Notes under the pieces: model-generated
Seen by the model: the letters and a program-made list of their open reading frames with translations, nothing else
Told to the model about the DNA's origin: nothing
Database searches by the model: none
Shown: piece by piece, positions 1 through 52,020 of the stretch
Numbering within the stretch: the stretch's first letter is position 1
How the letters are laid out: each line of letters opens with the position of its first letter
From: Stramenopiles sp. TOSAG23-2
Lineage: Eukaryota
Assembly: GCA_900128395.1 (NCBI GenBank)
Contig: LT649265.1
Span: 1-52,020 of the forward strand
Direction of reading: 5' to 3'
DNA: 52,020 nucleotides
Position numbers and translations under genes: made by a program

Positions 1-438
1 TCAGTAATCTATTTAATAAAAGTTATATAAAAGGACCGAGTTTTACGTAAATATATTATAGTAAATATTACGTATTCAGCTAATCAAATATACTCACAGT
101 ATAGGACGACAATATAGGAGCGTCGTCATAGCGAGTATAACTGACCTGGTAATGAAAGCGTTTCGATATATAATAGTTGCTGTTTTTTTGCCTCGTTTTC
201 CTTAATTATAAGACGACCACAATTTCTTCAACTTTATACAGTGTTATAATAGTGTATAGTATAATACTATAGTACAGTACCTTTACTTTTATTAGTACGT
301 ACTATTATAAATACCCACTATCGATATATGATATAGATGATTGTCTAGATGGAAAAGATGAAAGAAAAGAAAAACAGTGTGTATATGTGTGTGCGTGCGT
401 ATGTATAATAGAAGAAATAAAAACAAAAGACTCTAATC

Positions 439-864
439 ATGACAATCAAAACATTATTATTTACAATTTTCAGCCTTGCAATGGTTGCTGCAGTTCATGG
501 TATGGCATTTCGTGGTAGTAATCAACATGTACCGTCAACATTCAATAATAGTATTGAAAGTAATGGTGATAATGAATGTGTAGCGTGTCAATTAATTTAT
601 TCGGGTGTTGTTGGAACTGTAAAGATTCAAAATGCAACTGTTGCAGAATTGGAAAAGGTATCAAAAGAAGTATGTGATTTAAGAATATCGAATTTTACAG
701 CTCCAGATGCAGTTCATGAAGTATGTGATTATGTATTGAAAGATATTACAAAAGTACGAGTAGCAATTGTTAATAAAGTAGCAGCAGATAATTTTTGCGA
801 AGATGCAAACTTTTGTGATAATAATGAAGAAGTTCATAGTGAGGAAGAGAGAAGGAGGAGATAA
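439..864 (+). CDS. Secreted saposin B-type (SAPLIP) protein
   Basis: Signal peptide, then the six-Cys saposin pattern (ECVACQ...EVCD...EVCD...NFCE..NFCD) over about 80 aa. Confidence 0.85.
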   Translation: MTIKTLLFTIFSLAMVAAVHGMAFRGSNQHVPSTFNNSIESNGDNECVACQLIYSGVVGTVKIQNATVAELEKVSKEVCDLRISNFTAPDAVHEVCDYVLKDITKVRVAIVNKVAADNFCEDANFCDNNEEVHSEEERRRR

Positions 865-1142
865 AAAAGATATCTCTACACTTTAAATATATCATGAAAA
901 TCATTATATACTGCTGTAAATATTTTTACTGTTTTTTCGCGCACGTAAATTTAATTTAATATAATATGATGTGTGTGTTTTTTTTAATAAATGATAAAAT
1001 ACCGTATGATAACATTTTAAAAATAACTTTCCTTTTTTCTTTTTGTACAAAACGTGTTATAGTACCATCGATAATACAATGATGGACCATATCATACATT
1101 GTCCCCTCAGTAGACGGGGTATATAAGATTTTACCATTCAAT

Positions 1143-1607
1143 TTAATCAAACCAACTGTAATTAAATGCCATAGCAAGACATAAATCATCAACATGATCT
1201 TGATCTTTTGCCAAGAAATCTACAGTAAAATGACCAGTAGAACGTTTAACTGGCATTACAAACGGAATATTTAATTTCCATTTATTCCCATCAATTTCCA
1301 AAGATTTCATCAAATCTCCAGCATTTGATGCAACTTTATCTTTCACACCATCTTCATAGATACGATATTGCCAATCACCTGCTTTTAATGTCTCGTTTGC
1401 AGGAAAATCAAAAGTACCTTCGCCAGTGAAATCAGCGTTAGCACCACTAAAACATTTACCAAATGTACTTCTCAATTGGACAGCATCAGCATTCATTCTT
1501 ATACAGTGTGGATCTGATTTTTTCCATGAAAATGTACAACGCCACCTTGCTTCACATGAAATTACAAATAGACTTATTAAACATAATAATACAATCGTTT
1601 TCTGCAT
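1143..1607 (-). CDS. Secreted ML (MD-2-like lipid recognition; NPC2/GM2-activator-like) domain protein
   Basis: Signal peptide; about 130-aa beta-rich domain with four Cys, ending GHFTVDFLAKDQDHVDDLCLAMAF like the terminal strands of ML domains. Confidence 0.6.
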   Translation of the reverse strand: MQKTIVLLCLISLFVISCEARWRCTFSWKKSDPHCIRMNADAVQLRSTFGKCFSGANADFTGEGTFDFPANETLKAGDWQYRIYEDGVKDKVASNAGDLMKSLEIDGNKWKLNIPFVMPVKRSTGHFTVDFLAKDQDHVDDLCLAMAFNYSWFD

Positions 1608-2337
1608 TCTTTTCTTGCTTTTTTTTCTTTAATTTTATATATAAATATATGTGTGTATATCTAAAATAAATATCTAAATACAATTGTTTTTAAATTGATT
1701 GATATGATCTTTTGTCCTATATGCACTTTCACTGAATAATATATATATATCGATATATATATATATGACCCGGTGTATCTGAGAGGAGAGGACTTTCTGG
1801 CCGATATTATTATGTCAAATAACATAATATAGGTACAAGTAAATATTTCTAGTATACAACTATTAATACTCCGTACTTAGACCAGAGATTTCAACCAATA
1901 TTTGAGGGGAAAAAAACATAATTAAAAAATAAAAAAAAACAAGTAATAATGTGCTACTGTAATGATGTCAACATACTACTTAGCACCTTACTCTATTTAT
2001 TTATTTATTTTTCTTCCTGAAGAAGCTTACAAAAAACTGGCTTAACCTTAATGTAACCTTAAGTAGAAGAACGAAGGTAATGATGTCTATATATGCTAAT
2101 ATTTGTTTGTAAGGGAAATGAGTCGATTATTAAAAATTTATTATTTTTTAATAATAATAAAATAGATAAAAAGAAAGAACAATATAATTTATTGTGATAT
2201 GTATATTTATATATATTACAGAAACAATCATATTTATATATATATATATATAATACAACAGTCGTGCTACTTATTCTTGTTTTCTATATTATTTTTATTG
2301 TTAAGAAATTTGTACGTTGGATGTATATATAAAAAGT

Positions 2338-2781
2338 ATGCCTTTTTATGGAACACAAAAATTTGATCCTAAATTAATTATAGGACAAATTGTAGTATTA
2401 CAAACGTTATTTTACTTATTGGAAGGTCTTTTCATGTTTATTTTTTATATATTGTTTGGTAGTAGTATGACACTAAATTCAATTTTTTATTTTAAAAATA
2501 TTACGTTTTCTAATACGATGGGATGGGGAAATGTTTTTATTATGTTTGTTAGTACAGGTTTTGTTGCATATTCGTTAATACACGTCGTTGAACGTGCTAA
2601 AAAATGTTTAGATTTTTCATTTACATTATTTTTTTGGCATTTTTGTTTTTGTTGGGCGTATGGAGGATTTCCAGATACTGCTGAATGGTGGGTTGTAAAT
2701 GTTATGTGTTGTATATTAATGACAGTAACAGGGGAACAGCTATGTATGCGAGAGGAACAGAAAGATATCCAAATACAGTAG
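2338..2781 (+). CDS. SYS1: SYS1 Golgi trafficking membrane protein
   Basis: FDPKLIIGQIVVLQ, VERAKKCLDF and GEQLCMREEQKDI motifs; four TM segments; ATG at 2338 (the track starts at an upstream TTG). Confidence 0.92.
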   Translation: MPFYGTQKFDPKLIIGQIVVLQTLFYLLEGLFMFIFYILFGSSMTLNSIFYFKNITFSNTMGWGNVFIMFVSTGFVAYSLIHVVERAKKCLDFSFTLFFWHFCFCWAYGGFPDTAEWWVVNVMCCILMTVTGEQLCMREEQKDIQIQ

Positions 2782-3055
2782 TTGCTTTTTGTTTGTTTAA
2801 TTATCAAACCGCACACACTTTCGTGTTCCTACTTTTCGCATCTTTTTTATATTTGTTATATTTTCTCACAAAAACTGGTTTAATGATAAAAGTGGTTATG
2901 GATTTATCTCTTGGTCAACCCAAAATGTCATTTTTACGATTTTACAATACATATCATACGAAGTTTGTCATACTTTCATTTTACCTCTCTCTCTCTCTCT
3001 CTCTCTCCTCCTAGATCACACACATTTCTAAAATTATCGGATCATACTCGTATCA

Positions 3056-5962
3056 TCAAGACAATTGAAACCCAGATGTATTTTCAATTGCTAATATTAA
3101 TTTTTCGCGAAATTGTTTTTCATCTTTATATGGTGGGATAACAATTTGATTAAAACATGTATGACTACGTGGCAAGGCATCAATACCATCTGTACCTTTT
3201 GTAATGGTATACAAAGGTTCAAAACCATCTAATGGGACTTTTGTAGTACCAGTACTAAAAGCTAAAAGTTTTGCTCGTAAACTTGGATCAAAATTTTCAA
3301 AAATTTTCCAAAACAAATCAACTGTAGAATCACTTTCTGTATAACCACCTGTATATTTCGTGGAACTTTTTACTTCTTCTAAATCGATTTCCTCCTTTCC
3401 ATTTAATAACAATTCTAATTCTGTTGGTGTAAATGTTTCAATACTTTCAAACGGTATGACGTCATAGAAACCTTGGCATAAACTCTGGATTTGGTCTTCC
3501 ATACAACCGAACAATCTCCATCGCACTAATGCATTTACATATTCTGCTTTGTTTGTCTGGTCTACTTCTATTTTTCCCCCATTTGGTCGTAATTCAATCG
3601 TAGAAACAACGCCAAAATATTCCGTAGTAGTAGTAAACGTTTCATATACTACATCTGTTATATCATTATCCAACATCCATTTTAAACTTTTATAATAAAC
3701 TTCATCTTTAGCTTTTAAATCTAATAATTTAGGTTCAATACGTAATATGTGTTTATAAATTTCGCCACAAATATCCATATCAATTAATTGTCGATCATAT
3801 GCTGCTTTGCCCATAATTTGTCCTATGAATCGAAAATAATGTAAATGTTCCTCGTTAATAGCAGAGCGAGGATCGATTTCATGTTGTCCATTTTTACTGC
3901 TATTGCATTTACGAAATAAGACTAATGAAGGGTTCACGAATTCGCGGGACAATTCTAAAAACCAATCTTTCGTCAATCCACCTGAATCCACTCCTTCTTC
4001 GCCATCGAAAATTACTTTAGGTACAAATTTTAATTGCCTAGGTGTAAGATTTCTAAACTGGTGATATGAGGAATATACTAGATCTTGGCGCTTTATTTTT
4101 AAAGGTAATACATCTCGTTGTGCATTTGAAAAATCTCTTTTATGTAAGATATACAAAAATTTGAATCGTTTCCTTCGAAAAACTAATTCTGGGTCTAACT
4201 TCGTACCACGTGGATGCTCCCATTGTGTCGAACCAGTTGCTGGATGAAAATAATATGTTTGCTTTGCTTTTGCATCCCAACATTCTAACCAACCATTTGA
4301 TACCAAACCAATTCGTTCGCGATTTGGGGTAGTTGGCGATCTTCTATCTCCAGCATAATTTCGGATTGAATTTCGACGGTTTTGTATTGGATATATATTT
4401 CCTTGTTGCGGACTACCATGTATGTTATTGTACATGTTATCAGTAGGAGATCCAATCGTTGCTAATGGTGAATGTAACTCATCATCTGTATATCCACTAT
4501 TGTTTCCATTATTGTCACCGGAAGTATATCCATCATCATCAGTATGATCATAAGAATCTTCCAATGCCTTTGCTAAACCTTCGTCTGTTTTCATTTGTTC
4601 GTTCTCATTGATACTGTGCCTATTTGGTATTATTACTTTTGGTCCATCATCAGTAATGACCATAACCGGAGGACTCGCTTCGCTCATCCCTCTTGCATTT
4701 GAAGCGGTAACTTTGAAATTATATTCCGAGTTTGGTTGTAAGCGTTCTACTGTATATGAGGTCAGTGGTCCAACATAAACTTCCCTATATACTCTCGATG
4801 CGCCTGGTTTCATAACCAATTGATAGGAAGTTACTTTGGTACCATTGCAACAAGGCATATTCCATGCTAAACGGCATTGTCTAGCTTTTACTTCTACAAT
4901 TGTTGGCATATTGGGTGGATCTGGTGGCGCAACTGTTGTTCTTGCTTTTAATATTTCACTATAGACTAAACTTGTATCCCTATCGGTTGCCTCAGCCCCT
5001 TGACAAACGACTGCTACTACTTTAAAGGCATATGGTGTATTTGGTGTCATACCTTCATCTCCAATTCTATCAATACTTAATTTACTTTGCGTTGACGTAA
5101 CACATTCTTCAAACCCATCTAGGGTAGAGATGCTGCTTTCATTCGTTTTGCTCTTATTATTTTCTTCGCCAATTTTTTCTTTTTTTTCTAAATCTATTTT
5201 ACCATATACAATATAATGTTTCAATTTCCCATACCTTTCATCGGTAAATGGAGTCCATCGTATCGCTAAATTATATGCATTTGCCTTCGATATTGTTGGA
5301 ACCGGCATTGTTGATGGTAATACTCGCATAGCACCACTTGGTTTATCGCACCAATGCCCCCATCCAGCATGGCAGCGACCACGGACACGAAACCTAAATG
5401 CGCCACAATCTAAAGGCAGACCACTAATATGCATTTGCATGTTTAAAGTATTTGGTAAATCCTCTGGTATGGAACTCCACCTATCACCACATCGAAAGTA
5501 GACTTTTTTATTTGGTTGATCAGCGGTTGCTGACCAACCTTCAACTACACCACCTGGCAATGTGCTTCCATCCACTACTCGTCTCCACTGTACTTCGTAT
5601 GCCTTTATTTTCGTTCCAGCACCTTCCCATTCCGGTGACCATCCTAATAAAATTGATGTTGTAGTTGCATAGACTAGTTTTGGTTGTAATAACCCTATTC
5701 GAGATAGACTTTTTTCTTTTTTAGTTAAACCAATTCCAAAGTATGAGTCTCTTCTACCAAGGGGTGACTCGGGACCAGCTTCCAAATATCGCTGCTCCGC
5801 CTCTGCTTTGGCTCTCGCAGCTGCTCTTTCCCTAGCAATATCGCCTGGACTCACACCTTTATTTATCCTATCAAAATCTTTTTCATTTTTAGCTAGATGT
5901 GAAGCATCAGGTTGTTTAAAATTCCCAAAGTTATCTTTTTTTTTAAATATACCTCCACCCAT
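3056..5962 (-). CDS. HECT E3 ubiquitin ligase with three FN3 domains and one WW domain
   Basis: HECT motifs FDGEEGVDSGGLTKDWF and LPRSHTCFN (catalytic Cys); WW GWLECWD..TYYFHPATGSTQWEHP; FN3 LAWNMP..YTVERLQPNSEYNFKVTASN; MG start. Confidence 0.93.
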   Translation of the reverse strand: MGGGIFKKKDNFGNFKQPDASHLAKNEKDFDRINKGVSPGDIARERAAARAKAEAEQRYLEAGPESPLGRRDSYFGIGLTKKEKSLSRIGLLQPKLVYATTTSILLGWSPEWEGAGTKIKAYEVQWRRVVDGSTLPGGVVEGWSATADQPNKKVYFRCGDRWSSIPEDLPNTLNMQMHISGLPLDCGAFRFRVRGRCHAGWGHWCDKPSGAMRVLPSTMPVPTISKANAYNLAIRWTPFTDERYGKLKHYIVYGKIDLEKKEKIGEENNKSKTNESSISTLDGFEECVTSTQSKLSIDRIGDEGMTPNTPYAFKVVAVVCQGAEATDRDTSLVYSEILKARTTVAPPDPPNMPTIVEVKARQCRLAWNMPCCNGTKVTSYQLVMKPGASRVYREVYVGPLTSYTVERLQPNSEYNFKVTASNARGMSEASPPVMVITDDGPKVIIPNRHSINENEQMKTDEGLAKALEDSYDHTDDDGYTSGDNNGNNSGYTDDELHSPLATIGSPTDNMYNNIHGSPQQGNIYPIQNRRNSIRNYAGDRRSPTTPNRERIGLVSNGWLECWDAKAKQTYYFHPATGSTQWEHPRGTKLDPELVFRRKRFKFLYILHKRDFSNAQRDVLPLKIKRQDLVYSSYHQFRNLTPRQLKFVPKVIFDGEEGVDSGGLTKDWFLELSREFVNPSLVLFRKCNSSKNGQHEIDPRSAINEEHLHYFRFIGQIMGKAAYDRQLIDMDICGEIYKHILRIEPKLLDLKAKDEVYYKSLKWMLDNDITDVVYETFTTTTEYFGVVSTIELRPNGGKIEVDQTNKAEYVNALVRWRLFGCMEDQIQSLCQGFYDVIPFESIETFTPTELELLLNGKEEIDLEEVKSSTKYTGGYTESDSTVDLFWKIFENFDPSLRAKLLAFSTGTTKVPLDGFEPLYTITKGTDGIDALPRSHTCFNQIVIPPYKDEKQFREKLILAIENTSGFQLS

Positions 5963-6345
5963 TCCTTCTAAAAAATTGGGTTCCCTAATTATATTATATG
6001 TGATACATATATTTTTACAAATTTAATTATTTAGCGTTTTCATTATAATGATACAGTTGCATCTGATTTATTGATCGTGTATTGACTTTATTTAAAAAAG
6101 AAATTTTGTTTTAAAGGGTTTAAAATGTTTAATTATTTATATTTATTTAAAAGTTAAAGTATATATTATATGTACAGTATGTTATTATAAATAATACCGT
6201 ATATTAGTATAGTGCTATATATTTTATTATTATTAAACTATACTAGTATTTATATTAGTAGCACCTCTCCTGGCTCTCTGCCAGTCTACACCTCTCCACC
6301 TCTCCTCTGATCCTCTGATTATAATTTAAACAAAAACACATATTA

Positions 6346-6436
6346 TAGCCTATATAGCTATAATACTAGAGCTATATAATAGCTAGCTAGAGCTAGCTGG
6401 CTAGTAGCTAGCTGGCTAGCTAGAGCTAGAGCTAGC
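6346..6436. repeat. Low-complexity (TAGC/AGCT)n tract
   Basis: agctagctagagctagctggctagtagctagctggctagctagagctagagctagc read directly. Confidence 0.8.
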
Positions 6437-6778
6437 CTTTACTCGTATTATACCTCGTACTGTGGAATGCTGGAATGCCACACAGGAAGAATGCCACTGG
6501 TTACCCCGGTGTGCCTATAAATAATATGTGCCTAATTTACCAATGTTATGCCCCGATATGTTGAAGTTATTATATTTTTTTAGCGTTGAAATATCATTAG
6601 TGTGCCCAATACTTTACTGGTATGATATATGATATATGATACAATACTTTTACGCGTTCATGAACAAGAAAATTTAGAATTTGTTTATATTTTATAACAG
6701 ACGAAGCAAGTAAATTGTAGCTTGTACCAATTCGTTTGATTTGTATGTTGTTTAGTTATTAAAGAAACCATATCAGGG

Positions 6779-7409
6779 ATGGGATACAAAAGTGCAATAT
6801 CCAAGTATGCATTGATTGTGTCAATACTTGTATGGCCAACTTTAATTGTAGCTTTGATGTACTACAATGAGGTCACAGTATTTTCGCTCACACCATCCGG
6901 TTATACCTTGTGGGCATACTTAGTTATAATTATAATTTGTGTTATGATGAGTTCTGCAAAGCAGTTTGCTGTCACGAATGATGAAAAGGATAATGCCCAT
7001 ACAGAATAAAAAAAAGTGGACTAAAGATAAACCACAGGTACCAGAGAGGGCGGGTGTAAATTATATAATGTATATATTTAGTCTATTCGGGATGAACACG
7101 CAGGGGGGGTTTTGTGATTTAGCAATTTTATCTTTGAAACAAATGGCCAACAGAAAGTTTACACTTTCTTCTGCCACGAAACAAAAATTAAATTGGCTTA
7201 AAGCACAATGGGTCAATGAAACTTGTAGAAATCTACAAGCTAAAGTGATCAAAACCGCGGCTTTTTGCCACAACCGTGCACTTCAAGATCTTTATCCGGA
7301 TAGTTACCGGTTGTTGTTCACAACAGGATCTTTCACTTTGACAACCTCACCGTTTTCGAATGAGCCCGGCGTCCAACGCGTTCAACGTTCGAACATGTTG
7401 GAAGGATAG
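6779..7409 (+). pseudogene. Possible frameshifted membrane-protein gene of unknown family (ORFs 6779-7009 and 6966-7409)
   Basis: Two overlapping same-strand ORFs change frame beside an A8 run at about 7008-7015; the first has two TM segments; no family recognised. Confidence 0.35.
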
Positions 7410-7469
7410 AAACCTACTTGTGCTTGTAGAGTATTAGTTTGCAGAGGTGCATTAGAGCTCTACTATAGT

Positions 7470-7499
7470 TATAACTTTAGATTTTAACCATCATTATTT
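7470..7499. repeat. Dispersed 3'-flank element, copy 1 (core only)
   Basis: tataactttagattttaaccatcattattt, near-identical to 32502-32530 and similar to 25572-25603. Confidence 0.75.
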
Positions 7500-7664
7500 A
7501 GTCTATATATATTAGTATTGGGTAATATTGAAATATCGAGAAAATCTCTATAATATATAAAAATATGAAGTAACATCTCACAATGAAAATCGATTTAAAA
7601 TTTTAGAAAGCAAATAATATTATAAATCCTTGTGTTATTTTTTTTTATTTTTTTTTAATCCCAA

Positions 7665-10600
7665 TCAATAAAATATAACACCTTCCAATATACCTTTCAA
7701 CACTTCTACTTGTTCCCCTGGGCTATCACACACTGCTAAACTTGCCAACGCGCTTTCATTCACGCGTAATCGCAATTGATCGCCAGTTGAAGGTGTAAAC
7801 ACTTCGACGCTACGTCCATTTTTAACGCTTACCAAAACAAACTTTTTGTTGGCTAATTTCATTCCTAATCTACAATTGATATCATCAAATTTTCCTGATT
7901 TAATTTTGTCTCGTAACCGTCTTTCTTTCAAATGTAATGATCTAGTGCGGATTGGAGTTAAAACATTTTTTAAAACTTCAACTCGCTCCTCATCTGTATC
8001 ACATACTGACAAACTAATTAACGTACCGTCGTCCATTTTAAATCTCTTTCGCTCTCCAGTCATAGTAAAGAAGACTTCGACGATGCGTTTTTTACGAATA
8101 CTGACAAGCACATAATGACCATTTTGTAATTTAAAGCCACTTTTAAAATCTATTTTTGGAGGTTTACGACGTCGCTCATTGTCCAAAGTCGTCACGTCGG
8201 TTTCTCCACCAAATCCCATCTTCTTTTTCAACTCTGCACCAACATTTTTCGTTGGCCTTAATGGTTCAAGGAAGATCGGATGTGATTCCCAGAAATCCAC
8301 ATCGTTTTTTGTTGCTAACAGGGTTGCTTCAATATTACGATAAATACCAGGTGAAACTCGATAAACATTAATGCATCCATCTGCTCCACCCATCGTTAGT
8401 CTAGAGCCACATGGGCTCCAAGATAAAAATTGCACAACTGGCAAATCGGTGACGTGACCAGCATAACGACCAGAGCATACTTCATACAATACTACGCGAT
8501 AGCATTCAATCGAACTATTGGCACCCAATTGTATGCTTGCACTTTGTCGCGGTACTGGGCAAGTTGCAGCGATGTACAAACCTGATGGATCTTGTACAAA
8601 ACATGGGCGTGTGCCCATTGGGTGTGGTATAGCAGATGTTGGAATAACCCCGCGCAAATTTCCTAACCATAAATGATAAATTAAGATAGTCCCACGTAAC
8701 GATAAGCAGATGACGTAATTGCCTGATGGATGGATGGAAAATGTTGTACAAGCACTATCTAATCTAAATTCTTGTACAGTTGGACATTCCAATCCTTTCA
8801 ATTCGGATGGACCTTCCAATGATGCCGTTTTTGGAGACAAGCGAGTGTCACTTTGACTACTCCCTGGTTGAATTTCTTTCAAAGCCAGGCGATCGACTGC
8901 AGTGCAGCAAAGCACGCATGTACCACTCGCAGCTTCTTCGGCTTTTAAATTCCCTGGCCTTACTCCCATCGGGCGTTGTGCAAAACAAACACTCAATCTT
9001 GGCGGCATCTTACCTGGCCATGCTGCCTTCTCGAATCCACTTGACAACAAACTACCTCTATTATATGCACCCCATGAATCCATGACGGCTGTCATACCAC
9101 CAGCTAACGCGCATGCTAAATATCGTCCTTCCGCAGAGAATGCTATGTCCGTACATTCCATAACTCCAGGTTCCTTAACACGTGCTGCTGTCGTATTCCC
9201 ATATGCACGACTTCGTGTATAAACACCGATATCTCTCAAATACAATAAACGCCCAGACATTGTGCTATAGACTCGGATCATTCCATGACTACAACCACAT
9301 GCAATTCTACCACCACGTGGATGGTATGCCACGGCAGTTATCTCAACAGCAGCAGCAGCACGTGATACTGATGATGTTATTTTTGGTGCGCTAAACATGC
9401 CACCATAATCAGTTGCTATTGCTATTGCTTTTGAACTGCGACTTAAACGTTGGTAACGTAATTCAGGGTCTAACGATTGTGATACATCAAATGTGCGTGT
9501 AGGTTTTGCCCGCCAGAATCGACCTGCGATAGGATCAAGTCCGCCCATCGAAGTTCCGCCCCCTGTTAAAAGTAAATTATTACGACCTTGCATGAAGTAA
9601 GACGATGGAGCTGTTTGTTGAGGCAATACCATTTGCCATATACTAACTGTTTGATCAGCTGAACCAGTAACTAATACACTAGATGATGCATCTGGATGCC
9701 AACAAGCGCTATGGACTCCCCCGAAATGCGTAACGGCGTGGTTTGTTACCCTACCGTTGTGTAAATCAAAAACTGCTAATGAATGATCAGCAAAACATCC
9801 TACAATAAATGCATCATCGCTTGTAGTTGCAATGGAAGAGACCGGCCAGCCAGGGCCGCGGTTAATTTGTTGCTCTTCCTTACTTGGGCCAAAATTACGT
9901 GAAGGTGTCTCCCAAGCGCGTGGGCTTGTAGGTCCATTTTTGTTCATATTTTTATTGCTCTCGGGGTAGTCTAATCGTTCCCTAAGATGATGTTGAAATG
10001 GTAATTTCCTTTTCCAAGTCAAAGTACGTATTTCTACTGTCCAAATTGATCCATCATTAGCACCAACAAATACCATATCGCCACAACAATTAATACATGT
10101 AAAGCGCCTTTTTTTTTCAGCATCTTTTGCAAGTTTTGAGTTGCTTTTATTGCCTCTAATTCGACTGCTTGTTTTGCTACGATTTTTTTTCACTGGTGCG
10201 CCTAAACTATTAACAATTGCGCCGCTGCTGTCGCATACAAACAATTGCCCAGAACGACATAAAACGACTAGTAAACGATAAATACCAGATGCAACCACAT
10301 CAACAAGTTCATATGTATATTTCGATCCTTGAAATTGTTGCTGTTTTGCTAAACGCATGGCACCTCTATCTGTTTCAAAAACCCATAAAATATGAGAGAA
10401 AATAACGGCAAAATTGTTACTGCCAGGTATCCATACAACTTTTACTACGTTTTTACCACCAAAACGACTTTGTTTTGATTTTCTTTTACTGGTACTAGAA
10501 CGTTTTCTACCATTGCGTCCTATTCCGTACCTTTTCCCAGCTTTTCTAGCTTCCCATGGTTCTTTCTTATTTGTATCATTCTCACTATTTGTAAATGGAT

Positions 10601-11312
10601 TATCGTTTTTCGCTGGAAAAATATGTTGCTCCCCATTATTATATATTAAACATCGTTGTAACAATGTAAAATCTTCAGCCCAATTCCATAAACAAACTTG
10701 CGCACCTTCATCCTCTTTCTCCCCCGCCTCTACACTTATTAAATATAAACTATCTATTGAAAACTGTAAAGTTACCGTGTTGGCCCACGCAACATTAGCT
10801 GATAAATCGCGCCTAACGCGATATGCTTCTCTATATTGCCCACCTGGGCCATTTCCAGATATGTCCCATAATATAATTTGTGGCTCGGGTCCGCAATCTG
10901 CACTTGCTATAAATAAACCATTTGATGAACAAGCTAAACTAGTTACAGGAGAAATATGACCTTTTAAATTTAAACGTGTATCAGTGCGCCAATCCCATAA
11001 AACTACGTTGGAGCCAGCAGCATGTACAACAAAGCCTCTGGTAGGATGTACACAAATAGGTACATTGGGTGATGCACCAACTACAGTTTCTAACCGAAAT
11101 TCATCAGTTTTTGGAATATCTTTTAAACATGTATATACAGTAGTGCCACGATTGTGAATATTTTTAGGTTGTAAATCTTGCCTTATTGGAGATTCACCAG
11201 TTTTATTATCAATATTATTAATTTCTTCATTAAAATCTAAATAGCTAGGTCCAAAACCAAATTCATCTATATGGCTATTTCTATATGCTGGATCATTACT
11301 TGAGAATGCCAT
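7665..11312 (-). CDS. Large WD40 multi-propeller protein (WDR62/MAPKBP1/WDR90-like) with a duplicated C-terminal module
   Basis: GH..WD repeats (LKGHISPVTSLACSSNG..IILWD; HFGGVHSACWHP..TGSADQTVSIW) and a QDPSGLYIAATC segment as in the MAPKBP1/WDR62 group. Confidence 0.8.
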   Translation of the reverse strand: MAFSSNDPAYRNSHIDEFGFGPSYLDFNEEINNIDNKTGESPIRQDLQPKNIHNRGTTVYTCLKDIPKTDEFRLETVVGASPNVPICVHPTRGFVVHAAGSNVVLWDWRTDTRLNLKGHISPVTSLACSSNGLFIASADCGPEPQIILWDISGNGPGGQYREAYRVRRDLSANVAWANTVTLQFSIDSLYLISVEAGEKEDEGAQVCLWNWAEDFTLLQRCLIYNNGEQHIFPAKNDNPFTNSENDTNKKEPWEARKAGKRYGIGRNGRKRSSTSKRKSKQSRFGGKNVVKVVWIPGSNNFAVIFSHILWVFETDRGAMRLAKQQQFQGSKYTYELVDVVASGIYRLLVVLCRSGQLFVCDSSGAIVNSLGAPVKKNRSKTSSRIRGNKSNSKLAKDAEKKRRFTCINCCGDMVFVGANDGSIWTVEIRTLTWKRKLPFQHHLRERLDYPESNKNMNKNGPTSPRAWETPSRNFGPSKEEQQINRGPGWPVSSIATTSDDAFIVGCFADHSLAVFDLHNGRVTNHAVTHFGGVHSACWHPDASSSVLVTGSADQTVSIWQMVLPQQTAPSSYFMQGRNNLLLTGGGTSMGGLDPIAGRFWRAKPTRTFDVSQSLDPELRYQRLSRSSKAIAIATDYGGMFSAPKITSSVSRAAAAVEITAVAYHPRGGRIACGCSHGMIRVYSTMSGRLLYLRDIGVYTRSRAYGNTTAARVKEPGVMECTDIAFSAEGRYLACALAGGMTAVMDSWGAYNRGSLLSSGFEKAAWPGKMPPRLSVCFAQRPMGVRPGNLKAEEAASGTCVLCCTAVDRLALKEIQPGSSQSDTRLSPKTASLEGPSELKGLECPTVQEFRLDSACTTFSIHPSGNYVICLSLRGTILIYHLWLGNLRGVIPTSAIPHPMGTRPCFVQDPSGLYIAATCPVPRQSASIQLGANSSIECYRVVLYEVCSGRYAGHVTDLPVVQFLSWSPCGSRLTMGGADGCINVYRVSPGIYRNIEATLLATKNDVDFWESHPIFLEPLRPTKNVGAELKKKMGFGGETDVTTLDNERRRKPPKIDFKSGFKLQNGHYVLVSIRKKRIVEVFFTMTGERKRFKMDDGTLISLSVCDTDEERVEVLKNVLTPIRTRSLHLKERRLRDKIKSGKFDDINCRLGMKLANKKFVLVSVKNGRSVEVFTPSTGDQLRLRVNESALASLAVCDSPGEQVEVLKGILEGVIFY

Positions 11313-12077
11313 TATTATACTGATAAATTATTATTTATATGGTTGTTATTTTCATGTCTCTTCTTGTTGTTTTATATATAGGTAAACCTATTCAAAAATC
11401 ATTTGTATCAAATTTATTTTTTTTATTTAATAATTTTTTTTTAAATAAATAATAATAATTTTTTTGATGTGGTTTTACGGTCTATTTACCTGCTAATTAT
11501 TTATTGAAATTATACTGGGAAGTTTTACATCATCATAATATTATTATTTTCAAAAAATTGTTGTTGTTGTTGTGGTGTTGTTGCAATTTTTAATTTTCCA
11601 TTTGAATACTGGTACTGAACCCTACTTTCTAAGTCCTTTTGTATAACAGAGTTTTTTTTTAAAGAATGTCGTCTGCTGTGGTCCCTGAAGGTATTTTTCA
11701 AATGATCCAGTGTAATAGTAATCCAGTGTTAAAATTAAAACTCTTTAATAACAATAATAGCTGTGCTATAGCCGGTGTATTATAGGTGGTGATGATAATG
11801 ATGTGTTAGTGTGGTGATGATGAATATGAACAAGTTAAAGTTGATTGATTTTTAAATTATTCTATTATAATATTATTATTATTATTATAATAGTCTATTT
11901 TTATATGTTGTCTATTTATTATTTTATCAAATAAATAATACATCGCACCATCGACAATAAAATTTCAAGAATTTATTGTGTAACACATATAAATTACATG
12001 CTTTTTTAATTGCTAATTTGGAATTAGCTAAAAATAAAACAGACAGATAGATATAATTGTATATAAAATAATAAATC

Positions 12078-15000
12078 ATGTCTGGAAGTGAAGATGATGA
12101 CGCTGAAGACCCAGCTGATTCGGACGAAGATTTTGATTTTGATATGGAAGGAGACGGGGAAAAAAAGAAAAAAAAGAAGAAGAAAAAAAAGAAGAAAAAG
12201 AAGAAGAAGAAGAAGAAAGAGTATAAACCTGAAATCATATGGTGGGAAGAATATTGGGACGATGATGAAGTCATGAAATGGAAACATCGTAAAACAGATG
12301 AAATTGTTACTGAATGTCCGAAAGATATACACCACTTATATTGGGTTGAGTCAAAAGATGAAGAAGATGCAAAGGCAAAACAAGAGGAAGATGCTTTACT
12401 TATAAAGTCTATTGAACGTGATAGAAAATTTTTACAACAAAGTCTTAAGTATCAACAAACCAAAGTAGCATTTATGAACCAGCATGGTGCACCAGATAAT
12501 TGTCCAGATTTATTGGCAAAAAAAGAAGAGTTAGTAAAACAAAAAGAATTAGATATAAAACAATGTAATGACCAAATATTTGCAATTAAACACGCTGAAG
12601 CAAACCGTAAACAAGTCTGGAGAAATACTCAAACTGGGGAAACGACTGAGAATTGTCCTAAAAAAATAAGATATAAATACTGGGTTGAAGGAATTGATGA
12701 AGTTAGTAACTTTTGTTGGGCCAAAGAAAATTTTCCTGGTGATAATCCAGACGAAGATTTAGCATTTAAAAAAGGGAATTGGATAGAATTATTGGATGAT
12801 TCTGATGAGGATTGGTGGAAGGGTAGATTACATGAAAAAGGTGAACCGACTAAAAACATTGGGAATTTTCCTGTTGATATGGTTGAAGTGAGACGAAGGC
12901 CGCAATGGGTAAATAAATTTCTTGATAAAACTGTTTATTATATACCAGGAGATTATGGAGACTTTTTGGCAAAAAAAAACGCAGCACAAGCAAAAATAGA
13001 TGCAGAAGGTAAATTAGCGCCAGAAGGTTCGCCTGGGGAAGGAGATTGGTGGGCAAAGATGAAAGATGATGATAATAATTTTTATTGGTATGAAATGAAG
13101 ACATATAAAACAACATATGAAGATCCATTTAAAATTCCTACTCCTCCACAAAGTCCTAGAATGGCTGAGGATAAAGAGATGTACAGCCAAATTACTACAG
13201 CGGAGGGTGAACGATATTGGTATAATGAAGAAACGCAGGATACTACATGGAGTAGTCCATTTGATGATCGTTTGCCACCAGATAGATGGTTTAATAATTT
13301 TGCAAATGCTGAATATTACTATGTTGATTATGAAAATATGAAGTTATCCCCAGACAAGCCACAAGAAATTACTGATTATGAAGACAAGTTAGAACGAGAC
13401 CGTTTATGTAAGGAATTTATGTTGGGTAATCCTAATGATATTCTAGAAGATTACATGATTTATAAAGTTATACGGAATGTATATGTGACTGATTGTTTAA
13501 ATGATATTATATCGGAGGTAGAAGTCATACAGCAAGCATTGGATTTAAGAGAATTAGTGGCAGTTGTTGCTGACATGGTCCGACAAGTTGCATGTGAGGA
13601 AGTTATTGATCATTTAAAAATAAAACTAGAAGAAATTGAGGAATTAGAACGCCTTGCTGCATTAGAACAAGCTGGGGATGATGATCCGAATGATCGTGAT
13701 CTAGAACCAGAATGGTTGGATTTATATACCATTCCTCAATCTGTCCCGTATATAGAAAAGTTTGCATTGCATGATATGTATTTAAGTAGCTCCGGTCCAC
13801 TATGGAAAGTCAATAAAGGATGGAGACAATTTGATAAAGCCTATCAAATGAAAATAAAGGTTGAAAATCGATATAAAAATAATATTGCAAAGTTAGAAGA
13901 GAAAGATGAGATTCGATTTCAAGAGATTGAAGCGGATATGAAATCAAAGAAAATATCTACGACACAAGGACGATGGAGACATGAAGAGCGATTTAACTTC
14001 TTGGAAGAGGAAAGGGAAAGATACAAAGCAATACGGGAGGAGGAACGGAATGATCCTGAAAAAGTCCCGCATAAGTTTTATCAAGTAAGCGATGTGCCTA
14101 CATGGTATGGTGCGGTATGCGAACGAGGTCATGTGCTAGGATTGGAATTGAACAAAAATGATTTGGAAGGCGAAATACCACATCAAGTACAACAGTTGAA
14201 ATATATTGTTTCTTTATGCTTAAATCGTAATCGCTTAGTGGGAAACCTGCCGGCATCCGTTTTAGGATGCCATACATTAAAAACATTAGATTTAAATGGT
14301 AACAAATTAGGTGGCATTATTCCTTCTGCAATATCACAGTTAACGAATTTGGAATTTTTATATTTACAAGGTAATCAATTCTACGGCCCAATAGCCAACC
14401 TTTGTACATTGCACAAATGTAAAGTATTGAATATATCTGAAAATAATTTTGGTGTCACCAGCGGTATACCACCTAAAATTAGCAAATTGAAACGTTTGGA
14501 GAAATTAGACATGTCTAGCAATTCTTTGGTGGGTCCATTTCATGATAAAATATGTCGCTTAACTCGCTTAAAAGAATTACGTTTAGATGGAAATGACTTA
14601 TACGGGGAGGTGTCGGAAAAAATATATAAATTAGTAGATTTAGAAGTGTTATCATTAGATCACAATGCACTTACTGGTGAGATACCACCTAAAATTAAGA
14701 AGTTAAAAAAATTAGAGCGACTTTGGTTAGGATCTAACAAATTCACTGGTATAATGCCAGTATGGTTAACAAAATTGAAAAAATTAACAACATTAGATTT
14801 GCATGATAATATGTTGGAGGGATACTTAGTGCCGACGTTAGCTAGGTTACAAAAGTTAGAAATTTTAAGACTAGATTTTAATTTTTTTGAAGGTGTAGTG
14901 CCACGTTCATACGAACGCTTAACCGGTCTAGTTGAATTAGACATGGGTGATGGAGCACAAGGCAACAATAAGGATCTGGAGAACTTACCCGTAACATTGG

Positions 15001-15557
15001 AGACATTGGCGGAATGGAGACGTACACCTGCACCACCTTTAAATGAAGAATTGCCATATGAAAAATGGTTAGAAATTACAATTACAAATATTAAAGGAAT
15101 GAGATATTCACGTAGGCAAGAAATTTCCCAAGGTGAGGCGCATAAATTAGTTCGTAATAAACGTGCCTATGAAAAAGCTGTTTTGGATTCTAAATTTGAT
15201 AATCGGACTACACCACCACGACTTCGCCCATTGAAATTACAGCATTTATTTCATGGTGGTGCGCCAACAAATTTACGTAATGATGGTGAAGGTAAACCGA
15301 GAGGATGGATGCCAACAAGCCCAGAGGAAGCCGAGAGATCTACTGGATGGGGTAAAGGATATCCAACCGTATTGGCAAGTGAGCTAAATGAATTTCATTT
15401 GAAAGTGGTGGAAGAACCATTACTATTTGTAAAGTCCAAAAAAAAACGGAGAACGAATGAAGATGGGGAAGAAATGGAAGAAGATGAAGGGGAAGAAGTG
15501 GAAGATATAGAAATAGAGAAATCATCTAATCAAGAGGATGAAGAGTTGATGGCGTGA
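12078..15557 (+). CDS. Intracellular WW-repeat / SH3 / plant-type LRR protein
   Basis: SH3 (DEDLAFKKGNWIELLDDSDEDWWKG..GNFPVDMVE); WW-like repeats; about 11 LRRs of type LxLxxNxLxGxIP; poly-Lys N-terminus; no signal peptide or TM. Confidence 0.88.
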   Translation: MSGSEDDDAEDPADSDEDFDFDMEGDGEKKKKKKKKKKKKKKKKKKKEYKPEIIWWEEYWDDDEVMKWKHRKTDEIVTECPKDIHHLYWVESKDEEDAKAKQEEDALLIKSIERDRKFLQQSLKYQQTKVAFMNQHGAPDNCPDLLAKKEELVKQKELDIKQCNDQIFAIKHAEANRKQVWRNTQTGETTENCPKKIRYKYWVEGIDEVSNFCWAKENFPGDNPDEDLAFKKGNWIELLDDSDEDWWKGRLHEKGEPTKNIGNFPVDMVEVRRRPQWVNKFLDKTVYYIPGDYGDFLAKKNAAQAKIDAEGKLAPEGSPGEGDWWAKMKDDDNNFYWYEMKTYKTTYEDPFKIPTPPQSPRMAEDKEMYSQITTAEGERYWYNEETQDTTWSSPFDDRLPPDRWFNNFANAEYYYVDYENMKLSPDKPQEITDYEDKLERDRLCKEFMLGNPNDILEDYMIYKVIRNVYVTDCLNDIISEVEVIQQALDLRELVAVVADMVRQVACEEVIDHLKIKLEEIEELERLAALEQAGDDDPNDRDLEPEWLDLYTIPQSVPYIEKFALHDMYLSSSGPLWKVNKGWRQFDKAYQMKIKVENRYKNNIAKLEEKDEIRFQEIEADMKSKKISTTQGRWRHEERFNFLEEERERYKAIREEERNDPEKVPHKFYQVSDVPTWYGAVCERGHVLGLELNKNDLEGEIPHQVQQLKYIVSLCLNRNRLVGNLPASVLGCHTLKTLDLNGNKLGGIIPSAISQLTNLEFLYLQGNQFYGPIANLCTLHKCKVLNISENNFGVTSGIPPKISKLKRLEKLDMSSNSLVGPFHDKICRLTRLKELRLDGNDLYGEVSEKIYKLVDLEVLSLDHNALTGEIPPKIKKLKKLERLWLGSNKFTGIMPVWLTKLKKLTTLDLHDNMLEGYLVPTLARLQKLEILRLDFNFFEGVVPRSYERLTGLVELDMGDGAQGNNKDLENLPVTLETLAEWRRTPAPPLNEELPYEKWLEITITNIKGMRYSRRQEISQGEAHKLVRNKRAYEKAVLDSKFDNRTTPPRLRPLKLQHLFHGGAPTNLRNDGEGKPRGWMPTSPEEAERSTGWGKGYPTVLASELNEFHLKVVEEPLLFVKSKKKRRTNEDGEEMEEDEGEEVEDIEIEKSSNQEDEELMA

Positions 15558-15886
15558 CGGAGCTGTGGTGTAAAAAAAGTACGAACGTTCGTATTTTTTT
15601 TTTGTACAATATTATAACGTTCGTACTTAGATTGTGATGGCTTTCTTATATCATAAAAAACTCTTTTTCTATAAAATATCTTTTTATTGTAAATGATATG
15701 TGTGCATAATTTTATTTCATACATCTCTCGTCGTACGAATATTTTAAATATTTTTTATAAAAAATGTCAATATATGTTAAAATATGATACTTCGTACGAA
15801 CCCCGGTATATTTATATGCATATTTACGAAGCTCATATATGCTTTTGTTACAGTACGCATCCATGATAAAAATAAAAACACTATTT

Positions 15887-18131
15887 TCAAGGTTCAATTA
15901 AACTACCGTCACAATCGAAACCATCCCATTTACATTCTTTGGAATTACATCTTGGATCACAATACTTAGGTTCTGTTCCATGTGGGTATAATTCATCATC
16001 CTCCCAGTTCTTGTAATTGCAATAATCACTACACATTTTAGCACAATTAATATCTTTACCGTTACTAGTGGAACAGATAGGATTGGATGAAAATAACGCT
16101 CTGTTTTCCATTTTTCTTGATACAATTGCATCTCGAAATACCTTATCAACTTCACTAATCGAATTATTTCTTGCATCTATGTAGAACAAATTATGAAAAT
16201 TAGATAAATAGCTTGGCAATGCATTTAAATTGCAACGTGCAACATCCAAGTGAGCTATTTTGTTAGACAAAGTTTCGAAATTATTTGGAAACATTTTTGT
16301 TGTATCTTTGTTTAATTGATTTCCTCCGGCATAAAAAAAATTCAATTGTGGAACTTGTTCTGCACCAAAGCTACTAGGCAATGTTAAACTATTATTAGTT
16401 ATCACTAAATAAAATAAACTTGGAGAATGTATTTTTTCTGGCATGTAAAAATGTGGATTGGAATTGACCCACAAAGCAGCTAAACCAGGATGATTCCATA
16501 GTGCCTCTTCGTTATATGAACTGATATTGTTAAATTTCAAATTTAAATGCAATATGTATTTCCATTTTAATATATCAATATTGAAACTTGATAATTTATT
16601 GTATGCAAAATCAACATGTACTAATTGTGTTAATTCTTCTATTTCTTGTGGCACGTTTGTTAAGTTACAATTTAACACACGTAGTAATTTCAAATGCGCC
16701 ATATTCGTTGCTATTCCAACTGGAAGATCGGTCATAGATTTATTGTTTTCAATCCATAATGCTGCACATTCACAATTGGAAACAAAATTTTGTGTACAAA
16801 ATGGTATTTGTATCTTACATCCATCGGAGTAAAAGTTTTTGTGAGAAGCAAAAATCAAATCGCATTTTTCATTAAGAATACTCTGATACGATACAATATG
16901 AATCAATTGAGTGAAAAACAATATCATGAAAAAAATGCAATGAATAATTGCTAAAACAAACATAAACAACTTTCTTGAATGTAAACAAAATTTGTTTTGA
17001 GTTATTTGAATCGTTTCCATTTTTGAACGTCTATATAACTACATGTGTGTGTGTGCGTGTGTATAAATCTATTGTTAGACTTGGTTTTAATCTGATATAA
17101 CAACATTGATGTTTTATTATTACATAAGAGTCCAATATATAACTTACTGATAATCGACGCCTTCGAATTTTCTGTGCTTCTTGATTTTCCTTTTTAATTA
17201 CAATATCATCTAATTTTCTTGCAATATTTTCAAAAAATTGCGATCTCAATTTACTAAATAAGGATAACGATGGCATAATTATTATTTGCAACAAGTCTCT
17301 AGTTGCAGGTGCAACATGGCCGTAGAAAAATAAAAACAAAGGTGGAAACATTAAATAAATTGTATCCATAATAATATCAATATTAACTAATCGATCCCGT
17401 TCTGCAACAGTTATAATACCGAACGAGGCACTATCATGTTCTCTTTTAGTACTACAAAAAGGCAATACAATTTTTTTATACAATAAAAAAGCCTGTAATC
17501 CTGAATCTAAAAAGTATAAAACGCAAAAAAACATCGTAATTGAAAGCGGCAAGCGACAAATATATATTGTAAAATAATTAGTTGTTTGAAATATCTTTTC
17601 CAATGTTTCGCTACCATATAATTTATATAAATAATATTTCCCATTCAAACCAAAATTAGTAGAGTACAAATTTTTTATACGTGATACCAGATTATCTGTA
17701 CGTCTTGAATGTGAGCCTATTCGTTTTTTTATCATTGCCAAAGCTCTGTGTTTCCATCTTACAAGGGCATATACAAATAATAAAACAAACAAAATGCCGA
17801 AAATCACAAAAACTATGACTCCTTCCTTTTCCGTATTTGAAAAATTTGGATATGTAAATAAATAAAATAATGAGAAATAAAAGATTGAAAAAATCAATGT
17901 CTGCAGTAACAAAATTATTCCATAGCATCCTATTAACTTGCAAAACGTGACATCGTGATTTTTAATTCGATCTAATATAGTATGTTCTGATGCACTTCTA
18001 CGATTATTTCTGTTGCGTTTCTTCTTTTTTTTTTCTACATCAGCTGTATCATCTTGTTCAGAAGACGTATGCAACGGGTTTTTATTCCAGTTACTTGTAT
18101 CACCCAGGTTTATTTCTTTCACTGTTGCCAT
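15887..18131 (-). CDS. Multi-pass membrane protein with C-terminal LRRs and an LNR (Notch-like) repeat; two exons (18131-17148, 17038-15887), 711 aa
   Basis: Phase-0 intron GTAAGT..CTAAC..TGTAG joins the two track ORFs in frame (RRRLS|LYRRSKMET); about 7 hydrophobic segments; LRRs; CDPRCNSKECKWDGFDC LNR motif. Confidence 0.85.
17039..17147 (-). other. Spliceosomal GT-AG intron, 109 nt
   Basis: Donor GTAAGT at 17147, branch-like CTAAC, acceptor TAG at 17039; removal restores the frame. Confidence 0.85.
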
Positions 18132-18808
18132 AATGATGTTTCTCTAATTTTTATAATATATCGTTTTTATTGAACGGCAAATATATATAATAAAAATCTG
18201 TATTTCTATAAATCTATTTTAAAGTATTATGTCTGTCTGTCTATCGCTATAGCTACTATTCACTGCATGTGCAATCACTCGCGATATATGTGTATATATA
18301 TATTGATCTAAAAGCTATTATACATATATATATCTACATCTTTATCTTCTTTTGGATTCATTATTGCACCATATAATAATAGCAGTTGCAATAGTTGTCG
18401 TAATAAATAAATAAAAAACCGTAACCTCTCCTGTGGTAGGTGCGTAGTAAAAACCAGTAAACATTATAAAGATCACACAACAGGACAACAGGGAGATATA
18501 ATATGAGTATAATATTGTGATCACCTCAACTGTACCTGGCCTGACGCGACACTAATACTAACATATATACTACCAGGTACCATCTATTTATAATATATTA
18601 TAATGCTTATTCTGGTGATGTGATGGTGATGCTAGCCGCCAGCTAGAGTTAGAGTACTTAAGGAAAGTTCTCTTTGACTTACTGTAGGTAATATAAAAAA
18701 TTAAAAATAATATACAATCAAAAATTACACACACATCGGTATCATACCAAACCTCTCGTTTTCTCCACAGCACCACAAATAAAATTATACTTTTCGTCGC
18801 ATCACCTT

Positions 18809-20263
18809 TTAAAGTTCGATTTCCTTTCCTGAACCAAAAACAAGGAAAATTATACAACCAAAAACGCAGATACTAGCCCCAACGTCAAACGCCGTACCCC
18901 ATGCATCTTTGCATGACTGTGTCGATGCAATTTCCCATGCCAAAGTTTGATTTTGTTTGAACACCTCATCGGTTGGGCATTTACCATTTGTTAGCAAATA
19001 TCCAACTAGTACTGGATTAAATGCACCTCCAAATGTTGCTATACCATTAGCTAATCCTTTTATAATTCCAGCATATTCTTGGGACAAATCCATCGGAGTT
19101 GCAGCAGAGGCGGAAGCAACAATTCCACCAGGAGCAATTGCAAAACATAAAATTACAACAACTGTTGTTAAATTAGATATATGATGTTTCAATAACATTA
19201 ATGATGATGTAGCTGCAGTAGCTGCAATAAATTGAAATAATTTTCTAACATGTGTAATTGATAATCTTTTTGATACTACAAGCCAATCTGATATAAATCC
19301 ACATGTTATTCCAATTATGCCACATAAAAAATACGGATACAATAATAAATATGCTGAACTATGTGTACTTGACATATTGAAGCGATATTCTTCTTGTAAA
19401 TATTTTGGCAAATATGTAACAAACATGAAAAGACTCCAATTGATTGAAAACGGTCCAACAATGGCAGCAAAAACATCTAATCTACATAATAATTTTTTCC
19501 ATGGTATTTTATCTTCTACGTTCCTTTTAATATTAATAGTTCCAACATCAAGTTGATAATAGGATGAAGATGATAACGATAATAATGTTGTTGTTGTTGC
19601 TGCTGCTGCTGGCGTATTAATAATGCCTTCTAACACTTCTTCTTCTTCATCATCACTTGGCATTTTTTCCGAAGGATTGGATTGTACTCGAAAATAAACA
19701 TAAATACTAAAAATGCCTGTTATAGTGCCAAACAAATAAAACACTTTTGACCAAGATCCAAGGGCATTTTGAATTTGAGTACCACAACCAAGTGTCAATG
19801 CACCGCCCCAATAGCTTCCCGCGTCCATCATACTAAAACCCCGTGCCCTTTCATCAAAATTTAACCATACAGCAAATAAACTATGTGCGACAGGATACAC
19901 AGGAGATTGTGCTAATCCTAATAATACTCGTAGTGCGAAAAAATAATAAACTCCAAAATTTATTGCAACAAATGGTGACAAAAATGTTATGATGCACTGT
20001 AATATCATACTAACTAACAACACCCGTCTTGAACCGTAACGTGATGCTAAAATTCCACTAGGAAAATTGCCAAACATATATCCCCAAAAAAATCCAGATA
20101 AGACAAAGCCATTTTCTTCCACACTCCAATTTAATTCTTGTGACAGACCAGAATTGCCTACTAATATGGTTGATAAACATACACGTAGTAAATATGCATT
20201 GACGCCAACCATAAACATTATGAAGACATGTTCATGTTTTCTTGATAAAAAACAGCAACACAT
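18809..20263 (-). CDS. MFS anion:cation symporter (SLC17 / sialin-like)
   Basis: GFVLSGFFWGY..PSGILASRYGSRRV, LRVLLGLAQSPVYP, TYLPKYL, VRKLFQ and PMDLSQEYAGIIKG motifs; about 12 TM. Confidence 0.9.
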   Translation of the reverse strand: MCCCFLSRKHEHVFIMFMVGVNAYLLRVCLSTILVGNSGLSQELNWSVEENGFVLSGFFWGYMFGNFPSGILASRYGSRRVLLVSMILQCIITFLSPFVAINFGVYYFFALRVLLGLAQSPVYPVAHSLFAVWLNFDERARGFSMMDAGSYWGGALTLGCGTQIQNALGSWSKVFYLFGTITGIFSIYVYFRVQSNPSEKMPSDDEEEEVLEGIINTPAAAATTTTLLSLSSSSYYQLDVGTINIKRNVEDKIPWKKLLCRLDVFAAIVGPFSINWSLFMFVTYLPKYLQEEYRFNMSSTHSSAYLLLYPYFLCGIIGITCGFISDWLVVSKRLSITHVRKLFQFIAATAATSSLMLLKHHISNLTTVVVILCFAIAPGGIVASASAATPMDLSQEYAGIIKGLANGIATFGGAFNPVLVGYLLTNGKCPTDEVFKQNQTLAWEIASTQSCKDAWGTAFDVGASICVFGCIIFLVFGSGKEIEL

Positions 20264-20938
20264 TAATTATATGTACAATTACAACTTGTGGTTGCTAAAT
20301 AGCTAGGCAATGTAATATGATATCTCTCTTGGTAAAATACCTATTGTATATATAAATTTTATTTGTAATTCAATAATAAATGCAACTAATAATCGCGTTA
20401 TTCGTAGTAGATTCGTATATAGGAGTAGTATTTGAAATTGTACTAATTAGTATACAAATACATTGGTAATTATAATTCATATTTATGCCATTGTGCCATT
20501 TCTTCTAAATAATAAATAATAATTCTTATATAAAATAATAAATAACTTATATAATTAATTATTTCAATAATAATACCTACTCTCCAGAAAGAATACAATA
20601 ACTGAGACAATATAAATAATATCTATCTCACTAAACTGAAAGATGGACAATGAATCATAACATTGTGATAGAGTTCATTGAAATCCACAGAGTGTGCCAA
20701 TATTTTTAAGATATAAAAACATTGGTGGAGGATACAACACGAGAAATTCAAAATTTTAAAATAAAAACTTCAAAATAGGTTAAATTGACCAAGTTTAATC
20801 TATCTTAGATATATGTGAAATTCTTACACTCATATCTCCTCTAGAACTCTTTTTATTTAAAAATCGTTTCTGGGCAGCTAATGTTTGATATCACCATACT
20901 TCCCGTTGTGAAATACTATCATAAATACACTCTATCCC

Positions 20939-20969
20939 GTTTGCAGTTTGCAGTTTGCAGTTTGCAGTT
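20939..20969. repeat. Tandem 7-mer (GTTTGCA)x4
   Basis: gtttgcagtttgcagtttgcagtttgcagtt read directly. Confidence 0.9.
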
Positions 20970-21264
20970 CCTATTGCTCAGTCTCATTATAACTAAAAAT
21001 GGACTAGCATGATAGACTGATCTTCATGACTCCCATTTAGTGCAACAAAGTGGAAAGTGTGTACTCCAATATGCGAACATGCACCTACACTGTATTATAT
21101 ACGAAGTATATTATATACATATATATAGGAGTAAAAGAAATTTATATAATATATGAGTAAGAGAACATTTTATATATATTTTTATAAAAATTTTTTTTTA
21201 AATATTTGATAAAATGTTAACTTTTCTTGTGATAAATTTTTTATTTTTTACTCTCTTCTTTTTT

Positions 21265-22116
21265 TTATAAATTATAAATTACTATCATAAACATGATGAC
21301 AATTGAAATTATTGACATGGTATTTACGGTACTATTTGATAACTCGTTTTTTTTTCGTTTTGATGATGTTATCGCTGCGTTTGTTGTAGTAACTGACGGT
21401 GCAGCTGTTGTGATTACATTTGCTGGTTTTGTTGGCTTCAATATACAAGTACGATCAGATATAAGATTGCCATTAAATGAAATGGATTCATTTTTATTGC
21501 ATTGCTTCCAATTCGTACAACTCGTACCAATAAATTGATTAGCAGATTGAAATTGTCCTTCATCACATTCTAAGCAGTAAGCATCAGATATTGCATTCTG
21601 TACAAGTTTATGCCCAGCATTGCATTTGATATCTTGCTGTACTTGACACTTCCTGCCAGTAAATTGATTCCAACGTTGAAATTGTCCTGGGCTGCATTGT
21701 ACGCAGTTTTCATCAGATGTTGCATTCCCATTTACAAGTTTATGCCCAGCATTGCATTTGATACCTGAATATCCTAATTTAGCATTATTTGGAGAAATTA
21801 ATTTAAAATGACGTTCATGTGTAGCAGCAGTAATTGTTATTAAATTATTCATATCCGTATTTGTGCCAACAATTTCCAATGTATTTATTACGACAACGTG
21901 ACTACCAACGTGAGTAGCAGATAGAGTACCAGATATGGTACAATCAGTAGAACGTGTGAATGTTCCCGTATTCTTTGACGATGCATCCGATGAACAATTC
22001 CATTCCTCACTATACACTTCACCAAATGATGTCATAAAAATGACATAAATGAAATATATTGTCGTAATGATTTTTTTCATCATTGTTGATTTTTTCATCA
22101 TCGTCTTTCTTGGCAT
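21265..22116 (-). CDS. Cys-rich cell-surface protein (TNFR/ephrin-receptor-like Cys repeats, Thr-rich stalk, hydrophobic or GPI-type tail)
   Basis: Signal peptide; two 44-aa repeats IKCNAGHKLV..SD..C..C..GQFQ..NQF.G..C (DNA repeat at 21601 and 21733); C-terminal hydrophobic segment. The true start may be a downstream Met. Confidence 0.75.
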   Translation of the reverse strand: MPRKTMMKKSTMMKKIITTIYFIYVIFMTSFGEVYSEEWNCSSDASSKNTGTFTRSTDCTISGTLSATHVGSHVVVINTLEIVGTNTDMNNLITITAATHERHFKLISPNNAKLGYSGIKCNAGHKLVNGNATSDENCVQCSPGQFQRWNQFTGRKCQVQQDIKCNAGHKLVQNAISDAYCLECDEGQFQSANQFIGTSCTNWKQCNKNESISFNGNLISDRTCILKPTKPANVITTAAPSVTTTNAAITSSKRKKNELSNSTVNTMSIISIVIMFMIVIYNL

Positions 22117-23262
22117 TTTTCTTACCTGGTACAGATGATTCTCTTAATAAAATATATTAACGATATATTACGATAAAATGTTTGTAATATATGTGATAGA
22201 TAGAATGAACGAAATATAGAAATTTCGAAATATAATTTTCTTGATATAAATATAGATATGATATGAATGACGATGTAATGAAAATATTTTCTTCAATATT
22301 TTCTTCTCCACTTCTATTCTATATATTTTTACATCTCTTTGTACACATGATGTAATCATACATATATGTGTAAAATCGTTACTTATCCAAACATCCATAC
22401 GTGTTTAAAACCATTTTAATCCGTGATTTTAGTTACAATTGCTCTCCTGTGCTGTGTGTATATTAAAACATGAGTATTGATATATAGAAATAGCATTAGG
22501 AGTTGCAAAATATATTAACACAGTTAGGGTTAGAATTATAGTGTGATTTAACAACCAAGCCACTTATAAAAACAGTTTTTTTTACGTATGGTTAGAAGTG
22601 CATTTATCTTTTACAGGTTAATAGTAGAGAAATTATTTCACAGGATTTGCCCCTACTTTTTATAGATATCGATCTTTCATTCTTGCTCTCCTCGTTTTGA
22701 GGCTCCTATCAACTCTTGTTTTTCCTCTTAATTTCTACTATGGCGATATAGTCCACATATCAACCTCTACTGTTTTTTAACTATGAAAATAAGAATACAT
22801 TTTTCGAATATAAAATAAATGCATTAATCGTAGTGTTGATTTAGGAGGATACAAGTACAAGTACAAAATATCGAGCTCCCATGGGCTAATAAAAATAAGG
22901 TATAATACACAAATACCAATAACAACCAAGAAAAGAAGCGGTTGTTAATTTTATTTTATTATTTGTTTTTTTGCAAAAACATTTTAAATTAATTCTATTA
23001 ATACACATTTTTGATGTAGAAATATTCAAATACAGTATAATTATATACATTAACAACATTAACAAACACAAAAACCTTCTAACCTACCAAACAAATTATA
23101 CGTCACTTCGCTCCTTGCTGCATTTTAAAAGGAGAGAAGCAAGACGTAGAAGACGACACAACATTAGTGTGAAGGGACCAAGTACAAACAAATCACCAAT
23201 CATCCATTCCCAAACAAACAAATCAAACAAATCATCCATTCCCAAACTACAAACAAACAACG

Positions 23263-24120
23263 ATGAATCGACCACGTGTACAAGCAAATGTACATACTAC
23301 AAACCGAGATGCGGTATCTGGATTTATTGATGAAACCGTCAAAGGTCCAACTGGCGTCAATGCAACGTTAAATACTGTACCACGCGTGTTATCACCAATG
23401 AAAGTGAAAAAAATCCAAGGTTATTCTTTTTTTAAACAAAAGAGAATGGATACGTTGATTCAATTATTTCATGAACAGCGTATTAAAGAAGCAAAATATG
23501 CAAAAAAGAAAATGTTGAAAAAGAGAAAGAAAAAGAAACAAGAAGCGGAGGGAACAATGGCAACGGCGGCGACGGCGAAAGAGGAAGAAAAAATAGTAGC
23601 AGAGAAAGAAGAAAAAAAAACAATTGAAGTAACATTAGATTTCGACAATGCAAAGCGAGAATTACAAGTTGAGGAAGATACTATTGATGCCATTGAGCTG
23701 GGTTTACTTCCATGGTGTGATTGTTTAAAAATGATCAAATATGTGAAAGATATGACTGAGAAAATGTCAGATGAAGAAGACGAAAAAAGAAAAAAAGGTT
23801 TGATTGATCCAAGAATATCTAAAATTATGGTTGAAATGAACGTGTTAGCAAATGATAAATTGTATTGGAATGCATTAATAAAAAATGGTGTACATAAAGA
23901 AGCGAAAAAACGTGCGTTGGAAAAAGAAATTAGAGATCATAAACAAAACAATAAACAATCAAAGGACGGAGAGGACATGATGGAATGGAAAAGTTTCACG
24001 GAAGACGATATCGATATGCTTATCTCTACACGGAAAGTGTCACCTGGTATTGATAGTAAAACCTTTATTGAAATTGTCATGTTTAATAAAATCGGTTGGT
24101 ATGGCAAAGTGACGGCATAA
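23263..24120 (+). CDS. Hypothetical charged protein, possibly with degenerate EF-hand-like C-terminus
   Basis: 285-aa ORF with coding-like composition; FTEDDIDMLI..GIDSKTFIEIV resembles an EF-hand pair end. Confidence 0.65.
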   Translation: MNRPRVQANVHTTNRDAVSGFIDETVKGPTGVNATLNTVPRVLSPMKVKKIQGYSFFKQKRMDTLIQLFHEQRIKEAKYAKKKMLKKRKKKKQEAEGTMATAATAKEEEKIVAEKEEKKTIEVTLDFDNAKRELQVEEDTIDAIELGLLPWCDCLKMIKYVKDMTEKMSDEEDEKRKKGLIDPRISKIMVEMNVLANDKLYWNALIKNGVHKEAKKRALEKEIRDHKQNNKQSKDGEDMMEWKSFTEDDIDMLISTRKVSPGIDSKTFIEIVMFNKIGWYGKVTA

Positions 24121-24476
24121 AATTATATTACGGAATTATTATTACTATGTATTGTCATACTAATTAGTATATTTTCAAATAATACTCCTATATACGAATC
24201 TACGAACACGATTAAGCTTCGATTAAGGTTTTATGCATTTTTCATCACATCAGCTGAATATCATGTGAAAAATATTAATATATCTGTTACGCCGGAAAGA
24301 CCACCACGAGTAATTTTATAGTACCTGGTATAGCGCAATAGCAATATAAAAGTACACATGTCCATTCGATATCTATATACAAAATAATAGATTTAGAGAG
24401 AGAGAGAGAGAGATACATCTACATGTAGAAGAAACAAGAAACAAACATAATAACAACCAATACCAACAACAACAAC

Positions 24477-25181
24477 ATGTCCATTGTACCAGAGCAACGA
24501 TCGAGGAAATTCGATACTACCGCACCAATTGTGCCTGGTAAATATTTACTTGGTGCTGAATTAAAAATATCAGATTTTAATCAATCATCGGCGGAATCAC
24601 AAAAAAAGCAAGATGTGAAGAAAATTCCATATGAATTTTTATCTGGTATGGTGAAAAAAGCAAATTTAGAAATGGCAAAAAAACGACATAAAACGGTTAA
24701 ACGTCTTAAACCAAAAGCGAAGAAATGGGCGGAGAAGGAAGGTTTGGTATGGAATTTGTTGCCGTTGCATTGAGTGAGGATTACTCCAAAGAACAAAACT
24801 AGTAGTGTGCAAACACATGGTGATTTGAAAGTTACTGCTGTTGCAGATGAATATCGCTCGGATTTACAGTCCCTAGAGAAAGAAAAAGAGTTAATACGAC
24901 ATAAACAACGTGAAAACACTAGGAAAAAATTAGAAAAACGAAGAACAAATAGTTACTTAATGAAAAAACATTTAAACGGTAAAAATAAAACAATTGCACC
25001 GATTCCAACAACCCGTGATAAAAAATTAACACAAAGCAAGAAGAAAGACGAAGAGGAAGAACCTGTTTCCATCTTACCCGCAAAGGAATTGGTTCAAAAT
25101 AAAGTAGGTGACGTTGGCGACGATGGGAAGGAAACCTTGAATGCGAAGCAGTTACCACCTCATATGGATTTTCAAATATAA
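24477..25181 (+). CDS. Hypothetical Lys-rich protein interrupted by one in-frame TGA (24771-24773)
   Basis: ORFs 24477-24773 and 24774-25181 abut in the same frame with similar composition. Confidence 0.55.
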
Positions 25182-25544
25182 AAGGTGCTGTGTGATATGT
25201 GATATGGTGAAACATACTACCACCGGTGGTACATCATACATGCTTAGGATTGGTATATCGTTTGCCTAGCTTGATACTATAAAAAAATAATAAAAATCCC
25301 ATAATATTCACCACGGAAAACCGTACTAATACTAATTCTAAACCGTGAGGTAGTAGATTTACTATAGAGTTTACTAGAGCTCATATTAAAATAGATATCA
25401 TGCACATGACAGAGAAAAATCGAAAACCATTTGGGGACACAAATAACCAGGTGGTGATGTATACTCTCAATTCCTTCAAGTTTTTCAGGAAATGGAAGCA
25501 TTTCTAAAAATCTAAAAAGAAAAAGCATCCTGTGCAATAGCAAC

Positions 25545-25632
25545 TACTTAGCACGGGAAGTGTAAAATTATTATAACTTTTAAATTTTAAACCCATCATC
25601 ATTTTTAAACTTATATTTTAACCCATCATTTT
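25545..25632. repeat. Dispersed 3'-flank element, copy 2 (core partly duplicated)
   Basis: cacgggaagtgtaaaatta followed by tataacttttaaattttaaacccatcat, and a second aacttatattttaacccatcatt. Confidence 0.75.
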
Positions 25633-25639
25633 CATTTGT

Positions 25640-26428
25640 TTAATGTAAAAACTTTCTAATAAATATTTTCTCAATTAAATCTTCACTACTAAATTGTTCA
25701 AATACATGGCTATCACGACATTCATACATATCTATTAATCCTGCTTGTTGTGTTGATGTAGAACAATCTTGTATTTTTGATATTTGTCTTTTTGGTGTAA
25801 ATGGATCATCTTCAGCATGAATACATATTATATTATTATTATTATGTTGCTGATTGTTATTATTATTATTGTTCATAACATTTTTATTTCTTTTTGATAA
25901 CATTGGAAATTTTAATTTTGCAATATTTGCCATGATTTCAATCGTTGGTGCTAAAATCATTGTTTTCCCACTCCAAATATCTTGACATAAACACCACCAT
26001 ACTATTGCACCACCCCAACTAAATCCAATAACAATATCATAATGATCATTCTTTAAAGCTTTTTTTATTACATTGCATGAATGATTAATACTATACTTTA
26101 AAAATTTTGGAACAAATACTTTTCGAATAAATAAATAATCTACGAGACATAAAGCTATTACTAAAAGAATTTTTACGATAGCATCTTGTTGTGTAGAAGT
26201 AATAATGCTTATACCATATGGTATCATACCAACACATATAAATATAAATAAAAGATATGGATTCAACCAACATATTATACCAATTGGTGGTGTAGGAATT
26301 TGTGAAGTAATATCATGAAAATCTACATCCAAATGAAAACGATTTTGTAGAAATGTTAATGGACCAGGACTCCATCCACCAATTACCAATGCTTTTAATT
26401 TGTTGTTGTTATTATTATTATTATCCAT
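25640..26428 (-). CDS. Membrane-anchored alpha/beta-hydrolase
   Basis: Nucleophile elbow IVIGFSWGGA, IHAEDDP acid, DSH His; two TM helices near the N-terminus; likely start MDNNNN at 26428. Confidence 0.8.
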   Translation of the reverse strand: MDNNNNNNNKLKALVIGGWSPGPLTFLQNRFHLDVDFHDITSQIPTPPIGIICWLNPYLLFIFICVGMIPYGISIITSTQQDAIVKILLVIALCLVDYLFIRKVFVPKFLKYSINHSCNVIKKALKNDHYDIVIGFSWGGAIVWWCLCQDIWSGKTMILAPTIEIMANIAKLKFPMLSKRNKNVMNNNNNNNQQHNNNNIICIHAEDDPFTPKRQISKIQDCSTSTQQAGLIDMYECRDSHVFEQFSSEDLIEKIFIRKFLH

Positions 26429-26482
26429 TTTGTGAAGTGGGGAAGGAGTTAGGAGAGTGAATGTGCAATGTGGAGATGAAAC

Positions 26483-26620
26483 GTATTGATAATATCCTAT
26501 AGACACACACACACTTTCTTTTTTTCAAATTTGCATGATTTTTATCAAGTATTGATAATACCCGATACACACACACACACACACACCTTTCTTTTTTCAA
26601 ATTTGCGTAATTTTTTTCAT
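26483..26620. repeat. Tandem duplication of a ~66-72 bp unit containing a (CA)n tract
   Basis: gtattgataata..(ca)n..ctttcttttttcaaatttgc..attttt starting at 26483 and 26549. Confidence 0.85.
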
Positions 26621-27138
26621 TTTGTGTTTTTCGTGTATCTTTTTGCTCCTCAGAAAAAACAAAACAATTTTTGTTGGACTGTGTTATTGTGTTAAGGTAA
26701 TATATACCTCATCGTATTTGTCTTACTCTATGGAAGATGTCGTATTTTTTCCTATCATCTTCCAAAATGGAATAATTTCATAATTTCCATATTTTCATAT
26801 TTTTTATAAAATCATTTTTATTATGATTAACAGAGAGGAGCGGTGATTACCATTCTCCTCGTATTAGTATATCTATCGAATAATATCTAACTATCTAATT
26901 TTTATTTTTAAGGTATTTACAGTTGTATATTTTATGATACTAGTTTTTAAGTACAGTAGTAGGAACATTAAATTTCACAATTTTCACTACCATAGAAAAT
27001 AATACACAAAAAACTAATAAGAATTACTAATAGAATGTTCACCAGAGGAAAGAGATATCAATACTTTCAACACAATCAACAACAATAAGACATATAATAT
27101 AAACAATTACACAATTACACAACACACACAACGACAAA

Positions 27139-28338
27139 ATGGCATCTCTAGCAGTAGCGGCGGAACTATCAGGCTTGTCCAAAACATTAGTGGAAAATGC
27201 TATGCAAGGGGATACGAAGGAACCATATTCATTATCCAATTATAACGAAGAACGTATTAATAAATTAGTAGAGGATGTATTTTCAAAGAAATTAAAAGTA
27301 CCAGCTCAACCTGGTATGGTTCGTTTTACATTCATTATTGGTGGTGGTAAAAAAGTACGAGAAAAATACGATCCAGCATGTCAAAAAAATTTAACTGCTG
27401 CATTACGAAAATATAATTTTGAAGATGATCAAGGTGCAGCATTATTACCGGAATGTGCAGGAAAATATAAAACACAACACGATACAAATCTGAATTTAAA
27501 ATACGTACATGTATATCCATTTGTTGAAGCAGAACAAGAAGAGAATGATAATAATAACAACAATGGTGAAGACACCATGACAAAGCAATTTATATGCATG
27601 GTTGCTGAAAGGCCGACATTTGAACGAATGGTATTATCTGAAGTGAAATGTTGGAAACAAAAAAAAGAATTATTACAACATTTAAAAGAATATGTGAAAA
27701 GAGGCAATGATATTACAAATAAAATGATTAATATGGAAGAATTGAATGCAACGGAGCAAAATTTTTTCGATGTATTTGATAGTGACAATGTGAAAGATAA
27801 AATATTATGGTTACAAAATGAAATGAAAAAACATGTTAGTTCAGGCACGTTAACGGAAGAGGAGAAAAAATTTATGTTGAATCAAGCAAATAATAAATTA
27901 AAATTATTAAATGAGAAATTACAAGATGAAACTATAACAACAACAAAAAATGAAAAGAAAATCAAAGCACAAATGGAACAAATTGAAAAACGTATTGAAA
28001 ATTTAAATACTGTAAAAGGTATTCATATTCCATTTCGCAATGAAGCAGCATTTTGTGAACTAGTTGGTTTATTACAACCACATTTATTACGTAAAGATGC
28101 GGGTAAACCTATTAAAGCAAATGAACAAGCTGAAATGGATGATTTAAGAGCAAGAATGGATCAAAAAATTGAAGATGCTAGGTTATGGTTTGAAAGTGAT
28201 GAAGATCTACAAGTACGTGTTGAAAAAGTGGAAACTGCATATTTAAAAAAAAAACGAATGAAAAAAAGTAGTTCACAAAAAAATAAAAATAATAATGATG
28301 GTTGGTCAACAGTTGGTAAGAGTAAAAAGAAGCGTTGA
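27139..28338 (+). CDS. Hypothetical protein with globular N-terminal domain and coiled-coil C-terminus
   Basis: 399-aa ORF; VRFTFIIGGGKKVREKYD and GKYKTQHDTNLNLKYVHVYP look like conserved blocks; ends DGWSTVGKSKKKR. Confidence 0.8.
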   Translation: MASLAVAAELSGLSKTLVENAMQGDTKEPYSLSNYNEERINKLVEDVFSKKLKVPAQPGMVRFTFIIGGGKKVREKYDPACQKNLTAALRKYNFEDDQGAALLPECAGKYKTQHDTNLNLKYVHVYPFVEAEQEENDNNNNNGEDTMTKQFICMVAERPTFERMVLSEVKCWKQKKELLQHLKEYVKRGNDITNKMINMEELNATEQNFFDVFDSDNVKDKILWLQNEMKKHVSSGTLTEEEKKFMLNQANNKLKLLNEKLQDETITTTKNEKKIKAQMEQIEKRIENLNTVKGIHIPFRNEAAFCELVGLLQPHLLRKDAGKPIKANEQAEMDDLRARMDQKIEDARLWFESDEDLQVRVEKVETAYLKKKRMKKSSSQKNKNNNDGWSTVGKSKKKR

Positions 28339-29024
28339 AAACAAAAATAAAATTTATTAATATTTTATATAACATAAATTTTTCCAAAAAAACAGAGTGG
28401 CCGCTCTGAAAAACGATGTTTTTTTTATTTTTTGGGAATTCCTCCCATTTAATTAAAGATAGTTGCAATTTCTCCTTATCGTCATAATTTGATATTATTA
28501 CAAACTATCATATAATTTATATCCAAACGATATCCCGGAAATATCATTTTTTAATTTAATTTATTCTTCAATAATTTCTTTTTAATAATTCTTTTATAAT
28601 ATTCTTTTATTCAATTTAATTTTTCTATATAAATAATACCGTATAATTCTTAATTCATTTTAATTTTATAATTAATATATATCCTTTTTTTAATTTAATT
28701 CTTTTTAATTTAATTTTTCTTTATATTAGTTTTATTTTTATAATTAATTAATTTGACACTTTTCCACCTTGCCCTAATGAAGTTTTAGAAGATTTTGTAG
28801 ATATACTTGAATATTTGGGATGGAAAAGAACCACGGATGAAAATTCCTCGGAAGTTCTATGTGTCGTTGAAACAACCACTTACAACAAATTAGCAAAACG
28901 TTGGATTTTTTATTGATTTTAATTTTATTAATTGAAAATAATTAATCCTTTGTGATAGAAAGAAAGAATAGAATTTTACAACATATATTATCATATTTCG
29001 TATACGAGAAAACAAAAAACAAAG

Positions 29025-29934
29025 ATGGATGCAACAGCACCGCCACCTAATTCAATGAAACCAAATGGAGGGGCACGCCCACCACCAAGACGTGGAGGTT
29101 TGTTGAACCGCGTGAAAAATAGGAGCAATAATCGTGTATCTTTACCACATGCTAGAACGACAAATAGACGAAGAGTTAGTAGTAGCAATAATAATAACGT
29201 CAATAATGATAATTATAGCAGAGCATCATTACTTTATGCATCATCCTCTACATCATCTGTTGCATCGACTAGTAACAACAAAAATAGTAAATTACATAAG
29301 CTTGCAAGTGATTATGAATCTATTTTGAAAAAAGTTTGGGATCCTGTGCCTGGAATTCGACTTGTTGTTGACGGAGATGCAGTCATAAAAGAACTTAAAA
29401 AATTACAAGATGAAGAATTTGGTAATAATAATAACAACGAAATGTTTTGGGACAATTCAAATAATAAAAAAAACTTTCCTGTTTTATGCAATTATTTAAC
29501 AGTTTGGAGAAAACGTCGTAAAAGTACAGGAATGGGAAAGTCACAAAGTAGTACTACTATTAATAAAAAGATGAAAAAGAGTGATATTATTGATAAAAGT
29601 AAAACAATAAACGTTACTGAAAATATGAAAGATGATAATAGTAGTAGTACTAGTAATAATAATAATAATAATAATAGTGATAATACAAATGATAGAATTC
29701 CAGAAGAAACGAATTTTTCTATGAAAACTATCACACATGAAGGTGGAAAAAATTCAATATTAAAAGGTGAAACAAGTCAAGAATATCAAGAACGTAAAAA
29801 TGAAAACCAGCTAGCGAAAAGAAATATAGTTGAAGGGGAGGCAAATAGTAATTCAAGCAAGAATAATAACAAGAAAGTTGAAAAGAAAGTGGAGGAGGAG
29901 GAACAACAACAACAAAGTGTCAAAAATACTTCAG

Positions 29935-29967
<33 letters not shown>

Positions 29968-32309
29968 CGGAAGAGGATGATGAGATCATACAAAGTACGA
30001 CACGTAATATCAATGGCCAGGTTGTTGAGTTAGCTATTCTTGATGCTGATCCAAATATTGGTGTTCGAGCACGTTTAAATGGGTATAAAGATAAAATTAT
30101 GCTTGTAAAAGAAGATGACATGCTTGGTATTTTATTAAATAATGGTATTAGTGAAAATGATTTAGGTTCAATGGATTTAATTGATATAATTGAGAAATTA
30201 TTATCATTTGTCAATGTAAAATTAACAAAAGAAAACATTGAGCTTGGATTTGATAGTGACGATAACAATAATAATATTAATAATAAAAATCAAGCAACAT
30301 CAACGGAAGAGGAAAAAGTCAATGATATCATACAAATTCCAGAAATAAGCACGTTAACATTTGAAAATATTGAAACTGGGCATGTAAAATCAATTGAAGA
30401 AATATTAATATTTAATAATGATACTTGCCTTGTTAGTTGTTCAATGGATAAATCAGCACATTTATGGACATATAGTACAAGTAATACTAATTTTGCAATT
30501 CAATCGAAAAAAGTATTGTTTGGACATAATGATGTTGTAACTTGCGTATCAACATGTGGAAGTTGGATTTGTACTGGTTCACGTGATAAAACTGTTCGTA
30601 TATGGAATATGGAGGTAGATAATGCAGATGCAATAGTAGTGAATGCACATGATGATGTAGTAAGAGATGTAGAGATATTTACATATAATAATAATATGCA
30701 TATTGTTTCCGCGTCTCGAGATAAAACGATAAAAGTATGGAATTTTGATGGCAATAAGAATGAATGCGTGTTAGGCAAGACGTGGAAAGGTCATACAAAG
30801 CCCGTAGTAGCGCTTAGTAATTTTGTAACGGAACATGCATGTATAGTTTCATCATCAAACGATAAAACATTGCGTATATGGGATATGAATAAGGAAAATG
30901 AATCCATTGTGTTGAAAGGGCATGAAAAAGCTATTTCATGTGTCAAAGTTACAAAATTAGTCGTCTCTACTAATACAAGCGGTACAGATGAATGGGTAGT
31001 AGTATCTGGTTCGAGTGATAAATCCGTACGTATATGGTCATTGAAAGATGGCTTATGTTTACATGTAATTCAACCATTCAAAAAAGCTGTCATTCAGCTT
31101 TCCATTTTAAAAAATGATAGTATCAATAAGAATGCGTGTTTAGCGCTAACAAGTGATGGAAAAATTAATTTAATAGATTTAGCATCAGCTAAAGTTGTTA
31201 TTGATGATTTCATTATAAAAGAAAATAAATTAGTATTGAATGGTGCTACTATACGTTCTGTAACATCTTCCAACGGTGCGAATGATGGTTCCAATAGTTG
31301 CTTCTTTGGTTTACGAGATGGTAAAATTGCTGTTGCATCTGTTAAAATGGGAAATGATGTCCGTGATAGTAATAGCAACAATAGTAATGGTAATAGTAGA
31401 AGTAGTATTATTAGTAACGATAAAACCGATTATGTAACATGGGACCAAGCTGTTGTTGCAAAAGCAAAGGAAAATATAGATGCAAGTACTATTCCAAAAT
31501 CAAATGATGGTGGAACATATGTTAATATTACAGAAAATATGTTAGGAAATCTAAAGCAAGCTCCAGTAATGATGTACAACAGCAAAAAAAAAACATGGAA
31601 TGATGCTATAATATGGCGAGAAAATATCAATGGATCATTTGATCTGTATTTGATATCATCGAATGATCGAAAAGTTGATGTTGGTCCTTCCAAATTGTTG
31701 ATTTCATCGAAATATGTTGATGATAATCAATTGATGCAAAAGTCATCGTCGAATGTTTTAAAAAGTAATCATCATCTAGAACTCAAAATTGATTTAAAGG
31801 TTTTGTCACGATATCAATGTGGATGGGAATATTACGGTGCAACAATAAAGGGAATTGATAATGGCACCGTAAAACTATTATATGATGATGGTGAAGAGGA
31901 GACCATTAATCGTTTGTATTTAAAAGCATACGATACACTTTATCATACGAATGATTTAGTAGAAGTTAAATATAAAGGTAAGAAAAAATGGTATCGTGGC
32001 ACTGTTCAAGAAGAGGCCAATAATGGGCGTTATACTGTTAAATATAATTTGGATGGTGAGATAGAAACAAATGTAAAGCGTAAATCTCTTTGGTATGTTG
32101 ATTTAAATGTGGAGAGAAAGGAAAAAGAAGTTAGTTATAATGTTGGCGATGCAGTTCTTTGTAGACACAATCGTGGTGCACGTTTCTTTGGTGGTAAAAT
32201 TGAACATATATATCATTCTGATGGTGTAGAGAAGAAGTTTGATGTTTTATATGATGATGGGGATACTGAAAAGGAGGTAGAGAGATGGTTGATAAAAAAG
32301 AAGAATTGA
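29025..32309 (+). CDS. WD40-repeat protein with C-terminal Tudor/Agenet-like repeats and Asn-rich N-terminus
   Basis: Canonical repeats such as GHNDVVTCV..TGSRDKTVRIWN; three or four modules such as YNVGDAVLCRHNRGARFFGGKIEHI..FDVLYDDGDTE. Confidence 0.88.
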
Positions 32310-32461
32310 GAGAGAGAGGAAAAGAGAGACGGGGGGGGTAAAGTCCTCTCTTTTTGGATCTTTTAGAAACTACGAAGTACGAACTTATGTATCATACGTG
32401 TATCAGCACAGTTTTATATTGTGTTATATATATACATGTATGCATGTATATATATTTATTT

Positions 32462-32542
32462 TACTTTAACACGAGAAGTGTAAAATTACGTATGATATGC
32501 ATATAACTTAGATTTTAACCATCATTATTTATTTTACCCATT
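32462..32542. repeat. Dispersed 3'-flank element, copy 3
   Basis: cacgagaagtgtaaaatta..tataacttagattttaaccatcattattt. Confidence 0.75.
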
Positions 32543-32628
32543 GTACTTCTATCATATCACACACACCCTTTTTACACTCTGGAGAGATACATTTTTAATT
32601 TTTATACTTTCGTATATTGTATTTTTTT

Positions 32629-34683
32629 TTATTGTTTTGCTTTTTTAAATGGCGGAGGTGCAGCAGTTGTTTTAAACAAACCAGATGGTGGTGGTGCAGA
32701 TGATGTTTTAAATAAACCTGCTGGAGGAGCTGGCGCAGATTTAAATAATCCTGCTGGAGGTGCAGGTGCCGCTTTAAATGGTGCAGGTGCCGCTTTAAAT
32801 GGTGCAGGTGCTGCTTTAAATGGTGCAGGTGCTGCTTTAAATGGTGCAGGAGCCGATTTAAATAATCCTTGAGGTGGTTGTGGTGCATTGTTACTATTAT
32901 TATTCATTCCTACGGAAGGTTGTGCTGGTTGTTGATATTGATATGTTGAATTAGTTGTCGAAATATTATTGCCAGTACTACCATTTGAGCTATCTGTTGA
33001 CATAGCGCCGAAATTTCTTTTCTTTCCTAATGGTATCATATTTGCTTTCGATCCACTGTAACCAGATGGTAATATTCGGGTTGTACCATTTACACGTAAT
33101 TGTTGTTGCTGTTGTTGTTGTGGTGGTGGTTGTTGTCGTTGTTGATATTGCATTCGCTGCTGCGGCTGCTGATCAGTTGATTGTTCTACTCCAGTTTGTT
33201 GATTCACAGCTCGCATAGAAAGACTATAATCAGTTCTACCATTTTGAGGGTTTTGTTTAAGTTGTAAAACTTTCACATAGACTTTTTGATTTCGTTCCAC
33301 AGCTGCATGGACATCACTGACAAAATCATTTGATATCTGCGCTTTTTGGACCAATCCAAAATGCCCTGCATGTGCTCCATCTAATTGCACGAAACATCCA
33401 AAATCTTTGATATTGTTTATAAAACCATGGCATATTTCATCTTGTTCTGGTTTTTTTCCTGCAGGCATTCCTTGATTTGGTTGTTGTTGCTGCATTTGCG
33501 GCTGCTGCTGATTTTCAGTTGATTGTTCTACTCCAGTTTGTTGATTCACAGCTCGCATAGAAAAACTATAATCAGTTCTACCATTTTGAGGATTTTGCTT
33601 AATTTCTAACACTTTGACAAACACTGGTTGATTTCGTTGCACAGCTGCATGGACATCGCGGACAAAATCATTTGATATATGCGCTTTTTGGACCAATCCA
33701 AAATGTCCTGCATGTGCTCCATCTAATTGCACGAAACATCCATAATCTTTGATGTTGTTAATAAAACCATGGCATATTTCATCTTGTTCTGGTTTTTTTC
33801 CTGTCGGTGGTTGCTTCATTCCTTGATTTTGCATATGTTGAGGTGGTCCTCGAAATTGTTGTTGCATCATTTGATGCGGTGGCATCATACCCCTAGGTGG
33901 AAACCCATTATTACCTGGAGGTGGTTGAAAATGCTGTGGTGGTCCTCGAAATTGTTGTTGCATTTGATGCGACGGCATTCCTCTAGGTGGCATTCCTCTA
34001 GGTGGCATTCCTCTAGGTGGCATTCCCATGTTTGGCAGCATTCCACGTCCATACATTTGCTGTGGATGTCTGCCTTGATGTGGAAATTGCTGATGTGGCG
34101 CTGGTTGGAAGTTGTTATTATAATTATTAGGACCTGAATTATTATTATTACTACTATTATTATTATTATTATTGCTATTATTAGAAGACAATAAATCTAC
34201 TATACTTGAAAGTTTCGCTTCTTTCTGTTGCTTTGATCTACCGCTATCGCCATTGTCATCGGATTCACCGATACCGGCAGCATCCATTGCATCTTCCATA
34301 GTCATCGGGTCGAAAAAATTCTTGTCTTTCCATCGACCAACAACTTTTTTAATAGTTTTTTTATCTTTTTTATTTGCTTTTGAGAAATGTTCCATAGTCG
34401 TCACTAAATTGGTTTGAAACCTTGAACATAATTTTCTTCCAAGTTCTTTTGATGTATTCGTAAAATTACGCAAAATGGCATCTATTGCATAACACATCGG
34501 TAAGAACTCCTCTTCATCGCAATCTTTTACAAACCTTTCCACGTAATGTACAATATGTTTATATTCTTTACTGTAAGATGAACAAATTTTTACAAAATTT
34601 TTAATAGCTGATGCGGATGGTGGATTTCTAGACGCAACTTTACCCATAGCATTATTTAATGGATCTTCACCAGACCAAGACAT
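32629..34683 (-). CDS. RNA Pol II CTD-interacting domain (CID) protein with two S1 RNA-binding domains, Gln/Pro/Asn-rich linkers and heptad-repeat tail
   Basis: CID (PPSASAIK..YKHIVHYVERFVKDC..LPMCYAIDAILR..KVVGRWKDKNFF), SCAF4/8-Nrd1-like; S1 ICHGFINNIKDYGCFVQL..GLVQKAHIS..VFVKVL..SMRAVNQQTG twice. Confidence 0.88.
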   Translation of the reverse strand: MSWSGEDPLNNAMGKVASRNPPSASAIKNFVKICSSYSKEYKHIVHYVERFVKDCDEEEFLPMCYAIDAILRNFTNTSKELGRKLCSRFQTNLVTTMEHFSKANKKDKKTIKKVVGRWKDKNFFDPMTMEDAMDAAGIGESDDNGDSGRSKQQKEAKLSSIVDLLSSNNSNNNNNNSSNNNNSGPNNYNNNFQPAPHQQFPHQGRHPQQMYGRGMLPNMGMPPRGMPPRGMPPRGMPSHQMQQQFRGPPQHFQPPPGNNGFPPRGMMPPHQMMQQQFRGPPQHMQNQGMKQPPTGKKPEQDEICHGFINNIKDYGCFVQLDGAHAGHFGLVQKAHISNDFVRDVHAAVQRNQPVFVKVLEIKQNPQNGRTDYSFSMRAVNQQTGVEQSTENQQQPQMQQQQPNQGMPAGKKPEQDEICHGFINNIKDFGCFVQLDGAHAGHFGLVQKAQISNDFVSDVHAAVERNQKVYVKVLQLKQNPQNGRTDYSLSMRAVNQQTGVEQSTDQQPQQRMQYQQRQQPPPQQQQQQQLRVNGTTRILPSGYSGSKANMIPLGKKRNFGAMSTDSSNGSTGNNISTTNSTYQYQQPAQPSVGMNNNSNNAPQPPQGLFKSAPAPFKAAPAPFKAAPAPFKAAPAPFKAAPAPPAGLFKSAPAPPAGLFKTSSAPPPSGLFKTTAAPPPFKKAKQ
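33173..33803. repeat. Intragenic direct duplication of the S1 domain (33173-33461 and 33515-33803, 342-bp period)
   Basis: Two ~289-bp copies with high nucleotide identity, in frame. Confidence 0.92.
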
Positions 34684-35051
34684 GATGTTTTTAATTGTGT
34701 ATATATATATGTATATATATATCCTGTTACTTCACTTGTGTATCCTCTTACGTAGCGTATGTATACAAATATATATAAATATATATAAACTACAATGTTT
34801 TACCACTCACAATTTTAATGTACACACTTGTCGTGTAAGATTTCAATCGATATATCTACTGTAAAATAATCTTAATCTTCATTCATTTCCTGGTCGGCGG
34901 TGATTGATGGTCGATTTTTTTGTTGCTCAGCAGGAATATGATGAATATTTTTCCTATAGTGAATAGTGTTAAGAAAGTGGTATGTATGGTATTAGTATGG
35001 TACATTTTTTACATGAGATTCTAAATCGGGACCAAAATGGGACCGAAATCA

Positions 35052-35217
35052 AGCGGACCGTAATTTTATCAAAAAATGAATTTCAAAAAAGGATTTTGTG
35101 ATTTCATTTTTTTTAAAGAAATAAGCAAAGCGATATACCATTTTACAAAATAAAATCGGATATTTGTATGTTAATAATATCCATAATCGGCATATTTTGA
35201 TAAAATTACGGTCCGCT
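35052..35217. mobile_element. MITE-like element with perfect 23-bp terminal inverted repeats
   Basis: agcggaccgtaattttatcaaaa (35052-35074) and ttttgataaaattacggtccgct (35195-35217) around an AT-rich non-coding interior. Confidence 0.7.
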
Positions 35218-35481
35218 CACTTTTTCCAGTAGCATGACATAGCATTACATCGTATTCTATAGAATAATCAGTATAATACCCTACACAGTTGCTACATATA
35301 CAGGAACCATCATTATTGAAGGCATCACAATATTTTTATGTTTTTATATTAAAATATACTTAAACAGGTGTTTATTGGGGAAGCATTAATGAAAATAAAA
35401 ATGTTGAGTTTATTTTACAATTGTACCCTAAATGCATTATAGATGGCCCCATATCAGGTGTACACATTTTATTTTGTTTTA

Positions 35482-36118
35482 TCACCGATAAAAATGAACA
35501 ACCTCACCTTTTAACCTTGATTCTTCTATTTTAAAAACCAACTCGTGGCTTTTTAAAGCATCTAATGCATCTGTATGAATTAATGTCCTGTCATTTTCTC
35601 GCACCGCACGGACAAACGTGCTCATTAAAAAATAGTCTGCATAGCCATGGCCTTTTAATCTACTATTTTTAATTTTTGGCTTATTTTGTTCACTATCCAA
35701 GACATTGTAGCATTTTCTTTTGCGTGTTAAAAAATCATATACTTCAACAACTTCCTCTGATTTACAAATTATTTCACCTTTCGATCCTCTTACTAACGTT
35801 TCTCTGACACAGCGTTTCTCAGTAGTACTAATCATGTTTAAATTTGCAGTTATACCGCCTTCAAACTCAAATAATACTTGCTGATTGTCGCATACATCGT
35901 TTTCACATTCATACACACATTTTCCGTAATCACTATGTTTTAAGGCGTTTAAAACATCTATTTCTTCAATATCAGTGGGTGATTTATCAATAATTAGGGC
36001 AGTTGGATTCCAATTTGTCGGGGCCCAATTCTTTTTCAACGGATAGTGCATATAAAGCATATTTTAACCCACGTTGGCCACACCCAACAATTGCAGCTTT
36101 TGAAGGGGCAGAAGTCAT
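35482..36118 (-). pseudogene. Internally deleted, frameshifted Gfo/Idh/MocA-family oxidoreductase
   Basis: ATG at 36118 gives MTSAPSKAAIVGCGQRG (Rossmann start), stopping at 35987; a different frame carries the C-terminal YGKCVYECENDVCDNQQV..GHGYADY..DALKSH; the middle of the enzyme is missing. Confidence 0.8.
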
Positions 36119-36312
36119 GATATCCCAGATGCAGAGCGGGAGAGAGGGACCGAATGATTAGGGTGCGATTTCTCAAACGATTACATTACTATATACGGGT
36201 GTGTTTTTGTAATGTTGCTAATGACGGTTACGGTCTTCGCACGAGATGTGCACATGTGTAAGAAAAATATATATTTTTCTTCTATTTTCATGATGATAAT
36301 TTAGAGGGCACC

Positions 36313-36451
36313 TTTCGTTCATACTTTTTTTAAAATATATTAACTATAAATAGTTGTATACTAAGATACTAAGATTCCTATTTTATTTGATTGTAGTATT
36401 AGTATACAAATATATATACTTAATATATTTTTTAAAAAAGTATGAACGAAA
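36313..36451. mobile_element. Foldback / MITE-like long imperfect inverted repeat
   Basis: Perfect 18-bp ends tttcgttcatactttttt / aaaaaagtatgaacgaaa, extending imperfectly to about 58 bp per arm. Confidence 0.65.
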
Positions 36452-36664
36452 TTTTTCCTTGTAGTACGAATGGCTACCTGTGTGTATGCTGATTAATTCA
36501 GGCGCTCCAGCGGCTCCAGCGCCTATCAAATTTAATAATATTGTACTTTAAATGGATTTTAGAATAATGATTGCCAGGATTGCAGTCCCGCATATATATG
36601 AAAAAGCGGAAAATTAATTTTTTAAAATTTATTGAATTTAGAAATTGATATTTTGTATTACAAC

Positions 36665-36698
<34 letters not shown>

Positions 36699-36796
36699 TT
36701 GGTACGTGCAATATATATATATATATTATTAATATTATTATTATTATTATTATTATTATTTCAAATATAGAAAACAATCAAATAAGAAAAAAAAAT

Positions 36797-38155
36797 ATGA
36801 AAACAACGAATGTTGATGCAATCGCAGCAACGTCCCCACGGAAACGAATTGGATTGACGTCACCATCTGGTGTAGATGTACGCCATGGACTTTTCAAAAA
36901 TGATTTGCAAATACGTTCAATAAATATTTCAAATAAAAGTAGTGATGATAAAGAAGATAGAACAAAAAATAATAACGATCAATCATTGTTAATCTTAATG
37001 CCTGTTGATAGTGAGGAGGTATCAAGTGATAAAATATGTAACAAATGGTATGCTTCTGATGAAGTTGAAATATTTTTAAATCAAGTAACTTTTTTAATGA
37101 AAAATAATTGTAGGTTTTGGATCGACATTGATTTTTCATGCTTATCTGAAAATAATTTTGAAAAATTATGTAATATTTTGAATTTACATGAAACGACCAT
37201 GAGAGATTGTTTAATTGAAGATAAAACCGTTACTGATACGAAAATAGTACAATTAGATACTTATTTATTTTGTATTGTTGATACATTGCAAAATGTAGGT
37301 AATCATAACAATAATAACAACAACAACAAGAAACAACAGAAAAATAATAATAATAATAAAAAATATAAAGAATGGGAAACGAAAAATATGAATGTAATTT
37401 TATACAACAAAAATGAAGAAAATAATAAATTAAATGTTGGTGGTGTTGTTACGATGCATAATGGGCCAATTGATGGTCCAGATGAATTATATTCCCGCAT
37501 AGTAAATGGGCATAAAGGTAATATACCATCTAGTGAATGGGTTGTATGGGCAGTTTTTGATGTATTGACTGAAAGTTTAATTCCACGTATAGATTTAACT
37601 GATACTGCTGTTTTTGAAATTGAAAAAGTTAGCGTGCCAACAGATTTAAATGATCAAAGTGTAGATCAAAGCACTATCTTGCATCAAATTAAAATATCTA
37701 GAAGGCGATTAGGACAATTGAAACGTTCGCTTTCAAGTAAATTAGAATTGTTATATAATTTAACAACGACGTATAAGGATGTGCATACAAAATCTATGAT
37801 TGTCCATTTAAAAGCATTGGAAGCAGAAGTGAAATGGAAAACAGAACGAGTTATATCTGCACAAGAAAATTTACAATCAGCATATCAAAATTATTTAGCT
37901 TTTGTTAGTTTACAGGCAACGGCAGCTAGTAATTCCGCAAATGCAGTCTTGAAAAAAATTACTGTATTGTTAGCATTAACTACACCATTGAATTTAATTG
38001 CATCTATCTTTGGTATGAATGTCTATCCATTAAATCAAGTTAGTTTTGCACCAACATCTGATGATAATTATTCATTATTTATTGTATTATTATTTGTCAT
38101 GCTATTAAGTAGTTTAATCTTGCTTTTTGTTGCAAAAGGGAATAAATGGTTGTGA
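36797..38155 (+). CDS. CorA/ALR-family Mg2+ transporter
   Basis: FWIDI, LNLHETTMRDCL, two C-terminal TMs with IASIFGMNV (GMN signature); first ATG at 36797. Confidence 0.88.
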   Translation: MKTTNVDAIAATSPRKRIGLTSPSGVDVRHGLFKNDLQIRSINISNKSSDDKEDRTKNNNDQSLLILMPVDSEEVSSDKICNKWYASDEVEIFLNQVTFLMKNNCRFWIDIDFSCLSENNFEKLCNILNLHETTMRDCLIEDKTVTDTKIVQLDTYLFCIVDTLQNVGNHNNNNNNNKKQQKNNNNNKKYKEWETKNMNVILYNKNEENNKLNVGGVVTMHNGPIDGPDELYSRIVNGHKGNIPSSEWVVWAVFDVLTESLIPRIDLTDTAVFEIEKVSVPTDLNDQSVDQSTILHQIKISRRRLGQLKRSLSSKLELLYNLTTTYKDVHTKSMIVHLKALEAEVKWKTERVISAQENLQSAYQNYLAFVSLQATAASNSANAVLKKITVLLALTTPLNLIASIFGMNVYPLNQVSFAPTSDDNYSLFIVLLFVMLLSSLILLFVAKGNKWL

Positions 38156-38492
38156 TTGTGGATATTGGTGTTTATATGAAATATATATATATATGTGTGT
38201 GGAGAAAGATGCACATATATATGTATATTTTATTATTAAAAGTCAGAGGCGTGTTTAAATGTATTATGTACGGACGACGTATTATGATTTTTCGTATAAA
38301 ATATGCATCATTTTAAAATTTATATAAATATTCATGTATGCCACATATATATTCGTTTTTTAAAATAATACGATAAGTTCGTATTTACTTAAAAATAAAA
38401 ATAAAAAAAAAATATTTTTAATAAATAATTAGAGAGAATTATTTTTATTCGGGTATAAAAATAGACTAAATACGTTCGTATATATATATTTT

Positions 38493-38494
<2 letters not shown>

Positions 38495-38533
<39 letters not shown>
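38495..38533. repeat. (CA)n microsatellite
   Basis: About 19 CA units directly 3' of the RING gene stop. Confidence 0.95.
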
Positions 38534-38535
<2 letters not shown>

Positions 38536-39792
38536 CTATCGTGGCACCCTACTATTACTAGCAAACCATTGTGGAGGTTGTGAATTAGATTTAGAAAGTC
38601 TGGATCCATTTGCTAATACAGCTTCTGCACGATCACTAACATCAGATTCTAATAATTGTTTTAATCTTTCAGCAGATGGTGGTGGGACGACGACTCTTAA
38701 TGGTGATGGTGCTATATTGTTGTTATTGACGGTAGCTAATGATGCAGTAGCACTTCTATTTTTACGAATGGTTAGGATGCGTTTATACTCTTTTGTTAAT
38801 TTTTCCCTTTCGTTTCTTTTAGTAAACATATGTTCCATTGCATCTTTCAATGCAGCTTCTCTTGCTCCTATTAAATCTTTATCTTTTGTAATTTTATCTA
38901 ATTGTGTTTTTAAATGATCATTCGTCATCTTTAAACGTGCATATGCTTGGTCCATTACTTTAATTGTTTTATTTATTTCTGTATTTTTTTTCTTCAACAA
39001 TGTACTATTTTTTTTTAACATTAATGTTTCTCGTGATTTCATTACTAAATCAGAATTAATCATTTCCATCATTTTTTTCATATTTATATTTTCTTCCGCC
39101 ATTTCTTCACAATTATTTTTTTCTTGTAAATATTGTTTATGTATTACATCATATCTATCTTCTGCATTCCGTTCTGAATTTGCTAATTGTTCACGTAACC
39201 ATTTTTCACGATCAGAACATTCACTAACATCTTTTAATCTTTCACGTGCAACATTTAATGCTCTTTTTATTTCATCCATTTTTTGCATTTGTTTCGTTTC
39301 ATTACGTGAAACATTCATTAATTTTTGTTGCATTTGACTACAACGACTGCGTTCAACTTGTAATTGCAATTTTAAATTGGATTCACTATTATTTTTATTA
39401 CCTGAAGCTTCTGTTTGTGTCCCATACTCTGCATATGTTTTTTGACTTGCAATTGTATTGCTATTTCCGATACGTGGTGTTGGAAAATATGAACCATCAT
39501 TTTCTTCTATTGCATAATATAATTTAATAATATCATTATTGCTTGTTACAGCTTTTTTACATGTTGGACATTTTGGAGATTGTTTAGACGAACGAAACCA
39601 TGCTAAGACACAAGGATGGTGGAATACATGGCCACAACTAAGTGCACATAAATTATTCGTAGTTTGTGATAAGCAAATTGCACACGCCGGTGCTATTAAT
39701 TCACCATTTCCTCTTGCTGTCATCCTATCATCAATATTATTATTCACATTTTCTATTGGTTTTAATGATTTTAATCGTGGCACTGGATTCAT
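38536..39792 (-). CDS. RING-H2 plus coiled-coil E3 ligase, TRAIP-like
   Basis: CAIC..ALSCGHVFHHPCVLAWF..CPTCK..IIKLYY followed by a long coiled coil. Confidence 0.8.
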   Translation of the reverse strand: MNPVPRLKSLKPIENVNNNIDDRMTARGNGELIAPACAICLSQTTNNLCALSCGHVFHHPCVLAWFRSSKQSPKCPTCKKAVTSNNDIIKLYYAIEENDGSYFPTPRIGNSNTIASQKTYAEYGTQTEASGNKNNSESNLKLQLQVERSRCSQMQQKLMNVSRNETKQMQKMDEIKRALNVARERLKDVSECSDREKWLREQLANSERNAEDRYDVIHKQYLQEKNNCEEMAEENINMKKMMEMINSDLVMKSRETLMLKKNSTLLKKKNTEINKTIKVMDQAYARLKMTNDHLKTQLDKITKDKDLIGAREAALKDAMEHMFTKRNEREKLTKEYKRILTIRKNRSATASLATVNNNNIAPSPLRVVVPPPSAERLKQLLESDVSDRAEAVLANGSRLSKSNSQPPQWFASNSRVPR

Positions 39793-40562
39793 TACGTATT
39801 TATTTTTCGTTTTATCTCTATTCTAATATTTTATATCTCTGTATTACTATTTTCTATTTCATTTTAAATTAAAATATTTTGTCTATACATCTTCTGTACT
39901 TTAACCTGTACACACAATATTTTGTATCAAATAAAAAATAAAAATAAATGTTTTTTTTTCAATAATTTTTTCTAACGTCTAGTTTCTAGTTGTCAGTGTC
40001 AAGCCCAGCCCTTTACTTGACATAGGGAAACTAGAATACGGAACGAGAATATCATGTGAATTAAGGTGAAAAATCGTGAAATTTTCATCAATCAAAAACA
40101 AAAAAGCGTTCTGATAATAAGTGAAAAAATAGATACGGGAAGTAGGATACTTCATACGGATTGAAGAAGGAGGGGAAGTGGAAGGCGAGAGTGATGTGGA
40201 GCTTGTTGAGGAAAATATTTGATTTGTTGTGGACGGAACATGTAATATAGATATTTTAATAGAGATATATATAAATGTTTGTATATCGGATCTGTGTTCG
40301 CGTGAATTTTTTTATATGAAGCGTCTCGTGTATTTAATATATATTTAAATTCTGCTGCTGGGTATTTTTCTGTAATTGTTATTTTTTTAAAAAAAATCGT
40401 GTTTCATGCGGTTAAGACCACATGACACTATATCACTCCCATTTTCTCACTCTCTCATCGCCACCCTCCTATGGCTTTGTACATATATTATAATACAATT
40501 TGATATATGTACCATTTATATTTTTTTCTTCCCAATATCATCAATCAGAGAAAAAGATTCTC

Positions 40563-41663
40563 TCATGCACAAATTGCATCTGGTATTTGATCATATGGTG
40601 TTGTATATCTACAATATAATTGAATTCGTTTATTTGTCATGTTGTTTTTGAAATTAGTTCTTTGATGGTACTTTAGTAAATTTACAATTATTTGTACTGC
40701 GTTATTATCCATTTGTGGTCCATAATGTACACGGTGTATTGCTGGACTAGTAGCAAACACTTTTATAGGTTCATCTTTATTCGTTTTTCTACGACGACTA
40801 GAGCAATTATTCCATACATATTGACCAACAGCAGCATATTGGCTTCTAGTTATACCATTTCTACAACTTTTATTTATTTCCTCCGCAACATTTATTTTAC
40901 ATAATGGGCATGTATTTGTTTGTATAAATGGATATCCATCGGAACCAAGCAACCATTTATCGGCACATCCTTTGTGGAAGACATGGCCACATGGCAATAA
41001 ACGTAAACTTTCATCTTCCTCAAATTCACATTTGCAAATTGCACATGTCGTTTGTCCATGATGTACACTTTCACACATTAAGATTCCTAATATTCCAGTT
41101 GGTCGAGCAGTTGTAAAACTAATTAATGGTAATTCTTTAAGCAACCGTTGTGATAAATGCCTTTTCCTCCAAACTTCACCAAGCATACCAATCCTAGTAA
41201 CCGCTGCATGTGCAGGTGTTTCACGTAATAATTCAAATAAACCTTTGTTACCATTTGTATGGCTGTGGCTACTGCTACTGGTACCGCCACAACAACCGTG
41301 ACTACTGCAACAGCTACTAGTAGTAGTAGTAGTAGTATTATCACCACCACAACTACCAAAACAAGTTGTAGAGTTAGACCCTTGTGAAGAATGTTGTGAC
41401 GACGGTTTAACATTATTATCATTATCTATAGATGGTGCATGTCTTAAATAACCTAAATATGGATTCTCTTTTGCTGTTTCCATTGGCAATAAACTTTTTC
41501 TTTCACTCAAGCTTTTGGATGTTGGTGACGGTATCATAGTAAATTCTTCATCATGTTGTTTGTATGAACCAAATGTACCTACGTGTGGATTATTTGTAAA
41601 ACGTTGACTAAGTTTTTTACGTTGTGTTTTTTGTTGATTTAAATTAGTATCATCACGCCTCAT
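40563..41663 (-). CDS. RING-H2 E3 ubiquitin ligase (ATL/RNF-like)
   Basis: CAICKCEFEEDESLRLLPCGHVFHKGCADKWL..CPLCK; first ATG at 41663; Cys/Ser/Thr-rich low-complexity segment. Confidence 0.85.
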   Translation of the reverse strand: MRRDDTNLNQQKTQRKKLSQRFTNNPHVGTFGSYKQHDEEFTMIPSPTSKSLSERKSLLPMETAKENPYLGYLRHAPSIDNDNNVKPSSQHSSQGSNSTTCFGSCGGDNTTTTTTSSCCSSHGCCGGTSSSSHSHTNGNKGLFELLRETPAHAAVTRIGMLGEVWRKRHLSQRLLKELPLISFTTARPTGILGILMCESVHHGQTTCAICKCEFEEDESLRLLPCGHVFHKGCADKWLLGSDGYPFIQTNTCPLCKINVAEEINKSCRNGITRSQYAAVGQYVWNNCSSRRRKTNKDEPIKVFATSPAIHRVHYGPQMDNNAVQIIVNLLKYHQRTNFKNNMTNKRIQLYCRYTTPYDQIPDAICA

Positions 41664-42906
41664 CTTGTATATACATATATATATTACGTATAGACACGTG
41701 TTTTTCAAGAACGAGCAGAATTATTAAATGATATAACTAATCTGTTAACGCCACTGTATTCTTCTCACTATTATTTAACTTTAATTGTGTTGGTGTTGCT
41801 TCTGAATGTATTCCTCCATCATCACCTTTTGAAAATAAATTCTTATAAATTTAGTATATATAGAAGTAGTTTTTAGTTTGCAAATTTTACAAAAACCTGG
41901 AGGATTAGCATTGAAATATCATTGATCACGCGAGCGAGTTGTTTTTCAAAGAACTTGCCAATTAAAATCTTCAATTTGGCAACCGGTTCTTGCCAAACAC
42001 ACACCAGGAGCGTAGCATTACAACTTTTGTATATTTACAACTTTTCTTAAATTGCGTAGCATTGAGGATTGCAATATGGGAATAGCTAGGGAATAGCATT
42101 AAACGGCCTCTTACATATCTGTGCATATATAATCCTGGTAAAATATTCCACCAAAACAGTAGAATATGTATAGTGTAATAAATACAATATCCTATATATA
42201 TTGTGCATGCAACCTACGTATAACAGGCAATAACAGGCAAGGCCACAGCATAGATAATATAGAAAACCAAAATGCATATTTATTTTATACTTAAATATTA
42301 TTGAAATGTTAAATTTAAAACCCTATCAAGTATAGCTTTTTACATAAATTTAACATAGAATAGCATTAAATCTACTTTTGACACTATTTTGCAAAGTGAA
42401 CATCTTGCCTTAACAAGCAGGAAGGCAAGCCCAGCAAGAAAGAGAAACGATCCTATCAAAGTTATACTTGAACCGAAAATTAGAATATACGAAAGTAAAA
42501 AAAACCAAGCGACTAAAATGTTTTTAAGGTAATATAAATTTATAAAATATATAAATATCATTTGGTACTATATATTATTTAACTTAAACATATAAAATTG
42601 GGCAGCAACAACAAAAAAATAAATAGAAATTCTTCTAAAAATATAGATTGAAATTAAAGCAAACTGGTAAAAGATGACGAGACGGATATATCAAACACCA
42701 TCCTACAATCTTTTCATAATACATCCAGTATATTGCAGTTCATTACAAGAATAACATATTTATTAATAGTGTGCGAACCACGAAGCATATATATATATAT
42801 ATATACATATTGTACAATCCTCTTCCTCGTGTAGGGAAAAAAAAAACCCAAATTTTTCAACATTGAGAATAATTATAATAATTTAATGTAACGGAAAATC
42901 TAAAAA

Positions 42907-45000
42907 ATGCACAACTATTATTTTATTATATTATTATTCATAATATCACATTTAATATTATTATATCCATGTAATGCACATATCAATAATAATCATCATC
43001 ATCGCCAACAACAACAAGATGATTACCACCACCACCATCACAATCGTACACATAAATGTATACATGATCATGTAAAAGATATTATTAATAATGCCCCAAA
43101 ATTATCAACAAAACCAGACTTGTATATAAATTTAAATTATATAAAAGGAACGAAAAGAAGAAATTTAAACACGGTGCCATGGCTTCCATTACGTATACAA
43201 GTTATTTTTAAGCTTGAAAATACACCATTAAGTACTGCGAAACAAAATTTTTTAAGAAATAAATTATTGCCTGAATCAGTTAACTATTGGAATCAAGCAT
43301 TAGCAGTTCGTCGACCTGCTAAACTATTAGTTGAAGGTAATTGTACACATGTATTTGGATCGCCGTATCAACATATTTGCGGTGTTGTATCGGAAGAAAA
43401 TTATTGTGCAGATATTAAAATTGATAATTCTTTAGTAGCAAAACATGCATATTATGATCAACCTGGTGAAACGGCAAAATTTAAACCAGCAACAGATGGT
43501 GCTGGTACTACAGAAGCAGATTTTATATTATATGTAACTGCATCTAGTACGACACATTGTGGTACAACTTCTACTGGAGATGATACTTTAGCATATGCAG
43601 CTATGTGTAGATCCGATTCAAATGATAGACCAGTTATGGGGTATGCAAATTTTTGCCCAAACATGGTCGATGATACAGTATCAAAATATTGGCAACAATT
43701 TAAAACGGCAAAACATGAAATTGCACATGCATTAGGATTTTCAAGTAATTCATGGTCATTAATGCGTAATTCAGATGGTACGCAACGTACGACGGATCAT
43801 ACAAAACAATCATATACATGTGCAAATGGGGCAAATCCGATTACCCAAACAATTGATGTGCCAAGTACAAATACGATATCTACAGTAACAAAACGTGGTA
43901 AAACGGTTAATTTAATAGTTACAGAACGTGTCAAAGAAGTTGCACGTGCATATTATGGGTGTAATTCCATCGAAGGTGCAGAGCTTGAAGATCAAATTGG
44001 TCCTGGTTGTCTTGGTTCGCATTGGGAAGAACGCACTTTATTTGATGAATTGATGTCACCATTAGCTGATAATCATTATGCTGGAAATCGTATATCCAAG
44101 TTTACTTTGGCTTTATTTGAAGATATGGGATGGTACAAAGCAAATTATAGCATTGCAGATGCATTGCAATTTGGTAAAAATGCTGGATGTGATTTTTTAA
44201 ATGAAAAATGTATCAATCCAACAAATGGGAAGCCTTTGCCATTGCCAAAGAATACGTTTTGTTCCCCTGCCAGTAGCAATGGTGATTCGTGTACGTTTGA
44301 TTTTCGTGGGATTGGTAGTTGTCAAAGTGGAAGTTACTCAGGTAATTTGCCAACTATATATCAATATTTTCCAAGTACACCTAATCGTGGTGGAACGATG
44401 GCACATGTTGATTATTGCCCAATGATTTTACCATATAGTAATACAGATTGCCAAGATTCAACACAAAATACACTACGTACTCAAAATGTGTATGGATTTT
44501 TGTACAGTTTGGATTCATTTTGTGCAAATTCATCATTATTTGATATCGTGTATCAAAATCCAAATCTATACGTTCCAAATTGTTTTAAAATGAAATGCTA
44601 TTCAAATCCGAATACTATACAAGTAACGATCCGGCGGAAGAGTGGAAGTGTAGGTTGTATTCAAGGCATTGGTTGTGGTGCAGATGAAGATATTAGTTTT
44701 AATTGTGAAACAGATGGCCAAGTAAAGACTGTTGCTGGATTCAATGGCGAATTTATTTGTCCAAAATATGATGATATTTGCTCTCAAAAACCGATTGGTA
44801 TAAATTTACCAGGGTTACCCGAGACTGGGGATAGTGGCAGTACAAAAGATGGCACGGAAGGAACAGATAATGTCGATGGAACAACTGATGACAAAAACAG
44901 TACATCACGATTAAATGGAGAAATTAGCTTCTTGGGCACTCGAGTAACATTGTTGAGTAGTTTTATCATGGCATTTATATTGTCTATGATGTTTGTTTGA
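42907..45000 (+). CDS. Leishmanolysin/GP63-like M8 metalloprotease, probably GPI-anchored
   Basis: Signal peptide, HKCIHD pro-region Cys switch, HEIAHALGF zinc motif, GAELED..GSHWEER..ELMS, DYCP, hydrophobic C-terminal tail. Confidence 0.95.
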   Translation: MHNYYFIILLFIISHLILLYPCNAHINNNHHHRQQQQDDYHHHHHNRTHKCIHDHVKDIINNAPKLSTKPDLYINLNYIKGTKRRNLNTVPWLPLRIQVIFKLENTPLSTAKQNFLRNKLLPESVNYWNQALAVRRPAKLLVEGNCTHVFGSPYQHICGVVSEENYCADIKIDNSLVAKHAYYDQPGETAKFKPATDGAGTTEADFILYVTASSTTHCGTTSTGDDTLAYAAMCRSDSNDRPVMGYANFCPNMVDDTVSKYWQQFKTAKHEIAHALGFSSNSWSLMRNSDGTQRTTDHTKQSYTCANGANPITQTIDVPSTNTISTVTKRGKTVNLIVTERVKEVARAYYGCNSIEGAELEDQIGPGCLGSHWEERTLFDELMSPLADNHYAGNRISKFTLALFEDMGWYKANYSIADALQFGKNAGCDFLNEKCINPTNGKPLPLPKNTFCSPASSNGDSCTFDFRGIGSCQSGSYSGNLPTIYQYFPSTPNRGGTMAHVDYCPMILPYSNTDCQDSTQNTLRTQNVYGFLYSLDSFCANSSLFDIVYQNPNLYVPNCFKMKCYSNPNTIQVTIRRKSGSVGCIQGIGCGADEDISFNCETDGQVKTVAGFNGEFICPKYDDICSQKPIGINLPGLPETGDSGSTKDGTEGTDNVDGTTDDKNSTSRLNGEISFLGTRVTLLSSFIMAFILSMMFV

Positions 45001-45215
45001 GGAGGAGTGTTTAATAAAAAACATTTCTTTTAATTTTGTAATTTTTTATATAATATACACGACGCACATATCGTAAAAATTACGAGCTTTTGTAAATTTT
45101 TTAGATTTTTTTTTAAATATAACGCACTTCGTATAGCACCGTACTTCTCGTATTTTTAATTAAAATGGATTTAAATGTATTTATGAATACGTAGTTCGTA
45201 TGATACATGTTTTTT

Positions 45216-46214
45216 TTACAACTCATCATCATCCTCCCAACCACCACTTGGTCCAATTAATTGAATAGGATAATGATCGCTAGTATGTTCCGTCCAATTG
45301 TTTTTAATAACTTCTGCGTTTGCCGGTACATCATATGTACTTTCCCATTTCGTTTTAAAGGCATCATTTACCATGATATAATCAATTCGTACGGTTGGAT
45401 ATGGTTGTGAATAAACTTCGGTTGGATATGATCCTTGACAAGTAAATTTCTTTGAATCGTACCAACATAAATCCGTCATATTTGCTGATAGAATAATATT
45501 CACTGGATCATAATCTATTTTACCATCTTTACATGCCCATTCACATGCTTGATTTGGGCAACTACAATTGTAATCTTTGTGAAGTCCAGCAGCACCATCT
45601 TGTGGAGACAAAGAATTAAAATCTCCAAATACGACTACTGGCATACCTAATGCATTGTATTTTTCTACTTTTTCTTTTACAATTTGTGCTTCAATTTCCC
45701 TATTGCTTGAACTAAATGGATTTAATTGAACAAGAATATATATCACATCTTCTATTTTAGCAATTGCACCGGAATGTGAAAAATTTTTCTTAAGTCCTTC
45801 TAGAAAAACAATTTCACTTTTTGACATAAATGCTAAATGATATTCGTCACCTGGAAATTCTACAAGTAAGGAATATTTATATCCCATAGCTGAAGCAATA
45901 ATATCTACTGATGGCTTATCCGTAGTTGCATTAACAATCCAAGTTTTTGCTTCAGTAATACCAAGTACATCAAATTGATTATTCTTTAAATATTGCGTCA
46001 TTGTACCGGCCGTTGGATCTCCACCACTACCCCACAATGGTATCAACCACGATGGTCTCCCTGGTTTTGAAAATGCACCATCCCAAATATTATATTCAGA
46101 TATACTTCTTGGAAATGCAAATGTTATCGTAGTTGCATATATTAAAAATGATATCATCAATAATTGGAAATGTAGAAAAAACATATTATTATTATTGTAA
46201 GAAAATGATGTCAT
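45216..46214 (-). CDS. Secreted endonuclease/exonuclease/phosphatase (EEP) family protein
   Basis: EYNIWDG, DVLGITE, VFGDFNS, RIDYIMV and SDHYPI motifs; signal peptide. Confidence 0.9.
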   Translation of the reverse strand: MTSFSYNNNNMFFLHFQLLMISFLIYATTITFAFPRSISEYNIWDGAFSKPGRPSWLIPLWGSGGDPTAGTMTQYLKNNQFDVLGITEAKTWIVNATTDKPSVDIIASAMGYKYSLLVEFPGDEYHLAFMSKSEIVFLEGLKKNFSHSGAIAKIEDVIYILVQLNPFSSSNREIEAQIVKEKVEKYNALGMPVVVFGDFNSLSPQDGAAGLHKDYNCSCPNQACEWACKDGKIDYDPVNIILSANMTDLCWYDSKKFTCQGSYPTEVYSQPYPTVRIDYIMVNDAFKTKWESTYDVPANAEVIKNNWTEHTSDHYPIQLIGPSGGWEDDDEL

Positions 46215-46520
46215 GATGATAATATAAATTTAATTTTACAAAAAAAAAGAAAAAAAAAGAAAAATGCAATTACTAAACGATATTATGATATATTATTATG
46301 ATATACGTATGATTAAATTGGTATGATTATATTGGATGATGAGGAAAGTAGTTTGAACGAATTATAACGGGTATATATTATTTTTTGTACTTTTATTAAT
46401 AAAAGAAAGTGTGTATTTTGGATGAGATGATTGAAGAAAAAAAAAATCATTTCACCTGCTATGTGCCTATTAGATGAAACAGCTCCGGAGCAGGACGAAT
46501 TGATGCACAAATTCGTTCCG

Positions 46521-46745
46521 GAGCCATTTTTTTGAGTGTCTAATATGACTATTTCCTTAAAACATAATAATATATTATAAATGATAACATTATATTTTCT
46601 ATAGATTTAAGGAAAAGTTAAGAATTGTTTTGAGTGTCTAATATGAGTATTTCCTTAAAACATAATAATATTATAAATGATAATATTATATTTTCTATCA
46701 ATTTAAGGAAAAGTCTATAAAAAAGGCACTCAAAAAAAATGGCTC
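46521..46745. mobile_element. MITE-like element with ~21-bp TIRs and an internal ~98-bp tandem duplication
   Basis: gagccatttttttgagtgtct at the left; aggcactcaaaaaaaatggctc at the right; interior ttttgagtgtctaatatga..atttaaggaaaagt occurs twice (from 46530 and 46628). Confidence 0.75.
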
Positions 46746-47422
46746 AACTTTTTTCATTCGATCGCACTTTTCGCACCTTCTTGCGCCGCGTTTGATCTGC
46801 TGGGTGATGTGTGTGCTGTGAAGGTGCAAATTGAGTTTTGGTGAGCGAAGAAGAGAAAATGTGCCTTCTGGCCTTCCTCTCTGGCCAATGGTACCCACCT
46901 GGTATTTCGATGTAAATATACAATTTCCTGTGTCGAATGCTCCTCGGAATGTTGCGAATAGCAATAATAATGCGTGTGACGAAGAAGAACGTTAAAATAC
47001 ATGCAAAAAAAACAGAATAAATATAAAACAACATTGTTGTTGGAAAGGAAAAGGTGGAACGGGGAAGAAAGTACCTATACTGTCATTTGAAATACAACAC
47101 GTTTCAACATATTTTTCATACCACTTGCATTGTGTGTATATATATATTATATTATAGTAGCGACAATAAGAATTACATTCATTATTATTGTATCCTTTAA
47201 TTACAATATAATACAATTCTACAATCCAAGATTATATTTATTATTTGATTTGTAAATTAGTACAATTAATATTATGATAATTAGTATATAATAAAAATAT
47301 ATAAACATTTTTTTTTAGCGCACATATATATATATATATACATTACACAATAGGATACATTTTTGATTCATTTATTGTATATTTTAAAGATAATAATTTT
47401 AATACAATAAGCTACGTAAAAC

Positions 47423-49918
47423 ATGCAGTATACAAAAGTATGGTTTGTTTTAAACCTTTTTATGAGTTTATTTTTAACGGTGTCATTTTTATATTTAAAT
47501 AATAGAAGAGTTGCAGATGATAATCATCCAAAAACAAGCCAGTTGAATAAACAAATTTCACCAACTATTATGAAAAGTGCTCTTAAAGTGGATAATAATG
47601 GTGGTGATTCAAACATTAAATCATGGAAATTGATAAAACAATTTTCTTTCTGCCTTTCTGCAGAAGCTCCAGAGGCTGGTGAAGTAACACTTACGAAAGG
47701 ATCTGCTGTTCATCTAGAACGGTGTAACCCGTCTGATCCGTTGCAATATTTTCGATACAATAAAAAAACAGGTCAAATTATTACCAAGCTAAGAAATAAA
47801 GATGGAAATCCAATGTGCTTAGATGCATATAATGTAAAGGGTCGTTTTGGTTCTGTACAAATGTATACGTGCCATAAGGCAACTAACAAAAATCCAAGCC
47901 AAAAATGGGATATAGGTAAGAAAACTGGAAAAGAAAGATATCGCATTGTAAGCAGAACAAAGTTATGTTTGACAACACGAAATAAAGATGCACTTGCTCA
48001 TGGTGCATGGAGTAGTTCTTTTTCAAACATGCCTCAGCAATTTAGGGACTACCACAAATCTGCTGGTAATGATTATGCAGCTGTTCGAATGTGTACTTGG
48101 AATTATAATTTTTTCTATTCAAGAATGCAACGTTGGCGATTTGCTTCTCCTACTATTACAAGCGATGATGATTCGACTCAAAAAATTTCCTCTCATGACG
48201 GGGTAACAGTTCTATTGACGGTAACAGATTTAGAAAAAGCAGAGCCAATAACGCAACAAATTTCTTATACGTATCCTGGAATTCATATAATCATTATATC
48301 CGGGGGAGAAATTCCTGAATCGGATATTGCTGATTTTCATGGTAATGTAATTGGTTTAAAAGAAATTATGAAAGATGAAAAGTTTTTACCTTCTATGATC
48401 AAAACTAATTATGTTCTTGTTATGGGAGGTTCTAATCAATTAATGCCAGATTTCGATTTCCATAGTTTAATAGAAAGTCTCGAAGGTGATCCAAGTATAT
48501 TAGCATCTGCTGGCTTTTTGCAAGATGAAAGAACGCTTTATCGGCCATGTTACACGGCAATAAAAATTCCCATAGAGGAGGTTGAAAAGTTTAAGTTGCA
48601 TCTTGAATCGCAAGAACTAGAAGCTGTAAACAAAACACAAAAAGCTGCTCAAGATTTTTTAGCATTTTACAAAGTAGGCCTTGCTCAACTAGGAGCATAT
48701 CGAAAAAAAGCAAAAAAACAAAGCGGATCTACCGGCTTGTTATCGGAGACGAAAGAAAAACAAACTAGATTTGCAAAGGAAAAGAAACCAGTAGATTTAA
48801 ATAGTGGGAGAACACATGAAAAATTTTGGGTCGAAGGGTATTTTCAATTATCAAAGAGTGCTACAATGGCATGCGATCGAAGTTCGAAACCTGTAATGGT
48901 ACGGAAAGGAGATATAATGCATGTATTGGAACAAGATTTAATCGATGTAAGAAACAAAAAAAATCAAGACAATATTGATACAGGACCATTGGAATGGAAA
49001 CCAAAGGAACTTGTTGACGGGATAGAAGTGGATGGGAAAATGAGAAGGATTTCAGTTAATCCAGGGTATCGATCTCGAACTTCAGCATATACATGCACTC
49101 AGGATCCAAATACTTTCAGCCCATTAGAGGATTGTTTTTTACCCCCAGACGACATGGAAGAACCATTATCACTTGATCAAATATGGACTACATCCAGCCC
49201 ATGTGGTAAAGTAGAAGGAGTTGCAGAAAAGCGTATGAAAGTTCGCTTATTTTCTCAAGCTTTGTCGTATTTTGGTAGATTTATTTACGAAATGCCTTAT
49301 TATTATATGGATGGATCCTTGCTTGGTATGATTAAACTTGGTAGCTTTGCTCCGTGGGATTCTGATTTGGATGTTATGTTGCAATTACCAAAGTATTTTG
49401 ATAAATCTCCAGAGGGAGTGGAAGAGTTTTCTCGCATGATCTACATTACATTGCGTGGAATGCGTTTATCGATACAAGAGAAAGAGAAAAAAGATAAGAA
49501 AATTTTCAAATGGATCAACCCAACAACATTTCACACATATATACCTGTAACATCGATGTGGATTAGCTCTTGGTTTACAGTTTGCAAGAAAAACGATGAT
49601 TATACTATTAATGAACCATGGGAATCGTGTTTGAAAAAGTTAAAAAATGAAACATTGGTATTCAAAAATGGCTATTCTAGGAAAAGCATACAAACTGATC
49701 TTCACATGACTTATCCAGAATCATATTTGGGTAAAGGAACGAAGCAAACTGGAAACCTTCGCATTGCTGATAAAAATGCATTTTATTACGTACCATATCA
49801 TTATATAGAAACTTTGTATTGGTGGTACGATAAAGAGCGAATGCTACGAAATCCATGGGATTGCGAATGGAAATATCCATTGTTTTATCCGCCGTACAAA
49901 ACTAAGCCATATACGTAG
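47423..49918 (+). CDS. Type II membrane protein: ricin-B lectin + GT-A-like stem + LicD/fukutin-family nucleotidyltransferase (FKRP-like)
   Basis: N-terminal TM; ricin repeats (LERCNPSDPLQYF, MCLDA..MYTCH..SQKW, QRW); LicD motif YMDGSLLGMIKLGSFAPWDSDLDV. Confidence 0.85.
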   Translation: MQYTKVWFVLNLFMSLFLTVSFLYLNNRRVADDNHPKTSQLNKQISPTIMKSALKVDNNGGDSNIKSWKLIKQFSFCLSAEAPEAGEVTLTKGSAVHLERCNPSDPLQYFRYNKKTGQIITKLRNKDGNPMCLDAYNVKGRFGSVQMYTCHKATNKNPSQKWDIGKKTGKERYRIVSRTKLCLTTRNKDALAHGAWSSSFSNMPQQFRDYHKSAGNDYAAVRMCTWNYNFFYSRMQRWRFASPTITSDDDSTQKISSHDGVTVLLTVTDLEKAEPITQQISYTYPGIHIIIISGGEIPESDIADFHGNVIGLKEIMKDEKFLPSMIKTNYVLVMGGSNQLMPDFDFHSLIESLEGDPSILASAGFLQDERTLYRPCYTAIKIPIEEVEKFKLHLESQELEAVNKTQKAAQDFLAFYKVGLAQLGAYRKKAKKQSGSTGLLSETKEKQTRFAKEKKPVDLNSGRTHEKFWVEGYFQLSKSATMACDRSSKPVMVRKGDIMHVLEQDLIDVRNKKNQDNIDTGPLEWKPKELVDGIEVDGKMRRISVNPGYRSRTSAYTCTQDPNTFSPLEDCFLPPDDMEEPLSLDQIWTTSSPCGKVEGVAEKRMKVRLFSQALSYFGRFIYEMPYYYMDGSLLGMIKLGSFAPWDSDLDVMLQLPKYFDKSPEGVEEFSRMIYITLRGMRLSIQEKEKKDKKIFKWINPTTFHTYIPVTSMWISSWFTVCKKNDDYTINEPWESCLKKLKNETLVFKNGYSRKSIQTDLHMTYPESYLGKGTKQTGNLRIADKNAFYYVPYHYIETLYWWYDKERMLRNPWDCEWKYPLFYPPYKTKPYT

Positions 49919-50385
49919 AGTATATATAATATATTTTATATATGAGCACATGAGGACACGGTATAATTTAACTTTTCGTAAAAAAAAATTTTGATATCAT
50001 ATGTAATATATGTTATATACGACGTATTACGTCAAGTAATTGTAAAAACAAATAACACGACTCCAACCATTTTTAAGTGGTACAGCTGAAGCACCATTCT
50101 ACACTATTTAATATATATAAAGGTCTTTCCTGTTGTTCTAAAAATCTAAAAATTCTACGTACGTATCTACAATAGTTTCTACAAAAAATGCAAACCAGCA
50201 AAGTGCCAAACCATCATATATTATTATAGACTCTCACAATAAAGCATATTAATTCAATTAATATTATTAAATAATAAAGATATTTTGTTGATCTGGTTGA
50301 TCTGCACATCTGGTCACAATATAATAAAAGTACAAAAACAGAAGACAATGCATATATATACCCTGTAATACACACCGTAAAGAAT

Positions 50386-52020
50386 ATGTCCCCGAACCAA
50401 CATCTTCGCTTTCTTCGCGAGTATCATTGTTGCCATTATGTTTACTTATTGTTCATTTTTTTTTTAAGTTATTTGAATTGTACTACACTAGCCAAATTAA
50501 CATTATCTACTATTTTTTCTGACAATTTAATTTTGCCAGCAAAACCACTTCGTGCAAACATTTTTGGTAAAACAACATCTGGTAAGAATGTTAAAATACA
50601 AGTTCAATTAGAATTATGCAGTAAAACAACAACAATAAGCACAATAACATGCGTTGAAGATATTCGAGCCGAAGGAACATCAACTAATGAGAATGGAGCT
50701 TTTGAAATAATATTACCAGAAAGAGAAGCAATTGAATTTGAAATTGGAAGTAACACACTACCACAATTTTGGAAATTAATAATCACTGATACAAGTGATT
50801 CAAGTACGTTGAAATTTAATAACATTTTGTTTGGAGATATATATTTTGCAACGGGCCAATCCAATTTGATGTTTGGTACCTGGAAGGCAAGAGAATTTGC
50901 AAAAATGAAATCAGAAGCTTCAAAGTACCCACATTTAAGAATGTATAATGTAAAATTTGATATTGATTCAGCAGCACCTACCGAAACAATCGAAGGTGTT
51001 CCAGGATTTGACGGTTGGAAAATTAGCAGTGACGCATTAGTGCAAGGCTTGAACAGAAATGCAGGTACTTCTCGTGATGTGTTCGTTCCGCCATCTGCAG
51101 TAGCATATTCATTTGGAAAAGGAATACAAGATATACTCAGCCAACAACAACTTTCATCGTCAAAAAAAGTTGTTCCAATAGGTATTATTGTAAGTGTTGC
51201 GCGTGGTGCTGGAATAATATCATGGATATCTAAAAATGCAAATTCTGATCCAACATGTACTGATGTATGGTTAGATACAAGTCAAACTGCGTTAAAGTGG
51301 GGAAGTATTCCTAGAACTAGAAAATCACATTTATGGAATGCAATTGTTTACCCCTTGTTGCGTTTTCCTGTCCGTGGATATTTATGGTACCATGGAAGTT
51401 ATGATCGCCAAGTTGCGGAAGAATTTGGGGATAAATATTTAGCATCATATGCCTGTTTGCAAAAAGCTATGATTCGTGATTATCGTAATAAGTGGCAGAA
51501 ATATGATAAAGTAAATGGAATAGGAAATTTCATTACTGTAAGTGCACATCCTGCAAAATATCGTAAAAAATTTGATCAAGAAAAAGCTGTTGTTCTTTTT
51601 AGAATCGCACAAGCATCTCCACAATACGATGCATCCATTGATGGTGCTGGAATTATTCCAACGTATGAGTAAGTAAAATTCTATTGCCCTAACCCTATAT
51701 ATACAAGATAAAACCTCTCTAACATCACATTGCACTTTTTTATACGCTATACGCTCCACAGCATGGGGGATACAAATGGTATTGGAATAGGAAATCATCC
51801 AGCTAAAAAATCAGAAATTGGACGTCGTGCTGCATTTATGATGACAAATTTAACATATGGAAACATGGCGATCAATGTTGCCAGCACCGGCCCTACAATG
51901 TATAGTCCATATTATGATGTAGCAAATGATAAAAACCATTTGTATCTTGAATTTAAGACATACAATTCTGCGAAAATCATTTATCATGGCACTCCTTCAT
52001 GGGACGCAAACGATTTAACA
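50386..52020 (+). CDS. Sialate O-acetylesterase (SASA, SGNH hydrolase)-like protein; exons 50386-51668 and 51762 onward, running off the window
   Basis: LSTIFSDNLIL, NILFGDIYFATGQSN, SAVAYSFG, VPIGII, LWNAIVYPL; after splicing TYD-MGD..NHPAKKSEIGRRAA..YG..GP. Confidence 0.88.
51669..51761 (+). other. Spliceosomal GT-AG intron, 93 nt
   Basis: GTAAGT donor, CTAAC branch-like words, CACAG acceptor; removal deletes the in-frame TAA and restores the SASA C-terminal motifs. Confidence 0.9.

What the first reader, a model, noticed from the sequence alone, without database searches (positions are those of the whole stretch)
32629..34683. CID + tandem S1 protein: a non-canonical Pol II CTD reader architecture
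Seen: an N-terminal CID, a Q/P/N-rich region with GMPPR repeats, and two S1 domains. Known: SCAF4/8, Nrd1 and Seb1 pair the CID with an RRM, and Pcf11 uses zinc fingers. The S1 ending SMRAVNQQTG resembles the S1 of Prp22/DHX8. Inference: the RRM has been replaced by a borrowed and duplicated S1, giving a possibly undescribed transcription termination or RNA-processing factor.
Basis: partly seen in the sequence, partly recalled or inferred. Interest (0 to 1): 0.7.

Follow-up and report, generated by a model that had tools for sequence, protein, structure and literature searches.

The report
CTD reader with swapped S1 domain
In a group of uncultured marine protists, the protein that normally links RNA polymerase II to the RNA it is making carries an S1 domain in place of its usual RNA-binding parts, and the splicing helicase Prp22 of the same group has lost its S1 domain, which hints that a domain moved between two RNA-processing machines.

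Summary
The gene is real: one intron-free 684-aa ORF with a SCAF4/8-type CID and two S1 domains. The host is a MAST-4 stramenopile. CID+S1 is conserved in five MAST-4 lineages and occurs in no other protein among the 150 best hits of a 1.84-billion-protein search. The nearest CID relatives carry RRM+CCCH or CCCH, so replacement by S1 is supported. The tandem S1 is not the architecture: it is a recent 342-bp duplication, and the other four lineages have one S1. New here: MAST-4 Prp22/DHX8 has cleanly lost its S1 (four lineages), whereas 108 of 114 listed Prp22 proteins with an intact N-terminus keep it. Prp22 and the CID protein also share a rare short motif. The donor is not settled: pNO40-like S1-CCHC proteins fit as well as Prp22 by profile and tree, and better by loop length. 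The CID keeps the Tyr1 and Ser2P residues but has lost the Ser5P basic residue. The S1 RNA face is altered. Most likely a Seb1/SCAF-like Pol II-RNA tether; function untested. New variant of a known kind.

The parts
32629..34683 (-). Whole ORF, 684 aa, CID-linker-S1-S1-low-complexity tail
   Evidence: near-identical full-length proteins from other assemblies; metatranscriptome contigs cover CID, linker, both S1 copies and tail
34273..34662 (-). CID of the SCAF4/8-Nrd1-Seb1 family (residues 8-137); keeps S23, Y65, D68, R72, K113; lacks the Ser5P basic residue
   Evidence: Pfam; PDB profile 74 bits SCAF8 against 18 bits RPRD1A; Foldseek of the ortholog model, TM 0.83 to SCAF8; residues
33796..34272 (-). 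Disordered P/N/Q/G/M-rich linker (residues 138-296)
   Evidence: composition; pLDDT mostly under 50 in the ortholog model
33982..34026 (-). Three GMPPR repeats (15-bp tandem unit); copy number varies between alleles
33520..33795 (-). S1 copy 1 (residues 297-388), Prp22/pNO40 subtype
33178..33453 (-). S1 copy 2 (residues 411-502); 90% amino-acid identity to copy 1
33010..33054 (-). Short conserved motif N-x-x-P-L-[GA]-[KR] (residues about 544-558), also present in MAST-4 Prp22 at the site that lacks S1
32632..32865 (-). C-terminal F-K-A-A-P-A-P-type repeats and basic end, conserved in character across four lineages; role unknown

Best explanation
This is the MAST-4 member of the SCAF4/8-Seb1-Nrd1 family. 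In the MAST-4 ancestor its RNA-binding module (RRM and/or CCCH fingers in relatives) was replaced by one S1 domain of the Prp22/pNO40 subtype. Shown by sequence: family, architecture, clade restriction, purifying selection on the S1, loss of S1 from the clade's Prp22. Inferred: the CID docks on Ser2-phosphorylated YSPTSPx heptads of RPB1 (about 0.8); the S1 holds nascent RNA (about 0.55); the disordered linker and tail recruit partners; the protein therefore tunes Pol II pausing, poly(A)-site choice and termination, as Seb1 and SCAF4/8 do. The S1 most likely came from Prp22 by copy followed by loss at the donor (about 0.55; pNO40-like donor about 0.35). The second S1 is a recent add-on in this species only.
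For: CID family. One such CID among 3 CID genes in G000. CID tree: the five MAST-4 CIDs group with a CID-RRM-CCCH protein (100/98), next to CID-CCCH proteins that include named oomycetes. CID+S1 in 3 of 150 best hits, all MAST-4-clade; 103 of 150 have a CID. Five lineages with CIDs 52-81% identical, two of them syntenic with the window. S1 dN/dS about 0.11, the same as the CID. Y65, D68, R72 and K113 match residues that PMC5382271 names for CTD and Ser2P binding. RPB1 has about 7 YSPTSPx heptads. G000 Prp22 is an uninterrupted 1047-aa ORF without S1. Four MAST-4 Prp22 lineages lack S1 and form a 100/100 clade whose close relatives P0351, P0373 and P0183 keep it. The shared motif has only two hits in long open frames in G000, this gene and Prp22, and occurs in none of the non-MAST-4 hits among the 149 scanned.
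Against: Donor unresolved. An 8-sequence pNO40-like profile scores MAST-4 S1s at 42-74 bits, against medians of 44-67 for 8-sequence Prp22 profiles. AU tests reject neither grouping (p 0.48 and 0.47). The beta4-beta5 loop is 11-13 residues in MAST-4, 8-14 in pNO40-like S1s, and 7 in 96 of 108 Prp22 S1s. The free trees do not place MAST-4 S1 with the S1 of its closest Prp22 relatives (AU p 0.31 and 0.09). RNA binding is doubtful: a column that is K/R in 103 of 108 Prp22 S1s is Asp in all 6 MAST-4 S1s; the His of GLVH (101 of 108) is Q/Q/P/H/H/K; net charge is about zero. The CID has lost the Seb1 K25 and K121 equivalents. A related protein, P0177, also lacks S1 in Prp22, so the loss may be older than or separate from the fusion. 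The motif pattern was designed after seeing both proteins. No function was tested.
Confidence: 0.6

Rival explanations
1. The S1 came from a pNO40/ZCCHC17-like S1-CCHC gene that fused with, or was absorbed by, the CID gene. Loss of S1 from Prp22 is then a separate event.
For: pNO40-like proteins P0028, P0044, P0050 and P0085 (two S1s each; weak CCHC hits in P0028 and P0044) score as well as Prp22 and share the long loop. AU p 0.48. Three searches of G000 found no separate pNO40-like gene. Human pNO40 is the second S1 match in Foldseek. The N-terminus of yeast Prp22 is dispensable for splicing (PMC3424538), so the S1 could be lost on its own.
Against: DHX8 S1 (2eqs) is the top solved match for three lineages tested separately (41.7, 30.3 and 28.8 bits, against 30.5, 24.5 and 21.8 for pNO40). 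The shared motif is absent from the 6 pNO40-like proteins checked, but lies just after the S1 in another Prp22 lineage, P0360/P0257. It needs two independent events in one clade. G000 is incomplete (no Prp43- or Prp2-like hit), so absence of pNO40 proves little.
Confidence: 0.35
2. The S1 still does its Prp22-linked job, now in trans: the CID carries it on Pol II to the late spliceosome, so the protein couples transcription to mRNA release and is not mainly a 3'-end factor. The S1 may bind protein and not RNA.
For: Gain in one gene and loss in the other within one clade. The S1 is conserved although its RNA face is altered. SCAF4/8 bind near splice junctions (PMC6579486). PMC3424538 reports that PWI+S1 is retained across diverse eukaryotes.
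Against: The N-terminus of yeast Prp22 is dispensable, and N-terminally truncated Prp22 is an active RNA-stimulated ATPase (PMC6486627), so nothing has to be complemented. No interaction was tested.
Confidence: 0.15
3. The CID-S1 join is an assembly chimera or a gene-calling artefact.
For: The host is an uncultured protist with a fragmented assembly (9146 contigs). No single RNA contig spans the whole gene.
Against: The same architecture appears in five lineages from independent ENA, JGI and NCBI records, at locus GC of 0.33-0.51. Neighbours are conserved in L037 and L038. Purifying selection.
Confidence: 0.02

Closest known systems
CID-RRM factors: human SCAF4/SCAF8, S. pombe Seb1, S. cerevisiae Nrd1
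   Same: N-terminal CID of the same subfamily (74 bits; TM 0.83), conserved Tyr/Asp/Arg pocket and a basic residue at the SCAF8 R112 position, long disordered linker, RNA-type domain downstream.
   Different: No RRM. S1 instead. The Ser5P basic residue (Seb1 K25) and the second Ser2P lysine (Seb1 K121) are lost, which predicts weaker, Ser2P-leaning binding.
Stramenopile CID-CCCH (Aphanomyces, Lagenidium, Peronosclerospora) and CID-RRM-CCCH (P0034/P0304, unnamed) proteins
   Same: Closest CIDs in the tree; the N-terminus is alike.
   Different: They carry CCCH fingers with or without an RRM and have no S1. I found no paper on them.
Prp22/DHX8 S1 domain
   Same: Top solved match of the S1 by sequence and fold; same S1 subtype in trees.
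   Different: Longer beta4-beta5 loop, K/R to Asp change, His often lost, neutral charge. It sits on a CID and not on a DEAH helicase, and the MAST-4 helicase lacks it.
pNO40/ZCCHC17 (S1 + CCHC knuckle; the name ZCCHC17 is recalled, the PDB entry 2cqo calls it nucleolar protein of 40 kDa)
   Same: Same S1 subtype, long loop, equal profile scores for pNO40-like proteins.
   Different: The query has no CCHC knuckle or Lys-rich tail; pNO40-like proteins have no CID and lack the shared motif.
Pcf11 and Rtt103/RPRD
   Same: CID proteins of Pol II termination.
   Different: G000 encodes each separately (L003 with Pcf11_C/zf_PCFS4, L001 RPRD-like). The query's CID profile scores 18 bits on RPRD1A against 74 on SCAF8.

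Membership tests
SCAF4/8-Seb1-Nrd1 (CID-RRM factors) | N-terminal CID of this subfamily | tested here: met
SCAF4/8-Seb1-Nrd1 (CID-RRM factors) | RRM downstream of the CID | tested here: not met
   No RRM in Pfam scans of P0001, P0004, P0010 or P0012. It is an ortholog by CID, not a CID-RRM factor by architecture.
SCAF4/8-Seb1-Nrd1 (CID-RRM factors) | Phosphate-independent CTD pocket (Tyr64, Asp67) and Ser2P basic residue (SCAF8 R112, Seb1 K124) | tested here: met
   Y65, D68 and K113 in all 5 lineages (criteria from PMC5382271 and PMC3215212). The Seb1 K121 equivalent is T/S/S/S/C.
SCAF4/8-Seb1-Nrd1 (CID-RRM factors) | Ser5P pair (Seb1 S22 + K25) | tested here: not met
   Ser kept (S23); the basic residue is A/S/A/G/G in the 5 lineages
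SCAF4/8-Seb1-Nrd1 (CID-RRM factors) | Binds phospho-CTD and nascent RNA; controls poly(A)-site use and termination | not testable with these tools
   A canonical short CTD exists in G000.
Prp22/DHX8-derived S1 | Groups with Prp22-type S1 apart from ribosomal S1/Rrp5-type repeats | tested here: met
   96/92 and 95/89; the second clade also holds pNO40-like and other tandem S1s
Prp22/DHX8-derived S1 | Closer to Prp22 S1 than to pNO40-like S1 | tested here: inconclusive
Prp22/DHX8-derived S1 | Sister to the S1 of the nearest Prp22 relatives (P0351, P0373, P0183) | tested here: inconclusive
   Not in the free trees; not rejected (AU p 0.31; p 0.09)
Pcf11 | CID plus C-terminal zinc fingers | tested here: not met
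   No zinc finger; a separate Pcf11-like gene exists
pNO40/ZCCHC17 | S1 plus CCHC knuckle | tested here: not met
   No CCHC in the query; only the S1 is alike

The most novel reading that the evidence does not exclude
In the MAST-4 ancestor the S1 domain moved from the spliceosomal helicase Prp22 to the Pol II CTD reader and still serves the late spliceosome, now delivered in trans from the polymerase. MAST-4 would then be a natural experiment that shows what the Prp22 S1 binds, and a direct CTD-to-spliceosome tether.
Probability: 0.15. Interest if true: 0.8.

Novelty: new variant of a known kind. Interest (0 to 1): 0.55.

Why it matters
The CID-RRM pairing is treated as a conserved, essential unit, and the RRM of Seb1 is essential (PMC12707125, PMC5382271). 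This clade shows that the RNA arm can be exchanged: RRM+CCCH, CCCH or S1 across relatives. The S1 of Prp22 is described as the feature that separates it from Prp2 and as widely retained (PMC3424538), yet one survey lists its exact function as undefined (PMC6832287, Table 2 as rendered). A clade that has lost it from Prp22 and keeps a like domain under selection on a CTD reader gives a direct test by domain swaps in fission yeast. The effect is limited to one protist clade and nothing functional is shown, which caps the interest.

Tried and rejected
ESM Atlas gave no usable hit for P0004 and only a 0.76 generic CID cluster for P0010: uninformative. A CID-region word search returned only the 3 close relatives among 164 candidates: low sensitivity. 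Complex prediction of CID with CTD was not available, so binding is unmodelled. Search for an orphan RRM-CCCH half of the ancestral gene in G000: only generic RRM/CCCH matches at 26-30% identity, plus one 48-residue CCCH stretch at 50%; gene fission not supported. My first S1 tree left out 8 tandem-S1 proteins. On inspection 4 were pNO40-like; I rebuilt the tree with them and two others (P0038 and P0141, Prp22 fragments, and 10 outgroup rows stayed out), and this weakened the Prp22-donor claim. The CID tree with RPRD and Pcf11 outgroups suffered long-branch joins and was redone without them. RNA contigs show presence in RNA libraries only; DNA carry-over was not excluded, and gaps in cover mean nothing. 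P0003, with one S1 and 96% identity, may be a real allele or a collapsed repeat: undecided. P0264 and P0273 lack S1 but keep a piece of one end, so I read them as gene-model skips (inference). Earlier scan notes held nothing on this gene or on its Prp22. Paper searches found no report of CID+S1 or of S1-less Prp22; the library lacks most subscription papers, and InterPro/CDART could not be queried.

Full report
1. Observation. The minus-strand ORF 32629-34683 gives 684 residues without an intron. Pfam finds a CID (59.8 bits, cut-off 23.9) and two S1 stretches (60.5 bits, cut-off 22), and no RRM or zinc finger. The best solved relatives are SCAF8 and SCAF4 for the CID and human DHX8 for the S1. 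A profile of four orthologs scores SCAF8 at 74 bits and RPRD1A at 18. An AlphaFold model of the ortholog P0004 has two folded domains joined by low-confidence linkers and matches the SCAF8 CID at TM 0.83, with DHX8 S1 and then pNO40 S1 as the best S1 matches. Contigs from 4 of 4 metatranscriptome runs laid fall on the gene, and together they cover CID, linker, both S1 copies and tail; none spans it whole, and DNA carry-over was not excluded.

2. Host. The 18S gene of G000 matches a MAST-4 probe with 0 mismatches and three other MAST probes with 5-7 (probe sequences recalled). Independently, a member of the P0163 cluster, which lies in the same Prp22 clade as the G000 protein, is labelled Stramenopile-MAST_4 by its source. 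G000 has 3 CID matches: this gene, an RPRD-like gene and a Pcf11-like gene. The query therefore fills the SCAF4/8-Seb1-Nrd1 slot. RPB1 ends in about 7 YSPTSPx heptads, read across three apparent GT-AG introns (introns inferred from sequence).

3. Spread of the architecture. A search of 1.84 billion representatives with P0004 gave 559 hits, of which the best 150 were listed. Of these 150, 103 have a CID, 42 an S1, and 3 both (P0003, P0010, P0012). The other 409 were not examined, but scores add over domains, so a two-domain protein should rank high. Of 92 hits scanned with Pfam, 20 are CID+RRM (one also CCCH), 12 CID+CCCH and 2 CID+S1. A metagenome scan gave 5 loci from 230 candidate stretches. 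They add a fifth lineage (L038/L039) in which a 94-nt GT-AG intron lies between CID and S1 (inferred). The five CIDs are 52-81% identical. L037 and L038 keep the CorA and RING neighbours of the window. In a CID tree of 59 rows the five group with a CID-RRM-CCCH protein (100/98; a long branch, flagged by the tool), beside CID-CCCH proteins that include named oomycetes. Replacement of an RRM/CCCH module by S1 is thus the simplest reading (inference).

4. The duplication is recent. The two S1s lie in a 342-bp repeat at 91% identity, with dS 0.18 between copies against 1.07 to the nearest other species. All 7 members of 400 aa or more in the P0002 cluster have two S1s (5 shorter members were not scored). 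P0003, from the same species, and the other four lineages have one. The S1 is under purifying selection as strong as the CID (dN/dS about 0.11 against L037). A further copy, about 82-84% identical in DNA, sits in an unrelated 906-codon ORF on contig C627, so this S1 has been copied again in this lineage.

5. Prp22 has lost its S1 in the same clade. The G000 Prp22 (C1385, P0159) matches a plant Prp22 on both sides of the S1 and has one open frame across the gap. Of 312 homolog hits, 120 were listed; 114 of these have the N-terminal PWI-like domain, and 108 of the 114 have an S1. The six without are P0160, P0162, P0163 (MAST-4 clade), P0177, P0264 and P0273. The last two keep a fragment of one end of the S1 and look like gene-model skips (inference). 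Full-length cluster members P0324, P0325, P0331, P0332 and P0336-P0338 also lack it. The four MAST-4 lineages form a 100/100 clade, with P0177 (no S1) and P0351/P0373/P0183 (S1 present) as unresolved nearest relatives. Only for G000 are both genes shown in one genome; for the others the pairing rests on matching tree shapes. PMC3424538 (passages) calls the S1 the main discriminant of Prp22 from Prp2, says PWI+S1 is retained in kinetoplastids, some apicomplexans, Trichomonas and Entamoeba, and notes that the N-terminus of yeast Prp22 is dispensable. A motif N-x-x-P-L-[GA]-[KR] follows the S1 in the four MAST-4 CID proteins aligned, marks the S1-less region of all four MAST-4 Prp22 lineages, and follows the S1 in one other Prp22 lineage. 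A degenerate pattern finds 3 places in G000 (control 2): these two genes and one 21-codon frame. The pattern was drawn after seeing both proteins, and a looser form occurs in the CID-RRM-CCCH relative, so it may be a convergent binding motif.

6. The donor is not settled. The MAST-4 S1s form a clade (100/96) inside a Prp22-type group apart from 26 ribosomal-S1/Rrp5-type repeats (96/92). That tree left out 8 tandem-S1 proteins; four of them are pNO40-like, with two S1s and, in two, a weak CCHC hit. With them included the group is a polytomy. Equal-sized profiles score MAST-4 S1s alike (pNO40-like 42-74 bits; Prp22 medians 44-67). AU tests reject neither grouping (p 0.48, 0.47), nor nesting against sisterhood to Prp22 (p 0.47), nor a link to the nearest Prp22 relatives (p 0.31 and 0.09), which the free trees do not show. 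Loop length favours pNO40 (11-13 in MAST-4; 8-14 in pNO40-like; 7 in 96 of 108 Prp22). Solved-structure scores favour DHX8 by 6-11 bits in three lineages. No pNO40-like gene was found in G000, but neither was a Prp43- or Prp2-like helicase, so the assembly is incomplete or the search missed them. My odds: Prp22 0.55, pNO40-like 0.35, other 0.10.

7. Mechanism. PMC5382271 (passages) assigns Y64 and D67 of Seb1 to phosphate-independent CTD contacts (D67M had no effect on binding there), K121 and K124 to Ser2P, and S22 with K25 to Ser5P; PMC3215212 (passages) names SCAF8 R112 for Ser2P. All five MAST-4 CIDs keep S23, Y65, D68, R72 and K113. None keeps the K25 or K121 equivalent, though an invariant Lys sits one place before the latter. 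I infer CTD binding with a Ser2P lean and no double-phosphate preference, closer to Seb1 than to SCAF4/8 (PMC6579486 and PMC12707125, passages). For the S1, the central Phe is kept in all 6 copies, but the first aromatic is T or S in two lineages, the His is lost in three of the four lineages' proteins or copies tallied as Q/Q/P/K, a K/R column (103 of 108 Prp22 seeds) is Asp in all, and the net charge is near zero. I take these columns to be the RNA face named for PNPase in PMC6832287 (passages); the mapping is by motif and recall, and the Asp lies beside an insertion that carries an Arg. RNA binding is likely but not safe (about 0.55). Best model: a Pol II-to-RNA tether acting on pausing, poly(A)-site choice and termination. 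PMC12980071 (passages) states in a figure legend that the DHX8 S1 binds and positions pre-mRNA; PMC6486627 (passages) shows a Prp22 without it is an active ATPase; PMC12370622 (passages) added nothing on the S1 alone. I read no supplements and no whole paper.

8. Novelty and verdict. Seven paper searches found no report of CID+S1 or of S1-less Prp22; most subscription papers and InterPro are outside these tools. JGI labels cluster members only as 'predicted RNA-binding protein with RPS1 domain'. It works like a CID-RRM factor and is its ortholog, but fails the RRM criterion. Verdict: real, clade-wide new variant of a known kind, with an unexpected matching loss in Prp22 and an open donor. Interest 0.55.

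Noticed in passing
G000:C627 (L036:2925-5642, -): 906-codon ORF that carries a copy of the query's S1 and downstream linker (82-84% DNA identity), followed by two CCCH-like/OB-like repeats seen by eye and a coiled-coil-like tail; Pfam finds only the S1. P0005 is its counterpart in another assembly.
   Followed up: partly
G000:C654 (L035:5793-6270, +): RPB1 CTD is short (about 7 consensus heptads, Q/A at position 7) and is split by three apparent GT-AG introns at heptad boundaries, two of them near-copies.
   Followed up: partly
G000:C1385 (L016:8-3148, -): Besides the S1, MAST-4 Prp22 proteins lack the Arg/Asp/Ser-rich stretch seen in related Prp22 N-termini.
   Followed up: partly
P0027, P0029, P0084, P0089 and relatives: Oomycete SCAF-family CIDs carry CCCH fingers and no Pfam RRM, another departure from CID-RRM; one paper search found nothing.
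   Followed up: partly
P0028, P0044, P0050, P0085: pNO40-like proteins with tandem S1 domains from unnamed or unlabelled eukaryote records; P0020 has four S1s of the same subtype and P0053 two in an acidic/RGG-rich protein.
   Followed up: partly
window 29025-32309 (+): Neighbouring gene: WD40 propeller with C-terminal Tudor/Agenet-like repeats, syntenic in L037.
   Followed up: no
G000:C5512 (L014): 734-codon ORF with a PHD-like finger and HMG-like stretch (by eye) plus an S1 match and a Q/P-rich tail.
   Followed up: no
G000, whole assembly: No Prp43- or Prp2-like DEAH helicase among 22 and 8 matches; most likely assembly gaps.
   Followed up: partly
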